The notes under the pieces are model-generated. The model did not search any database and was not told the DNA's origin. It saw nothing but the letters and a program-made list of their open reading frames with translations. Positions 1 through 64,000 of a stretch of 64,000 nt of DNA are shown in pieces. Each line of letters begins with the position of its first letter. Position 1 is the stretch's first letter. The position numbers were made by a program, and so were the translations under genes. This stretch comes from Nibricoccus sp. (GTDB lineage Bacteria > Verrucomicrobiota > Verrucomicrobiia > Opitutales > Opitutaceae): NCBI GenBank assembly GCA_047602425.1, contig JASGHG010000001.1:2880001-2944000 (forward strand), in the 5' to 3' direction.

Positions 1-509
1 ACCCCCAGCCAACTGATCACCGGCAATATAGCCAGCGCTCCCAGCGCAGAACCGGTAAGGTCCCAAAAATAGATTCTCTGGGTTGGGAAGTCCGGATTGG
101 ATAGCAATATTCCCAGAATTAGGCCAGAGAATATAAAAGGCAGCGCAAACAGCAGAGCCAGTGGGAGAGTTTTGAGCAAACTGACGACGAACTCATTCAG
201 GTTTGAAAAGAAAGGGTTGCCCACTGGGGCGTGGTAGAAAAGTAGGGAGCAACTGATTACCGACAGAACTAATAGGGAAGCCCACACTGACACCATGTCG
301 TCTAAGGACCCCAACCAGTAAGTAAGTTTTTTCGACAAAAGCACCCCCGAGAACGCGAAGCCTAGCATAGTGAGCGATATCACGAGGAAGGCGTAGTTAT
401 TGAGAAGTTTTGCCGAGATAATGCGATACAGGAGTATTTGGATAGTGAGGGTCGCGAATCCTGTTATGAAAGCTGTGGTCGACGCCTTAAAAGTGGCCGG
501 TGTTTGCAT
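1..509 (-). CDS. Polytopic membrane protein, N-terminal part (runs off the window). Resembles the membrane domain of spermidine-synthase-like / SAM methyltransferase fusion proteins
   Basis: Not in the ORF track. Manual minus-strand translation from ATG 509 is open to position 1: MQTPATFKASTTAFITGFATLTIQILLYRIISAKLLNNYAFLVISLTMLGFAFSG...LPFIFSGLILG...RIYFWDLTGSALGALAILP. Several hydrophobic helices; YxxDLxGSAxG motif; AT-richer than the rest of the window. Confidence 0.65.
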   Translation of the reverse strand, partial: MQTPATFKASTTAFITGFATLTIQILLYRIISAKLLNNYAFLVISLTMLGFAFSGVLLSKKLTYWLGSLDDMVSVWASLLVLSVISCSLLFYHAPVGNPFFSNLNEFVVSLLKTLPLALLFALPFIFSGLILGILLSNPDFPTQRIYFWDLTGSALGALAILPVISWLG

Positions 510-693
510 GTGAATTTATAATGTCCCTCTTGGGGGCAAAATTCTATAGCTGACGATGTCTATTGCCTCAAGATATATTTCTTCGGAACATTCTGTCTTT
601 GGATACCTTCCACGGTTTATGGTTTTGTTGATAGCTCTAGTTAATGCGCTGATTCACTTGACGGTTCGATTCCTGTTGTGCCTTTTTGCCTCA

Positions 694-1401
694 ATGCCTG
701 ATGAATCCTCGACCAAATTCCCGTATAGGAAATCTCTGTTGATCAAGCTCGCAATTGTGGGGAGCGTGGTGCTGCTGACGTTGGTTGTGGTGCTGCAATT
801 CTGGTCGGTAAAGGAGTTAATTGGGTTGACCAAAGGTGGGATTGAACGGGTGAAGACATGGGCGCAGACGGTGGGACCGGGGCCGTATTTTACGGCGATG
901 GCGGTGCTGCCGGCGGCGGGATTTCCGATCAGCGTATTTACGTTGATGGCGGGCGGATTGTTCGGTCCGCAAATCGGGCTCGGGTGGACGATCGTGTGGG
1001 CGTTGCTGGCGCTGGCTGTGAACATGGCGCTGACGTATTGGCTGGCTCGATACGCTTTGCGTCCCTTACTGGAAAAATTGATGCGGAAGATGGGGTATGA
1101 TTTGCCGCAGGTCTCAAAGGAAAATCATGCGAGCCTGACCTTGTTCATCCGTATCACGCCGGGCCCGCCTTATTTCGTGCAAGGTTACCTGCTCGGCCTC
1201 GCGGAGGTTCCTTTTGTCACTTACATGTGGTTGTCGTGGGTGTGCCAGGGTGGTTATGCGGTCGCCATGGTGGTGTTTGGGGACTCCTTGATGAAGGGCA
1301 ACGGCAAGATCGTTTTTTTGGCGGTGGGGATTTTAGTCGGATTGACAATCGCGGTCAAAATGATGCGTCGTCGGATGGCGCAGAAAAAGGGTGATGCGTG
1401 A
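694..1401 (+). CDS. TVP38/TMEM64 (VTT / DedA superfamily) membrane protein
   Basis: PAAGFPISVFTLMAGGLFG, RITPGPPY, YLLGL motifs; multiple TM helices. Start moved from 556 to ATG 694. Confidence 0.85.
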   Translation: MPDESSTKFPYRKSLLIKLAIVGSVVLLTLVVVLQFWSVKELIGLTKGGIERVKTWAQTVGPGPYFTAMAVLPAAGFPISVFTLMAGGLFGPQIGLGWTIVWALLALAVNMALTYWLARYALRPLLEKLMRKMGYDLPQVSKENHASLTLFIRITPGPPYFVQGYLLGLAEVPFVTYMWLSWVCQGGYAVAMVVFGDSLMKGNGKIVFLAVGILVGLTIAVKMMRRRMAQKKGDA

Positions 1402-2699
1402 AAATGGACGTCCAGCAAGACGGTGGTCTAGAGCAGGAACGAGCGCTGAGCGTGAGTGAATTCACCCGGTGCGTGAAGGAAGTGCTGGAGGGTGCGTTGC
1501 CGCCATGCTGGGTGCGGGGCGAGGTTTCCAACTTGCGGCAGCAGGCGAGTGGACATGTCTATTTTTCTATCAAGGATTCCGGGGCGCAGTTGTCGGCGGT
1601 GATGTTTCGCGGCGATGCGATGCGCCAGGGCATTATTCTGCGCGATGACCTGCAGGTTTTGGTTTATGGCAATGTGAGCGTTTACGAGGCGCGTGGTCAG
1701 TATCAGTTGGTGGTGCGTGCAGTGGTGGAGGATGGACACGGGCGTTTGCAGAGGGAGTTCGAGGCTCTAAAACGGCGGCTGGCCGACGAGGGTTTGTTTG
1801 CTTCGGAGCGGAAGGTGCCAGTGCCGACAATGCCGGCGGTCGTGGGATTTATCACGTCGCCCACGGGCGCGGCGGTGCAGGATTTTATTCGTATTCTGGC
1901 GCGGCGGGGCTGGCGGGGGCGATTGGTTGTGTTGCCTGCGAAGGTTCAAGGCGCGGGTGCGGCGGAGGAAATGATCGCACAACTACGGCTGGCGGAGGCA
2001 CTGGGGATTTTCGATCTGTTGGTGATCGGGCGCGGCGGCGGGAGCCTGGAGGATTTATGGGCGTTTAACGAAGAGCCTCTTGTGCGTGCTATTGCGGATT
2101 GCACGATACCGATTGTTTCGGCAGTGGGACACGAAATAGATTTTTCCTTATGCGACTTTGCGGCGGATGTGCGGGCGGAAACGCCGAGCGCGGCGGCAGA
2201 GTTGATTTCGAGCAGTTTCGTGGCATGTGCGGAACGATTGGCACGGCTGGCATGTTCGGTTGAGGATGCGATGGATCGCACGTTGAGCGAGGCGCGGGCG
2301 CGGGTGGAGCATGGAGCGAGCCGGCTTAGACTCCTGTCGCCAGCATCGGTGGTGGAGCACGGGCATTTGCGGGTGGACGATTTAACGAACCGAATGATAT
2401 CGGCAGTCGAGAGGGTTGTGCAATTGCGGCGTCACGGGTTGGGGCAAGCGGCGATGCGCTTTGCACGGTGCGGTCCGCAGGCGCGCGTCGAAGGCGAATC
2501 GCAGCGGCTATTGGCATTGTGGAAACGGCTGGAGTCCGCGAGTCCGGCATCGGTTTTAAAGCGCGGTTTTGTGATCATGCGCGATGAGGCGGGACGCCCA
2601 CTGGCGCGACGTTCCGAAGTCAAGCCAGGGCAACGGTTGCAGGCGCAATTTGGCGACGGAGTGGCGCCTTTGCGCGCCGAGGGCGTTAATGGAGAATGA
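1398..2699 (+). CDS. xseA: Exodeoxyribonuclease VII large subunit
   Basis: WVRGEVSN, SGHVYFSIKD, ITSPTGAA, RGGGSLEDLWAFNEE, SAVGHEID, RAETPSAAAE. Confidence 0.97.
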   Translation: MKMDVQQDGGLEQERALSVSEFTRCVKEVLEGALPPCWVRGEVSNLRQQASGHVYFSIKDSGAQLSAVMFRGDAMRQGIILRDDLQVLVYGNVSVYEARGQYQLVVRAVVEDGHGRLQREFEALKRRLADEGLFASERKVPVPTMPAVVGFITSPTGAAVQDFIRILARRGWRGRLVVLPAKVQGAGAAEEMIAQLRLAEALGIFDLLVIGRGGGSLEDLWAFNEEPLVRAIADCTIPIVSAVGHEIDFSLCDFAADVRAETPSAAAELISSSFVACAERLARLACSVEDAMDRTLSEARARVEHGASRLRLLSPASVVEHGHLRVDDLTNRMISAVERVVQLRRHGLGQAAMRFARCGPQARVEGESQRLLALWKRLESASPASVLKRGFVIMRDEAGRPLARRSEVKPGQRLQAQFGDGVAPLRAEGVNGE

Positions 2700-2780
2700 A
2701 GAACAGATAGCGTAGAATGTTGGAGGAAATTGGCGGTCGGCTGGAATAAATCGGCGAATGGAATACTCTCATAGAGAGCC

Positions 2781-3428
2781 ATGAACGCCGCGAAAATTCT
2801 CCCAACCACGATTTTATTGACCCTGCCTTTGCTTGCGATGGGGCTCCGTGCGGAAAACGATATGAAACCGAAAAACCAAATCAATTCTTCCTCGTCCGAA
2901 ACCTGCAAAATCGACAACGGCAAGTCCGCTTGCGGCCTGCCTTCGCAGGCGGTGATCGACATGACGCAAACCAAGGTGAAACGAACCGATGCCGAATGGC
3001 GAAAGCTGCTCACGCCGGAACAATATCGCGTGGCGCGTCAGCAGGGGACAGAACCGCCGTTTAGGAATGCATATTGGAATTCCCACGAGGATGGCGTGTT
3101 TTTTTCGGTGTGCAGTGAAACGCCGCTTTTTGACAGCCGCGACAAGTTCGATTCGGGCACGGGCTGGCCGAGCTTCACGAAACCGATTGAACCGGTTTTT
3201 GTCGGCGAATCGCGGGATAGTAGCCATGGCATGGTTCGGGTCGAGGTCCATTGCGCGGTGGACGGCGCGCATCTGGGACATGTTTTCCGTGATGGGCCTG
3301 AACCGACGGGTTTGCGCTACTGCATCAACTCCGCGTCGCTGCGCTTCATGCCGCGCAAGGAGTATGAGGCCTGGGTCGCAAAGAATTCTGAACGGGTCGC
3401 AAGCGCCACGCCGGAGCGAGCGCCGTAA
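2781..3428 (+). CDS. msrB: Peptide methionine-(R)-sulfoxide reductase with signal peptide
   Basis: [38 protein letters not shown]; hydrophobic N-terminus ending GLRA. Confidence 0.95.
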
Positions 3429-3431
3429 GCC

Positions 3432-4073
3432 CTATTCTTTGGACTTGGTAAGCCCGATCATTTTCACGAGCGAAAGGGTGTTGCCGATAATGCGTCCTCG
3501 CACGTCGGCGGACGTCGTGACGAATTCCTTGCGACCAACGAGCTTGCAGACCTCGCCATGAAAATAGCCATGAATGAGCTGGCCGGCCCAAATGAGCGCG
3601 TCCTCGCTAAGTGCATTTTTGGTGGTAGAGGTGATTTCGGCGGCGATCAATCGGGTCCAAAATACGCGCATTTCCTCAAGTCGCTTCATGATCTGGGGTG
3701 AAGGCTTGCCAGAAAGGGGTTCCAGCCAGAAGAGGCGATAGTGCGCGGGGTGGGCGAGCGAATAGTCGAGCTGGGTTTCGATGAAGTGGCGTAAAGGCGC
3801 GCTTTTGGCCGCGGGATTTTGCAGGCTGGCGAAAGTGTGATCCATGAGACGTTGCAAAGCGACGTCCAGGGCGGCCCAAAAAAGTTTTTCCAGCGAATCA
3901 AAATAGTTGTAGACGTTGGTGTGGGCGCAACGGGCCTGCGCGGCGATTTGGCGCAAATTCACGCCGCGGCATCCGTTGTTCTTCTCAATGAGGCGCAGGG
4001 TGATGTCGACCAGGCGTTTTTGGAGGGAGGCGGGCGCTGACTTGCGACGGGGGCGTTTCTTCTTGATTGGCAT
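3432..4073 (-). CDS. TetR/AcrR family transcriptional regulator
   Basis: N-terminal HTH VNLRQIAAQARCAHTNVYNYFDSLEKL. Confidence 0.9.
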   Translation of the reverse strand: MPIKKKRPRRKSAPASLQKRLVDITLRLIEKNNGCRGVNLRQIAAQARCAHTNVYNYFDSLEKLFWAALDVALQRLMDHTFASLQNPAAKSAPLRHFIETQLDYSLAHPAHYRLFWLEPLSGKPSPQIMKRLEEMRVFWTRLIAAEITSTTKNALSEDALIWAGQLIHGYFHGEVCKLVGRKEFVTTSADVRGRIIGNTLSLVKMIGLTKSKE

Positions 4074-4239
4074 CTAGGCGACGGTCGTTGCGAGGTGACC
4101 GAAGTGTCAAACGGAGCGACGTCGGATTTTTTAAGCGAAATTTCGTGGGGAATTTCCTTGGCCCCCCATTTGGAGTTTATTGTGCAGCCCACAAAAAAAT
4201 ATGCTGGGCGCATGGGAAGATTCGCGAAAAAATCCGCTG

Positions 4240-4950
4240 ATGTGTTGCCGCTATCTTCTCCACAAAGAGCATCTGAAAAAGGTGCTGGCGCAAATGGGCA
4301 TTCGAGTGCCGGAGATGGCGACACGTTATAATATCGCGCCGGGAACGAAAATTCCTGCGGTCCGAAAAACCTCCCGTGCGGAAACCGGGTGCGAGTTTGC
4401 AACATTGCGCTGGGGATTGGTGCCAGCGTGGTCGAAGGATGGTCCGCAGCAGGCGGGACTGGTCAATGCGAGGGTAGAGAGTCTGGAAATCAAAGCTTCT
4501 TTTCGCGAAGCATTTCGGGCGCGGCGTTGCTTGATTCCGGCGAGCGGGTTTTACGAGTGGAAAATTGCGGGGCGGGCGCGCTTGCCTTGGTTGTTTCAGC
4601 TGATCGATGACGAACCATTTTTCCTGGCAGGTTTATGGGAGTCTTGGGTGAGTCCGGACGGAACGCCGTGGGAAACCTGTGCCGTGATCACGACCGAGCC
4701 GAATCTTCTGATGCAGCCAATTCATCATCGCATGCCGGCCATCCTGGCGCTTGGAAGCGCCGAGGCATGGCTCGATCCTGCGGCGCGGACCGAGGAGTTG
4801 CGCGATTTGCTAAGGACCTTTCCGACTGAGCTGTTGAAAACGCGGCCGGTTTCGTTGCGGGTGAATTCCGCGGCAAACGACGATCCGGAATGTCTCCAAT
4901 CCGTGGATACGAACATGCCGGATGGAGGGCAGGGTATGCTGGCCTTGTGA
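4240..4950 (+). CDS. SOS response-associated peptidase (SRAP / YedK-HMCES family)
   Basis: Start MCCRY (Cys2), RYNIAP, RWGLVP, NARVE, RCLIPASGFYEW, IHHRMP. Confidence 0.93.
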   Translation: MCCRYLLHKEHLKKVLAQMGIRVPEMATRYNIAPGTKIPAVRKTSRAETGCEFATLRWGLVPAWSKDGPQQAGLVNARVESLEIKASFREAFRARRCLIPASGFYEWKIAGRARLPWLFQLIDDEPFFLAGLWESWVSPDGTPWETCAVITTEPNLLMQPIHHRMPAILALGSAEAWLDPAARTEELRDLLRTFPTELLKTRPVSLRVNSAANDDPECLQSVDTNMPDGGQGMLAL

Positions 4951-4967
4951 ACCGCCGCCGAGGCCAT

Positions 4968-5417
4968 TCAGCGCGAAATATCGCGTTGGGTAAGGACCTT
5001 GAAGCCGTGGTGGCCGAGCGATTGCGCAGCGACGTCGGCATCCTCGATGTTGAAGGCGAGAGCGGCTTTGCCTTCCGGACGTTTGATGAAGCTGTAGACG
5101 TAGTGGATGTTGATCTCGGCCTCGAAAAGCGCTGCGAGCACATCCTTGAACTGCGATTCACCCTCGATCTCGACCGCGAGAATCTCGCATTCGGTGTACG
5201 GGTAGTCGTTGTTGACGAAAAGCTCACGGGCTTTGTCGGGATCGTCGACGATGAGCCGAATGATCGTGCTGTCCGTCGTGTCGAGGATCGTGCAGGCCAT
5301 CACATGGACGTTATTGTTCTTCAATAGTGACGTCAGATCGTACAGGCGACCCACGCGATTCTCCGTGAAAACCGAGAACTGTTTGACCGGATCAATCGCG
5401 TTTGAAGTGCGGGCCAT
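4968..5417 (-). CDS. Tandem ACT-domain protein
   Basis: KQFSVFTENRVGRL...IRLIVDDPDKA...INIHYVYSF; start taken at MARTSN. Confidence 0.85.
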   Translation of the reverse strand: MARTSNAIDPVKQFSVFTENRVGRLYDLTSLLKNNNVHVMACTILDTTDSTIIRLIVDDPDKARELFVNNDYPYTECEILAVEIEGESQFKDVLAALFEAEINIHYVYSFIKRPEGKAALAFNIEDADVAAQSLGHHGFKVLTQRDISR

Positions 5418-5565
5418 GGGGAGAGACGAAGTTGTTGGCAGCGTGGAGGCAGCTGGTGCCCGGGTCAACTGCACGTATCGAATCTATTGCCCCGCAGCCT
5501 GCACGCATCTCCGAGGTTGCAATACGCGCGTATCGGGGAAACTGTTGGGCTTTCCACTATTTATC

Positions 5566-7158
5566 ATGCTGCGGAAGTTGTTCGCCAAAATACGCAAAAC
5601 CATCGGCGGTTCGTCCTCGTCCAAATCCGAGAAACCAAAACCTGCTCAATCTCACGGTTCTCACCGCGGCGCCGCCTCGCACGCCAAAAAGCCAGCTAAA
5701 GGTGGGCATCCCACGCAGGCACGTCACGAACAGTCGGAACAGGCTTCACGCGGCCCGCGACATAACAGCCCGAAGCAAAATGGTCCGAAACATGGTGGGC
5801 ACGGGGGCAAACCGCGCCACGAATCACATGGACCCTCGCGCGGGCACCATGGGTCTGCGTCCCGCGCTCCGCGTCCTCAGCGCGAAGAGCGCTATGAACC
5901 GCCGCACAGTGTCCACGTGCCGCCGCCGCCCGTCGACGTGCCGAAGATGGACAATGCTTTTTCCAAGCTCGGCCTCAACGACTCGCTCGCGTTTGCCGTC
6001 CAGGAAATGGGTTTTGTCGAACCAACACCCATCCAGCAACAAGCCATCCCGGTCGTGCTGGCCGGTGGCGATGTGATCGGGTCGGCCCAGACCGGCACGG
6101 GCAAAACCGCGGCCTTTGCGCTGCCGATTCTTCAACGCCTCGGCGGCCACGGAAAACTGCGCTGCCTGATTCTCGAACCTACACGCGAACTCGCGCTCCA
6201 AGTCGAGGAAGCATTTAAGAAGTTCAGCAAATTCACCGACCTGCGCGTGACCGTTGTGTATGGCGGTGTTGGATACGGCAAACAACGCGATGACCTGCGG
6301 CACGGCATGGATGTGCTAGCCGCGACTCCCGGCCGCCTGCTCGACCACATGGAACAGGGCGATGTTCGCCTCGACACGATCGACATTCTCGTGCTCGACG
6401 AAGTCGATCGCATGCTCGACATGGGTTTTCTACCGGACGTGAAGCGCATCGTGAACAAATGCCCGAAAGAGCGGCAGACGTTGTTCTTCACTGCCACGCT
6501 TCCGCCTGAAATCGCGTCGCTCGCAGGCTGGGCCTTGCGCAATCCAGTCGAGATCAAGATTGGCGCCCGCCGTTCACCCGCTGAGACGATCGCCCACGCT
6601 TTCTATCCCGTGGTCGAATCGCAAAAATTCGAGCTGCTGCAAGCCTTGTTGGAGCGCACGGACTACAAGAGCGTGATTATTTTCTCGCGCACGAAGTTTG
6701 GCGCCGACCGCATTGCCCGCCGGCTGCAAAAAGATCACTCCGTCGGTGTAATTCACTCAGATCGCAGCCAACGCGAACGCGTTGAAGCGCTCGAAGGTTT
6801 CAAGAGCGGGAAGTTCGAAGTGCTTGTCGCGACCGATATCGCGGCCCGGGGTCTCGATATCGCCGGCGTGTCGCATGTGATTAATTACGATGTGCCGGAG
6901 AATCCCGAGGACTATGTTCACCGCATCGGCCGTACGGGCCGCGCGCAAAACACAGGCGACGCTTTCACTCTGGTGACCGAGGAAAATGTTCGCGATGCCC
7001 GCTCGATTGAACGTTTCATCGGCACGGCCATCGAACGAAAGAAAATCGAGAATTTCCCGTACATCTATTCCGCGCTCTTCGACGACAAAGCGCTGGCTGA
7101 GTCGGCCGCCGCTGCCGCGAAGCCCACCAGCCGTCTGCATCGCGGCGCGCGACGCTGA
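5566..7158 (+). CDS. DEAD/DEAH-box RNA helicase (RhlE-like) with His/Gly/Arg-rich disordered N-terminus
   Basis: Q motif PTPIQ, AQTGTGKT, PTRELA, TPGRLLD, DEVD, TAT, ATDIAARGLD, YVHRIGRTGR; start at MLRKLF. Confidence 0.95.
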   Translation: MLRKLFAKIRKTIGGSSSSKSEKPKPAQSHGSHRGAASHAKKPAKGGHPTQARHEQSEQASRGPRHNSPKQNGPKHGGHGGKPRHESHGPSRGHHGSASRAPRPQREERYEPPHSVHVPPPPVDVPKMDNAFSKLGLNDSLAFAVQEMGFVEPTPIQQQAIPVVLAGGDVIGSAQTGTGKTAAFALPILQRLGGHGKLRCLILEPTRELALQVEEAFKKFSKFTDLRVTVVYGGVGYGKQRDDLRHGMDVLAATPGRLLDHMEQGDVRLDTIDILVLDEVDRMLDMGFLPDVKRIVNKCPKERQTLFFTATLPPEIASLAGWALRNPVEIKIGARRSPAETIAHAFYPVVESQKFELLQALLERTDYKSVIIFSRTKFGADRIARRLQKDHSVGVIHSDRSQRERVEALEGFKSGKFEVLVATDIAARGLDIAGVSHVINYDVPENPEDYVHRIGRTGRAQNTGDAFTLVTEENVRDARSIERFIGTAIERKKIENFPYIYSALFDDKALAESAAAAAKPTSRLHRGARR

Positions 7159-7161
7159 GTC

Positions 7162-7602
7162 GTGGGCGGTAAATCCGATAGAACGCGTAACACGTCGGTG
7201 TCGACCGGCCGCGGTGGCTTCGGCTTGGCGCCTCTCTTTTTTCTGATCGCGTTACTGATTGCGCCGACGCTCGCGGTAGTACGAAGGGATATTTTGGATC
7301 ATCCATTCTGGTTGTTGATAATTGCGGTTGTGAGTTTCACCTCCTTTGCTTGTCTATGGCTCGACAAGCGCCGAGCTGAGCAGGAGCGGTGGCGGGTACC
7401 GGAAAACTTCCTGCACCTGCTGGAGCTGGCCGGTGGCTGGCCAGGCTCGTTTGTGGCGCAACGATTATTTCGGCACAAGATCTCGAAGCTCAGTTACCAA
7501 ATTGTCTTTTGGTTGATCGTTGTCGCCTACGAGCTTCTTTCGGTCGATTTTCTGCTTGGATGGAAAATCGCGCAGCAGCTGAGGCAATTGGCGGGGCTGT
7601 GA
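7162..7602 (+). CDS. DUF1294 family membrane protein
   Basis: DKRRAEQERWRVPENFLHLLELAGGWPG...AQRLFRHK. Confidence 0.9.
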   Translation: MGGKSDRTRNTSVSTGRGGFGLAPLFFLIALLIAPTLAVVRRDILDHPFWLLIIAVVSFTSFACLWLDKRRAEQERWRVPENFLHLLELAGGWPGSFVAQRLFRHKISKLSYQIVFWLIVVAYELLSVDFLLGWKIAQQLRQLAGL

Positions 7603-7744
7603 CGCTGTCGCTTTTGATACGCTGACGAAGGTTTGTCCTGTCGCCCGGCATGCTGCCGCATGCTCCGAGAAGCGAATCCCCTTGAGAAATTGGTTCTTTT
7701 GCTCGACGTAACTCGGTGGTTAGTGCAGCCTTGCTCCAAGTACC

Positions 7745-8452
7745 ATGTGGCGCACGATGAGGTATGTCTTTTGGATCGTGTCGGCGAGCCTGAGTGTCGA
7801 GGCCGCAGAGAAACCGCGACCAACGGAAAAATTTCGCGGTGGCACGGTGGAATGGGCGCGGCTCAAGCACAGCGGCGGTTATTGGAACCGGCATGCGGAG
7901 AGCGACGATGCGATGATAAGTTATATGCGCGCGGCCACGACGCTCAACATTGGTTCGGAGTGGTGTTCGGCGGCGGCGAGCGACCTCGGGGAGATGACGA
8001 GGTATCCGTTTCTTTTTGCCGATACTCTGCAGCATCTTTCTGCTTCGGAAAAGCAGAACCTGGTCGAGTATCTAAAACGTGGAGGATTCATTTTTATCGA
8101 CGCGTGTTGTAACAACAGCATCAACCCCTCCGGGCGTGAATTTCTGTTCAATCACTTGAAGATCCTGCAGGGCATGTTGCCTGGTTTGGAGGTGGAGGTG
8201 CTGGACCCGAGCCATGAGGTCTTCTCGATCTATTTTAAAATGCAGGCATATCCGCCGCAAAGCCGCCCGGGCGGCACGACTTGGTCGAATGGCCCGACGT
8301 TTCCGCTCCGCTCTTTAAAATTCAACGGCCGGGTGGTGGGCATGCTTTCGATCAGCGGATTGCAATGTGGGTGGGCAAGGATGGGGCGTCAGGACGCGAC
8401 CCCATTTGTGCAGATGATGGCCAACATTTACCTCTACGCGATCACACATTGA
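7745..8452 (+). CDS. DUF4159-like exported protein, first gene of MoxR operon
   Basis: WARLK, YPFLF, EKQNLVEYLKRGGFIFIDAC, H-x-VFSIYF, NIYLYAITH; context. Confidence 0.8.
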   Translation: MWRTMRYVFWIVSASLSVEAAEKPRPTEKFRGGTVEWARLKHSGGYWNRHAESDDAMISYMRAATTLNIGSEWCSAAASDLGEMTRYPFLFADTLQHLSASEKQNLVEYLKRGGFIFIDACCNNSINPSGREFLFNHLKILQGMLPGLEVEVLDPSHEVFSIYFKMQAYPPQSRPGGTTWSNGPTFPLRSLKFNGRVVGMLSISGLQCGWARMGRQDATPFVQMMANIYLYAITH

Positions 8453-8502
8453 CGAAACATCGGTCTTTGTTTCCGGTCATCTAACAATCAACAATCGGTA
8501 AA

Positions 8503-9507
8503 ATGTCATCTACCCTGCCTCCGGTTTCCCCCGAAGTTGAAATCGACCTGCTGCGAAACGCGCGCGGTGTCTACCAAACGATCTCCCGCGAACTCGGGAA
8601 GCGGATTATTGGCCAGCGTGAACTGGTTCGCGATTTGTTGGTGGCCCTGCTTGCGCAGGGAAACTGTCTCATGATTGGCGTGCCGGGACTGGCGAAGACT
8701 TTGCTTGTCCGAACCCTGGCCGAATGCCTCGACCTGGATTTTCGACGGATTCAGTTCACGCCGGATTTGATGCCAGGCGATATCGTTGGCTCTGAGATCC
8801 TGGAACAGACGGAGACTGGCGGACGTCATTTTCGTTTTGTTCCAGGACCATTGTTCGGGCAATTGGTGCTGGCGGACGAAATCAATCGTACACCGCCAAA
8901 AACGCAGGCTGCCCTGCTCGAAGCGATGCAGGAACGCCGTGTGACAGTGGGTGGGGTTACGCATTCCTTGCGCGCTCCGTTTTTCGTGCTCGCGACGCAG
9001 AATCCAATCGAACAGGAAGGCACTTACCCATTGCCCGAGGCGCAACTGGATCGGTTTATGTTCTGTTTGCATGTCGGATACCCGTCGAAAGAGGACGAGG
9101 TGCAGGTGCTTTTGCGAACGACCGGCACGACGGAAGAAAAGCCAGGCGTGGTGCTGACGGGGCAGCAAATTGTCGCGCTGCAGAATGCGATCCGCGCGGT
9201 ACCGGTGCCGAAATCGGTCGCGGAATACGCCGTTACCCTGGTGCGCATGACGCGGCCCGGAAATGGCGACACCCATGAGACCATTGCCCGTTACGTGCGC
9301 TGGGGGGCGGGGCCTCGTGCGTCGCAATACCTGGCACTCGCCGGCAAAGCCTTCGCGGTGCTGGATGGGCGTTTCAACGTATCTTGTGAGGACATTGACG
9401 CCGCAGCGCCGCTCGTGCTCCGACATCGCATGATTCTAAATTATCGCGCGGAAGCCGACGGAATGTCCGCGGACGCCATCGTGGCTGCGATTGTCGCCAA
9501 AAAGTAA
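8503..9507 (+). CDS. moxR: MoxR family AAA+ ATPase
   Basis: GVPGLAKT, RIQFTPDLMP, LADEINR, ALLEAMQE, ATQNPIEQEGTYPLPEAQLDRF. Confidence 0.96.
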   Translation: MSSTLPPVSPEVEIDLLRNARGVYQTISRELGKRIIGQRELVRDLLVALLAQGNCLMIGVPGLAKTLLVRTLAECLDLDFRRIQFTPDLMPGDIVGSEILEQTETGGRHFRFVPGPLFGQLVLADEINRTPPKTQAALLEAMQERRVTVGGVTHSLRAPFFVLATQNPIEQEGTYPLPEAQLDRFMFCLHVGYPSKEDEVQVLLRTTGTTEEKPGVVLTGQQIVALQNAIRAVPVPKSVAEYAVTLVRMTRPGNGDTHETIARYVRWGAGPRASQYLALAGKAFAVLDGRFNVSCEDIDAAAPLVLRHRMILNYRAEADGMSADAIVAAIVAKK

Positions 9508-9524
9508 CCGCCAGCTCCCGCCGC

Positions 9525-10502
9525 ATGCCAGTCGGTTCTAAAACTAGCAAAAAGATCCAACCATCCGGTTCGCCCGAAGATCCGACGTCAAAACCGACGC
9601 CACTCGACGTCGGTCTGCTGGCGGCGCTGCCCACGCTCTCGCTTCGTGCGCGGTACATGGTAGAAAGTTTCATGACCGGGCGCCACCGCAGCCCATTGAA
9701 GGGGACGTCGCCGGAATTTGCCGAATATCGCGCCTATCAGCCGGGGGACGATTTGCGACGGATTGACTGGCGGCTCTACGGCAGGTCGGACCGGCTGCAG
9801 ACGAAGCAGTTTGAGGACGAGAACCAATTGCGCGTTGAACTGGTTCTTGATGTTAGTTCGTCGATGCGATATGCGAGCCGGGTCGGGATCTTCACAAAAT
9901 TTGACTATGCGCGCACGGTGCTGGCGGCGATTGCATTGCTAGCGCGCCGCCAGCACGATGCCGTCGGACTCGCATTTGTAGGCGCGGGACGCGCGGCCGA
10001 TGGAGGATTGATCGGGTTTCATCGTCCGGGCGCGTCCGTGCAGCATCATCACGATATCTTCAATCAACTCGACACTCCTCCAGCAGCCCAAGGCTCCGCT
10101 ATTGTCGAAGGATTGCGACGTCTTGCCCGCCTTTTGTCCGGCGGTGGATTGGTTGTTGTCGCAAGCGATTTCTACGCTGACGTGGCGGAACTGGAGAGCC
10201 TGCTCGCGTTATTCCGTTCAGAACGATTGGAGATGCTTGGCTTGCAGGTGCTCGATCCGATGGAAATCGAATTTGGCGAGGCGAAGTCCGGGCAATTTGT
10301 CGATTTGGAGAGCGGAGAAGTTTTGCCGCTAAATTCCCGGGCCGCGAGAAAAGGCTATCTCGAGCGTTTCACGGCGCATCGAAACAAACTGATGGAATGC
10401 TTCCGCGAGTATGGGGCTGATTTGTTATTGATGCGCACTGATGAACATCCGCTCGACGCGCTCAGCAAATATCTAGCCCATCGCAGTTGCCGAACGCGAT
10501 GA
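9525..10502 (+). CDS. DUF58 / VWA domain protein
   Basis: GRHRS...EFAEYRAYQPGDDLRRIDWR; MIDAS-like DVSSSM; SDF. Confidence 0.92.
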   Translation: MPVGSKTSKKIQPSGSPEDPTSKPTPLDVGLLAALPTLSLRARYMVESFMTGRHRSPLKGTSPEFAEYRAYQPGDDLRRIDWRLYGRSDRLQTKQFEDENQLRVELVLDVSSSMRYASRVGIFTKFDYARTVLAAIALLARRQHDAVGLAFVGAGRAADGGLIGFHRPGASVQHHHDIFNQLDTPPAAQGSAIVEGLRRLARLLSGGGLVVVASDFYADVAELESLLALFRSERLEMLGLQVLDPMEIEFGEAKSGQFVDLESGEVLPLNSRAARKGYLERFTAHRNKLMECFREYGADLLLMRTDEHPLDALSKYLAHRSCRTR

Positions 10503-12484
10503 ATTTGCTGCTCCCTGTTTTTCTTGGTGCGGCGGCATTGGTCGGGCTGCCGATCGTGATGCACCTTTTGCGACTGCAATCGCGAATCAGGATTCCGTTT
10601 CCTTCGCTGCAATTTCTTGGTGGTTCGGCTTTGCGCGATTCGCGGCGCCACAGCCTTTGGCGCTGGCTGACCTTGTTGCTGAGATGTTTGTTTATTCTTC
10701 TGGTGGCGCTGGCATTTTCCCGGCCCTTCTGGCCCTTGGAACACAGTGCTACGAGTCGAGCAATCGTGGTGGTGGTGGACAACTCTTACAGTATGCAGGC
10801 GGCGGGACGCATCGCGGCGGTGGAAGCGTGGTTGAAACCCGGACTGGAATCGCTTCGTCCGCCGGACGAGTTGGGAGTTTTGATGTTGCATCCCTCGCCT
10901 CAGTGGATCGCTCCCTTAAGCGCGGACATCGATGCCGGTCTCCGCGCGCTTTCGCAGTTTCCGAAAGCGTATTCAACAACGCACTACCGCGCAGGACTGG
11001 AACTTGCGGCCACCGCGCTATCCACGACTTCCACTCGACAAAAAGAAATCATATTGGCGGGGGATCAGCAACGACTCGGTTGGAGCGACGTTCGTTTTGA
11101 CCGACAGTTTCCTCCGGGAGTCAAATTGCTTACTGCTCCGATGGCCAAGAATCCTGACCGACAGGCGGCAATCACGTCGGTCAACGCTTTTCGCAATGCA
11201 AAGAACGAGTTGGAATTGGAGGCTGTCGTTTTGGGTTATGCTTCGGAGATTTTCGAAAGGACCTTAACCTTCTACCGGAACGACGAGCAACTCGGCAAGG
11301 TCACATGTCGGATCGGTGGCAGAATTCCCCAAGTTGTACGCGCAGCGTATGCGGTGACGGATCCCAGCGGTACACAAATCATCCGCGCGGAGCTCGATCC
11401 CGACGAACTGACGGTCGATGACGTTGCTTACGCGGTGCTTCCGGCCGGCGATGATCGGCGCGCCATGATGGCACCCGGCTCGTCAACGGGTACGGTGGAT
11501 TATCTGGCCTTGGCCCTGAACGCTGCGCAGGGAGGGAAACTCACCCATTTTCAAATCGATGCCATGGTGTTTTCGGGCCAACCCTGGCCGATATCGAGCG
11601 TTGCCTTGCTTCGCGGGTCGGCGCCATTTTCGGGCAACGCCGAACGTGCCCTCGACGAGTTTCTTTTGGCTGGTGGTTCGGCATGGCTGATATGCGATGG
11701 TTCGCCCGAGCAAACTGCATGGTTGAAGAAACGCGGAATCGACCTGGCGCCGGTGAGGGCGTCGGCGGGCGGATTGAAGCTGCGCGATTTGGCACTGGAG
11801 CATCCGCTGTTTGCCGCCTTTGAAGGGCAAAGCCTCGCTCCATTGCTCGAACCTGCATTTCGACGGGGTTGGGCGATTGGCGGACCCTCCGTGGAGCCTT
11901 TGGCGCGCTGGCCGGACCGCAGCGTGGCGATAGCAGAGGTTTCGACCGGGCTAGGGCGCATCTTGATCACCGGTTTTGGCGCGACGCGCGAGGATTCCGA
12001 TTTACCGTTGAGCGCCGCATACCTGCCGCTTGTTCACCAAGCCGTTTTTTGGCTGGCCGAAAACAAATTGGTCGCGCCCGACAGCGGACGTGTTGGCGAA
12101 ACGTTGGCTCTGCCGGGGAAGGGGACTTGGCGGCCGGTTGTATCTCCCATGGCCGTGGGGGCTTCGACGGTGGACGGTTTTGTGGTGCCGGAAGCGCCGG
12201 GAATTTACGAGTACGACGATGGTGTCAGGAAACGTTGGTATGCCATAAACCTGGAAACCAGCGAATCCGATCTTTCTCCGTGGCCAACACCGGCGGATTT
12301 CGCCTCGCTCGTTTCCAAAGAGCCAGCAAAGCCCGAACCAACGGCGAATGCTACAAGCAAGACTAGCCAACCGGTGATCGACGCCCGCCTGGTCGACGAA
12401 CGTCACGCTTGGTGGTGGCTTATTGCTGTTTCATTGGTTCTGCTTGTTTTGGAGTTGATGCTGTCAAACCGAACCATCCCATGA
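10499..12484 (+). CDS. BatA N-terminal + VWA domain membrane protein
   Basis: LPIVMHLL...FPSLQFL...LLLR...LAFSRP; DNSYSM MIDAS; NLETSESDL; C-terminal TM. Confidence 0.88.
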   Translation: MNLLLPVFLGAAALVGLPIVMHLLRLQSRIRIPFPSLQFLGGSALRDSRRHSLWRWLTLLLRCLFILLVALAFSRPFWPLEHSATSRAIVVVVDNSYSMQAAGRIAAVEAWLKPGLESLRPPDELGVLMLHPSPQWIAPLSADIDAGLRALSQFPKAYSTTHYRAGLELAATALSTTSTRQKEIILAGDQQRLGWSDVRFDRQFPPGVKLLTAPMAKNPDRQAAITSVNAFRNAKNELELEAVVLGYASEIFERTLTFYRNDEQLGKVTCRIGGRIPQVVRAAYAVTDPSGTQIIRAELDPDELTVDDVAYAVLPAGDDRRAMMAPGSSTGTVDYLALALNAAQGGKLTHFQIDAMVFSGQPWPISSVALLRGSAPFSGNAERALDEFLLAGGSAWLICDGSPEQTAWLKKRGIDLAPVRASAGGLKLRDLALEHPLFAAFEGQSLAPLLEPAFRRGWAIGGPSVEPLARWPDRSVAIAEVSTGLGRILITGFGATREDSDLPLSAAYLPLVHQAVFWLAENKLVAPDSGRVGETLALPGKGTWRPVVSPMAVGASTVDGFVVPEAPGIYEYDDGVRKRWYAINLETSESDLSPWPTPADFASLVSKEPAKPEPTANATSKTSQPVIDARLVDERHAWWWLIAVSLVLLVLELMLSNRTIP

Positions 12485-14988
12485 CCGGAGATCCGCGATC
12501 GATTTTGTTTCATCGTCATCGGTTTGACCGGTGGGTGGTTCCCCTCTGGGTGATTGTGACGGGCCTCGTATTGGACAACGTGCTTGTTTACGCGAACGCG
12601 TCGGCCCGTGCCCATCTCGTGCTGGCGGGCGGCGTGCTATTGGCCGCATTTGCGGCGAAAATGCTGTTTCGCCCGAGCCTGCAAGACACCGCCCGTCGAT
12701 TGGATGCCTCGGCGAGTACGAGAAATCGCTTCGAGGCCATCGCTTCGCTTGAAGGGATCAATCATCCGCTTGCCAGGGCGCTCAACGATGAGACAGGAGA
12801 TTTCCTATTTCGACGCCAGTTGCCGCCGGCCTACATGACGATCGTGGGCATGGTATTGTTGGTGGCATTTGCGGTCATACGGCTTGCCACCCTGAAAACG
12901 GGACGAGAAGCCGCCGAACCTGAACGCATCACCGCCGCACCGGTTGCTGCAAACCAAGAGGAACCGCCAAAGCAAACGCCGATGCCGCTGGCCGCGTTGA
13001 GCTGGCTGGAGCCGGCTTCCAGTATTGTGGCGACGCAGAGCGAACTGGTGCCGCTGCTCGCCAAAGCGAACAGCAGCGCTGCGCTTAAAAATGTGAAATT
13101 GCACGTAATGGTTGGCGCCGAACTCGTGCAGGTGACTCCCCTGGAATCTGTCGGCGCCGGCGAGCACAGGATTCAATGCCTGCTGGATCTGGGAAAGTTG
13201 AAATGCGAGCCGTATTCATTTGTTGGATATTATCTCAGCGCAGAACTTAGCCGGGAGGGTGTCACTCCCGATACGCCGCCCTGGCCGGAATTATTTTCAA
13301 CGTTGCAGCTGATACAAATACGGCCTGCGGGAAGCGATCTCACGGCCGGCCCACCTCCGGCGGACGAAGCGGCCTCGAGCGAACTCGAGCGTCTGCTTTA
13401 TGCGGTGAAACGTGCGAAGGTGGCGCAGGTCGAAGTGGCGGCGGCGAGTTTCGAACTCGCCCATGGACAACCACCCGCCATCGACCCGGCTTGGCGCGCG
13501 AAGATGAAAGAAACGGCGACGAAGGAGCGAGCGATTTGGCAGAACGACAAAGAACTGCTGGCCGCGGTTAAAGACGACCTCGCCCTTTGGTCCGCGATCG
13601 ATCTGTTGCACCGCGAAGGCTCCGAGCTCGAAGCGACGTGGGACAGCCTGGGCAAGAACGATCCCGCCGCCGCTGTTGGTTCCTCGCAGCGGGCGTTGGC
13701 TAAAATCGCAGAACTGGAGCAAGTTTTTGCAACAGCGCTGGCGAAGCAGCAGGAGGCGAAGAGCATTTTGCTTAACGATACCTTGACGGAGGACGGCGTG
13801 CTTAAATTACCCGCCCGCGATGGCACGCCGGCAGGATTGCTGGAGCGTGACGCACGTGAGCAGCAGACGCTCGCGAACGAACTCGCTAAACGAACGGCAA
13901 CGACGGCAAATGCTTTTTCGACGGAAAAGGAGGTCGTTAACGATCTCACCAAACTTGCGGCCAACGAAGGTTTTTCCACCGAGGTCAGAAGTCTGGTTTC
14001 GTCGGCAGTGGTTGATGCTCGTGAAGCCCGCCAACATCTTAACGACCGCGATCAACGGGCGGCCACTGAGCCGGCGGCTCGCGCGGCTCAGGCGCTTCAG
14101 GCAAGCGTGAACGCCATGGAAGCTTCCGGGCGTCAATCGGCGGCGAGACAACTGGCGTCGGCCCAGCGCGAACTGAACGAAGCGGCCTTGGCGGAAAAAG
14201 ACGGCGATTCCGCCTCGGCAGAGCGCACGCTGGAAAAAATCCGGGCGCAAGTTGCTCAAGAGGCGCTCGCGCAGCAGCGGTCTGGTTCGGCAGAAGCGGC
14301 GAAAGAACTGGCCGAACTTCACGATGCCCTGCGAAAACCTCCAAAAAGAGACAATAGGCCGTTGTCCAAGGGTGAAACGCCGCCGGGCGCTGGCGAACAG
14401 CTGTCTGAACTCGCCCGCCTGGCCGCGGAAAAACGACAACAAGTCCTTAGCGACAAAGAACGTGAGCAAGAACTGGCAAAAGCGAGTGAGGAATTGCGCC
14501 GAGTCCGGCAGAACGTGAAACGTTCCGCGCAGAATAGCCCGAAGGACCTCGAGGAACTTTTTAAACAAGCGCAGGAGAACGCGCAGAAATCCGGCACGTC
14601 CCTCAATTTGCCTCCGCCTAAAGAAAATCCTCCTCCGAAATCGAACGCCGAAGAAAAAGATCCTGCCAAGGGTACCGTGTCCGACACCGCCATCGCGGCG
14701 GCACCTCCGGTATCGAAAACAGACGATCCTGTCCGAAAAGTGATAGAAGGACGCCCTTCGCCGAGTGCGGTGAACAGAGAGCGCTATGTGGATGGTCTTA
14801 TTTTGGAAATCGATCGCGCCATGGCCCAACTCGGACAAAAACGCGCGGCTGAACGAACGCAGGTGTTATCGACGGCGTCGGTAGCTGACGCCCCGGAACC
14901 CTATCGCAAGGCCGTGGGCGACTACTTCGAAGCGCTGGCGCGCGCGGGGCAGGCCGAATCTGTTCAATCCAGCACCTCCAAACGATGA
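12481..14988 (+). CDS. Large membrane-anchored coiled-coil protein of MoxR operon (DUF4175-like)
   Basis: N-terminal TMs, ARRLD..., long helical region, C-terminal PEPYRKAVGDYFEAL; ATGA overlap with neighbours. Confidence 0.7.
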   Translation: MTGDPRSILFHRHRFDRWVVPLWVIVTGLVLDNVLVYANASARAHLVLAGGVLLAAFAAKMLFRPSLQDTARRLDASASTRNRFEAIASLEGINHPLARALNDETGDFLFRRQLPPAYMTIVGMVLLVAFAVIRLATLKTGREAAEPERITAAPVAANQEEPPKQTPMPLAALSWLEPASSIVATQSELVPLLAKANSSAALKNVKLHVMVGAELVQVTPLESVGAGEHRIQCLLDLGKLKCEPYSFVGYYLSAELSREGVTPDTPPWPELFSTLQLIQIRPAGSDLTAGPPPADEAASSELERLLYAVKRAKVAQVEVAAASFELAHGQPPAIDPAWRAKMKETATKERAIWQNDKELLAAVKDDLALWSAIDLLHREGSELEATWDSLGKNDPAAAVGSSQRALAKIAELEQVFATALAKQQEAKSILLNDTLTEDGVLKLPARDGTPAGLLERDAREQQTLANELAKRTATTANAFSTEKEVVNDLTKLAANEGFSTEVRSLVSSAVVDAREARQHLNDRDQRAATEPAARAAQALQASVNAMEASGRQSAARQLASAQRELNEAALAEKDGDSASAERTLEKIRAQVAQEALAQQRSGSAEAAKELAELHDALRKPPKRDNRPLSKGETPPGAGEQLSELARLAAEKRQQVLSDKEREQELAKASEELRRVRQNVKRSAQNSPKDLEELFKQAQENAQKSGTSLNLPPPKENPPPKSNAEEKDPAKGTVSDTAIAAAPPVSKTDDPVRKVIEGRPSPSAVNRERYVDGLILEIDRAMAQLGQKRAAERTQVLSTASVADAPEPYRKAVGDYFEALARAGQAESVQSSTSKR

Positions 14989-17321
14989 AGACGGAGTTTT
15001 CGGATGTTTTGGAGTTTGGCGGTTTTATAACCGGATGGCCGGCGGCCCGACTCTGGCCGATCATGGCATGCTTGCTGGTCTTGGCGGCCTATGTTGCGTG
15101 GTTGAGTTATAGATACTCGGTGGTTAGTTTAGGTCTTCCCAAGCGCATTGTGCTCGTAACGTTGCGGACGATGGTATTTGCATCCATGTTGGCGTGTCTG
15201 GCGAATCCGGTGCGGATCGAGAAATCGACGGTCGAACCGCCCAAGCCGCCTAAAAAACAAAGTTCGGGTTCTATCGGACGATTGGCGGTGGTTGTGGATC
15301 GTTCGGACAGCATGACGACGCCCGACAACCGCAACCTGACCCGACTCGACAGCGCGCTGGCCGTCTGGCGACGATTTGAACCAGCCGCCAGGCCCGCATA
15401 TGCCGATGTCCGCTTCTACAGTTTTGCCGAGGATTTGAAGGAGGCCGCGACACTCGACGAAGCGCTGGCACGGCGGGGCGGCACCGATAAGACATGTCTT
15501 TACGCTGCACTTGACGAGCTGCTGAAAAAGACGGTGGAGGAGCGACCCGATGCAATTGTGGTGCTGAGCGATGGCATCGACAATTCGGGCCGATCCGAAT
15601 CGGGTTTGATCGAAGCGGCGCGCTCGGCCGGAGTCGCCGTGCACTTTATCGCCGGTTACAATCGGGAGAGACCCGAACCATTCATGAGAGTCCGCGATTT
15701 TAACGCACCGGATTCGGTTTTACGGCGCACGGTTTTTCCGGTGACGGTGACGTTCGAGGCTTTTTCGCGCGACGATCGTGTCGTACCATTTTCGCTCTGG
15801 TCAGGAGGTCGCCGGATTGATGGAGGTTCGTTGCTGCTCACCACGGGCGCCAACCTTGTTCCATGGAGCTGCCGGGTGGCCGCAGACGACATGGGGCAGA
15901 TGGACTTGACGTTGCGGCTCGAAGATGGGCCAACGCCTCGCGTCGCCGCCCGTACGGGCGTTTCGGTCATGGGGCAAAGGCCGGTCAACGTCGTTATTTA
16001 TCAAGGCGCGGTCGATTGGGGCCTGAGATACCTGACCGACGCGTTGCAGACAGATCCTGGTTTTGAATTGGTTACGGTCGTTAATCCTGCGCTGGGAGTT
16101 TCCTTGCCGGCGACTCCGGACGCGACGAAGATGACAGGGACTCTTGCGTCGGACGTGTCGGATCTGTCATCCGGAGACTGCATCTTTCTCGTGCGTCCTC
16201 ATGTGCGGCAATTGTCGCTGCGACAGCAGCAGGCCTTGGTTAACTTTGTGCGGCAAGGTGGCTGTGTGATTTTCACGCAGCCGGATGCGACCAGCACGCC
16301 GCAGTTCAGGGGAACGCCCCTCGGCGATCTTTTGCCGGTGGTGTTTGACGAGCCGGTTGGCCCACCGCCGGCCACGGAGGTGAAGGCAACGACGCTCTTT
16401 CAATTCGCGAGCAAAAAACGTGAAGGGAAACACGAAGATGGTCCATCGGTGCTCACGCCGTTTTTGCTCACGGAGAAAGGGCGTGCTTCGCCAATTTTTG
16501 CCGCCGCTGGATCGGGTGGCCCGTCGTTTTTGGAGCCGAAGTTTGCGGAATACGCCCGGGTGTCGCGTTTGCGGCCAGGGGCCGAACTATTCGCCATCCA
16601 CCCCACCGAACGCGATCCTTCCAACGGCCAGCCATACATTTTGCTCGCTACGCAGACCTTTGGTTTTGGCCGCACCGCGATCTTGACGACCGATGGTTTG
16701 TGGCGCTGGAAACTGAGCGAGCCCTCGGAAAAACGCGTGGTAGAAACATTTTGGCAACAACTGGTCCTTGCCTTGGGAAAACGCAGTGTCACCGAGCATA
16801 TCCGTTTTCTCGATCAACCCGCTCAAGTGCGTTTGGGCGGAGTCGCTTCGGTACGGCTCACGGGCGTCGATGCCACGCGCAAACCGGTGATAACGGCTGT
16901 GGCGCCCGATGGGCGGCGAGGCGCGATCGAACCCAAACCAACAGGCGATCCTAAAACTCCCTGGATGATAAGTTGGAAGCCGGATATCGCCGGCGCTTGG
17001 GAATTTCGGGCCTCGGTGGAAGGTGATTTGCCCGCTTCCTGGTTTACCGAAGTCACGACCGCTTCCGTAGGCGAACGCGCCCGCACGCCCACAGCCGTCA
17101 ATTCGATGCGCTCGATCGCCGCGGCGACGGGAGGCCTGCTTCTTGTCGACCAATTGCCGCTCGCTTGGCGAACCGAGCAAAAGACCGAACGAAAAATCAC
17201 GCTCAAACCAATTGTAACCGAGAAGAAGCACCTCCGCTGGAATAATTGGCTAATGCTGAGCGTAGCCTTCGGAACTTACGCGCTGGAACTCGTGCTGCGA
17301 CGGGTTTGGAAATTGCTTTGA
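14985..17321 (+). CDS. VWA + class I glutamine-amidotransferase-like domain membrane protein
   Basis: DRSDSM MIDAS, VLSDGIDN, FVRQGG, GFGRT, LWRWK, C-terminal TM. Confidence 0.78.
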   Translation: MKTEFSDVLEFGGFITGWPAARLWPIMACLLVLAAYVAWLSYRYSVVSLGLPKRIVLVTLRTMVFASMLACLANPVRIEKSTVEPPKPPKKQSSGSIGRLAVVVDRSDSMTTPDNRNLTRLDSALAVWRRFEPAARPAYADVRFYSFAEDLKEAATLDEALARRGGTDKTCLYAALDELLKKTVEERPDAIVVLSDGIDNSGRSESGLIEAARSAGVAVHFIAGYNRERPEPFMRVRDFNAPDSVLRRTVFPVTVTFEAFSRDDRVVPFSLWSGGRRIDGGSLLLTTGANLVPWSCRVAADDMGQMDLTLRLEDGPTPRVAARTGVSVMGQRPVNVVIYQGAVDWGLRYLTDALQTDPGFELVTVVNPALGVSLPATPDATKMTGTLASDVSDLSSGDCIFLVRPHVRQLSLRQQQALVNFVRQGGCVIFTQPDATSTPQFRGTPLGDLLPVVFDEPVGPPPATEVKATTLFQFASKKREGKHEDGPSVLTPFLLTEKGRASPIFAAAGSGGPSFLEPKFAEYARVSRLRPGAELFAIHPTERDPSNGQPYILLATQTFGFGRTAILTTDGLWRWKLSEPSEKRVVETFWQQLVLALGKRSVTEHIRFLDQPAQVRLGGVASVRLTGVDATRKPVITAVAPDGRRGAIEPKPTGDPKTPWMISWKPDIAGAWEFRASVEGDLPASWFTEVTTASVGERARTPTAVNSMRSIAAATGGLLLVDQLPLAWRTEQKTERKITLKPIVTEKKHLRWNNWLMLSVAFGTYALELVLRRVWKLL

Positions 17322-17422
17322 GCTATGCTTCTGCGGTGCGGTTTCGATTTTTGGCGATAGCTAACGCTTCTGTAAGCGCGCCCGGCGTGCAGGCTGGCGC
17401 GAGGAACGGATGGCGAACGTGC

Positions 17423-18808
17423 TTACAGGCCCAGGATGCGCTTGGCTTCGAGGACGAGCGGGGTCTCGTTGAGCGGAGCCTCGGGGGGAATGGCTTGGGT
17501 GGCGCCGACCTTGGGCGCGCGATCGCGCAGGGCGAGCCAGGCGAGCGAGGCGGCTTCGCTGGACGCAGCGCGGGCAGCGATGCGGGCGAGGTTTTGTGCG
17601 GGCGCGGGAATTTGTTCTTTTGGCAGCACGCCTTTTTCGGCGAGGAAAAACGAAAGCGAATGGCCAAGGGTGTCGACCCAGGCGAAGGGATTTGGCGGTG
17701 GCGCGTAGGTAAAGCCCTGGCCGGCCGGATAGGGGGTGAACTCCAGGAACATGCGCAGCGCATCGTGGAGTTGCATGAGCTCGGAGTTGGCGGTGGCGGG
17801 GGTCCAACGGAGTTGGAAGGTTTTGCGCTCGCGGAATTTTTTAATTTCCCAGAGGCGGAGGACCATGTGGTAGTCGCCGCTCTTGTGGCTGAGCGCGCCG
17901 GTGAAAACGTAATCGAGGCCGCCCTGGCAGGTGTCGACTAGTTGGCGAATGTCGTCGGTCGTCCACTCGCTGCCGAACATGCCGTAATGGTCCTTTTCCA
18001 TCATGGCGATGGCGGCAATGGGAGCGTAGTGCGGGCAGAAATACGTGGATTCCTGGAGCCAGAGGGGAATCCCTCGGCTTAAGCGGGCAAGGTCTTCCTC
18101 CGGCTGGGTCATTTTCTTCAGCCATTCCTTTTCGTCGGGCAGGGCGAGCTGGGCAAAGGCGATACGGCGTTTTGAACCCTCTTTGGGCGGAAGAAGGCTG
18201 GGCAAACCTTCGAGGCCATAGGTCCAGATCGGACGGCTGATGCTGACGAGGTGAATGGTCTTGATGCGCGGCGGGGCGTCGGGTCCGGCGTCTTCCTCGG
18301 GGGTGGAGGCGCCGGCTGGCCGGGTCGGGAGTTGGCCGCGACGTTCGGCCTCGAGGAGTTCGGCGAGGGCGTTGGAGAAACCGTAGAGACGTTCTTCAAT
18401 CTCGGGATTTTTCAGCGCGAAAAGGATATCGAGCAGATGCTGTGCGGCGTTGGTGTTGCGCGTGGCGAGATAGGCTTGGAGAAGATTGATGCCGGTGGCG
18501 GGGCCGTGGCGCTGGGCATCGTAACGCGGCGCAACGAGTTCCACGATCTGGTCAACGTAGCCGCACGAACCGAGGTCGCCGGACAAGGCGACGAGCACGT
18601 CGGGCCGGTCGCCGGAGGTGACGAGCAGTTCTTCGTAAATGGCGAGAGCGCCGGCCAAATCCTTGGCCTCCAGTTTTTCGCGGGCCGAGAGTAGCAACGC
18701 CTTGACGCTGCCTGGAGCCGGCGGTGTGGTTCCACCGTTTGGTTCGGCAGGCTGGGAAGGATTGGAGGCGTTGTCCTTGTTTGAGGTAAGACGATCGAAG
18801 AAGCCCAT
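17423..18808 (-). CDS. Hypothetical protein with N-terminal TPR-like helices
   Basis: 461-aa ORF with genome-typical codon use; AREKLEAKDLAGALAIYEELL pattern. Confidence 0.7.
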   Translation of the reverse strand: MGFFDRLTSNKDNASNPSQPAEPNGGTTPPAPGSVKALLLSAREKLEAKDLAGALAIYEELLVTSGDRPDVLVALSGDLGSCGYVDQIVELVAPRYDAQRHGPATGINLLQAYLATRNTNAAQHLLDILFALKNPEIEERLYGFSNALAELLEAERRGQLPTRPAGASTPEEDAGPDAPPRIKTIHLVSISRPIWTYGLEGLPSLLPPKEGSKRRIAFAQLALPDEKEWLKKMTQPEEDLARLSRGIPLWLQESTYFCPHYAPIAAIAMMEKDHYGMFGSEWTTDDIRQLVDTCQGGLDYVFTGALSHKSGDYHMVLRLWEIKKFRERKTFQLRWTPATANSELMQLHDALRMFLEFTPYPAGQGFTYAPPPNPFAWVDTLGHSLSFFLAEKGVLPKEQIPAPAQNLARIAARAASSEAASLAWLALRDRAPKVGATQAIPPEAPLNETPLVLEAKRILGL

Positions 18809-18969
18809 GGCGTTAAAAGCAAAAGAATGCCCGCGCTCGGTGCGACGCTATTTTCGCCAACGAATTATGAAATTTGCAGGCTTGGGAACCCTAATCTGCG
18901 CTATTGAACGCCAATTGCAGAAAGTTTGGAGGATCCAGAGCCTACCTGACCCCCAAAAAACGGGGCCAA

Positions 18970-19566
18970 CTAACGTTTTTTGGCGGTTAAAACCGTTCCA
19001 ACACCCACCATGGCGCCAACCAGGTGGGCCACCGGCACGCTGTCGATCCCGCGGCTTGCAAGCTCGGGGTTGAGTGGGCCATGTCCGAACGCTTCGACTC
19101 CGATTTTCGCGGCGAAGAAAATCAATACTCCCAGCCAGAGCGGCCGAGCCCGTGGTTCGGTACGCAAACCATGAACCGCGAGGGCGACAAGGACGGCCGA
19201 GGCGACGCCGGAAATTCCGGCATAGCGAAGAAGCGAGGGCGCGATGACGAGCAGCGCGAGGCTGATGACGACGGGCGAGAGCAACAACGTGCGTCGCAGG
19301 ACAATCGGTGCACAATGTTCCAGCCACCCGCCGGCGGGGATGAGAATCACGAGATTCCAAAACAAATGACTGGCGGAAAAATGCACCCAGTGCCCGCTGA
19401 CGACGCGCCAGAGTTGTCCGCCGAGAATCTTTTCCCGGTCGTAGACGAGGGCATCGAATGCGCCTGAAACGAACCAGGCGACCACCGCCAAGGCGGCTGC
19501 GGCGAGTGTAAACCACGGCAGATGGCCGGCGCAGAATGTTTTGGAGGATGGGTTTTCTTGGGGCAT
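18970..19566 (-). CDS. rrtA: Rhombosortase (rhomboid-family intramembrane serine protease)
   Basis: L-x-YDR...GQLWRVVSGHWVHFSASHLFWN, YAGISGV (catalytic Ser), VPVAHLVG (catalytic His); small size with no extra domain. Confidence 0.82.
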   Translation of the reverse strand: MPQENPSSKTFCAGHLPWFTLAAAALAVVAWFVSGAFDALVYDREKILGGQLWRVVSGHWVHFSASHLFWNLVILIPAGGWLEHCAPIVLRRTLLLSPVVISLALLVIAPSLLRYAGISGVASAVLVALAVHGLRTEPRARPLWLGVLIFFAAKIGVEAFGHGPLNPELASRGIDSVPVAHLVGAMVGVGTVLTAKKR

Positions 19567-19617
19567 CCGAAAGGTTTCGGCTTGGCCAACAGGCCAGACC
19601 ATGGCACTTGAAGGTCA

Positions 19618-20916
19618 ATGAAGATTTTCCAGCGAGTGCTGCACGGGTTGGCGGTGGTAGCTTTGGCGCTCGGTGCTATCTTGACCGTAGTGGTGGTTAT
19701 TGCTTCCGTATACGTCACCGGCTTCCTTGCTGTGGGGGTTGGAAAACCTGCGGAGGAGGTTGGAATATCGGCGAACCTTCCATTTCTCACGGTTGTTGCC
19801 GGGGGCGTTGCTTTGGCTGTACTGGTTTTGGCAATTTGCGCGATCTATTGGTATGTCCGTTGGAAGTGGATTTCGCTTTTTGGGGTGTTGGTGGTGGGTA
19901 GCTTGGGTTTTCTCGCTTTTGATTCCACTCCTGTGCCGCAAGCCGATCTCGGGTCGCGTGTAGGGGCGGATGATCGAGGCTATCAGAAGATTATGTGGAT
20001 GTCCGAGGCTTCGCCATTCAGTCGCCTTTCGGAGGCGGGTGTTCTGGATTCGAACGAGCTAACGTCGCTTCTGCTTCCCGCAAAGGGCGACGATTGGCCG
20101 GAGTTTGTGCGATCGAATCGGGAATTGATCATTCGAGCGTGGAATGAGGACAAGCTGGGCCGGGAATGGATCGCTGCGATCAATGCGACTCCTCCCGGGG
20201 GAGTTTGGCCGCAAGGCCTCAATGCCCCTTTCATAGCGTTCAAACCTACGCGCGCGATCTGCAATCTGCGCTTGGCATATGCCTGTGTCCTCTCGGTTGA
20301 TGGTCGAAGTGAAGAGGCTGTTGGAGTCCTTGTTCCAGTTATTCTGGCGATGCACCACCTTCAGCGTACTGGGGGCAATCTGGTGCATGAAATGATTCCT
20401 GCTTTGATTCTAAAGCACTGCTATGCTTGCGCCGGCCAAATTATGAAAGTCGAGTCTATCTCGTTCGGTTCGCGGGCATTGCTGGGCAATGCTCTCCGTG
20501 CGGGTCTGCCGATCGAACAGGTGATCCGAAATGCGTATATGGGCGAGCAAGATTTCTTTCGTGGGTGCATGGACTCGATTGATGGAAAATATGCCGAGAG
20601 GCTCGGGCTAAAAGGGGATCATGTGGGACTATTTGATCAGATCCTATTCCGAACGAGATGGGTTCTGATTAACCGTAATCGCACCGAGCGGTTGTATGTT
20701 GACGCCCTCCGAGAAGTAGTGGCCTTTGTGCAGGCGCGGGATTTGGATGGCCTCAAAAACTGGGTCCCGGAGCTCATGCATTCCAAGGGGGTTCGAAATC
20801 CAGTCGGTCGCCTGCTGATCGCTATGGTGTTTCCTGCGGTTCAAAAGATTGCGGGGCAGCTATGGGCGATTGAGGACCTTCGTCTCGAGCTCCTCAAGCA
20901 GCTCGATAAACCCTAA
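19618..20916 (+). CDS. Hypothetical membrane-anchored protein
   Basis: 432-aa ORF; about three N-terminal TM helices then a helical soluble domain. Confidence 0.65.
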   Translation: MKIFQRVLHGLAVVALALGAILTVVVVIASVYVTGFLAVGVGKPAEEVGISANLPFLTVVAGGVALAVLVLAICAIYWYVRWKWISLFGVLVVGSLGFLAFDSTPVPQADLGSRVGADDRGYQKIMWMSEASPFSRLSEAGVLDSNELTSLLLPAKGDDWPEFVRSNRELIIRAWNEDKLGREWIAAINATPPGGVWPQGLNAPFIAFKPTRAICNLRLAYACVLSVDGRSEEAVGVLVPVILAMHHLQRTGGNLVHEMIPALILKHCYACAGQIMKVESISFGSRALLGNALRAGLPIEQVIRNAYMGEQDFFRGCMDSIDGKYAERLGLKGDHVGLFDQILFRTRWVLINRNRTERLYVDALREVVAFVQARDLDGLKNWVPELMHSKGVRNPVGRLLIAMVFPAVQKIAGQLWAIEDLRLELLKQLDKP

Positions 20917-20973
20917 AACCTGCTTTCCCGTTTGACGCCTTGGCCGGGTGGGGTAGGTAAGCGCCTCTTCCGA

Positions 20974-22338
20974 TTGAACCGCGTCTACATTAAAACCTAC
21001 GGCTGCCAGATGAACGAGCGTGACAGCGAGGCTGTTGCGGCGATGTTGCGCGGGCGTGGTTACCGGATCGTCAACGCCGAGGACGATTGCGATATCCTCC
21101 TGCTCAACACATGCAGCGTGCGCGATGCAGCCGAACAAAAGGCCATCGGCAAAGCAGGCTATCTCCAGCGGCGCAAAAAGAAAAATCCCGACTTCATCCT
21201 CGGGATCATCGGTTGCATGGCGCAGAATCGTGGCACGGATTTGTTGGAGCGTTTGCCCGATCTCGATCTGATCGTGGGCACGCAGAAATTTCACCAAGTG
21301 CCGGACTATCTCGATAATTTGCGGGCGGCGCGCGATGCGGGCGTGCCGATTGGCGAGACGATCGTCGATATTGCAGAAGAATCCGGTTCGCAAAACGCGA
21401 TTCGCGACCATCTCGTTGACGAAAACGGCAACGCGCCGCAGGTGAGCGCGTTCGTGTCGATTCAGCAGGGCTGCAACATGGATTGCGCGTTCTGCATCGT
21501 ACCGAAGACGCGCGGTGACGAGCGTTCGCGTCCGATCGATGAGATCGTGCGCGAATGCGAACAACTCGCGCAACGCGGTACGCGCGAGATCACGCTGCTT
21601 GGCCAGATCGTAACGAGCTACGGCCGGCGCGACTACGTGCACGAGGGCGGAATTTCGCCTTTCGTGCAACTTCTGGAACGGGTGAACGCGATCCCGGGGA
21701 TCGAGCGGATTCGTTTTACGTCACCGCACCCGCGCGGGTTCAAACAGGATTTGGTCGAAGCTTTTGGACGGCTGCCGAAGCTTTGTGAATGCGTGCACCT
21801 GCCAATGCAGTCGGGTAGCAATCGCATCCTGAAGGCGATGAACCGGCCGTATTCGCGCGAGCGATACAAGGAAATCGTTGACGCACTCGTGGCGGTGCGG
21901 CCGGAAATGTATTTTTCGACCGACGTGATCGTGGGCTTTCCGGGCGAGACCGAGGAAGATTTCGCGCAAACGCGCGAGCTCTTCGAAGCGTGCAATTACG
22001 ACATGGCCTACGTCTTCAAATATTCGATCCGCACGGGGACGCCGGCTGCGACGCTCGGCGATCAAGTGCCGGAAGAGGTAAAGGAGCAACGCAATCAGAT
22101 CCTGTTGGACATCCTGCACAAAAATTCGCTGCGCCGAAACGAATCGCTTATCGGCAAAACCGAGGCCGTGCTCGTCGAAGGTCCGGACAAGTCGGGCCAG
22201 CGTTTCACGGGCCGCACACGCGGCAATCGCGTCGCAATTTTCGAGGCGAACCCGCGTTTGATTGGGCAAATCGTGCCATTGAAAATCGAGCGTGCGACGG
22301 TGAGTTCGTTGTACGGCGAGTTGGTGCTGGCGGAGTGA
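20974..22338 (+). CDS. miaB: tRNA-2-methylthio-N6-dimethylallyladenosine synthase
   Basis: KTYGCQMNERDS, NTCSVR, GCMAQ, CNMDCAFC, FTSPHP, C-terminal TRAM; probable TTG start at 20974. Confidence 0.96.
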   Translation: MNRVYIKTYGCQMNERDSEAVAAMLRGRGYRIVNAEDDCDILLLNTCSVRDAAEQKAIGKAGYLQRRKKKNPDFILGIIGCMAQNRGTDLLERLPDLDLIVGTQKFHQVPDYLDNLRAARDAGVPIGETIVDIAEESGSQNAIRDHLVDENGNAPQVSAFVSIQQGCNMDCAFCIVPKTRGDERSRPIDEIVRECEQLAQRGTREITLLGQIVTSYGRRDYVHEGGISPFVQLLERVNAIPGIERIRFTSPHPRGFKQDLVEAFGRLPKLCECVHLPMQSGSNRILKAMNRPYSRERYKEIVDALVAVRPEMYFSTDVIVGFPGETEEDFAQTRELFEACNYDMAYVFKYSIRTGTPAATLGDQVPEEVKEQRNQILLDILHKNSLRRNESLIGKTEAVLVEGPDKSGQRFTGRTRGNRVAIFEANPRLIGQIVPLKIERATVSSLYGELVLAE

Positions 22339-22367
22339 GGAGCGGGCAGAGGATCATTCGGAACAGG

Positions 22368-22767
22368 TCACAGAGAGCACGGAGCGCGGACACAGAGGTC
22401 ACGGAAGGGGGAGAGTCGGAAATATTTTGAACAGAAGAGAACGAAGGGAACGAAGCGTCGGAGGTGGGCGGGGACGAGGTTGCAGGGTTTGGAAGTATGA
22501 TTCGGGGAAATTGGCGACGCTTTGCGGGGAACTTTGCGGCCTTTGCGTTAAAACGGATCGGAGTTTCCAAACCGTTTTCACGCGAAGATCGCAAAGAGCG
22601 CGAAGAAGGGGGCCGAACTTTCACAGAAAAGAACAAGGGAGACGAAGCGTGGCGGGCTGGCGGGCTCCGGGTTTCATGGACCACGATTTTCTCAGCAAAA
22701 GACCGTGGATTGAAGGTTTGATGACGAATTCCAGCGACGCTTCGTTCTCTTCGTTACCTTTTGTAAA
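22368..22767. repeat. Cluster of about six degenerate ~30-40 nt repeats with internal 9-nt periodicity, in both orientations
   Basis: 22425-22460 TTTTGAACAGAAGAGAACGAAGGGAACGAAGCGTCG matches the reverse complement of 22734-22767 (TTTACAAAAGGTAACGAAGAGAACGAAGCGTCGC); 22514-22553 is inverted against 22575-22608. Confidence 0.7.
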
Positions 22768-22858
22768 TCATCCTCTGTAAAAATTTGCCTGCTGCACGCG
22801 GACTTGCCTTTCGGGCGGGAGTTTGCGGGTGTCTTCCCTTTCATTTTCGAAATCAGCC

Positions 22859-23404
22859 ATGTCGCTTTTGCTCGCCACACTTTTGCCCGGATTGTTTCTC
22901 GCCGTACTGGGATTTGTTTTTTTGATCAACAACTCGGCGGTGCAGTCGACGTTGAAGGCGCTGCCGCGCTCGCAGGTCGGCGCGATCGTGTTTTTTGGCG
23001 GTGGGGCGCTGTGGTTTTTATATCTCGTCTGGAACCTGTCGGCGGCGGACTTGGTGATATTCTCCAAGCCGCAGGTTTGGGTAATGATTTTTGCCGCACT
23101 TTCGGCGATGGCATTTGTATACGTGCCCGATTTTCTCGCGGTGCGCGGTTTGAGCGTGTTGACGCTCCTGGCCGGCTGGCCGCTGCTGATGGCGGCGTAC
23201 ATGGAATACGACAAGCCCCAACGATTGCTCATGGTGGTCGCGGTTTTTGTCGCGGTTTCGCTGGCGATCTACCTCGGTGCGGTGCCTTACCGGCTGCGCG
23301 ATTTTTTCCAATGGCTGTTTTCGACGCGCGGGCGTCCGCGTTTGCTCGGCGGTTTTCTGGCCGCCTATGGCTTGCTGCTCACGGCGGTGGCCTTCACGTA
23401 TTGA
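22859..23404 (+). CDS. Hypothetical integral membrane protein
   Basis: About six hydrophobic helices; DFLAVRG and PYRLRDF motifs; coupled to gmk. Confidence 0.75.
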   Translation: MSLLLATLLPGLFLAVLGFVFLINNSAVQSTLKALPRSQVGAIVFFGGGALWFLYLVWNLSAADLVIFSKPQVWVMIFAALSAMAFVYVPDFLAVRGLSVLTLLAGWPLLMAAYMEYDKPQRLLMVVAVFVAVSLAIYLGAVPYRLRDFFQWLFSTRGRPRLLGGFLAAYGLLLTAVAFTY

Positions 23405-23408
23405 GATA

Positions 23409-24116
23409 ATGGAGACGCCTCGGAAGATGTCCGCCCACAACAGCAAGGCGCAGCCTGCCGCTCCGGGAAAAACCGGAAAATCCATTCGCGGCCCGCGCCG
23501 TCCGAAAGCCGCGCCCGCGCCGGTGCTGCTCGTTCTGGCGGGGCCGGCTGGTTCGGGCAAGACCACGCTTTGCGAACGCATGGTGGCGGAGGTCGACGGA
23601 TTTTCGCGCGTGGTGACGACGACGACCCGCGCGCCACGCCCGGGCGAAGTGGATGGCGTGCATTACCATTTTCTTTCGCCGGCGCAGTTTGATGCGAAGG
23701 TGGAGGCCGGGGAATTTTTGGAATGGGCGTGGGTTCATCAGAAAAATCGCTACGGCACGCTGGCGTCATCGGTTCTCGAACCGCTGGCTGAAGGACGCAG
23801 CCTTGTGATCAATGTCGATGTGCAAGGGGTTGAAAATTTCCGGATGGCGGCGCGTGCGAATCCATTGCTCGCGCGGCACATGGCGACCGTTTTCATCAAT
23901 GTCCCCCTCGACGAACTGCGCAAGCGCATGGAAACGCGCGGGCAGGACAGCGATGAGGAAATCGCACGCCGCCTTGGCACGGCGGAGCGCGAATTGCGCG
24001 AAATCGACCGCTTCGATTATGTGATCGCCAGCACCACGCGGGAAGGCGACTTCAAGGCGTTGCTAACTATTTGGCGAAAAGTTCAGGATCGCGTCCGGAA
24101 ATCCCGGACGGCCTAG
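23409..24116 (+). CDS. gmk: Guanylate kinase
   Basis: GPAGSGKTT, TTTRAPRPGEVDGVHYHF, FLEWA, YGT, DVQG, RGQDSDEEIARRL. Confidence 0.96.
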   Translation: METPRKMSAHNSKAQPAAPGKTGKSIRGPRRPKAAPAPVLLVLAGPAGSGKTTLCERMVAEVDGFSRVVTTTTRAPRPGEVDGVHYHFLSPAQFDAKVEAGEFLEWAWVHQKNRYGTLASSVLEPLAEGRSLVINVDVQGVENFRMAARANPLLARHMATVFINVPLDELRKRMETRGQDSDEEIARRLGTAERELREIDRFDYVIASTTREGDFKALLTIWRKVQDRVRKSRTA

Positions 24117-24228
24117 CTTTTCACGCCGAAAAATTCTGCGCGGTGGTTGGGCGGAAACTTGTATGGGAAATTTCCCTACAGAGAGGCCGTGTCGCGAACT
24201 CCGGGTTGGTTTAGTGGTCACTGAGTTC

Positions 24229-24906
24229 GTGAAAAAGCCGGACAATACATCGCGGCGGATTTTCCGGCCCTGGCGTTTGGTGGTTGGCGCGGTAGTCGTC
24301 ATTGTTGCCCTGCAATTCGCCTACAGCCGGATTGATCTGAGCGCGCTGCGTGCCGCCACCCTGGAAATGAACGGAGCGTTCGTATTTCTTGCGCTGGTGA
24401 TTTTGCCGCTTCTGGGATTTCCGGTCAGCGTGCTCCATGTTTTCGCCGGCGTGCGCTGGGGCGGTGTAGTGGGCACCTCGCTGGTGACGGCTTCCATCCT
24501 CCTGCAATTGCTGGCCAGTTATGGGTTGGTTCATTTGTTTCGACCCTTGTTTGCGGCGCGCCTGGAACCGCTGCGCCGTCGCATCCCGGAGGGCGCGCAC
24601 GGGCCCGTCTCGTTGTTTACGATGCTGGTTCCCGGTGTGCCGTACTTTGCGAAAAATTACGTGCTTCCGCTGATCGGTGTGCCGCTGCCGACTTATCTGC
24701 TCTGGTGTTTTCCGCTTCATGCGCTGCGCGCGACGGTGCCGGTGATTTTCGGGGATCAAGCCGATCATCTCACCCCAACGCGCATCGTGTTGTTTTGCCT
24801 CTACGGAACAGTTATTGTGCTGTCGTGCGGCTGGGCTTTCCGGCGTCTCCAGTCACAACTTGCAGATCCACCACAAGCGGCAGGTGATCCGACGCAAAAC
24901 GGCTGA
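24229..24906 (+). CDS. TVP38/TMEM64 (VTT) family membrane protein
   Basis: LPLLGFPVSVL, LVPGVPYFAKNY; probable GTG start at 24229; 3' end overlaps the convergent gene. Confidence 0.8.
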   Translation: MKKPDNTSRRIFRPWRLVVGAVVVIVALQFAYSRIDLSALRAATLEMNGAFVFLALVILPLLGFPVSVLHVFAGVRWGGVVGTSLVTASILLQLLASYGLVHLFRPLFAARLEPLRRRIPEGAHGPVSLFTMLVPGVPYFAKNYVLPLIGVPLPTYLLWCFPLHALRATVPVIFGDQADHLTPTRIVLFCLYGTVIVLSCGWAFRRLQSQLADPPQAAGDPTQNG

Positions 24907-27235
24907 GATGGTTGCGCGGGACAGTGATGTTGCTGACCGCAAGGTTGTCCGAAAGAAAGACGTGATCGATCCGCATGAACGGACGCGCTGAGGTAAAGGT
25001 GCTGAGCGGGCGATGGCCATTGTGACTTCTCTGGGCGTCGCGAAGCCGCTTCGTCGCGAGCGCATAGGGAGGACTGCCCGGGGAAAGATTCATATCTCCG
25101 CAAAAAATCACCGGCTCCGCACTGGGGATGGCCGACAACCATTTCGGTCCCAACAAATCTTTCATCTGCAATACCCGCTCCAGCCTGCCCAGACCGAGAT
25201 GCGTGGTGATCACGTGAACAGGCCGCCCATCAACCAACACCTTGGCCCAAAGCGCCGACCGCGCTTCCTTCCACCAGCTTTTGGGGTCCGAAGGCAAAAA
25301 TGCGCGGTGCATCACTTCTATTGGCCACCGGCTAAGCAGCGCGTGCCCGTAGTGTTCATTTCCCAGGGTCACGGTGGGGCAGAACACAGCGTTCAATCCC
25401 AGCTCCGAGGCGATGATCGAGGCTTGATCTTCAGAGCGTGAACGACGGCGCCCGAGGTCGAGCTCCTGCAAGGCTACGATGTCAGGGGTTTGGCCGGCCA
25501 GCACACGTGCGATCCGTCTCGGTGAAATGCGGCCATCGGTTCCCGCGCAGCCATGGGTGTTGTAGGTGGCCAGCCGAAACCGTGGACCGCTCCACGCGGA
25601 ATTTTTTTTCGTCAATGGTTGCCGTCCGAGGTGGTGCAATGCCGCGGCCCGCAACTGCCCCGGGCGGAGCCATTTTGACGAACCATCAGGCAGAGGTGTA
25701 TGGGCCGGCAGGAGGGCGAACCCCTTCGTTTCCTCCGGTCCGAGACCGGCGTGGGCACCGCTTTCCGGCGCGAAAGTCCACGGTTGCCCGCCCGGGCTCC
25801 AGCCCAGCAGCACGAGATCGCCAGCGTCTTCGTGCGAACAAAGGGCCGCAAGATCGCGTCCGATTTCCGACTTCACCGGTTCGGGATGAGGCACCAGCGA
25901 GGCCACTTCTTCCGGCACTGCGGTTTCGCCATGCGCATGGTACCAGACGATCTTCCCGAGGCTATCTTTTACGAGCACGCCTGGTATGGCGCCGATGGTC
26001 ACGAGACGCTGGGCGAGCGCGCGGCTCTTCCCATCATCGGGCTTTCGCGGAAAATAGACGTGACCCACCGGTCCCACGGCGGCAACGCTGAAATCCTCCT
26101 CGTTGGAGGTGGTGAATGATTCGGTTGAGACCTGTTTCGCACGATATTTTTGGGCGAACTTGCCCTGCGAGACGAAGGCCGGGGGTAATCGCCGTTGGGC
26201 ATGCCGACCGGCTGACGGCGCGCTTGTTTGCGAGGGGCCGAGGCAACTTCGGATCGCTTGTTCCACTCCGCCTTTTTCAAAGGCGAAGGAGCGCGCATGT
26301 TCCTGCCCGTGGTCGGAAAAAATCCAGACGCTGTAATCGCGTCGTCGCGAACGCTGAGCAGCGTTGAAGAGACGCTTGATCGCATGATCGATTTCGCGGA
26401 GCGACCAATGGGCGAAACGCGAAGCCGGTCCGCGGCGATGAGCGTGTTCGTCATAACCGATGAAATTGACATGGACGATGGGAAGCCCGCGTGTGACATC
26501 GATCGCTGCGCCGATGGTGACGAGTTCGCGCAGCCCGGTGCCGATGAAAACGCGGGAGATTGCCATGCCGACCTCCAGCCAAAACGGCTCTCCGTGTCGA
26601 ATGCCATCAATCAAGTCGCAGCAGGCTACAAACATTTCGGCCACCAACTGGCGGGCGATACGCAGCGACGCGGGAAATTGCCCGAGGATGAACAGAAGAA
26701 TGTTTGCGATTTTGCCGGACCTCCACATATCGCCAAAACCGATGCTCGCCGCGCAAAAATGAGTTTCTTCGAGCGCAGCACCGCCGGCGTAGATGTTCGA
26801 CCAGGAACTGCCGCCCTTGAGCAATCCTTCGGCCTTCTCCTGGAGTTTTGCCTCGAAGTCCTTCGCCCATTGCGGAGAGTACATCGCACCGCGCTCCTTT
26901 TTGTCACGGCGGACGAAACTGAATGCCGGCACGGCTGTGCGAACACCATAGTACAACTCTGCCTGCACGGCGGGCGTTGTGGTGGGCAGGCCGGGGTAAA
27001 ATGAACGCAATTCAAAGCCCTCGCGCTTGAGCAACTTTCCTAGAAACGGCAGGTGTCTCTGTTCAATCGCGCGTTCCAGTTGGGTGCGTCCGAGTCCATC
27101 GATCTGCACCAACAGCAGGCCAGGCTCCTCCGAAGTTCCGACGGATGGGGCCAGCCCGAGGTGCCGGATGGCCCATTCGCTGCGGCTTAGTCGTTGGCGA
27201 AGTCCGTGGGCAAACGCTTCGATTTTTGCAAACAT
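24812..27235 (-). CDS. Fusion of alkaline-phosphatase/nucleotide-pyrophosphatase superfamily domain and endonuclease/exonuclease/phosphatase (EEP) domain
   Basis: AlkP: QIDGL, PTTTPAVQ, YDEHAHRRGP, SDHGQ, GAHAG. EEP: ATYNTH, LQE, THL, GDMN, RIDHVF, SDHLP. Confidence 0.87.
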   Translation of the reverse strand: MFAKIEAFAHGLRQRLSRSEWAIRHLGLAPSVGTSEEPGLLLVQIDGLGRTQLERAIEQRHLPFLGKLLKREGFELRSFYPGLPTTTPAVQAELYYGVRTAVPAFSFVRRDKKERGAMYSPQWAKDFEAKLQEKAEGLLKGGSSWSNIYAGGAALEETHFCAASIGFGDMWRSGKIANILLFILGQFPASLRIARQLVAEMFVACCDLIDGIRHGEPFWLEVGMAISRVFIGTGLRELVTIGAAIDVTRGLPIVHVNFIGYDEHAHRRGPASRFAHWSLREIDHAIKRLFNAAQRSRRRDYSVWIFSDHGQEHARSFAFEKGGVEQAIRSCLGPSQTSAPSAGRHAQRRLPPAFVSQGKFAQKYRAKQVSTESFTTSNEEDFSVAAVGPVGHVYFPRKPDDGKSRALAQRLVTIGAIPGVLVKDSLGKIVWYHAHGETAVPEEVASLVPHPEPVKSEIGRDLAALCSHEDAGDLVLLGWSPGGQPWTFAPESGAHAGLGPEETKGFALLPAHTPLPDGSSKWLRPGQLRAAALHHLGRQPLTKKNSAWSGPRFRLATYNTHGCAGTDGRISPRRIARVLAGQTPDIVALQELDLGRRRSRSEDQASIIASELGLNAVFCPTVTLGNEHYGHALLSRWPIEVMHRAFLPSDPKSWWKEARSALWAKVLVDGRPVHVITTHLGLGRLERVLQMKDLLGPKWLSAIPSAEPVIFCGDMNLSPGSPPYALATKRLRDAQRSHNGHRPLSTFTSARPFMRIDHVFLSDNLAVSNITVPRNHLSRFASDHLPLVVDLQVVTGDAGKPSRTTAQ

Positions 27236-27251
27236 TGGATTTAGAGACTAG

Positions 27252-28552
27252 TTAAGCAGAGGCGACTTTTTGCTCCTTTACCGCCGCCACCGCCTCGACC
27301 ACTGCATGGGTTTTTTCCGCGAGCAAATTCCATTCGACACTCAAGCGTTCGAGAAGCGTGCCCCACGGGTTGAGCCAGGTGAGCAGCCGCTCGCGTCGTG
27401 TGGCCTTGAGGACGTCACCGTAAAAGGCGAGAGCGGTCTCCGCGCATTTTCTTTGGGAAAATTCCTCCGCGGTCTTGCGGGCGGCATTTGCGAATCTCTC
27501 GCGACGGTCGGGCGAACTTTCCAGCCGGACGAGCGCCGTTGCGAAATGCGTCGGCGGTTCGTCTTCGGCGAGCATGTAGCCGTTGGCCCGATTGCTAACC
27601 ACTTCGCGAACGCCCGACGCGTCGAGCGCCACCACGGGCAAACCAGCTGCCATCGCCTCAGCCAGCACCATGCCCTGCGTTTCGCTTTTCGAGGCAAAGG
27701 CAAAGCAGTCCATGCCGCGATAGGCCGCATGGAGCGCCGCGCCGCTCAGTTTTCCAAGCAGCAGCAATTTTTCGGGTACGCCGTGTTTAGCGAACGTTTC
27801 CGTGAGGACGTTTTCCGCGGGCCCGCGCCCGCCACGGCAAACCGGGATTCGGGGATCTTTGCGCAGAATCGGGCCACGGCTTCGGCCAGGTATTCGAGGT
27901 TTTTCTCAGGCGCCAGCCGACCCACGTGACCCACCACGAAAACATCGTCGGCCAGCCGGTGTTTTCGCCGAAACCGTTCACGATTTCCGGAGGCGAAGGC
28001 GGCCACGTCGATTCCCGACGGAACCACTTTTATTGGTACAGTTACACCGCGCGTTTTGATCAGGTCGGCGATACTTTCGCTCGGGGCAATGACGCCATCG
28101 CAGAGGTTGGCGAAGTCGGTGGAAAGCTGCGCGGCGAATTCACGGAGCACCGGCGAGTTGAAGGGGACATAGTGGGTGTAGTCCTCGTATTTGGTGTGGT
28201 GTGTGAAGATGACCGGCACGTTTTTTTTCGCCGCCACCCGGAGAGCCGTGTCGCCGAGCAGGAACGGATGATGCGCATGCACGATGTCGGCGGCAAAAGC
28301 ATCGAGCCGTTTCGACCAAACCGTGGCGACCGGCAAACGCACGGAAAAATCGCTGCCATTGAAGTTTTGAATCGCTGGCACGCGATCGACGATGGCTTCC
28401 GCGCGTTTGGGCAGCGGTTTGCCATCGAAAATCGGAGCGACGACAAGGACGTCATTTCCAAGGGCGAGATACTCCTCGGCAAAGGAACTGACAGAGCGGG
28501 CGACCCCGCCGACATGCGGCAGGTAGGTATTGGTCATCATGCAAATATTCAT
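27252..28552 (-). pseudogene. GT4 family glycosyltransferase split by a 1-nt frameshift near 27820 (true pseudogene or sequencing error)
   Basis: MMTNTYLPHVGGVARSV, HAHHPF, FTHHTKY, VGRLAPEKN in one frame; SETQGMVLAEAMAAGLPVV in another. Adding one base at GGCCCG/CGG gives GP-x-ENVLTETFAKHGVPEKLLLLG. Confidence 0.85.
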
Positions 28553-30810
28553 AGTGAAGGGAGAAGAAGTAGTTCGGTATGGGCGGTCGTGTTTCTGACT
28601 GTTTGCGGCAAGTATCCCGGGACGCGGATTTCGAGCGGTGGTGGGACGGAGCGCCATTCGCCGGAGACAGCGACGTTCAACCCCGACTCGCGCCGCCCCA
28701 GCCTGACCGTTGCCCGACCGAACGGAGTGAGCGTGGGGCCAAACGACGCCTCGCCTGTGGGCGGTATCCACCGATCCATCACACCGCAACCAATCACAAG
28801 AGACCCATCCTCTTCGCGCACGAAGCAATTCCGGATGATCATCGCCCATTCCGCGGCGGCCCAGATATGCTGCCCGTCGCCCATGCAGCCGCCGAGTGTT
28901 CGCGGGTGGATGGCCTCCGGCCACTGGCCGGTGGGGGAGGCGAGTTGCGCCACGCGGTCGATCGCATCCCAAGCCAGACGGAGATCGCCGGCCCGCAGCC
29001 AGACTTGGGCGAGATGCAAGGTCAGGTAGGCGTTGATTCCGGAATGAATCATGTTTTGGAAAAATCCGCCCGAGTAACTGCTGTGATCGCGCAAATAATC
29101 GGCCGTCGCCAGCAGGCGCGCATCTCCGGGCTGAAACAATTGCAGTGGATAATCCGCCACGAGATTCCCTACCGCGCCGGAATCCATGCGGCGTTTCGGT
29201 GAGGCCGGAATGGCGAGCGGAAAACGACGCTGTGGGCCGCTGGGAAACGACAGCACGACCGTCTCCAGAAATTCATCGGCCTCCAAACGGCATTTCTCAG
29301 CGAGTTCCGCGTTGGTTCTGACGAGGAGTTCGGCGGCGCAACGCAATCCTGCTACGCCCCAAAAGTCGTCCCAGTAATAAAAATCGTTCGGCCCGAGATG
29401 TTCCGCGCTGAACCCCGCCGGCAGCAGCCCGCTTTCAGTCCGGCCTGGCTTGCGTGGAAGACGCTTGCGAGTGATCCACCGTGCGCCTTTCTCCACCGCT
29501 GCCAGCCATTCTTCGGGCAAGGCTTCGCCGCTGAGTTTTGCGAAGCGGTGGTAAATCCAAAGCGCTTCGCCGTTGGAATCCCATTCGCCTTCCTGCGAAA
29601 GAAAATAGCCGTCGTGGCGTTGCCGGGGCGCGAAGCGAGCCAACGCCCGCCGTGTGCGGTGAACGTCGCCCAAGGAAAGAAGCGCATTGAGGATGAACGC
29701 GGCGTCGCGAAACCAAAAACGTTTGTAGGTGAACGGGCCGGGATAGACGTCCTCGGGGGAATGCAGCACCAGATTGGCGCGGGCGGCGTCGTAGAGATGT
29801 TGTATTGAAGCATCCGATACGCTCAATCGGGCGAGCGGCGTGAGCGCGGCCGACCACGAGGGGATTGCGGAGTAGTGGAGACGTTTTTTCGGCTCCAACT
29901 CGTCGGAAATGGGAACGCGCACGCGCAACGTGCCAGCGGTCAATTCGCGCACAGGAAACAACGCCGCCGCGGTCGCCATGCCCACGTGACATTTCACTTC
30001 GCGGGCGTCGTTATCTTCGCGCAACGCACTGGAAACGTCGCCATCCGCATACGTCGACAGCAGCTGACGCGCGGGCGCGCGGTCGAAATTCACGAGATTG
30101 CGCGCATTGATCCGCCACGCCCAGGGCTCGGAGATTACCTCTACCGAATGGATTGGGCTGATGCCCTCGGGATTGTAGGGACGCAAACCAACGACGATAT
30201 GGCCGGCCTCGAATCCCTTGGCGCAAATTTCAATCGAGCACTGTGGTTCGCCATTTTCGAGTTCCAGGAAAACCTGGCTTTCAAGCGTGCCTGCGTCGAC
30301 GGGGACCTCAGTGCTCACGCGAATATCCTCATCAAGCAGCAGCACCTGTTTGCATCCGGCGGATTTTGCGGGAAGCAAAAGTGGACCGCTTTCCGGCAAC
30401 CACCAGAAATCGAGCGACCAGCCGTCGAACAACGGCGTGACCAACCCGCGCGGATCGATCAAGGGGTAAAACGGCACATCCGGCAAACCCACAGCGGTCC
30501 AGTTGCGATGAGTGAGATTGATATGGCTGAACGAAAACGCGCGAGGAATGAACGAGGTGCTCGCGGGATCGAATTGTTGCTCCACCCAATACGGCCACGC
30601 CCAGTCGAGATTGTGTTGAATCGCCTTCGTATTGATCAACCCGCGCGCATGAAACAAAATGCCCGCGCGCAGCAATTCGATCGGCTCGCCGACTTCAGAC
30701 GGTTGGGCGAATCTTCGCAATTTTGCCAGAAACGAAACGGGATCCATTACCCCGTAAGCGCGCGCCATGCGGGTCACCAAAGCTCGGCCAAGCCAGGAAC
30801 GAAAAGCCAT
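28549..30810 (-). CDS. Six-hairpin (alpha/alpha)6 glycoside hydrolase-like protein
   Basis: PGPFTYKRFWFRDAAF, GEWDSNGEALW, AEHLGPNDFYYWDDFWG, GQWPEA, GDGQHIWAAAE. Confidence 0.75.
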   Translation of the reverse strand: MAFRSWLGRALVTRMARAYGVMDPVSFLAKLRRFAQPSEVGEPIELLRAGILFHARGLINTKAIQHNLDWAWPYWVEQQFDPASTSFIPRAFSFSHINLTHRNWTAVGLPDVPFYPLIDPRGLVTPLFDGWSLDFWWLPESGPLLLPAKSAGCKQVLLLDEDIRVSTEVPVDAGTLESQVFLELENGEPQCSIEICAKGFEAGHIVVGLRPYNPEGISPIHSVEVISEPWAWRINARNLVNFDRAPARQLLSTYADGDVSSALREDNDAREVKCHVGMATAAALFPVRELTAGTLRVRVPISDELEPKKRLHYSAIPSWSAALTPLARLSVSDASIQHLYDAARANLVLHSPEDVYPGPFTYKRFWFRDAAFILNALLSLGDVHRTRRALARFAPRQRHDGYFLSQEGEWDSNGEALWIYHRFAKLSGEALPEEWLAAVEKGARWITRKRLPRKPGRTESGLLPAGFSAEHLGPNDFYYWDDFWGVAGLRCAAELLVRTNAELAEKCRLEADEFLETVVLSFPSGPQRRFPLAIPASPKRRMDSGAVGNLVADYPLQLFQPGDARLLATADYLRDHSSYSGGFFQNMIHSGINAYLTLHLAQVWLRAGDLRLAWDAIDRVAQLASPTGQWPEAIHPRTLGGCMGDGQHIWAAAEWAMIIRNCFVREEDGSLVIGCGVMDRWIPPTGEASFGPTLTPFGRATVRLGRRESGLNVAVSGEWRSVPPPLEIRVPGYLPQTVRNTTAHTELLLLPSL

Positions 30811-31178
30811 ATCGCTATTGTCCGCGCCGGCAGACGGAAGTGCCGAAGTATAAAACTGATTAATAATCAACGGAATCCGGATGCCGCATTAGACCATACC
30901 GTAGGAGATTTTCCGATGCGATATGGCGGACGTTGCCCGATTTGCGACCTGACTCGGATTTGGGGACAGCGTGTTAATAAGTTCTCCTCGCCACGAGTCC
31001 GGGAAAGTTGGCATGGTCGACGCTTAGCACGACCGCACCTGCCTTCGTTACGGTCTGGTTAACTCCTACAGCGCGCAGTGATTGCCAGTTGACTGGAGTT
31101 TCCGGGTCGATTGCGTTGCGCAAACACCAAGTCGCCGCCTCCAGCTCCGGCCCTAACTACATCATCTACACTAACACC

Positions 31179-33833
31179 ATGCGCTCCTCCCGCGTACGTA
31201 CGCTTCAACAAGCTGCTGTTGCCCTCGCAATGTTTGCTGTTTCGGCAAGCCTTCAAGGTCAGACCGCGCCTGCCGCCCAACCGGCTTCATCGGAGAACCC
31301 CGACGACGTCGTTACACTCGAAAAACTCGAGATCAAAGAAATGCGTGAGTTTTCTGACCAAGCGATCTCCGGAAAGACGCCTGTTTCCTTCTCGGAAGTC
31401 GGCAAGGACCTGATCGCTTCGCAACTCGGCTCCCGCGACATCCCGCACCTGCTGAATAACACGCCGTCCGTGTATGCCACGGCCGACGGCGGTGGCGCAG
31501 GCGACGCCCGGATCAATGTTCGCGGTTTCAGTCAGCGCAACGTGTCCATCCTGATCAATGGCGTTCCCACCAACGATATTGAGAACGGCTGGCTCTATTG
31601 GTCGAACTGGGACGGCCTCGGTGACGTGACCAGCACGATTCAAATGCAGCGCGGTCTGAGCAACGTCACGCTCCCGACGCCCTCGATCGGCGGCACGATG
31701 AACGTCATCACCGATCCCGCTTCCAGCCGCCGCGGCGGATCTCTCAAATTTGAAGTGGGCAGCGATGATTTCTACAAAGCCACCGCGGTCTACAGCACCG
31801 GTATGCTGGCTGATAAATTTGCCGTCACCGCCGGCTTGGTTGGCAAATCTGGCCAAGGTTACTCGCTCGGCACCTGGACCAGAGGCATGGGCTATTACCT
31901 CGGTTCAACTTGGAAAGTGAGCCAGAAAAACCGTTTGGAATTTTTCCTCGTCGGCGCGCCTCAGGAACACGGTCAGCGCCGTTTCGCGTCGAATATCGCT
32001 GCATACGATGTCGGTTATGCGCGTGAGTTGGGGTACACCGAGACGCAGATCTATAATGTCCCAGTCGGCGGAACGAGTGCGCAACGGACGGCCAACGCGG
32101 GTGCTCTCTACCAAGGCCCTGTGAACAGCGGCCTCGATTTCAACCCGAACTATGCGCCGGTTAGCAAGAGCTACACTGGCCAGCAATACTACTGGGGCGG
32201 TATCCACTCGCGCATGAAAGAGGGCTACCTTAACGAAAGCGTAAACTACTTCCACAAACCGCAAGCCAACGTCAACTGGTACCTAACTATCAATGATGAC
32301 CTAAAGCTCACTTCGGTGTTCTATTATTCCGGTGGTCGTGGCGGTGGTTCTGGTACGCTGAATAACGGTTCCAGCGGCAATGCCTTTGCGCGTTACGCCA
32401 ATACGGATCCTAACTACGGCAGCAATATCAACTGGGACGGCACGATAGCCAGCAACCGTGGCTCGACGAATGCAGTTGGCGGCGCCAAGACCGCCGGGCA
32501 GTCCCTCGGCATTCTCCGAAACAGCGTCAACAACCAGGACCAGTTCGGCGCTGTCTCAAAACTTGCATTTCAGGCCACACCCGAATTGAAACTCACCACC
32601 GGCCTCGACTGGCGCACGGCTACGATTGATCATTTCCGCGAAATCCGTGACCTGCTCGGCGGTGACTACTATCTGCCTACGGCCGCGCAAGCCAGCGAGT
32701 TCTGGTCGACGGGCGCCAACACCCGCTTGGGACTCGGTGACAAGGTCGATTACTTCAACACCAACACCGTCGATTGGCTCGGTCTTTTTGCTCAAGGGCA
32801 ATATGATCGCGATGCGTTCTCCGCATTCGCCGTGTACGGTTTTTCGACGATCAAGTACACCTTTGAGGATCTGTTCCGTCGTGCCAATGCCAGTTCCAAC
32901 GAAACCTATAAGCTCGAACCCGGTTCGATCACCGGGCAACAAATCAAAGGCGGCGTAAACTACGCCTTCACGAAATCCTTTAGCACCTTTGTCAACGCCG
33001 GCTGGGTTTCGAAAGTGCCGATTTATGACGGCGTGATCAACGATATCGTTGGCAAACTTGTGACCAATCCCTCCAACGAAAAATTTACGTCCATCGAAGC
33101 CGGTGTTCGTTGGGAGCCGAACCAACAGCTCAAAGCCACGGCCAGCATTTACCACACGCTCTGGCGCGAGCGCACCATTTCCGTTACCAACGAAACGGCT
33201 GATTCCATCACCTACTTGCGCGGCGTCGGTTCGAATTATTCGGGCTTCGAAGCCGAACTCGCCTACCAGCCTCTCAAATGGGTTCGCTTCGATGGAGCTC
33301 TTTCGATCGGCCAGTGGGTCTACACCAACGACGTGCAGGGCGAAGCCTACTCGATTAGTTCAGGCGCGCAGATCGCCGGCGCGCCCACCTATTACTTGAA
33401 GGATCTCAAGGTCGGCGACGCGCCCCAATCGCAGATCGCCTACGGAGTCACCTTTTATCCCGTGCATGGTTTGAAGATTCGCGCCGAAGGCCGCTGGTAT
33501 GACCGTTACTGGTCGGACTTCACGCCTGAGTCCCGCAACACCACTCTAAACACAGCTGCGCCGCTTCATATCCAGCCTTGGCGTGTTCGCGCCTACACTG
33601 TTTATGATCTGCATATCGACTACGATCTGCCGTTCAGAACCGGCCCGGCCAAATTCCAAGTTTTTGCCCACGTCTTCAACGTGCTGAACAAAAAATACGT
33701 TTCCGACGCGACCGACGAAAGCTCGTTCGAAGCCGTTGGCACCAACCTCGCCGCGCGTCACAGCGCCCAGCGCGCCGAAGTCTTCTTCGGCACGCCGATC
33801 AGCTTCAACACTGGCGTGAAGGTTTCGTTCTAA
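31179..33833 (+). CDS. TonB-dependent outer-membrane receptor
   Basis: Signal peptide; plug INVRGFSQRNVSILINGVP...QMQRG...SIGGTMNVIT; NVLNKKY; C-terminal GVKVSF. Confidence 0.95.
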   Translation: MRSSRVRTLQQAAVALAMFAVSASLQGQTAPAAQPASSENPDDVVTLEKLEIKEMREFSDQAISGKTPVSFSEVGKDLIASQLGSRDIPHLLNNTPSVYATADGGGAGDARINVRGFSQRNVSILINGVPTNDIENGWLYWSNWDGLGDVTSTIQMQRGLSNVTLPTPSIGGTMNVITDPASSRRGGSLKFEVGSDDFYKATAVYSTGMLADKFAVTAGLVGKSGQGYSLGTWTRGMGYYLGSTWKVSQKNRLEFFLVGAPQEHGQRRFASNIAAYDVGYARELGYTETQIYNVPVGGTSAQRTANAGALYQGPVNSGLDFNPNYAPVSKSYTGQQYYWGGIHSRMKEGYLNESVNYFHKPQANVNWYLTINDDLKLTSVFYYSGGRGGGSGTLNNGSSGNAFARYANTDPNYGSNINWDGTIASNRGSTNAVGGAKTAGQSLGILRNSVNNQDQFGAVSKLAFQATPELKLTTGLDWRTATIDHFREIRDLLGGDYYLPTAAQASEFWSTGANTRLGLGDKVDYFNTNTVDWLGLFAQGQYDRDAFSAFAVYGFSTIKYTFEDLFRRANASSNETYKLEPGSITGQQIKGGVNYAFTKSFSTFVNAGWVSKVPIYDGVINDIVGKLVTNPSNEKFTSIEAGVRWEPNQQLKATASIYHTLWRERTISVTNETADSITYLRGVGSNYSGFEAELAYQPLKWVRFDGALSIGQWVYTNDVQGEAYSISSGAQIAGAPTYYLKDLKVGDAPQSQIAYGVTFYPVHGLKIRAEGRWYDRYWSDFTPESRNTTLNTAAPLHIQPWRVRAYTVYDLHIDYDLPFRTGPAKFQVFAHVFNVLNKKYVSDATDESSFEAVGTNLAARHSAQRAEVFFGTPISFNTGVKVSF

Positions 33834-33854
33834 GATAACACGCGTTTTTCACCG

Positions 33855-33885
33855 GGCGGCTCCGTCAAACGGAGCCGCCTTTTTT
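33855..33885 (+). terminator. Rho-independent terminator after the receptor gene
   Basis: GGCGGCTCCGT-caa-ACGGAGCCGCC-TTTTTT. Confidence 0.9.
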
Positions 33886-34095
33886 GTGTATTTTGAAGTC
33901 GAATACGCTTTCGAGATTCGGGCAAAACCAAGCGCCAGAACTAGGGAACGATTGCAAAAAGTCCGGGCACTTTACCGTGGCCGGTTGAACTTAGCAAAAC
34001 ACCCGGAGAAGAGTGTGGCGATGAGCTTGGCGTTGCCGAAGTAGGTTTCTCGCCATGCTCGACACGGGCGCCAGGCACGCGGCGGTGGGCTGAAC

Positions 34096-34161
34096 TGGAG
34101 GGCCGACTTCCACGTCCGCCGGCCTGCGCGACCAAGAGCCGATGCGGAAACCAGCTCTCCA
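34096..34161. repeat. REP-like inverted doublet
   Basis: TGGAGGGCCGACTTCCACGTCCGCC (internally palindromic) and a degenerate inverted copy GCCGATGCGGAAACCAGCTCTCCA; mismatches are mostly transitions. Confidence 0.5.
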
Positions 34162-34518
34162 CCCGAACCAACCAACGGGCTGCTAGAGTATGTTGATTGG
34201 TTGTAGTTTCGCCGCCGGAGTCTTCGCCATGTGGATTGCATCATTTTTGTGGTTAAACGATGCGCGCGGAGGCGATTTTAGATTTTTTTGGAGCTGACTG
34301 GGGACCGAAGGCGGCGGCAGATTTTGTGCGAAATCTGTCCACAGCCTGTGAGCAAATTCCAATAACTGCGGCTTGAGCCGGGCCGCCTGCAGCGTTGTCG
34401 TCAGAGCTTCGTTTTTACACCGCTTTCCCGGTGTAAAAACCGGCCGTCCTAGGGCAGAAACGCGTCAAAATAAAATTAGGGTAAAATCGCTTTATTAAAT
34501 AGTTTTATAAGTAGACAA

Positions 34519-34566
34519 CCACTACCGGTAGTGGTTGACAGGGGTGGCCACCACAAGCCCTAGTGG
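34519..34566 (+). promoter_or_regulatory. Tandem NrdR boxes upstream of nrdJ
   Basis: CCACTACCGGTAGTGG (34519-34534) and CCACAAGCCCTAGTGG (34551-34566) match the conserved CwA-N4-TwG core of acaCwAtATaTwGtgt; 32 bp apart; TTGACA lies between them. Confidence 0.78.
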
Positions 34567-34604
34567 CAGCCCGTTTTCGTAACTGAGGAGCAACTATTAT
34601 CACC

Positions 34605-36695
34605 ATGACCGCCTTCGCTACCCCCGCATCTCGTCCCGTTTCCCATCGTCAGAACGGTCTTCAAGACTACATCGCCATCTCGAAATATGCTCGTTACAAC
34701 CCCGCCAAGCGTCGTCGCGAAACCTGGTCGGAGGCCGTCGCCCGCGTGCGTGATATGCACCTCACGCATTTCAAGGACGCGTCGCTCAAAGACGTGGCCC
34801 GCGACCTGATCGCGAAGGGCGAAGTTTCAGCGGAAACCGTCGCACTGGCCGGTGAACTCGGCTCGTTGCACGGCGGAATTTTCTCGGCGTTTGCCGGTGT
34901 CGACAACAAAGAGGTGCTGCCTTCAATGCGCAGCCTTCAGTTCGGCGGCGAGGCGATCCTCTCCAAACACACGCGCATCTATAATTGCGCTTTCACGCAC
35001 ATCGACCGTCTCGAAGCGTTTCGCGAAAGTTTCTATCTTTTGCTCTGCGGTTGCGGCGTCGGTTTCTCCGTTCAACGCCAGCACATCGACCGCCTGCCGG
35101 CTCTTGCCGTTCAAAACAAATCCCTTCCGGTTGAGACCCATGTTGTCGCCGACACGATCGAAGGCTGGGCCGATTCGATGCACGCGCTCTTCCTCGCCGC
35201 AGTCGAAGGCCGTCGCGTTCAATTCGATTTCAGTCTCATTCGTCCCGCTGGTTCGCCGCTGCGCACTTCTGGTGGCAAAGCTCCTGGCGCCGAACCGCTG
35301 ATGCACGCGCTCAAACATATCGAGGCCATCCTCGACAAGGCCGCTGGCCGCAAGATGCGCTCGATCGAAGCCTACGATTGCATCATGTGGGCTGCGAAGG
35401 CCGTGCTTTCCGGTGGTATCCGCCGCTCCGCGACGATTTGCCTTTTCTCCGCCGACGACGTCGAGATGACCAATGCCAAAACTGGCAGCTGGTTCGACAC
35501 CAACCCGCAGCGCGCCGCGAGCAACAACTCCGCAGTCATTGTTCGCAGCAAGGCCAGCCGCGAAGATTTCGACCGCCTTTTCGAAGCGCAAAAACAATTC
35601 GGCGAGCCCGGTTTCTACTTCGTCGAAGATCCTGAACACGGCTCGAATCCTTGCGTCGAGATTGGTCTCAATCCTCGTGTCAATCTCGACCAGGAATCGA
35701 TCGCGCGTCTCCGCGAACTCGGTTATCAGGGTGAGCTCAAGGAAGGCGAAACCGTTTCCGGTTTCCAATTCTGCAATCTCACGACGCTTTCCGCCGCTGT
35801 CGCGGAAACTCCTGAGAAGTTCTATAAGCTCTGCGCCAAGGCCGCGCTCATCGGCACGCTTCAAGCCGGTTACACGAACTTCAATTACCTTTCGCCGGTC
35901 GCCCGCTACGTCACGGAACGCGAAGCGCTCCTCGGCGTGTCGATCTGCGGCATCCTTGACCGTCCGGACGTTCTCCTGAATCCCGACGTGCTCCGTCAGG
36001 CCGCCGAGGTCGTGAAAACCGTCAACCTCATCGTCGCAAAAGCCATAGGCATCCGCCCGGCTGCGCGCACGACCTGCGTGAAGCCCGAGGGCACCGCCAG
36101 TTTGCTCCTAGGCACCAGTTCGGGCCTGCACCCGCACCACTCCGTGCGCTACTTCCGCCGCGTGCAGACCAATATCTACGATCCGATCTACAAGCATTTC
36201 AAGAAGGCCAACGAGCACATGTGCGAGGTCAGTATCTACGATCCGCACAAGCGCACGGAAATGATCACCTTCCCCGTCGAAGGCCCGGCCTTTGGCATCT
36301 ATCGCGAAGATGTTTCCGCGCTCCAACATCTCGACTACATTCGCACCGTGCAAACGCACTGGGTCATGGCGGGTCGTCGTCACGAGGACTTCTCGCCCGG
36401 TCTGCATCACAACGTTTCCTGCACCGTCACGGTTCGCCGCGACGAATGGAACGATGTCGCCGACTATATCTGGAACAATCGCTCGACCTTCACCGGTATC
36501 GCGCTGCTCCAGGACAGCGGTGACAAAGCCTACGCTCAGGCCCCCCGCGAATCCGTGGCCTCGCCTGAAGACATCGAGAAATGGAATACTTTGACCTACA
36601 AGCCGGTTGACTACACCGAACTGTGTGAGGACGAAGACATCACCGAGCTCAAGCAAGTCGCAGCCTGTGCCGGCGGCGCCTGCGAACTCGTGTGA
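34605..36695 (+). CDS. nrdJ: Class II (adenosylcobalamin-dependent) ribonucleotide reductase, monomeric RTPR type
   Basis: RRETW, LPSMRSLQFGG, YNCAF, GCGVGFSV, GIRRSA, NPCVEI, FCNLT, TCVKPEGT, C-terminal CAGGACEL. Confidence 0.93.
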   Translation: MTAFATPASRPVSHRQNGLQDYIAISKYARYNPAKRRRETWSEAVARVRDMHLTHFKDASLKDVARDLIAKGEVSAETVALAGELGSLHGGIFSAFAGVDNKEVLPSMRSLQFGGEAILSKHTRIYNCAFTHIDRLEAFRESFYLLLCGCGVGFSVQRQHIDRLPALAVQNKSLPVETHVVADTIEGWADSMHALFLAAVEGRRVQFDFSLIRPAGSPLRTSGGKAPGAEPLMHALKHIEAILDKAAGRKMRSIEAYDCIMWAAKAVLSGGIRRSATICLFSADDVEMTNAKTGSWFDTNPQRAASNNSAVIVRSKASREDFDRLFEAQKQFGEPGFYFVEDPEHGSNPCVEIGLNPRVNLDQESIARLRELGYQGELKEGETVSGFQFCNLTTLSAAVAETPEKFYKLCAKAALIGTLQAGYTNFNYLSPVARYVTEREALLGVSICGILDRPDVLLNPDVLRQAAEVVKTVNLIVAKAIGIRPAARTTCVKPEGTASLLLGTSSGLHPHHSVRYFRRVQTNIYDPIYKHFKKANEHMCEVSIYDPHKRTEMITFPVEGPAFGIYREDVSALQHLDYIRTVQTHWVMAGRRHEDFSPGLHHNVSCTVTVRRDEWNDVADYIWNNRSTFTGIALLQDSGDKAYAQAPRESVASPEDIEKWNTLTYKPVDYTELCEDEDITELKQVAACAGGACELV

Positions 36696-36739
36696 ACGCG
36701 GCCCGTCGCCCGACGGGTGTCAGCTCGATAATAGCGAAC

Positions 36740-36774
36740 GAAGCGCGGTTTTCAGACCGCGCTTCTTCGTTTTT
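36740..36774 (+). terminator. Hairpin terminator after nrdJ
   Basis: GAAGCGCGGT-tttcag-ACCGCGCTTC followed by a T-rich run. Confidence 0.65.
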
Positions 36775-36819
36775 GGAGCGGTGACGTGCTTCTCTTTTGG
36801 AGAAATGAGCCGCTCTAGA

Positions 36820-37242
36820 TCACTCCCCGGCCCAGTGGATCTTCAATGGCTTCTCGATCGACGGGTGCAAGCTGCGACCAACGGGGCACGAACTACTCAT
36901 TTGTTCTAAAAGATTCACAAGTTCGGCCGGCAACGCATGGCGCGGCGTAGACAGCCAGACTTGAACAGGCAGGCCGACGATGCGTCGTGGTGTGTCGGAC
37001 GACATGATTTTGGTGACCTCAAACCGCGCACCATTCAACTCATGACCATGTTTTCGGGCGACGAGTGCCATTGTGGTAAGAATACAGGTGCCAAGCGAGG
37101 TGGCGGTGAGGTCGGTTGGGGAGAACGCCTCGCCGCGTCCTTGATTGTCTTTTGGCGCGTCGGTGACGAGCGAGTTGGAGGACGGAGTATGGATGGCGAC
37201 GCAATGGAGATCGCCTTGGTATTCGCCTGTGATTTTGACCAT
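36820..37242 (-). CDS. OsmC family protein
   Basis: TDAPKDNQGRGEAFSPTDL...LGTCILTTM...CPVGRSLHP. Confidence 0.92.
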   Translation of the reverse strand: MVKITGEYQGDLHCVAIHTPSSNSLVTDAPKDNQGRGEAFSPTDLTATSLGTCILTTMALVARKHGHELNGARFEVTKIMSSDTPRRIVGLPVQVWLSTPRHALPAELVNLLEQMSSSCPVGRSLHPSIEKPLKIHWAGE

Positions 37243-37396
37243 GGTAAGAGGGGATTGCGGGAGATTGTGGCGCTGCATTTACGCACCTGAATGTGGGGAC
37301 TTCAAGCAGCCCACGCCGGTGTGCTTAAAAAACGACGCCGCACCGAGCAACGTTCTGCTTGCCGCCGGCCGGGTGGGCTGCGATGACGTTTCGCCT

Positions 37397-37726
37397 ATGG
37401 CCAAACTTCCTGAACAATTCGCCGGCGTGACCGTCGTCACAAAGGCCAACGTCTACTTTGACGGCAAAGTCGTCAGCCACTCGGTGATTTTTGCCGACAG
37501 CTCCAAAAAAACCCTGGGGCTGATCTATCCCGGCTCGTATCACTTCGGCACGGGCGCTCCTGAACGCATGGAGATTGTCGCTGGTTCGTGCAAAGTGACG
37601 CTCGACGGCCAGACTGCGGTCAAGACCTACAATGCTGGGGAATTTTTCGACGTCCCCGGCAAAAGCGGTTTCACCATCGAAGTCGCCAGTGGCCTCTGCG
37701 AGTACATCTGCTCGTTTTTGAGCTGA
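37397..37726 (+). CDS. ppnP: Pyrimidine/purine nucleoside phosphorylase (DUF1255/YaiE)
   Basis: ANVYFDGKVVS, KTLGLIYPG-x-YHFGTGAPERMEI, FDVPGKSGF, YICSF. Confidence 0.92.
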   Translation: MAKLPEQFAGVTVVTKANVYFDGKVVSHSVIFADSSKKTLGLIYPGSYHFGTGAPERMEIVAGSCKVTLDGQTAVKTYNAGEFFDVPGKSGFTIEVASGLCEYICSFLS

Positions 37727-37799
37727 GCGGCTTTCTGGGGTAGGGCGGATTCCGCCCGGTCAATGCAAGAGCATGACCCTGCCTTGGTGCACTTCTGAG

Positions 37800-37864
37800 A
37801 CGGGCGCCTTTCACGGCGTCCGTTTTTTTTGTGTACAAAAAAGGCGCGCTGGATCGGCGCGCCT
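37800..37864. terminator. Back-to-back terminators between convergent ppnP and yebC
   Basis: ACGGGCGCC-tttcac-GGCGTCCGT plus T-run (+); A-run plus GGCGCGC-tggatcg-GCGCGCC (-). Confidence 0.8.
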
Positions 37865-37888
37865 GAAAATTAACTTTGGGCGGAAGGT

Positions 37889-38620
37889 TTACTTCACCGC
37901 GGCCCAGACGCGTTGGACGTCGTCGTGGTCTTCGAGGGCTTGCAGGAAATTGCCGACGTCTTCGCGGTCGGCGTCACTGAGCTCGGGGAAGGTTTTAGCG
38001 ACATAGCCGAGTTCGGAAGTAATCACCGACCAGCCGTGTTCGCGCAGCCACACGGAAGCGGCATGGACGCCCGCGCGGTCAGTGAGAAGACGGACGCCAA
38101 TATGGTCGGCGGGAACGTCGTCGTTTTGGGCGTGGGTCAGGGTTTCGAATTCGTTGGCGCCAGCTTCGATCGCGATGGCTTCGAGGTCGGCTTTGGTGTC
38201 GGCGTGGTGGACCTCAACGATGCCGACGTGATCGAAAAGGAATTTGTTGCTACCGGCGCCGCCGAGCACGCCCTTCTTGAAGAGCACGCGCATCTCGGGC
38301 GCGGTGCGCTGGGTGTTGTCGGTCATGACCTCGACAATCACGGGTACTTTATGCGGTGCGTAGCCTTCGAAGACGACATGTTCGAGGACCATTTTATCGT
38401 CGCCGATGCCCGCGCCTTTTTTGATGGCGCGTTCGATGACATCGCGGGTGACGCTCTGTTTTCGGGCTTTTTCGCAGGCGGCGAAAAGGCGTGCGTTGGC
38501 GTTGACATCCGGTCCGCCGAGTTTGGCGGCGACGGTGATTTCTTTGACGATTTTGCCGACCGTTTGGCCTTTTTTGAGGTTAACGATGGCGCGTTTTGCG
38601 TGAAGCCATTGGCGTCCCAT
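37889..38620 (-). CDS. YebC/PmpR family protein (paralog 1)
   Basis: KEITVAAKLGG...NARL...IERAIKKG, FEGYAP, TDNTQRT, LEDHDDVQRVW. Confidence 0.93.
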   Translation of the reverse strand: MGRQWLHAKRAIVNLKKGQTVGKIVKEITVAAKLGGPDVNANARLFAACEKARKQSVTRDVIERAIKKGAGIGDDKMVLEHVVFEGYAPHKVPVIVEVMTDNTQRTAPEMRVLFKKGVLGGAGSNKFLFDHVGIVEVHHADTKADLEAIAIEAGANEFETLTHAQNDDVPADHIGVRLLTDRAGVHAASVWLREHGWSVITSELGYVAKTFPELSDADREDVGNFLQALEDHDDVQRVWAAVK

Positions 38621-38823
38621 GGCGGGAGACGTTGGCGAACCGTTTGCGCGCGCGCAATCCGGAAGGTGAGGGATGGAAGCAATTTTCGAAGGCGGTCGGT
38701 GGAAACTCCGAAATGGATTGGCGGGTTGGGATCCGGGAAGCTGCGGGTCGGCTCGAGCGGGGGCAGCCTACAGCGACTGTTTCGGCCTCTTGCCAATTGG
38801 CCATGGCGGGCTAATTTTCCGCA

Positions 38824-39357
38824 ATGCGTAATTTTTTCCTCCTTCTTTTGCTTGGCGGTTTGTTGGCTACGGTCGCGCTTGTGGTGCGTGCTGGGCTGCT
38901 CGCCCGCGAGGATCCGGGACAACCGATCAATAAGGCGATGCGCCAAGTGGTGAACGCCCGCAACGCGAAGCATTGGAGCGAAGCGGATGAAAAGTTGATC
39001 GCGGAAAAATATCCCAACGCGCAGAAAACCGAATCGGGTCTGCTCTACATCGTGACCACGCCGGGCGAAGAGGGGCCAACGCCGTCGTTTGGCTCACGTG
39101 TGACGGTGAACTATGAAGGACGTTTTCTCGACGGGCAAAAATTTGACAGCAGCTATGATCGCAAGGAGCCATTCACGTTCACCGTGGGAGTGGGGAAGGT
39201 GATCAAAGGCTGGGATGAAGCATTCCAAACGATGAAAAAGGGCGAGAAGCGCACGCTGATCGTGCCACATTGGCTGGGGTACGGCGACAAGGCACGTCCG
39301 CCGATCCCGCCGCGAGCGACCCTGGTATTTGACGTGGAACTCGTTTCGTTTCGCTGA
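38824..39357 (+). CDS. FKBP-type peptidyl-prolyl cis-trans isomerase
   Basis: TESGL, VNYEGRFLDGQKFDSS, VIKGWDE, LGYG, IPPRATLVFDVEL. Confidence 0.95.
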   Translation: MRNFFLLLLLGGLLATVALVVRAGLLAREDPGQPINKAMRQVVNARNAKHWSEADEKLIAEKYPNAQKTESGLLYIVTTPGEEGPTPSFGSRVTVNYEGRFLDGQKFDSSYDRKEPFTFTVGVGKVIKGWDEAFQTMKKGEKRTLIVPHWLGYGDKARPPIPPRATLVFDVELVSFR

Positions 39358-39404
39358 AACGTGTTTCTTTCGTGGTGGTATAGAATGGTTTGGCTGCGGA
39401 GAAA

Positions 39405-41918
39405 CTAGTAGCGTTTTGACGGGATGACCTTGCGGCCGCGTCGGCAGCCGCGCCAGACAAAGAGCACGGTGGCGAGAGCGGATAACCAGGGATTGATGGC
39501 GCCGCCGCCTCCGCCCTTGGCGGGAGGTGGTGGTTGGCTGCCCGAGCTGGAAGACGAACTGCTGCTACTCGACGAGGACGAAGAAGAACTCGAACTGCTC
39601 GACGAGGAACTGGACGACGAGGACGAAGAACTTGAAGAGGATGAGCTCGAAGACGATGAGGAGGAACTGCTGGAAGACGACGATCCGAGCGCCGTGATCC
39701 ACGAAGTCACGAGTGCAATGTCGGTGTTGTCGAGTTCGGTGCTGGCAAGCGGAGGCATCTGTCCGGGGCCGCGCGTGCCGATTTTGGTCAGCAGCATGGA
39801 GAGTGCGGTATTGCCCGGGACGATCACGCGGGCGGCAGGATTGCCGCCGTTGTTGACGAGAGGGCCATTGATCAGGCCGGCGCTGCCGGTGGGTGTTTCG
39901 ATGCGAGCGTCCCAGTTGCCAAGGGCGGCGCCGCCGGGCTGGTGACAGGAAATACAGTTGGCCGCGAGATACGAGCGCACGCGGAATTCGAGCGGCGCGG
40001 ATGTGTCGGAGGCCGGGGCGAGCGCGTACATCGTGCTCAGGACCGGAAGTGTGGTGGTGGTGAAATATCCCGCGTTGTTTAGCGCAGTCAGCTGGTTGGC
40101 GGAACCGCTGGGATAATTGAAGACGTGGTTGAGCTGGGGAGTGTTGAAACTCAGGGCGTGGCCGGCGACGGCGGTGTGGCATTGCAGGCATTCGGAGCGG
40201 CTGGGATAGCGCCAGGTTTGGGTGCGCATCGTGCCATTGTCATTGATGGCGATGCTCTCGGTTTCGCCGGCTTCGGCCACGAGCGTAGCTTCGGTTTGCG
40301 CGATATTCCAACGATAGGTCACGCCATAAACGCCGCTCGCGGTTTTCACGAGGAAGCGGGTTTCAAGGCGGCGCGAGCTGGACGGGACACCGCGGGTGGT
40401 TTCCAGATCAAAGTGTTTGATCCAAACCGTGCCTGCGGGAAAAGTCCAATTGTCGTCCGGTTGAAAAGTGATCTTGTCGGCGAGCGCGGGCACGCTGAAC
40501 CAGCGGCGTTTGATCGCATAGTCGGACCAGAAAGAGACGTTGGGTTCGTAAGGCACGATGCCGGCGTGGGGTGTAAGCGTGGCAAGATCGGAAAATGCTC
40601 CGGTGGCGCTCAGCGTGGCGGGGAGCGGCGTTCCCGTGGGCGTGGAATTATAAATGAGGCGGCGGATGGCGCCGGTGCCGATGCTGGCGTAAAGGACATC
40701 TCCATTGCGGGGATCGAGGCCGAAGCCGACGGGCGTGGAATCGTTGAACAATGTCTGCACCTGCACAGGACCGCTGGCAGGAAATGTCATGAGGAAGATG
40801 CGATTGGTTCCGTAATCGCCGAAAACGTATTTCCCAAAAAGTTGGGAAAAGCGACTGCCCCGGTAGACGACGCCGCCGGTGATCGAGGAGGCGGTGGAAC
40901 GATCGGTGTCCCAAATCGGATCGATAAAATTGGCGCTGGCGGGTGGGTTGGCGCGCGGCCCGGCGATGGTGCCCTCGCGATAATTCCAGCCGTAGTCTCC
41001 GCCTTTGGTGATGAGGTCGATTTCCTCACGCGCACCCTGTCCGACGTCGCCGAGAAGAAGTCGCCCAGTGGCATCATCGAAGGAAAAACGCCAGGGGTTG
41101 CGCAATCCGACGGCCCAGAATTCCGTATGGACGCTGGTTGGAGTAACCGTGACGCCATTGAAGGAAGTGGCGCCGACGAACGGGTTGTCCGCAGGGACCT
41201 TGTAAGTGCCGGCGTGGACGGAGGGGTGGGAGTTGGGTGTGAGGTTGGAAGCGAGTTGATCCACGTCGATGCGCAGGAGGCCGGAGAAGAAATCTTTGTC
41301 GATGCGCTGGCTGTTGTTGCGCGAATCGTTGCTGTCACCCTCGTCGCCAAGTGCGACATAGAGATAGCCATCAGAGCCGAAATGAAGATCGCCGCCGTTG
41401 TGGTTGCTGGCCTCGTCATACTGCGAAATCATGGGAACTTCGGTGGCGAGGATGTCGGCATTGGTTGCGGGAGCGGCGAGCGCAGTGAAACGCGAGAGGC
41501 GGTCGTGACGCCCGGAGCCGGCCGAAGTCGTGGCGGTGCAAGTATAGAAGACGTAAAAGTAGCGATTGGTGGCGAAATTCGGATGGAACGCGAGGCCGAG
41601 CAGGCCCTCTTCGCCGCTCGTGAGCGTGCGGGCACTGATGTCGAAGAAGAGTTGTTTGGCCGGGGTGGAGGCAAGACCGGTGACGGCCTGGATGGTGCCG
41701 GTTTTTTCCACAACGAAGAGCCGGTCGGTTTCGCCTGGTGCTGTGGCGATGGCAAGTGGTTGGCTAAACGTCAGACCGGGAAACGCCGCCTCGGCGGTGT
41801 AGCCGAAGGATTGCGGATTCTGCGGCAGGGCGAGCGTGGTGTTGGCGACACGGGTGATCTGGGCGGCGGCGTGGAGAGATGCGAGCAGCACCGCCAGGGT
41901 GGTCAGAATAAAACGCAT
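39405..41918 (-). CDS. Secreted PQQ-dependent sugar dehydrogenase (GSDH propeller) with two heme-c motifs, poly-Ser linker and GlyGly-CTERM-like anchor
   Basis: EEGLLGLAFHP, HNGG, LRID, GLRNPWRFSFD, DVGQ, YGW; CLQCH and CISCH; 47 consecutive Ser; GGGGGAINPWLSALATVLFVWRGCRRGRK. Confidence 0.9.
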   Translation of the reverse strand: MRFILTTLAVLLASLHAAAQITRVANTTLALPQNPQSFGYTAEAAFPGLTFSQPLAIATAPGETDRLFVVEKTGTIQAVTGLASTPAKQLFFDISARTLTSGEEGLLGLAFHPNFATNRYFYVFYTCTATTSAGSGRHDRLSRFTALAAPATNADILATEVPMISQYDEASNHNGGDLHFGSDGYLYVALGDEGDSNDSRNNSQRIDKDFFSGLLRIDVDQLASNLTPNSHPSVHAGTYKVPADNPFVGATSFNGVTVTPTSVHTEFWAVGLRNPWRFSFDDATGRLLLGDVGQGAREEIDLITKGGDYGWNYREGTIAGPRANPPASANFIDPIWDTDRSTASSITGGVVYRGSRFSQLFGKYVFGDYGTNRIFLMTFPASGPVQVQTLFNDSTPVGFGLDPRNGDVLYASIGTGAIRRLIYNSTPTGTPLPATLSATGAFSDLATLTPHAGIVPYEPNVSFWSDYAIKRRWFSVPALADKITFQPDDNWTFPAGTVWIKHFDLETTRGVPSSSRRLETRFLVKTASGVYGVTYRWNIAQTEATLVAEAGETESIAINDNGTMRTQTWRYPSRSECLQCHTAVAGHALSFNTPQLNHVFNYPSGSANQLTALNNAGYFTTTTLPVLSTMYALAPASDTSAPLEFRVRSYLAANCISCHQPGGAALGNWDARIETPTGSAGLINGPLVNNGGNPAARVIVPGNTALSMLLTKIGTRGPGQMPPLASTELDNTDIALVTSWITALGSSSSSSSSSSSSSSSSSSSSSSSSSSSSSSSSSSSSSSSSSSSSSSSGSQPPPPAKGGGGGAINPWLSALATVLFVWRGCRRGRKVIPSKRY
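39543..39683 (-). repeat. Poly-serine tract (47 Ser) encoded by mixed codons
   Basis: 141 nt using TCN and AGY codons with no simple tandem unit. Confidence 0.9.
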
Positions 41919-42079
41919 GCGACAAGAAAGGCGTGTGGCTGTGAAAGACAAACGCCCGATCGCGGTTCGAGGCCGGACGGGGTCCCAAACAACTCACTAT
42001 CAACAGCGCGATGTAAAGGGATTGCGAAAGCTTGCTTCCTGATCCCCCGGATTCTGACGGCGCGAAAGCGCTGCGGCAG

Positions 42080-42811
42080 TCAAAGGCCGAGCAGGCTGCC
42101 ATTCTGTTTGATCCAACGTTCGGCGTCGCGCCAGGCGGGACAAACTTCCTCCACGCGAGCCCAGAAGCGGTCGGAGTGGTTCATTTCCCGCAGGTGCATG
42201 AGCTCATGATAGATGATGTAGTCACGAACTGAATACGGCGTTTGCACCAGGCGCCAGTTGAGCGAAATCACGCCGCCCGAGGAACAGGAACCCCAGCGCG
42301 AACGCTGGTTGCGCACGGAGACTTCCTTCACTTCGACGCCGGTTTCGGCCGCGAGCTCCCAAGTGCGGCCGGGAAGCTCGATTTTGGCCACGCGCAGGAA
42401 ATGGGCTTCGAGGGTGGGGCGCAGGTCGCCTTGAAGCTGCGAAACGCGGAAAACATCGGCCGCGAGACAGACGCGAGGCTTGTCGCCTTCGATGGCGGCG
42501 CGAACCTCAACCATTTCTCCCCGCCAGAGCACGTGGGTGCCAAGCGTCCAGACGGTCGCGCCGCGAGGGCGAAGTTTTTGGCGTTCGCGCGTGCGCTCGA
42601 GCCAGTCGCGATGTTGGTCGACGAAAGCGCGGGCTTCGCGTTCGTTGCCGCGAGCGGGGATGGTGGCGACGGCGACGCCATCGCGACGAAGCGTGAGGCG
42701 ATAACGATCCGCGCGGAGGCTCCGCTGAAAAACAATGTCTGGCGGGCCCTTGTGCACGCCGGATTCCGGCGTGAAGGTGTCGAACAGGCTTTGCTGGATT
42801 TCGTCGCTCAC
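42080..42811 (-). CDS. M48/YgjP (DUF45) family zinc-dependent hydrolase
   Basis: QRSRWGSCS, ISLNWRL, DYIIYHELMHLREMNHSDRFW. Confidence 0.92.
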   Translation of the reverse strand: MSDEIQQSLFDTFTPESGVHKGPPDIVFQRSLRADRYRLTLRRDGVAVATIPARGNEREARAFVDQHRDWLERTRERQKLRPRGATVWTLGTHVLWRGEMVEVRAAIEGDKPRVCLAADVFRVSQLQGDLRPTLEAHFLRVAKIELPGRTWELAAETGVEVKEVSVRNQRSRWGSCSSGGVISLNWRLVQTPYSVRDYIIYHELMHLREMNHSDRFWARVEEVCPAWRDAERWIKQNGSLLGL

Positions 42812-42864
42812 TGGTCGATGAGTGAACCCATCGCAGGCGTCGACGCCAGCAGTTTGTAGAGGAG

Positions 42865-43566
42865 TTAGTCTTGAAGTCCCGCAAACCAGCGTCCGATGCG
42901 CGGCATGAGGTGGCGCTCGGTGTCGAAGGAGAGCACGACATTGTTGGCGCGGCCGATGATTTTTTCGCGCGGGACGGTGCCAAAATAGCGGGAGTCGAAA
43001 CTGTTGTCGCGATTGTCGCCCATCATGAAGTAGTGGCCGGCTGGCACGGTGGTTTCGGGGAAATCTCGCATGGACGGCTGTCCGGCGAGCTGCATCAGCG
43101 AATGACTCACCGTTCCAAGTTTTTCAGTGGTGACACGCGCGTTTTGTTTTTCGAGTGGCGTGGCGTAGACGCGCCAATTCTCGGATGCGACACTCCAGGG
43201 AACGACCTGGCCGTTGATCACGAGTTGATTTGCGTGCAGGGCAATGCGATCGCCGGGCAGACCGATCACGCGCTTGACGAGTCGTGTCCCATCGAGAGGG
43301 GAGAAAAACACGGCGACATCGCCGCGTTGTGGGCTGGCCCATTCGGTGAGGTGTACCGTGGTGAACGGAACTTTCAGGTCGTAGGCGAGCTTGTTGATGA
43401 AAACGAGTTCGCCTTCGAGGATGGTGGGCCGCATGGAGCCGGACGGGACCCAATTCCAATCGGCAAAAGACGATTTGACGGGCAATACGATGGCGGCGAC
43501 GACCAGCAGCGGTTTGAGCCATTCTTTCCAGAGGTAACGCGTGGCGGAACGGAGAAGTTTTTTCAT
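42865..43566 (-). CDS. lepB: Signal peptidase I
   Basis: VPSGSMRPT, RGDV, VKRVIGLPGD, MMGDNRDNSFDSRYFG. Confidence 0.95.
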   Translation of the reverse strand: MKKLLRSATRYLWKEWLKPLLVVAAIVLPVKSSFADWNWVPSGSMRPTILEGELVFINKLAYDLKVPFTTVHLTEWASPQRGDVAVFFSPLDGTRLVKRVIGLPGDRIALHANQLVINGQVVPWSVASENWRVYATPLEKQNARVTTEKLGTVSHSLMQLAGQPSMRDFPETTVPAGHYFMMGDNRDNSFDSRYFGTVPREKIIGRANNVVLSFDTERHLMPRIGRWFAGLQD

Positions 43567-43589
43567 GACGCGATCAACACTGAGAGTGT

Positions 43590-44030
43590 TTACAGCGGCA
43601 CAAGTTCCCACGTGTATTGCTTTGGCTCTTCGTGAAAATGCAACCACCCGAAACTGGGCCCCCAGCCGCGATTGGGGCGGGAGACGCAGCCGGGATTAAG
43701 CCAGCGCACGCCGCCAAGTTGTTCGTCGCGCGGCACGTGGGTATGACCATGCATAATCACATCGCAGTGCAGAGGCGGATGTGGCGGCGGGATGTGCTCA
43801 AGATGAAAATGCACGCCATTGCGCCGAAGATTAAGCGTGAGCGGCCATTCGTCGTTGGTGTCATTATTGCCGAGAACAACCCGGATCGGGCGCCGAAGAA
43901 TCTCCAGCGACGTAATAACACTGGGGTTGCAAACGTCGCCGAGGTGCCAGATCTCGTCGGCTGGCGCCAGATGGTAGAGAAGTTTTTTGGGGAAACTATT
44001 GTGCGTGTCGGCGATGACCGCGATATGCAT
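43590..44030 (-). CDS. YfcE-like metallophosphoesterase
   Basis: IADTH, HLGD, GNND, HGHTH, NPG. Confidence 0.92.
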   Translation of the reverse strand: MHIAVIADTHNSFPKKLLYHLAPADEIWHLGDVCNPSVITSLEILRRPIRVVLGNNDTNDEWPLTLNLRRNGVHFHLEHIPPPHPPLHCDVIMHGHTHVPRDEQLGGVRWLNPGCVSRPNRGWGPSFGWLHFHEEPKQYTWELVPL

Positions 44031-44277
44031 CGCATACTCAAGAAAAGTGCCTTACCGCGGAATCAAGGCAAAACAGAATACAAAAGCGCGAATGCTTTTC
44101 CCTGCTTGCCCATCTCGAACGCCTGCAAGGAGAAAACGACCGCGTTTACTGGTACGCTTTGGCCGGCTCGGCTAAATTTCGTTAGCCGCGACCAGCCCGG
44201 GCCCGATCTTCGCAAACCGCGCCTTGACACCGGTCGCCGGGTCCAGTCATCTCTCAACTCTTTTTCCTTTAACAACC

Positions 44278-44415
44278 ATGCAACCAACATTCCGCCCACA
44301 CCGCCTGAAGCGCGCCCGCAAGATCGGCTTTCGCGCCCGCAAGTCCACCGTCAGCGGCCGCAAAGTGCTCGCCAATCGTCGCCGCAAAGGCCGCAAGCGC
44401 CTGACTGTTGTCTGA
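44278..44415 (+). CDS. rpmH: 50S ribosomal protein L34
   Basis: [45 protein letters not shown]. Confidence 0.97.
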
Positions 44416-44453
44416 TTCCGGCATTCGCTCACGACGGCACTCTTTCCTGCGCC

Positions 44454-44869
44454 ATGCGATTTCGTGCCGAGCAACATTTGCGCCGGCAAAGCGATTTTCG
44501 CAATGCCCGCGAGAAAGGCCGCCGTCTGGACTGTGGCGCGTTCACCCTTTGGTGGTACAAGCGCCCCTCTGATCTAACGGGCGAGCCAGCGTCTGCACTT
44601 GATAACGCAGAGCAGGTTGCGCCCTCGATTCCTGTGCAAGGTCCGCGCGTAGGCGTTATCGCTTCGACGATGCCGCAGTCGGCAAGGCGGTCAAACGCAA
44701 CCGCGCCAAACGCCGCATGCGCGCCATCTTTTGCCAGCATCAAAATCTCGTTCCGGCGGATCATGATTTGCTCATGATCGCTCGCAACGCCCTCAACCGG
44801 CTCGAATACCGCCAGATCGAACAGAAGTTCGTCGACGCGTGCCGCAAAATTTTTCCTCCGGCACCGTGA
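44454..44869 (+). pseudogene. rnpA: Ribonuclease P protein component with frameshift near 44670 (probably an assembly error)
   Basis: MRFRAEQHLRRQSDF...PRVGVIAST in one frame, then AAVGKAVKRNRAKRRMRAIF (RNR motif) in the shifted frame to TGA 44869; canonical position between rpmH and yidD. Confidence 0.9.
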
Positions 44870-45282
44870 AATCTGGCGATTCACCCTTTGTCATCCAGAC
44901 CGCAGTGGAAGATCCAACCGGATTCCGCAGGGGGCGACTTTCTGGATTTTCCGCCACGCTTAGAATGGCAACGAGGATGCTCATTCGACTACCCGCGCTG
45001 CCTTTGTTGGCGCTCATTTGGATTTATCAGCGGGGAATTTCTCCTTCCATTCCCGCGCTCTTCGGGCCGACCTGCAGTTGCCGTTATTACCCGACCTGCT
45101 CGCACTACGCCGCCGAGGCGCTGCGCACGCACGGAGTTTTCCTCGGCATCTTTTTTGCGGCGCGACGCCTGTTGCGCTGCACGCCCTTTCACCCGGGCGG
45201 CAACGACCCTGTACCCGAAGCCGGCGTGCTGCGTCGTGTTTGCCAGCGGGTGCGCGACCACCGTCAAGTTTCCTCTGCTTAA
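44866..45282 (+). CDS. yidD: Membrane protein insertion efficiency factor
   Basis: [39 protein letters not shown]; start uncertain (GTG 44866 or ATG 44965/44977). Confidence 0.92.
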
Positions 45283-45294
45283 ACTCATTTTTTC

Positions 45295-47118
45295 ATGGAT
45301 AAAAAGAACACCATCATCGGCGTCCTGTTGATCGTCGCGGCGATCGCCGCTTTTGTTTTTGGCCCGAAAGCCCCGCAGCGCGCGGTGCCCGCGGCGCCGC
45401 AGCCCGCCGCCACCGCCTCCAGCCCATCCGCTCCCGGCACGGCGGTCCCAGCCATATCGACGGTCGCGCCCTCCAACGCCGCGTTTGCGGCCGTGGTGCA
45501 AGAGAATGGTTCGTCCCAAATCGTCACGCTTTCCAACGACTACATTGAAGTCGCCTTCACCGATCACGGTGGCGCGATTCGTGACGTCGGCCTGAAGAAA
45601 TACCCGGCCGTCAAGGACAAGCCCGAGCTCTACCATATCAACCAATTTCACGCCGATCCAATCCTCGCCTTCACGCAAGATACGTTCCCGGGGCTCGACC
45701 GCACGGTGCGCTACCAAATCGTCTCGCAGACGGCCAACGAAGTGGTTTTCCGCGCGGTCTTTGAAAACCGTATCGAAGTCACGCGACGTTACACCCTCGC
45801 CCCCAGCGACGTGGCCAAGGATAAAGGCGACCCTTACCAGCTCCGTCACGAAACCGTCTTCCGCAACCTGACCGACCAGATGATCGTGCTGCCCAAGGCC
45901 GCACTGAGTCTCGGCACCGCCGCGCTGCTCGACGTGAACGACGTGGGCCAGTATTTGAACGTTGGATACTACACGGGCAAGGATTACGAAACCATCAGTC
46001 AAACGGCGCTGGCTGGCGGTGGCTTCCTCGGCTTTGGCCGCAAGGACCCTCTGCCGTCGATCGAGCGCTCGACACCGGTCGTATGGGCTTCGGTGAAAAA
46101 TCAATTTTTTGCCAGCATCGTGACGCCCGACCAGCCGGCGGTTGGCACCGTGACGCGCCGCGTCGAGTTCGCCCCGTTTCCCGGCAGTTCGCGCGCGAAC
46201 ATCGGTCTTGCCGGTGCCATCCGGTTCGATACGCAGACGCTTTCGCCCGGTACCGAAGTTAAACTCGGCATGGGACTCTACGTTGGCCCGCGCGAATACA
46301 AGCGCCTCTCCAATACTGCAGTGTTCAAGCAGGACCAGGACAAGGCGATGGACTACTCGAGCTTCTTCTTTAATCGCATTTTCCTTTCCGGCTATTTCGC
46401 ACCGTTGATGAACAGCCTGATCAATTGGACCGCTTCCTGGGTGCACAATTGGGGACTCGCCATCATCCTTGGCACGCTGCTGATCAAAATCGCCTCGTTG
46501 CCTTTCACGCTTGCCGCCGCCAAGAGCGCGAAGCGCATGCAGAAACTCCAGCCGCTGATGGCCGCGATCAAGGAGAAGTACAAAGACAATCCCCAGAAGA
46601 TGCAGCAGGCGAATCTCGAACTCTTCCGTGAACACAAGGTCAACCCGCTCGGCAGCTGCCTGCCCGTGTTGATTCCGTTCCCATTCTTCATCGGTTTCTT
46701 CGCCATGCTTTCGAGCGCGCCCGAACTGCGCTTTGCTTCTTTCCTTTGGGTCGATAATCTCGCCGGTCCCGACACCGTCTGGACCATTCCGGGAATAAAT
46801 TTCCCGATTAACATTTTGCCGCTCCTTCTCGGCGTTACGATGATCGTGCAGATGAAGCTCGTGCCGCAGCCGAGCATGGACACCGATCAAGCCAAGATGA
46901 TGGCGAAGATGATGAAGTGGATGCCGCTGATCTATGTGGTGATCTGCTATAATTTCTCCTGCGCCCTCGCGCTCTATTCGACGTTCAATGGTCTCTTTAC
47001 CATCGGCCAGCAGCTCTACATCAACAGCAAGAAAGATCCGGAGCCGGCGGTGGCCGTTGCATCTGCTGGCGGTCGTGGAATGAAGAACGTGACACCGACA
47101 AAAAAGAACCGTAAGTAA
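45295..47118 (+). CDS. yidC: Membrane protein insertase
   Basis: YVGP, NWGLAII, MQKLQP...KEKYKDNPQK, VNPLGSCLP, ELRFASFLWV-x-NL. Confidence 0.96.
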   Translation: MDKKNTIIGVLLIVAAIAAFVFGPKAPQRAVPAAPQPAATASSPSAPGTAVPAISTVAPSNAAFAAVVQENGSSQIVTLSNDYIEVAFTDHGGAIRDVGLKKYPAVKDKPELYHINQFHADPILAFTQDTFPGLDRTVRYQIVSQTANEVVFRAVFENRIEVTRRYTLAPSDVAKDKGDPYQLRHETVFRNLTDQMIVLPKAALSLGTAALLDVNDVGQYLNVGYYTGKDYETISQTALAGGGFLGFGRKDPLPSIERSTPVVWASVKNQFFASIVTPDQPAVGTVTRRVEFAPFPGSSRANIGLAGAIRFDTQTLSPGTEVKLGMGLYVGPREYKRLSNTAVFKQDQDKAMDYSSFFFNRIFLSGYFAPLMNSLINWTASWVHNWGLAIILGTLLIKIASLPFTLAAAKSAKRMQKLQPLMAAIKEKYKDNPQKMQQANLELFREHKVNPLGSCLPVLIPFPFFIGFFAMLSSAPELRFASFLWVDNLAGPDTVWTIPGINFPINILPLLLGVTMIVQMKLVPQPSMDTDQAKMMAKMMKWMPLIYVVICYNFSCALALYSTFNGLFTIGQQLYINSKKDPEPAVAVASAGGRGMKNVTPTKKNRK

Positions 47119-47202
47119 TCGATCGTTTTGTTGGCCCCCTGCGAGCGACGCATTTCCGTCGCTCGCGACCTCAACTTAAAGCTTCTTACTTAAACTCGCC
47201 CC

Positions 47203-47955
47203 ATGGCCGGCCATAATAAGTGGTCCAAAGTCAAACGCCTGAAAGCCGTCACCGACGCCCGCAAGGGCAAGGTGTTTTCCCGTATCTCCCGTGACATTAC
47301 ACTCGCAGCCAAGTCCGGCGGCGGCGATCCCGACGGCAACGCGCGTCTGCGCACACTGCTGCTCAAAGCTCGCGAGGCCAACATGCCCGTCGACAACGTC
47401 GACCGGGCGATCAAAAAAGGCACGGGCGAACTGCCCGGCGTAGTCATTGAGGAAATCACTTACGAAGGTTACGGGCCCGGCGGCGTCGGCCTGATCGTGA
47501 AAGTCACGACCGACAACAAACAGCGCGCGGCCCAGGAAGTGCGTTCGATCTTTGCCCGTTGGGGTGGCAACCTCGCCAGCACCGGCGCGGTGTCATTCCA
47601 GTTTCTCCATGCTGGTCAATTCCTTATCGCCAAGGAAAAGACAACCGAGGACAAGCTGATGGAAATTGCGCTCGAAGCCGGCGCCGACGATGTGGTGACG
47701 ACCGACGAGGGGTATGAAGTCCGCTGCGACGTGCATGCCTTCGACAAGGTCAGCCACGCGCTCGATACCGCGGGCATCAAAGCCGAATCAGCTGAAATCG
47801 CCTACATACCCAAGGTGACCGTGCCGGTCGCGGACGTCGCTGTGGCCAAAACACTGGTGAAATTGCACGACGCGCTCGACGAGCAGGACGACGTGCAGGC
47901 CGTTTTCTCGAACGAGGAGATGGACGAAGCCACCAGCGCAGCGGCGCACGGATGA
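47203..47955 (+). CDS. yebC: YebC/PmpR family protein (paralog 2, canonical N-terminus)
   Basis: MAGHNKWSKVK, YEGYGPGGV, TDNKQR, LEAGADD, DDVQAVFSN. Confidence 0.93.
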   Translation: MAGHNKWSKVKRLKAVTDARKGKVFSRISRDITLAAKSGGGDPDGNARLRTLLLKAREANMPVDNVDRAIKKGTGELPGVVIEEITYEGYGPGGVGLIVKVTTDNKQRAAQEVRSIFARWGGNLASTGAVSFQFLHAGQFLIAKEKTTEDKLMEIALEAGADDVVTTDEGYEVRCDVHAFDKVSHALDTAGIKAESAEIAYIPKVTVPVADVAVAKTLVKLHDALDEQDDVQAVFSNEEMDEATSAAAHG

Positions 47956-48030
47956 TCGTCAGAGGCGATTTTTGGCCCGATTGCGCGAGTCGAAGCGAAC
48001 CAATTGATAAGGACTACGCCCGGCGTGGGG

Positions 48031-48486
48031 TTAATCCCCAACCGCTTGATCGACCATGCTGTCGCCTTTTGCCTTCTTGAAGGAAAGGTTGAGTTTCGTG
48101 GCGATGGTTTTTTCGAGATAGCCGATTTGGCGTTGAGCGAGGCGCTTGAACTTGTCCTCAGGGACTTCCTTGTCCGAGGTGAAGTTGGCGTAGAACTTGA
48201 CGTCCGCGGCCGTCGCTACGGCGTACACTTTGATCGTGATTTTGCTCTGGACGGTGGTTGCGGTGGTGACGTTGCGTTCCCAACCGAGGTTTTCCCACTG
48301 CTCCTCCACGAGGGCTTTGCTGACCGCGACAGAAACCTTGCTCTGGTCCATGCCGGCAGGCATCGCCAGAATCGCGATCGGATCGCCGGGCGGCGGCGTG
48401 AAGGCCGGCGAAAGTTCCTGGCCGCGCAGCACGGGAAGCGCACAGAGAGTTGAAACGAGGAATAGCAGGGGCAGTAATTTTTTCAT
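48031..48486 (-). CDS. Hypothetical exported protein
   Basis: MKKLLPLLFLVSTLCALPVLRG signal peptide; genome-typical codon use. Confidence 0.7.
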   Translation of the reverse strand: MKKLLPLLFLVSTLCALPVLRGQELSPAFTPPPGDPIAILAMPAGMDQSKVSVAVSKALVEEQWENLGWERNVTTATTVQSKITIKVYAVATAADVKFYANFTSDKEVPEDKFKRLAQRQIGYLEKTIATKLNLSFKKAKGDSMVDQAVGD

Positions 48487-48692
48487 GAGCGAATCAATGC
48501 GCGAAGTAATGGGCTGGACAGGCAAAGCCACGGTCATCCGAGGCCGTGAGGGTGATGCGCGCCGCTAGCCGGAGTTGTGTTGGCACGAAATTACAGCCCA
48601 CGGGCCGTGGGAGACAATAAGAATTCACTGCGTTTCACTTCCAAGCAGATTTTTGGCGACGCTCGAAAATTTGGCGCAATCCGTTGTATCAG

Positions 48693-50234
48693 CTAATTTA
48701 TGGATTGCAGGCTGGCTTGCAGATCGTCGCTCAAACAGGCGCGCAGCCCTTGGGGTTGACGCGGATGCGGTTGATAGAGGGCGCGCTGGGCTCCGAGCTG
48801 CTTTTTGTTCGAGGTGAAATAGCGTGCGGCCTGCACGAAGCGTGGCGCGTGCTTTGCGACATGCCAGAGACTCCAGCGATGTTCCCAGAGGCGTTTGGCG
48901 AAACGATTCCGATACGGCCAGCTGTCATAGAAACGACGCACGTGTTGGTTATAAAGGAGGTCCATTTCTTCGCGTGAGGCGAAGTCTTTGGGGCGATAGA
49001 CAAAATTCAGGCAATTCATCAGGCGCCAGTCTTCCTGCATTTCGCCGGTTTGGTTGCTGGCGCATTCGTCCCAAATGGGCGCGCCATAGAGCGGACTGAA
49101 CTTGGTCATGTTCATGTCGTCCAAGTCGAGCGAGAGGATGAAATCGCTGGTGGTTTTAATCGTTTCGGGTGTTTCCCCGGGCAGGCCGAAGATGAAAAGT
49201 CCCTTGGCGCGCAGGCCGGCGGCGTGGATTTGGTGGACGGTGTCGCGCACGGCGTCGAGAGTGACGCCGGCTTTGTGACGACGCATCATTTCGGAGTCCG
49301 CGGACTCGATGCCGAGTGAGACCATGAGGGCGCCCGCGCGTTTGAGCAGTTTCAACAAATCGCCGGACGTGTGCCCGGCGCGAATGGCGCAATTGAAATT
49401 CATGCTGAGCGGCTCGCGGATGAGTTTTTCGCACAGCGCGGTCACACGTTTCACGTTGGCCGTGAAAAGATCGTCGTAGAAATTGATGTGCCGCACACCG
49501 AAATGGTCGCGCAAATGCCGCATGTGCGCGTGGATATATTCGGGGGAATTGCTGCGGTGGATGCGTTCGAAAACCGTGCGATCGCAAAACGAGCACGTAT
49601 ACGGACAACCCCGTGAGGTGATCATGGTCGCGCCCCGCCGCTTGATGTAAGAAAAAAGCGGCAGGTGATAGCCCTGCGGGAAGCCGGGAAGCTTTTCGTA
49701 GGCGGGAAAAGGGAGTGTATCGAGATCGAGAATACGCTGTCGCCGCGGATTGGATACAACGTGGCCGTTGTCGCGCCAGACGAGATTGGCAATTTCGCGA
49801 AGCGGTCTGCTATCGGCGAGGTCGAGCATTGGGCCTTCGCCTTCGCCGATGCAGAGATAGTCGATTTCGGGAAAGAGTTTTAACAGCGGGGCGCCGATTG
49901 AAGACGCGTGGACGTTGCCGACGACGATCTGGACTTCGGGACGCTCGCGCTTGATCGCGGCCGCGAGGTCAACGCCTTCGAGAAAAGCGCAGGTGGTGGC
50001 GGAAATGCCGACGAGATCGGGTTTCGTTGCGAGGATGGCGGCGGCGTTGGCCTCAATGCCCGTGGGCGCGACCGGCCCGAGGCAATCGTGCACGGCGGTG
50101 GCGTGACCATGTTTTTCCAACCAAGCGGCAAGGGCAAGAATGCCGACGGGCGCCATGCGATTGGCGAGCACGGTGAGATCGAGCTGTCCGGGGACGAAAT
50201 TGAAGCCGGAGGGATGGACGAGCGTGATTCGCAT
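48693..50234 (-). CDS. Cobalamin-binding radical SAM protein (class B-like)
   Basis: B12-binding N-terminus (APVGIL, PDLVGIS, GNVHAS, GEGE); TSRGCPYTCSFC; FYDDLFT; GIESA; IFGLPGET. Confidence 0.92.
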   Translation of the reverse strand: MRITLVHPSGFNFVPGQLDLTVLANRMAPVGILALAAWLEKHGHATAVHDCLGPVAPTGIEANAAAILATKPDLVGISATTCAFLEGVDLAAAIKRERPEVQIVVGNVHASSIGAPLLKLFPEIDYLCIGEGEGPMLDLADSRPLREIANLVWRDNGHVVSNPRRQRILDLDTLPFPAYEKLPGFPQGYHLPLFSYIKRRGATMITSRGCPYTCSFCDRTVFERIHRSNSPEYIHAHMRHLRDHFGVRHINFYDDLFTANVKRVTALCEKLIREPLSMNFNCAIRAGHTSGDLLKLLKRAGALMVSLGIESADSEMMRRHKAGVTLDAVRDTVHQIHAAGLRAKGLFIFGLPGETPETIKTTSDFILSLDLDDMNMTKFSPLYGAPIWDECASNQTGEMQEDWRLMNCLNFVYRPKDFASREEMDLLYNQHVRRFYDSWPYRNRFAKRLWEHRWSLWHVAKHAPRFVQAARYFTSNKKQLGAQRALYQPHPRQPQGLRACLSDDLQASLQSIN

Positions 50235-50293
50235 GGCGAAGCGGAACCTTTGCATGAAAGGTCACGGCGTGAGTTGGCTCAACTTTGGAAAAT

Positions 50294-50323
50294 AAAAAAA
50301 CCGGCGTTTTGAGGCGCCGGTTT
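50294..50323 (-). terminator. Rho-independent terminator
   Basis: A7-CCGGCG-loop-CGCCGGTTT on the + strand. Confidence 0.7.
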
Positions 50324-50348
50324 GCGAAATTAGAAAGTTGTCTGCGAC

Positions 50349-50945
50349 TCAGTAGAGACCGCGCCCTTTTGCCAGGACGCCGTCTTGGAAAACGAGAAGA
50401 TGTGTCCCGAAGCGATTGTTCCAATAGGTCCAAGAATCGATTTCGAGCGAAGGCGTTTTATGGCCGGGAGGATAGCCGCGCGTCATGATGACTTGTTCCT
50501 TGGTCATGCCGAGCGTGAGGATGCCGTTGCGAATGTTTTTGGCGACTTTCTCGTCGAATTTTTCAATCGGCACAGGAGTGCGCGTGAGCATGTTTTTGGC
50601 AATTTCCGCCATCTCGCGCTGACTGTACTTTTGCACATTTTCGATCGTCAGCACCTGGCCGGACTTCTCGATTTTGATCTGCATGGAATGCGAACCGAGC
50701 GAGTTCAAGGTGACCTTGGAGTTGATCGGCACGAAGATGCTCGAATCGGTCCAATAATTGGTGGTTTCCCATTCTTTGCCTGCTTCATAGCGAAGGCAGT
50801 GTCGCATGTAATATTGTTCGCCCACGACGGGAGCGGCTTCTTTTTCAATGGATTCAAAATACCCGATGGATTTGGTGTCGGCGTGGAGACTTGAGAGCGC
50901 GGAGACGAAGGCTGCAAAAGCCAGGAGGTGTTTGATCGTTTTCAT
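50349..50945 (-). CDS. Hypothetical exported protein with BamE/SmpA-like C-terminal motif
   Basis: Signal peptide ending LHA; LGMTKEQVIMTRGYPP...WTYW. Confidence 0.7.
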   Translation of the reverse strand: MKTIKHLLAFAAFVSALSSLHADTKSIGYFESIEKEAAPVVGEQYYMRHCLRYEAGKEWETTNYWTDSSIFVPINSKVTLNSLGSHSMQIKIEKSGQVLTIENVQKYSQREMAEIAKNMLTRTPVPIEKFDEKVAKNIRNGILTLGMTKEQVIMTRGYPPGHKTPSLEIDSWTYWNNRFGTHLLVFQDGVLAKGRGLY

Positions 50946-51201
50946 AGAGAAGGAGTAAAAGACAGCTGGAATGGAAGTGGTTCCCGACGTTGCGGTTTTG
51001 AGGCAGCTGATGACGAACAAGCGGAAAATGGATCAGCATCGAAAAACCGGCAACGGGGAATGATATTTTCTGCGCATTTGGGAACGTTTTGCAGGAATAG
51101 GTTCGCGGGGCGTGTTGGCTGGGGCAGACCGGCCGGGCGGGCTGACGTTGGTTTTGGAATTGCTCGCCTTGTGGTTCCCGCTTCTCGATGTTGCCTGCCA
51201 C

Positions 51202-52350
51202 ATGAACGACGCTGAACAAATCGAGATCACGACCCGCTCCGAGCCCGGGGAAGTGGGATTGGTGGAGCCGCGCGACTTTGTTTCAACCGAGCCGTTCACC
51301 TTCGAAAGCGGCCAGGTGCTGCCGGGTTTTACGCTGCGTTATGAAACGTACGGTCACCTTAACGCGGCGCGCGACAACGTCGTGGTGGTCTGCCACGCGC
51401 TCAGCGGGGATCATCACTGCGCCGGCATTCATTCGCTCAACGACAAAAAACCCGGCTGGTGGAACAACATCATTGGCCCGGGCAAAGCCGTCGATACGAG
51501 CCGGTATTTTGTCATTTGCGCGAACGTGCTGGGCGGTTGCCAGGGCTCGTCGGGTCCGTCGACGATCAATCCCGCCACGGGCAAACCTTTTGGCATCGCG
51601 TTTCCTTTTGTGACGGTGCGCGACATGGTGCGGGCACAGAAACGTCTGCACGATTCGCTGGGCATCGCCTCGTTGTACGCCGTGATCGGCGGCTCGATGG
51701 GCGGCATGCAGGTGCTGCAATGGGGCATCGAATATCCCTCGTACGTGCGCCGCATGTTGCCGATGGCCACAACCGCGCGCGAGAGTGCGCAAGGCATCGG
51801 TTTCAACGAGGTGGGCCGCCAGGCGATCATGCAGGATCCTGAATGGCATCAGGGCGAGTACCCGAAAAACGGCGGCCCGAAAGTCGGCCTCGCTATCGCA
51901 CGCATGATGGCGCACATCACCTACGTTTCCGATGCAAGCATGGACCGGAAATTCGGTCGCAAGCGCAAGACTCCGACGGACAACGCGGCGTACACGTTTG
52001 ACGCGCAATTCGAGGTCGAAAGCTACCTGCGCTATCAGGGCGAAAGCTTCATCAATCGCTTCGACGCCAACTCGTACCTCTACATCACGCGCGCGATCGA
52101 CCACTTCGATTTGGCGGCGGCGTATGGTTCGCTGGAAAAGGCATTCGCCAATGTCGAGGCCGAGGCATTGGTCGTGGGCTTTACCAGCGACTGGCTGTTC
52201 CCGCCGGAACAAAATCGTCAAATCGCGCTGGCGCTTTTACGAGACGGCAAACGCGCGAGTTACGCCGAATTGTCCACCGACCTGGGTCATGATTCGTTTC
52301 TGCTCGAATCGGAGGAGCTCTACGCCTTGGTCCGCGGATTTCTGGCCTGA
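51202..52350 (+). CDS. metX: Homoserine O-acetyltransferase
   Basis: YETYG-x-LN, CHALSGD, NVLGGCQGSSGP, GGSMGGMQ, ARMMAHITY, FDANSY, SDWLFPP, GHDSFL. Confidence 0.96.
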   Translation: MNDAEQIEITTRSEPGEVGLVEPRDFVSTEPFTFESGQVLPGFTLRYETYGHLNAARDNVVVVCHALSGDHHCAGIHSLNDKKPGWWNNIIGPGKAVDTSRYFVICANVLGGCQGSSGPSTINPATGKPFGIAFPFVTVRDMVRAQKRLHDSLGIASLYAVIGGSMGGMQVLQWGIEYPSYVRRMLPMATTARESAQGIGFNEVGRQAIMQDPEWHQGEYPKNGGPKVGLAIARMMAHITYVSDASMDRKFGRKRKTPTDNAAYTFDAQFEVESYLRYQGESFINRFDANSYLYITRAIDHFDLAAAYGSLEKAFANVEAEALVVGFTSDWLFPPEQNRQIALALLRDGKRASYAELSTDLGHDSFLLESEELYALVRGFLA

Positions 52351-52355
52351 CGAAA

Positions 52356-52390
52356 AATAAAAAAGCGCGGCATTTTTCCATGCCGCGCTT
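52356..52390 (-). terminator. Terminator between convergent metX and aquaporin
   Basis: A-run then AAGCGCGGCAT-ttttcc-ATGCCGCGCTT. Confidence 0.8.
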
Positions 52391-52411
52391 GGATATTGAA
52401 AGCAGTTCGTT

Positions 52412-53029
52412 TTACTCCGGGCCATTGAGCGATTTGAAGGCGAGGGCGGCGACCGCGCCACCGGCGAGATCGGCCACGCAGTACACCCCGAGTTGTTGGA
52501 TCTTTTCCAGACCCATCACGAAAACACCAAGGCCGACAGCGGGATTGAACGCGCCGCCGGACACGCCACCGACTGCAACCGCACCGGTCAGCACGGTGAA
52601 ACCGATGGCGAGACCGTAGAAGGAATTGCCCGAAGTGCCTTTGGCGGTTGCGGCATTCAGGACCACCCACGCAAGCGCGAAAGTGAACAGAAATTCGACA
52701 ATCAACGAGGGCACCGTGCCATGGAGCGCCGGAGCGGCGGGTTTGCCGACAAAAAGATAGGTGACCAGCAAGGCGGCCACCGCACCGGCGACGAATTGAG
52801 CGATCCAGTAGGGGAGGAGATCCTTGGGCGCCGCTTTGCCGCGCAGCGTGACGGCGAGCGTGACCGCCGGGTTAAAATGGCCGCCGGAAATGTGACCGCC
52901 GGCAAAAATCATAACCATCAAAGCAGAGCCAATCGCGACGGGAGCCAGCGGAGCGCCGCCGCGGACGGACATGCCGACCGTGAAGACGAGGAAGAAGGTG
53001 CCGATGAATTCGACGATATATTTTTTCAT
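52412..53029 (-). CDS. Aquaporin / MIP channel
   Basis: EFIGTF, SGGHFNPAVT and SGGAFNPAV (two NPA motifs). Confidence 0.95.
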   Translation of the reverse strand: MKKYIVEFIGTFFLVFTVGMSVRGGAPLAPVAIGSALMVMIFAGGHISGGHFNPAVTLAVTLRGKAAPKDLLPYWIAQFVAGAVAALLVTYLFVGKPAAPALHGTVPSLIVEFLFTFALAWVVLNAATAKGTSGNSFYGLAIGFTVLTGAVAVGGVSGGAFNPAVGLGVFVMGLEKIQQLGVYCVADLAGGAVAALAFKSLNGPE

Positions 53030-53116
53030 GGGAAGGAAGCGATGCTGTTAGACTTCGGACAAGGGAAAGGCAATCGGGCAGAATGGATCTGCAAACTGGT
53101 TATGAAAGCAATTTGC

Positions 53117-53872
53117 TTAAGAGATGCTTTGCCCTGCGGCGCGGCGAAGATTGTCGCAAACAATGGCGGCGGCGACGGCGGCGTTGAGCGATTCGGCACT
53201 GCCGAACCGGGGAATTGTGATAAAACGGGTCACACGGCTGCGCACGGTGGGGGAAAGTCCGCGGCCTTCGCTGCCGATGGCGACCACGGCGTCCTGCAGC
53301 GGCGCGAGATTATGCACATCGTCGCCCGCTAGATCGCAGCCGAGAACCGGAGCCGTGGTTTGTGCGAGCGTAGCGGCTAGATCGACGTTGAAAAACTTCA
53401 CGCGGCTAAACGAGCCCATGCTGGCGTGAATCACCTTTTGATTGAAAAAGTCGACGCTGTCCGACGATGCCACCACGCGGTCGAAAGCAAACCAATCCGC
53501 GATGCGCAGAAGCGTGCCGAGATTGCCCGCATCCTGTATGCCATCCAGGAGCAATGTAAGGCCGCGATTGAGCGCCTCGGGCGCAAGGACGGCGCGTTCA
53601 AGCCGGCCCACCGCGAGGATCGAGGAAGCGGTGGGGAAATGGCTGATCCGCGCCATTTCATCCGCTGAGATGACGCGCGGCCGGGGGTGATCCGATTTTG
53701 TCTGGACGGCGGACTGCCATCCGGCCGTGACATACAATTCGCAAAGCGGATGGCCGGTAGTGAGCAGTTCGGCGACGACCTTTTCGCCTTCGATCGCGAA
53801 GAGGCCGAGGGCATCGCGATGTTTCTTGTCGCGCAGGGAGCGGAGTCGGGCGATTTCTGCCTTCGATAGCAT
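53117..53872 (-). CDS. TrmH/SpoU family RNA methyltransferase
   Basis: IEGEK, DGIQDAGNLGTLLRIADWF, GSEGRG, IPRFGSAESLNAAVA. Confidence 0.93.
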   Translation of the reverse strand: MLSKAEIARLRSLRDKKHRDALGLFAIEGEKVVAELLTTGHPLCELYVTAGWQSAVQTKSDHPRPRVISADEMARISHFPTASSILAVGRLERAVLAPEALNRGLTLLLDGIQDAGNLGTLLRIADWFAFDRVVASSDSVDFFNQKVIHASMGSFSRVKFFNVDLAATLAQTTAPVLGCDLAGDDVHNLAPLQDAVVAIGSEGRGLSPTVRSRVTRFITIPRFGSAESLNAAVAAAIVCDNLRRAAGQSIS

Positions 53873-53966
53873 ATTCCGAGCAGATACAACCGGCCGACAA
53901 AGGCAAAGCTTCCGCGAGGACGTTTTTTTCATTGCGTCAGTCTTTGGGCTTGAGACTTTGCGACGC

Positions 53967-54215
53967 ATGAAAATCCAAGCTCTGTTCCGGGGTATTGTTG
54001 TTTTGGCGCTGGTTTTTGTCGCGATTTACCTGGGCATGTCCAACACGCAATCCATCCAGTTTTCGTTTCCGCTTTTGCTGAAACAGAAAATCTCGCAGCC
54101 CGCCGCGCTGGTCTTTTTCGGCATGTTCGCCTTGGGACTCATCGTCGGGCTCATGCTGGTGCCGCGCCAGAAATCGGAAGACGAAGGAAATGCGCCGGCC
54201 CGGAGAAAAAAATAG
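53967..54215 (+). CDS. Small two-TM protein, LapA (DUF1049)-like
   Basis: TM-SNTQSIQFSF-...-PAALVFFGMFALGLIVG-basic tail. Confidence 0.7.
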   Translation: MKIQALFRGIVVLALVFVAIYLGMSNTQSIQFSFPLLLKQKISQPAALVFFGMFALGLIVGLMLVPRQKSEDEGNAPARRKK

Positions 54216-54490
54216 CCTGTTGTCGTGGCGGACGCGCGGCCTGCGGCCGGCGTTTGGAGCTGGCAAACGTTTCTGCTAGTGATGCAAAATGGTTGTGTAT
54301 TCGAATTTCAAAGACAGAGCTGGCTAAAAATTTGAAAAACGCGGGAACAAATATGTTTTAGGGTTTACCTATAGGGTTTTTTCCTATCAAAAAAATTCGT
54401 TAAATCCCCAATCAATCCACCCCACCAGCCGAATTGCTTGTCAGGCCAGTGTGCATGTGAAGACCCGATGTGCACGAACCTCCAACTCCA

Positions 54491-55231
54491 ATGAATACAT
54501 CCAGTAGTCTCTCGAAATCCCGTGTCGGTGCCCTCGCTGTTCTCGGAATGGCACTGACGATCGGTCTGTCGGCCGCGCCCAGCTCGGCCTCGCAACCCAC
54601 CAAAATCGAAGCCAAAGCCCAGCGCGAAATCGCGATGGTTTATCCCTACGAAATGCTGATTCAGGGCAAGCAGGGCTGGGCCGAGGCGAGTTTTGTGATC
54701 GACTACGCGGGCAAGCCGCTGTTCGCAACCCCCTCCACTTCAAGCGATCCGGCCTTTGCCAAGGCGGCGGTTGCAATGATCGAAGCCAACCGGTTCGCAC
54801 CGGCAAAAAAAGACAAGCGGGCGACGATGGCGATGTCCGCGCAGCGTTTCAGTTTTGAGGGAGACGCCTCCCTGACCCCGGAAACCCGTCGCGTGGTTGT
54901 CGAACTGCGCAAAGAGCGTCCGGCGATTTGCAGTCTGACGGAACTCGACGAACGGCCGAAAGCCCTGCGGCAGGATGCACCGGTGTATCCGCGCGCAATG
55001 AAAGACGACGGCCTCACCGGCCAGGCTGAGATTGAATTTGTGGTGACAGCCGAGGGCAACGTGGTTTGCCCACGAATTGTTTCGGCTTCGCAGGAAGATT
55101 TTGGTTGGGCAGCTGCGGCCGCGGTTGCGCAGTGGCGCTTTGAGGCGCCGACCAAAAACGGACAGAAGGTCGATGCCCGCATGACCGTTCCCGTGTTGTT
55201 TGACGCGCGTCGTCTCGCCGCGGCGGATTGA
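54491..55231 (+). CDS. TonB-family protein with two TonB C-terminal domains
   Basis: VYPYEMLIQGKQGWAEASFVIDYAG and PVYPRAMKDDGLTGQAEIEFVV...QWRFEAPTKNGQKV. Confidence 0.85.
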   Translation: MNTSSSLSKSRVGALAVLGMALTIGLSAAPSSASQPTKIEAKAQREIAMVYPYEMLIQGKQGWAEASFVIDYAGKPLFATPSTSSDPAFAKAAVAMIEANRFAPAKKDKRATMAMSAQRFSFEGDASLTPETRRVVVELRKERPAICSLTELDERPKALRQDAPVYPRAMKDDGLTGQAEIEFVVTAEGNVVCPRIVSASQEDFGWAAAAAVAQWRFEAPTKNGQKVDARMTVPVLFDARRLAAAD

Positions 55232-55264
55232 GTAATTAGTCCTGCCATTTAGTCATTTTCTCGC

Positions 55265-55298
55265 GCAAGGCCGGTTGATGCCGGCCTTGCTTTTTTTT
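55265..55298 (+). terminator. Rho-independent terminator between the TonB paralogs
   Basis: GCAAGGCCGG-ttgatg-CCGGCCTTGC-T8. Confidence 0.88.
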
Positions 55299-55410
55299 AC
55301 GAAGTCGAAATGATGTAGGCATGGCCAAGAACAAAGCAGTGCGGTCGGTCCTTTGGAGCGATTTTCCCAACCGGAAAACGTCAGACCGTTTGTCGAAGAC
55401 GTTGTGCATC

Positions 55411-56121
55411 ATGAGCCGCCTCTTAGTGGCGGCCCTCCTCATCAAGGTGGGTTTGTGCAGTTCCTCAGCATGGGCTCAGGCACCGAAAGCGTTGCCGAAA
55501 GTTCAGGTATCGCGCTCGATCAATCCGGTGTTTCCGTATGAAGCGCTTATCGCGGGCAAGTCCGGTTCGGCCGAGGTCAATTTCACCGTCGGTACGGACG
55601 GTCGGGCCATTCTTTTGAGCACGGAGCGAGCCACGGACCGCGCCTTCGCCATGGCGTTACAGGCTGACATTGAGGCCATCGAATTCATCCCGCCACGTCG
55701 CAACGGCCAGCCGCAGATGACGATGACGCGCGAAAGCTTCGACTTTTCCGCGAAGCCTGCGCTCGACCCGATCGCCGAAGGAATTTTGAACGAATTGCGC
55801 AAACCCAACCCCGCCATCACGCCGGTGGAAGCGCTTGATGCCAAACCAGAGGCCATCCGCCAGCCGCCGTCCGCTTATCCTTGGGTGTTGCGGGCGGACG
55901 CGATGTCGGGTGAGGCGGTCATTGAGTTCATCGTCGATCGCAACGGCCGCACGTTGTTCCCGCGCATCGTTTCCGCATCGCATGAGGATTTTGGCTGGGC
56001 TGCGGCGACGGCTGTTCTCCGTTGGCGCTATAAACCGCCCACAAAAGGCGGAGCCAAGGTCGACACGCGGATCACGGAGACCGTGGTTTTTGACATCAAA
56101 AAAGCCTCTGAGATGTGGTGA
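55411..56121 (+). CDS. TonB-family protein with two TonB C-terminal domains (paralog)
   Basis: PVFPYEALIAGKSGSAEVNFTV and PSAYP...GEAVIEFIVDRNG...PRIVSASHEDFGWAA...RWRYKPP. Confidence 0.85.
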   Translation: MSRLLVAALLIKVGLCSSSAWAQAPKALPKVQVSRSINPVFPYEALIAGKSGSAEVNFTVGTDGRAILLSTERATDRAFAMALQADIEAIEFIPPRRNGQPQMTMTRESFDFSAKPALDPIAEGILNELRKPNPAITPVEALDAKPEAIRQPPSAYPWVLRADAMSGEAVIEFIVDRNGRTLFPRIVSASHEDFGWAAATAVLRWRYKPPTKGGAKVDTRITETVVFDIKKASEMW

Positions 56122-56165
56122 CGGCTAGCGTCTGAGCCATTGTTGGCGGTAGGGAGGCGTTGGGT

Positions 56166-57113
56166 CTATTCCGGTCTTCGATCCCGAAGGCTGTAACGCA
56201 GTAATGCCGGGTCCTTGCGTTCCCCGGTGACATAAATGGCGCGGCTGTCTTTTGAAAAGCAAATGGCCTCAGCTTGGGGCAGCCCATGTGGATCGAGAAC
56301 GAGCGGCGGCCGGCTCAATGCAACCGCCCAGCTTTCGCCCGGACGCCTGGGGAACAATAAGACATCACCATAAGTGAGCACGGTCGCGGCGGACAGGTCT
56401 CCCGCAAAATCGGCGCCCGTGACGAACGCACGGAACCGTCCCGAAGGCATGGGAAGAACTTTCTGACGGGAATTCGGCTGGGGAACATGGGCGAGACGTG
56501 CGACCAATTCTGCCGGTGCCACAGCGCCGGAGACTGGCTTCCGCAGCGGCAAAGAATAAACCACGGGCGGTGTAGTACGTTTGGTGAACAGGTAAACTTT
56601 TTCCTCCCGCGCATCGACGGCGACCGCTTCGCAATCGTGCGCCGCGTCCGGATATGCGACGGGAGTGCGCCACGCTACCTTCGTGGTCAGCTCCTGTGTG
56701 GTCGAGAGCTGTGAAGGATCCGGTTCTGCAACGACGAGCAGGGAACAGTCTTTGCGTTTGCCGTTGTTGTCACCGGTGTCGGCAATGAGCAGCCAGGACT
56801 GGCCGTCGAGTTCGAACGAGGCGATGTCTTCCCAATCGATGTTTTTGACGCCCTCGACACGCAGTGTGCCCCGCAAGCGGCCATCGGTGCCGATGGCGTA
56901 CAGGACGGGCTGGCCCTTGCTGTCGTTGTGGATCCAGAGTAGTTCGGGAGTGCGCCGCGAGGGCGCCAAACCGCTCGTTTCAGTGGCGGCGGCGTGGAAA
57001 AGCCGGCCGGCTTTTTCCGGCGGGGACGCTGGCTTTTCCTTGCACGCGCCGAGCAGCAGCGCCGCAAGGGCGAGCGTCAGACCGAGCGCGCGAAAAAACC
57101 GATGCCGGTGCAT
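56166..57113 (-). CDS. Putative lipoprotein, beta-propeller-like, unknown function
   Basis: Lipobox LLGAC; ETSGL, HNDS, DWEDIA, ADTGDN, DCEA, QAEAI. Confidence 0.75.
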   Translation of the reverse strand: MHRHRFFRALGLTLALAALLLGACKEKPASPPEKAGRLFHAAATETSGLAPSRRTPELLWIHNDSKGQPVLYAIGTDGRLRGTLRVEGVKNIDWEDIASFELDGQSWLLIADTGDNNGKRKDCSLLVVAEPDPSQLSTTQELTTKVAWRTPVAYPDAAHDCEAVAVDAREEKVYLFTKRTTPPVVYSLPLRKPVSGAVAPAELVARLAHVPQPNSRQKVLPMPSGRFRAFVTGADFAGDLSAATVLTYGDVLLFPRRPGESWAVALSRPPLVLDPHGLPQAEAICFSKDSRAIYVTGERKDPALLRYSLRDRRPE

Positions 57114-57120
57114 CAGGAAC

Positions 57121-57822
57121 TTAATATCCGCCACTCGCACCTGTGGAAGCAGCCCCGCCAGCTTCAGCGAGGATGGCGGCGGCGCTGGAGGTGCCCAATC
57201 GCGTTGCGCCGGCGGCGATGAAAATGCGGGCGTCGGCCAGTGTCTTGATGCCGCCGGCGGCCTTTAGCTGGATTTTGGTGGTTCGGTTTTTTGCCCAGAG
57301 CGCGAGATGTTCGACTTTTGCTCCAGTTGAACCAAATCCAGTCGAGGTCTTGATGAAATCGGAGCCGGCGTCCTCGCAAATTTTCAGCGCCGGCAGCAGA
57401 TCGGCGTCACGCAGGTAGCAGGTTTCGACGATGACCTTGATCAGCAGTCCGAGTTTGTGCGCATGGGCGGTCAGGAAGGAAACCTCGGCGGCAGCAGCGG
57501 CAACCTCGCCTTCGCGAAGTGCGGCGTAATTCATCACAATGTCGACTTCACGCGCACCCGCTTGGTGTGCGGCGGTGATTTCCTCGGCCTTGGCGCTGGT
57601 CGCGAAACGCCCACTGGGAAACCCAATCACCGTTCCAATGGGAACTCCTGTGCCTTTCAGAACCCGCGCAGCCGAGGCGACACTGGCTGGATAAATCATC
57701 ACGCAGGCGAAACGTTTGTCGGCGGCTTCGCGGCAAAGTTTTTCGATGTCGGCATGCGTGGCGTCGAGTCGGAGATTCGTCGAGTCGAAGGTGGCAGCGA
57801 GTTGCGCAAGGGTTAGATTCAT
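57121..57822 (-). CDS. deoC: Deoxyribose-phosphate aldolase
   Basis: TVIGFPSG, GAREVDIV, KVIVETCYL, FIKTSTGF, KAAGGIKT, GATRLGTS. Confidence 0.96.
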   Translation of the reverse strand: MNLTLAQLAATFDSTNLRLDATHADIEKLCREAADKRFACVMIYPASVASAARVLKGTGVPIGTVIGFPSGRFATSAKAEEITAAHQAGAREVDIVMNYAALREGEVAAAAAEVSFLTAHAHKLGLLIKVIVETCYLRDADLLPALKICEDAGSDFIKTSTGFGSTGAKVEHLALWAKNRTTKIQLKAAGGIKTLADARIFIAAGATRLGTSSAAAILAEAGGAASTGASGGY

Positions 57823-57881
57823 GGCGCAAGGCTAGTTGGGCGGGGCCCGCCGGTGCAACTCTCGCGATGGATCCGCCTTGT

Positions 57882-58841
57882 TTAGCGGCGTGTTTTTAGA
57901 AAACGCGCGATCTCGCTGGCGCGCGGCATGGCCGGGGCGGTGCCGAATTTTGTAACGGACAGCGCCGCGACGGCATTGCCAAAACGGGCGGCTGCGACAA
58001 GGTCGCCTTCAAATTTGACCAAGCCCGCCGCGAACCCGCCCACGAAGGCGTCACCCGCGCCGGTTGTATCGACAACTTTGATACCTGTATAGGCCGGAAT
58101 AAAAACGAATCCATCCTCGCGCGACACGAAGCAACCGCGGGCGCCGAGGGTCACGATGACTGTGGGGACGCCGAGACTTTGGCAGAGGGCGTGAAGCTGG
58201 GTTTCTGTTGTTGCCTTCAGCGTATCCTCCGTAAACCCCGAACATCCCGTCTGAGGCAAAAGATTCATCAGGGCCGCAAACTCAGTCTCGTTCGGGATCA
58301 GTATGTCGGTGTGATTGAGCAGCGTCGCCGGAAAATCCGGCCGCATCGGCGCGGGATTGAGCACGGTGGTGACGCCGGCTTTGCGGGCGATTTTTAAAAC
58401 ATAGGCGGCGGTGTCGAGGTTCGATTCCAGTTGGGAAACCACCACGCGGGCCTGCTGTAGTGCTTTGGCGGGTACATCGCTTTTTTTGAGGTGGTCGTTG
58501 GCGCCCAACGCCACGATGATTTCGTTCTGGCCGTTCTCATTGACGAGAATGGCCGCGGTTCCGGTCGCGTGGGACGGTTTGAGCGCAAGCTGACACCCGA
58601 TTTTTTCCGCGCGATAAAATTCCCTCGCCTGGCTGGCGAAGGCGTCGTCTCCGGCGGCGCCCACAAAAAGTGTATCCACTCCAGCCCTACCGCTGGCAAC
58701 CGCCTGGTTGGAGCCTTTGCCGCCCGGCCCGGTCTTGAAAGTCCCGACGGTGGTCTCCCCGGGGCGAGGGAAAGCCCGGCATTTCCAAGTGAGATCCTGC
58801 ACAAAACTGCCAACGACAACGACGGAGGGGTGGGTGGGCAT
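57882..58841 (-). CDS. rbsK: Ribokinase
   Basis: PGGKGSNQAVA, GENEII-like GQNEII, LNPAP, PNETE, DTTGAGDAFVG. Confidence 0.94.
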   Translation of the reverse strand: MPTHPSVVVVGSFVQDLTWKCRAFPRPGETTVGTFKTGPGGKGSNQAVASGRAGVDTLFVGAAGDDAFASQAREFYRAEKIGCQLALKPSHATGTAAILVNENGQNEIIVALGANDHLKKSDVPAKALQQARVVVSQLESNLDTAAYVLKIARKAGVTTVLNPAPMRPDFPATLLNHTDILIPNETEFAALMNLLPQTGCSGFTEDTLKATTETQLHALCQSLGVPTVIVTLGARGCFVSREDGFVFIPAYTGIKVVDTTGAGDAFVGGFAAGLVKFEGDLVAAARFGNAVAALSVTKFGTAPAMPRASEIARFLKTRR

Positions 58842-59079
58842 GGACCGATCATTGAACAACCATTCCGTTGTGACAAGCCGCGGTCGTTGGATTTTGTAAC
58901 AAAATTTTGATACAAACCGCTTCGGCTGGTGAAAAAAAAGTTAAGGCCCGGCATGCAATTTTCGAGGGGAACCAACCGCGGTAAAGAACGGGTAAATCCC
59001 CATTTATCATGCTCAATCGCGTGGCGAATCCGGTCGCTATTTGTAGTGTGAGGCCAACAAAAAACCACCGGTTCCTACC

Positions 59080-60495
59080 ATGAATTTAGTGAAAAAAATT
59101 TTGATCGTTCACGGCGATGCCAAGATGAAGCGTCGTCTCGTTTTGCTGCTGGCGGACGCGGGGTACGACTTGCGCGCATACACCGCGGGCGACCCCGCGC
59201 TTGAAACTGCGCGTGTCGAATGGTTCGACCTTGCCCTTGTGGATGCCTACCTGACCGGCCAGCCAAGTTTTGATTTTGTCGAGGCATTGAAAAAAGTTCA
59301 GCCCACGGTTCCGGTGGTCATGGTGGTTCCCCAACTCGAACTTCCCTTGATCGTGAAAGGCATTCGTATGGGCTTGAGCGACGTGCTTCCCACCACGGGC
59401 GACTTCCGTCCGCTCCTGCGGCGCGTCAACAACCTCCTCAGGCCGAACCAGGATATATCGACCATAGGGGAAAGCCTTACCTCCGCGGAGTTGGCCGACG
59501 CCGAGGCCGTGTTGCAGGTTCTCGGAAATCCCGAGATCGGCCAGAGTCAGGATCCCTTTAACGTGCCGGATGTTCGCGCCGAGCTCCTCAAAGGCGAAAA
59601 AGAACGCGCGCAGCTCGAGACCAAGATCGAACGCCTCGCGCACGAAAAGGCCGCCCTTGAGGCGGAGATGAAAACATTGCTCGCGCAAAATACCGACGCG
59701 GTTCGCATGCAGACCGAATTCAAGGATCTGCGCACGCAACGCGACATGGCCGCTGCGGCCCAAGCCATGATCGATCAGAAGGCGCGCGCCCTCGCCGACG
59801 CCCGCTCGGAACTTGCGCGTGAGCGCAGCCTGCTCGAAGAGGAGAGGCGGAAACTGGCCGAGACCACGCAGAAAATCGCTCCGGGTGGAAAAACGATTGA
59901 GGAACTTGCGAAGGAGAGAGCTGAATTCGACGCGATGCGCGCCAAGCATCTCGCCGACGAAGCGCGTTTGCGTGAAGAAGGCACGCGTCAGCAACACGAA
60001 GCCATGCAGATCGCACAGGAACGCCGTCGCTGGCATGAAGACCTCGACCTGCTCCGCGAGCAGGAAACCAATCTCCGCGAATACGAGGCTCGTCTGCGCC
60101 AATTGCAGGCCCAACTCGAGGCGGATCGAGTGCTTTGGTTCAGCTCCCGTCCGACTTCGCGTTCGCCGTTCCAGGACGACGCAGCCGTCAAAGCGGCGTG
60201 GGAAAAACTCCAGCGCGCGACCGATCTGCTCGAAGCCGAGCGCGCCGTTTTCCGTGACGAACGCATGGCGATGCGTGAGCTGGAAGCCGACATCAAACGT
60301 CGCGAAGCCAAACTGAACGAAGGCGATGCCGGCCTGGCCGACCACGATAAGCGTCTGCGCACCTTGATCACCACGACGCCGACCAACACGGCTCCCGGCA
60401 TTCCGGCTGGGGTTTCCATGGCAACGTCGCCGATGAAAATTCTCTCGAATCATCCTTTCGATCCGGCGAAATCCACGCCGACCCGCAAAGGCTGA
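59080..60495 (+). CDS. Atypical receiver domain fused to a long coiled coil
   Basis: KILIVHGD...FDLALVD...PVVMV...GLSDVLP followed by ~280 aa of E/R/A/L-rich heptads. Confidence 0.8.
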   Translation: MNLVKKILIVHGDAKMKRRLVLLLADAGYDLRAYTAGDPALETARVEWFDLALVDAYLTGQPSFDFVEALKKVQPTVPVVMVVPQLELPLIVKGIRMGLSDVLPTTGDFRPLLRRVNNLLRPNQDISTIGESLTSAELADAEAVLQVLGNPEIGQSQDPFNVPDVRAELLKGEKERAQLETKIERLAHEKAALEAEMKTLLAQNTDAVRMQTEFKDLRTQRDMAAAAQAMIDQKARALADARSELARERSLLEEERRKLAETTQKIAPGGKTIEELAKERAEFDAMRAKHLADEARLREEGTRQQHEAMQIAQERRRWHEDLDLLREQETNLREYEARLRQLQAQLEADRVLWFSSRPTSRSPFQDDAAVKAAWEKLQRATDLLEAERAVFRDERMAMRELEADIKRREAKLNEGDAGLADHDKRLRTLITTTPTNTAPGIPAGVSMATSPMKILSNHPFDPAKSTPTRKG

Positions 60496-60566
60496 GTTTC
60501 TTATAACCGCATTCAGTTTTTATTTGAGCTTGCCCAGCTTGGGCGGAGCTGTTGGTTTCCCGCACG

Positions 60567-60665
60567 ATGAATCTCGTCTCCAAACGTACAAATATGGTCT
60601 CCGCCTCCAAAGCGGTGCGTATTTGCACGCATGCATGGTGGCACGGAGTGGCTCGACGATGGTGA
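60567..60665 (+). CDS. Putative Trp-containing leader peptide (32 aa; 23 aa from ATG 60594)
   Basis: MNLVSKRTNMVSASKAVRICTHAWWHGVARRW*; tandem TGG TGG at 60636-60641, third TGG at 60660; directly precedes the antiterminator/terminator. Confidence 0.72.
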   Translation: MNLVSKRTNMVSASKAVRICTHAWWHGVARRW

Positions 60666-60758
60666 CGCGCGAAGATCGCGTCCGGTGTTAACGAAACCAA
60701 AAAATAAACACCCCTCCCGTCGAGCCCGACTCCAAACCGAGTCGGGCTTTTTATTTTT
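60645..60758 (+). promoter_or_regulatory. Transcription attenuator (antiterminator + intrinsic terminator)
   Basis: Terminator AGCCCGACTC-caaacc-GAGTCGGGCT-TTTTATTTTT (60723-60758). GGCTCGACG (60650-60658) is complementary to CGTCGAGCC (60718-60726), which overlaps the terminator 5' arm. Confidence 0.75.
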
Positions 60759-60823
60759 CCCGTCCGAACCTCGATAAAACCGCAAAGCCAGAAAGCTCAG
60801 ATTTTTCAAAACCACTTTATGTC

Positions 60824-61555
60824 ATGAATACCTCCCTTGCTCTCGCTCCCGCTCCTTCGCCGGTGGAACTGGATGTTCCCTCGATCGCGTTTTTCGGCCG
60901 CACCCTGGCCGAGTATGCGCAGTTTTTTTCCCTCGATATCGATGCTCTTGACGGCCTCTCGGTCCTCGATGTCGCCGCCGGTCCGTCGTCTTTCACGGCC
61001 GAAGCCTGTAGACGCGGCGCTGATGCCGTTGCGGTCGATCCGCTATACGGCTGCACCCTGCAAGCGTTGTCGGCACATGTCCAAATCGATTACCGGCGGA
61101 TGATCGAACAGATGCGGACCAAGCCGGAGTTGCTGCGCTTTCGGTCGTTCAAGTCGATCGACGAAGCCGAAAGCAGCCGGCGCACCGCGGCCGAAAGATT
61201 TTTGGCGGACTACGAACAGCACTTCGTGCACAACCGTTACATTGGCGCGGCGCTTCCACAGCTGCCGTTCCTCGACGGGGCCTTCGATCTGGTGCTTTGT
61301 GCGCATTTTCTTTTTGTCTACGCGAAGAAGTTCGGTTTCGAGTTTCATCTTGAGGCTTGCCGTGAGCTTGTGCGCGTGAGCAGCGATGAAGTGCGGATCC
61401 ACCCGGTGGTTGGTTTGGGCGGAAAGACCTACGCTGAACTCGACCGTTTGAGATCGGTGCTCGACGCCGAAGGAATCGAGAGCGAAGTCGTGCCGGTGGA
61501 ATACGAATTCTTCAAGGGCACCGACTCGATGCTGGTGCTGAAGCGTGGCGCGTGA
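60824..61555 (+). CDS. Class I SAM-dependent methyltransferase, uncharacterised family
   Basis: FFGRTLAEY..FF, VLDVAAGPSSF, AVDPLY, LPQLPFLDGAFDLVLCAHFLF, ELVRVS. Confidence 0.85.
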   Translation: MNTSLALAPAPSPVELDVPSIAFFGRTLAEYAQFFSLDIDALDGLSVLDVAAGPSSFTAEACRRGADAVAVDPLYGCTLQALSAHVQIDYRRMIEQMRTKPELLRFRSFKSIDEAESSRRTAAERFLADYEQHFVHNRYIGAALPQLPFLDGAFDLVLCAHFLFVYAKKFGFEFHLEACRELVRVSSDEVRIHPVVGLGGKTYAELDRLRSVLDAEGIESEVVPVEYEFFKGTDSMLVLKRGA

Positions 61556-61606
61556 ACGGCACTGCGCTTCTGACAAAACTATTATCTATCTGTAAAACAT
61601 AGTGCC

Positions 61607-62053
61607 ATGAATATCTGTTATGAAGTGGATCGGGTCATCTCTGAGGACCAGTTTATCGACTTGTTGCGACGCTCGACCTTGGCAGAACGCCGGCCGGTGG
61701 ACGACGTGCGCTGCATCCGCGCAATGCTGGAGCACGCCAACCTGCTTTGCACGGCGTGGGATGGGCCGAAGCTCGTCGGCGTGGCGCGATCACTGACCGA
61801 TTTTAAATACTGCTGCTATCTTTCCGACCTCGCGGTTGATGAAAGCTATCAGCGGAGCGGCATTGGCCGCGAACTCGTCCGACTGACAAGTTCTAAACTG
61901 GGTCCGCGGGCGAAAATAGTCCTGCTGGCCGCGCCGAAGGCCGAAGCCTATTATCCGAAAATCGGTTTTGAGGCGCATCGCTCTGCGTGGGCAATGCCGG
62001 CGTCACGGCTAGCGCGAGAAGTAAACCACATTCAAGAGGCATGGATGCATTGA
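61607..62053 (+). CDS. GNAT family N-acetyltransferase
   Basis: LVGVARSLTD, YLSDLAVDESYQRSGIGREL, YYPKIGF. Confidence 0.93.
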   Translation: MNICYEVDRVISEDQFIDLLRRSTLAERRPVDDVRCIRAMLEHANLLCTAWDGPKLVGVARSLTDFKYCCYLSDLAVDESYQRSGIGRELVRLTSSKLGPRAKIVLLAAPKAEAYYPKIGFEAHRSAWAMPASRLAREVNHIQEAWMH

Positions 62054-62057
62054 AATA

Positions 62058-62082
62058 GTTTGTCATTTAATGAATGACAAAC
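62058..62082. repeat. Perfect AT-rich palindrome between convergent genes
   Basis: GTTTGTCATT-taatg-AATGACAAAC. Confidence 0.6.
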
Positions 62083-62118
62083 CATTCGGCAGAGGGAACT
62101 GCGTGAGCTATTGCCGGC

Positions 62119-64000
62119 TTAGGCTTTTTCCATTTCCTCCAGCTTAGAGGCGGCCTGCTCCCAGTCGGCGGTGGCGGCGGTGATTTGATCGACGATGCTG
62201 CTGAGTTCCCGATTTAAATTCTGGGCTTTGCCGGGCGTGGAATAAGTTTCGGGCGCTTCCAACTCGGCGGTGAGTTCGGCTTGCTTTGCTTCCAACTCGG
62301 CAACGGCTTTTTCCAGCTGGCCAACTTTTTCGCGGAATTTGCGGATTTCGTTCGGGGTCGGCTTTTTTGCGCTCGAAGCTGCGGGTGTCGCTTTGGAATT
62401 TGAAATCTGCGCTTTGGAATTTGCAGCCGCCTGCACAGGGCGCCCATCGGTGAAACCGGCGGTGAGCGCGGCGCGGGCGTCGCTGGCTTTGGACTTTTCC
62501 AAATAGTAATCGTAGTCGCCGGCGTAAGGCGTCAGACGACCGGAATGGACGTGGAGAACATTCTGCGCGAGGGCACGGATGAAATGAACGTCGTGGCTGA
62601 TGAAAATGAGGGTACCTTCGTAGTTTTTCAGCGCGCTGATGAGCGAGTCGATCGACTGAATGTCGAGATGGGTGGTCGGCTCATCCATGAGCAGGAGATT
62701 CGGCGGCTTAACGAGAAGGCGGGCGAGGGCGAGGCGGGATTTTTCACCGCCGGAAAGAACATTGATGGGTTTGTGAACGTCGTCCTTGCGGAAGAGGAAG
62801 GCGCCGAGAATGGCTCTGGCTTGTTGTTCGGTGAGCTGATTTTCGTTAGTCCGCAGCGACATCACGTTTTCGAAAACGGTCAGATTGGGATCCAGGTTGT
62901 CGAGTCGGTTCTGCGCGAAGTAGCCGGGGACGACGTTGCTGCCGAGTTCACGCGTGCCGCCCTGAATGGGAATGACGTCGGCGAGGATTTTGAGCAGCGT
63001 GGATTTGCCGGCGCCATTGGGTCCGACGAGGACGATGCGCTGGCCGCGCTCGGCCGTGAAATTGAGATCCCGATAGACGACGTGATCGCCGTAGGCCTGT
63101 TGGACGTGTTCGAGTTCGATAACCTTGAGTCCGGAGCGCGGGGGTTGCGGGAATTTGAAATTCATTTTCCGCAACTCTTCGGTAGGTTCCTCGACGGCGA
63201 CTTCCTGAAGACGCTCGATTTGTTTTTCCTTAGACTTGGCGCGGGACGCCATGGAAGCCTTGGCACCGAAGCGATCGACGAATTTCTGAAGATGGGCGAT
63301 TTCGCGCTGTTGGTTTTTGAAGGCGGCGAGTTGTTGGGCTTTTCGGGCTTCTTTCTCGGTTAGGAAGTTGTCGTAGTTGCCGTGGTAGTAGTGAAGCGTG
63401 TTCGCGCGCAGTTCGAGCATGCCGGTGCAGAGCGCGTTGAGAAAGGCGCGGTCGTGGGAGATGACGACGAGGCCGCCGGGGTAGCGCGTGAGATAGTCCT
63501 GAAACCAGAGGAGGGCTTCGAGGTCGAGATGGTTGGTCGGTTCGTCGAGGAGGAGAAGGGCTGGTTCGGCAACGAGGAGGCGGGCAAGATGGGCGCGCAT
63601 GACCCAGCCGCCGGAAAACGTTTTCGCAAGTTTGAGAGCATCGCCTTCCTTGAAGCCAAGCCCGGCGAGGATTTTTTTTGCGCGCGGCTCGAGCGTGTAG
63701 TCGATGTCGTAGTCGTCGTCGGTCGGTTCGAGCTTTTTGCCGCTCGTCGCGATGTGGAGAATGGTTTCGTCGCCGGCGGGCGCGCTTTCCTGCGGAAGGA
63801 AACCGAAGTCGGCGCCGCGTTCCCATTCGATGGTGCCGGTGTCGGGTTTTTCCTCGCCGAGGATGAGATTGAACAGCGTGGATTTCCCGGCGCCATTGGG
63901 GCCGATCAGGCCGAGGCGGTCGGTGCGGGCAATGAAGAGCGACACGTCGCGAAAAAGTTCGCGCGTACCATAGGACTTGGAGACATCGGCGATCGTAAGC
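62119..64000 (-). CDS. ABC-F family ribosome-associated ATPase (start codon cut by the window edge)
   Basis: Two ABC cassettes (GPNGAGKST, FSGGW/LSGGE, LDEPTNHLD/MDEPTTHLD, SHD), no TM, C-terminal coiled coil; frame stays open to 64000 (LTIADVSKSYG). Confidence 0.95.
   Translation of the reverse strand, partial: LTIADVSKSYGTRELFRDVSLFIARTDRLGLIGPNGAGKSTLFNLILGEEKPDTGTIEWERGADFGFLPQESAPAGDETILHIATSGKKLEPTDDDYDIDYTLEPRAKKILAGLGFKEGDALKLAKTFSGGWVMRAHLARLLVAEPALLLLDEPTNHLDLEALLWFQDYLTRYPGGLVVISHDRAFLNALCTGMLELRANTLHYYHGNYDNFLTEKEARKAQQLAAFKNQQREIAHLQKFVDRFGAKASMASRAKSKEKQIERLQEVAVEEPTEELRKMNFKFPQPPRSGLKVIELEHVQQAYGDHVVYRDLNFTAERGQRIVLVGPNGAGKSTLLKILADVIPIQGGTRELGSNVVPGYFAQNRLDNLDPNLTVFENVMSLRTNENQLTEQQARAILGAFLFRKDDVHKPINVLSGGEKSRLALARLLVKPPNLLLMDEPTTHLDIQSIDSLISALKNYEGTLIFISHDVHFIRALAQNVLHVHSGRLTPYAGDYDYYLEKSKASDARAALTAGFTDGRPVQAAANSKAQISNSKATPAASSAKKPTPNEIRKFREKVGQLEKAVAELEAKQAELTAELEAPETYSTPGKAQNLNRELSSIVDQITAATADWEQAASKLEEMEKA

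Follow-up and report, generated by a model that had tools for sequence, protein, structure and literature searches.

A tryptophan-codon leader ahead of an orphan methyltransferase gene in Opitutales: a probable transcription attenuator

An orphan methyltransferase gene and its neighbours

The window, by which we mean the whole 64,000-nucleotide stretch of DNA analysed here, belongs to a Nibricoccus sp. genome assembled as a single contig of 5.16 Mb. It carries a receiver-domain gene followed on the same strand by a short leader open reading frame (ORF), an intrinsic terminator and a gene for a 243-residue protein, behind which lie genes for a GNAT acetyltransferase and an ABC-F-type ATPase (Table 1).

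Table 1. Features of the methyltransferase locus, in window positions.
Feature	Position	Strand	Remarks
Receiver-domain gene	59080-60495	+	receiver domain, then long coiled coil; no output domain recognised; upstream of the leader
Predicted promoter	60530-60558	+	-35-like TTGCCC at 60530-60535; weak -10 near 60553-60558
Leader ORF, 32 aa	60567-60665	+	ATG start; variable N-terminal part, Trp codons near the end; peptide ends in CTHAWWHGVARRW, then stop
Control Trp codons (WW)	60636-60641	+	5 and 4 codons ahead of the antiterminator strand
Antiterminator 5' strand	60650-60658	+	last leader codons (A-R-R); GGCTCGACG; predicted to pair with 60718-60726
CGA-TGG (Arg-Trp) codon pair	60657-60662	+	before the stop; conserved
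Two small hairpins	60664-60682, 60684-60712	+	predicted fold, within the antiterminator loop; sequence poorly conserved
Antiterminator 3' strand	60718-60726	+	CGTCGAGCC; overlaps the terminator stem base
Intrinsic terminator	60722-60758	+	stem-loop and U-tract, -20.1 kcal/mol
Class I SAM-dependent methyltransferase-fold protein, 243 aa	60824-61555	+	orphan; 0 Trp; pI 5.1; helical insertion at residues 79-136
GNAT acetyltransferase	61607-62053	+	Pfam; 51 nt downstream of the methyltransferase gene
ABC-F-type ATPase	62119-63945	-	frequent downstream neighbour in relatives

The 243-residue protein scored above the cut-off for Pfam Methyltransf_11 (PF08241; E 1.2e-5), and its structure was predicted as a class I methyltransferase fold with a pLDDT of 96.6. 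The model and its fold matches presented a Rossmann-type fold in which strands 1 and 2 are marked by acidic and glycine motifs, and in the alignment G53 was kept in 154 of 156 proteins and D72 in all 156. Judged by its modelled fold and these motifs, the protein is probably a SAM-dependent class I methyltransferase. The fold search gave a best VIA-align Z of 12.2 with an rmsd of 3.4-3.8 and a TM score of at most 0.48; the top matches were tied, generic methyltransferases, and those at tied Z included protein and RNA methyltransferases. A PDB sequence search returned no match to the protein, profile matches were weak (best YcgJ, E 0.0013), and the ESM Atlas offered unnamed methyltransferase clusters only. 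Known resistance methyltransferases did not stand out among the sequence and fold matches, although the absence of a family from the fold matches does not amount to its exclusion, and none of the NCBIfam rRNA resistance methyltransferase families matched near its cut-off. The acidic pI fits a non-RNA substrate; the median pI of the leader-bearing proteins was 6.4. The family also occurs in Bacillota, cyanobacteria, Planctomycetota, Actinomycetota and archaea. Four orthologs (L071, L072, L077 and L095) have gained or lost codons in frame at about residues 105-120, a region within the helical insertion.

The GNAT gene is possibly co-transcribed with the methyltransferase gene, and no terminator-like site was found between the two; this gene was not seen directly behind the methyltransferase at other leader-bearing orthologs. 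At 20 of 91 loci an ABM-family gene overlaps the methyltransferase stop through ATGA (for example L003:1157-1492). Most copies of this gene encode 3 Trp, and none was found in the Nibricoccus genome with that query. Of 12 loci in further Opitutales families, 6 (L128, L134, L141, L081, L082 and L253) have a PhzF-like gene directly behind the methyltransferase; the PhzF-like gene is fused to DJ-1/PfpI twice, and L253 adds a gene resembling pyridoxamine-phosphate oxidase. The coupled ABM and PhzF proteins are not poor in Trp, with 2-9 residues each. An aminotransferase that appeared as a neighbour proved to be a clustering artefact. In some Planctomycetota (L147, L149, L159 and L167) the homolog sits directly behind a second, unrelated methyltransferase gene.

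Leader ORF, antiterminator and terminator

The first-pass annotation had reported the leader ORF with its tandem Trp codons and a third Trp codon (60660-60662) just before the stop, and all of these coordinates were confirmed. Across 85 leaders, a TTG[CAT] motif stood 36-39 nt ahead of an in-frame ATG or GTG in 76 motif-start pairs versus 8 off-frame, and the distance at the Nibricoccus leader is 37 nt. This spacing suggests that the start codon lies at or near the 5' end of the transcript; the leader mRNA thus looks near-leaderless, starting at or just before the ATG at 60567. A sigma-70 scan did not flag the promoter region of Table 1.

Fifty-seven leaders, chosen for diversity out of 86 extracted, were aligned. 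Trp occupied the two control positions in 40 and 41 of them, and between one and three Trp codons were found at codon positions -7 to -3 relative to the antiterminator strand in all 57, a count obtained with an extraction pattern that itself requires a Trp and at loci picked via the methyltransferase. In 4 leaders missed by this pattern, Trp was present too on reading by eye. The control site holds one Trp codon in 17 leaders, two in 31 and three in 9, so the conserved WW uORF anticipated at first stood as a conserved Trp leader with both helices, and the WW pair itself is not invariant. The part of these orthologous leaders that precedes the control site, 741 codons in all, held a single Trp codon and no stop. 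The residues ahead of the Trp codons vary freely, including those at -14 to -7, and no conserved arrest peptide ahead of the stall site was present in the aligned leaders. From this pattern of conservation, the leader is, by all appearances, a coding sensor sequence.

The end of the leader is conserved in a different manner. Arg at +2 is invariant (57/57), and CGA supplies 78 of the 81 Arg codons that precede a late Trp codon, compared with 8% of Arg codons genome-wide. Trp codons also fall inside the antiterminator strand in 26 of the 57 leaders and after it in 46. An ATG overlaps the leader end and opens no conserved second ORF.

The intrinsic terminator had been placed 65 nt before the methyltransferase ATG at 60824, and a scanner returned an 11-pair stem at 60722-60749 with a U-tract reaching 60758. 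The competing segment proposed in the last leader codons also held up in its core: the pairing of GGCTCGACG with CGTCGAGCC is conserved, across a loop of about 60 nt, and shares with the terminator stem only its lowest 3-5 nt. Its suggested extension, GGAGT against ACTCC, is real in Nibricoccus; however, it is not conserved in the alignment and would be mostly covered by a ribosome that stalls on the Trp codons. In the 57 leaders the antiterminator helix was paired in 89.9% of cells with 42 double changes, and the terminator helix in 94.3% with 40; none of 500 shuffles scored as high for either helix, in a control that ignores kinship and whose counts are not probabilities. Slid controls were paired at 21-49%. 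Within the loop, the hairpin at 60664-60682 is a candidate polymerase pause hairpin.

A census of the Nibricoccus genome yielded 455 terminator-like hairpins. For only 4 of them was there a segment able to form 8 or more Watson-Crick pairs with sequence overlapping the 5' arm, and among these 4 only the one at 60722-60758 also had a Trp codon of a short ORF in place. The arrangement of leader, antiterminator and terminator is more than chance.

Predicted folding of the nascent RNA under a ribosome mask gave, for Nibricoccus, an antiterminator probability of 1.0 with the ribosome at either W1 or W2 and of 0.0 with the ribosome at the last W or the stop. Over the 57 leaders, the median was 0.98 at the control Trp (above 0.5 in 43) and 0.0 at the last Trp or stop. 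In these predictions the nascent RNA switched as the first-pass annotation expected, whereas in the full-length equilibrium fold the terminator dominated in every ribosome state (P 0.92-1.0), which implies that the switch must be kinetic. No 1:2 protector hairpin was predicted in the leaders, and the ribosome-free antiterminator had a probability above 0.5 in 49 of 57; any block to leader translation would therefore be expected to induce as well.

Distribution, Trp content and trp genes

The methyltransferase gene was found in 78 of 151 genomes of the family and in 33 of 301 genomes of the phylum. It is single-copy and apparently vertical, occurs in 40 of 63 genera and keeps its synteny. When all upstream DNA was read, the leader preceded 71 of the 78 family genes; the remaining 7 comprise 3 of a distant subtype (Pro-Trp-Gly-Arg start) and 4 fragments or broken genes. 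Among 80 loci from a contig database, the leader was present in all 29 labelled Verrucomicrobiota or Opitutales, 12 of which duplicate family loci, and in none of the 51 loci with homologs outside Opitutales (Planctomycetota, Chloroflexota, Nitrospirota, Melainabacteria, archaea and others; 21 read by eye). One pattern match among these 51 (L144) was judged spurious. In the loci compared, the leader is restricted to Opitutales. It persists together with its hairpin where the upstream gene differs or points away (L006, L008, L025 and L029).

A covariance model, R1, was built from the 57 aligned leaders and searched against 150 family genomes. There were 73 matches at E<=1e-7, of which 71 adjoin the methyltransferase gene, many of them training sequences that match by construction, and 2 precede a trpEGD(CBA) operon. 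At the level of the order, three matches outside the training set (L253, L256 and L259) combine a Trp leader with the methyltransferase, and two (L258 and L260) occur without it; two matches in the wider phylum were weak (L250 and L251, E 5e-5 and 9e-5). The best 20 weaker matches away from the methyltransferase consisted of the 2 trp-operon leaders, 17 ordinary-looking terminators without a Trp leader and 1 Thr-rich case (L206). No relative was found in viral contigs. L206 (G115:C9 113794-113889, - strand) pairs a Thr-rich short ORF with a terminator and is likely a Thr/Ile-type attenuator. In the Nibricoccus genome, near 504649 of G000:C1 (+ strand), a Val/Leu-rich short ORF is followed by a strong terminator, likely a branched-chain amino-acid attenuator.

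The methyltransferase of the window contains no Trp, as first annotated, which alone is weak evidence because 253 of 2498 243-residue chunks cut from long ORFs of the same genome (about 10%, in a crude ORF set) were likewise Trp-free. In the suggested comparison with homologs that lack the leader, after fragments, frame problems and duplicates had been left out, 58 of 91 leader-bearing proteins were Trp-free versus 4 of 65 without the leader. At the F106 column, Trp was found in none of the 91 leader-bearing proteins, compared with 38 of 44 aligned residues in leaderless homologs (21 gaps). Depletion is partial, since 27 of the 91 carry Trp at F174, and it represents about three lineages, as a quick, unfinished tree (118 rows) explains the leader label with only three changes.

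The two R1 matches ahead of trp operons, in genomes G082 and G059, lie outside the training set, and the methyltransferase was found in neither genome, whose assemblies are fragmented and 76% and 84% complete, respectively. Both leaders share the helices and the promoter-like spacing of the others; their Trp codons, WW or WWW, are kept, and the CGA-TGG end is lost. They end 9 nt before a TrpE-like gene that is followed by trpG and trpD; in G059 the operon continues with trpC, trpB and trpA, and trpF lies on the other strand. The TrpE-like proteins scored 377 and 383 bits against TIGR00564, whose cut-off is 518. They share about 40% identity with Nibricoccus TrpE, compared with 52-68% for the genes flanking the G059 operon and their Nibricoccus counterparts. 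This divergent, compact trpE-G-D-(C-B-A) operon (L195/L262, G059:C118 about 900-6740; L194, G082:C103 6340-9333) seems to replace the scattered trp genes in both genomes, each of which gave one TrpE match.

In Nibricoccus the trp genes are scattered, with trpE directly behind glmS and one trpS. The search for TrpR in this genome was negative, and none of its trpE, G, D, C, B, A and trpS was seen to have a Trp leader. R1 gave one match there; the Nibricoccus trpE, pabB-like and trpB loci and 28 ordinary trpE loci gave none. The methyltransferase leader is the only Trp attenuator found in the Nibricoccus genome. No trp gene lies near the methyltransferase in leader-bearing loci, and the gene did not co-occur with TrpB2 (about 19 of 35 TrpB2 genomes versus 78 of 151 overall).

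Proposed mechanism, enzyme role and known systems

Ribosome-mediated Trp attenuation, the layout recognised in the first-pass annotation, is what the anatomy of the leader, its conservation, covariation and codon placement, and its position before the trp operon in two relatives support. We propose that the locus is a transcription attenuator that turns the methyltransferase on when charged tRNA-Trp is scarce, and we put the probability of this reading at roughly 0.8. The transcript would begin at about the leader ATG. In cells with sufficient Trp, the ribosome would reach the CGA-TGG-stop end and cover 60650-60658, and the terminator would form. With Trp-tRNA in short supply, it would stall at 60636-60641 and leave 60650-60658 free to pair with 60718-60726; the antiterminator would then hold three pairs at the base of the terminator stem, and polymerase would read into the methyltransferase gene. 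The CGA-TGG pair may slow translation locally and so detain the ribosome on the antiterminator strand for as long as polymerase needs to traverse the 60-nt loop. Leader translation, stalling, kinetic switching and induction under Trp shortage are all highly probable on this evidence. A stall at the late Trp codons, inside or after the antiterminator strand, would be predicted to favour termination and thereby work against induction.

Several other readings of the locus were weighed. The hairpin might be the mere terminator of the receiver-domain gene, which does lie upstream on the same strand at 56 loci, with the short ORF present by chance. However, the hairpin lies 227 nt past the stop of that gene, leader and hairpin are kept where the upstream gene is another or points away, the antiterminator covaries, and promoter-like spacing is conserved before the leader. 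Covariation, the R1 matches and Trp-codon placement contradict this explanation, whose chance is negligible, and it was rejected. A general sensor of ribosome stalling or antibiotics, or an arrest peptide sensing Arg/CGA or RRW with the Trp codons incidental, would agree with the folding of the untranslated leader into the antiterminator and with the invariant Arg at +2 and its nearly invariant CGA codon. The antiterminator strand, however, includes those Arg codons or ends at them, so that a ribosome stalled there would cause termination; the leader peptide ahead of the Trp codons varies, the Trp run varies from one to three at a fixed distance, and the two trp-operon leaders keep the Trp codons without the CGA-TGG end. 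We consider such a sensor quite improbable, and the drug-sensing stalling leader that had been offered as an alternative is, in its general form, much weakened by the trp-operon placement and the conservation of the Trp codons.

Two further explanations retain the Trp-tRNA sensor and differ in the task of the enzyme. It may methylate and inactivate Trp analogues or tryptophanyl-tRNA synthetase (TrpRS) inhibitors of the indolmycin type, with the leader sensing the drug via uncharged tRNA-Trp. The anatomy would look the same under starvation and under TrpRS inhibition, the Nibricoccus genome has a single trpS, plasmid homologs sit among DJ-1/PfpI, GNAT, DinB, MarR and TetR genes, and the resistant trpRS1 of Streptomyces coelicolor reportedly has a Trp-codon attenuator. 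Against drug inactivation, a single-copy, apparently vertical gene with conserved synteny fits core physiology, the six plasmid homologs lack the leader-type Trp depletion (1-2 W), and the sequence and fold matches bring no known resistance methyltransferase to the fore; we regard it as unlikely. The attenuator may also serve as a proxy for general amino-acid starvation, with a target outside Trp metabolism, for instance a protein or a translation component. The absence of trp genes near the methyltransferase and of a TrpB2 link, the protein and RNA methyltransferases among the tied fold matches, and the leaderless homologs in archaea, Bacillota and cyanobacteria are in keeping with such a target. 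Nevertheless, an otherwise conserved Trp was lost in all leader-bearing lineages, which argues that the protein must be made under Trp shortage specifically, and the same leader serves the trp operon elsewhere, so we hold this possibility to be improbable to a similar degree.

Under the preferred reading, our guess at the reaction draws on the coupled genes for small-molecule enzymes (ABM and PhzF), on the chemistry of PhzF, which acts on an anthranilate-related chorismate product, and on the analogy with yeast Tmt1. Tentatively, and with rather less than even confidence, the enzyme may methylate a small molecule, disposing of or rerouting an aromatic intermediate that accumulates in Trp shortage, in cells whose trp genes have neither TrpR nor a leader. 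A role in Trp or indole salvage is likewise a guess. A more far-reaching and more doubtful idea is that Opitutales leave their scattered trp genes without Trp control and devote their one Trp sensor to the methyltransferase instead. The enzyme might then be the effector of an undescribed Trp-starvation response, methylating a molecule or enzyme of the anthranilate or indole pathway as a substitute for TrpR-type regulation; alternatively, it might be a new enzyme of resistance to TrpRS inhibitors. The leader would be a portable module exchanged between the trp operon and the methyltransferase gene.

An amino-acid attenuator usually signals that the genes behind it serve to make, import or charge that amino acid. 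In the complete Nibricoccus genome, the one Trp attenuator that was found apparently controls an enzyme of otherwise unassigned function, and the leader is the first physiological clue for a widespread methyltransferase family that has no close solved structure. The leader family is new, apparently near-leaderless and without a predicted protector hairpin, in a phylum for which our searches found no attenuator described; new in the present analysis are its placement before a trp operon, the apparent start close to the transcript 5' end, the lack of a predicted protector and its confinement to Opitutales in the loci compared. The literature search returned no description of this leader, with subscription papers on comparative attenuator genomics and bioRxiv supplements lying outside its range, where a prior mention is possible; PMC2965389 mentions neither Opitutus nor Verrucomicrobia in its text or in one supplement. 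We conclude that this is a new leader family of the classical Trp-attenuation mechanism, not found in the papers searched.

The closest known design is E. coli trpL. The Rfam Trp_leader model RF00513 gave a weak full-length match at 60630-60755 (22.9 bits, E 0.03), below its gathering score of 41, so the Opitutales leader is predicted to work like trpL without being a member of RF00513. Both share a short ORF with Trp codons, an antiterminator overlapping an intrinsic terminator and the same predicted logic. In contrast to trpL, the Opitutales leader is longer (about 25-40 codons), apparently starts at the transcript 5' end, has no predicted 1:2 protector, spaces its antiterminator strands by about 60 nt and usually targets an orphan methyltransferase instead of trpE. 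The drug-inducible leaders of erm-type rRNA methyltransferases are distinguished by a conserved arrest peptide, which the aligned Opitutales leaders do not have. For the enzyme, yeast Tmt1, a trans-aconitate methyltransferase, is an example of a small-molecule methyltransferase linked to amino-acid starvation that, according to PMC3197675, methylates an intermediate of the leucine pathway; it serves as an analogy for the enzyme role only, with no homology shown and a different regulation.

Leaderless sensory ORFs are also found in mycobacteria, where, according to bioRxiv 10.1101/834739, polycysteine short ORFs control downstream genes, some of them not obviously biosynthetic. That system senses Cys and is translational, sequestering a ribosome-binding site, whereas the Opitutales leader combines Trp codons with a transcription terminator. 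Actinobacterial trp and trpS attenuators, as described in PMC1262725, have double or triple UGG codons, a GC-rich terminator with a U-tract and three short complementary segments common to antiterminator and terminator, and the Gly-Gly-Cys-type triple design of the Opitutales helices, with its hold on three pairs at the base of the terminator stem, matches them. Compared with these attenuators, 17 of the 57 Opitutales leaders have a single control Trp; and whereas those actinobacterial examples precede trp operons or trpS2, 71 of the 73 strong family matches to the Opitutales leader precede the methyltransferase gene.
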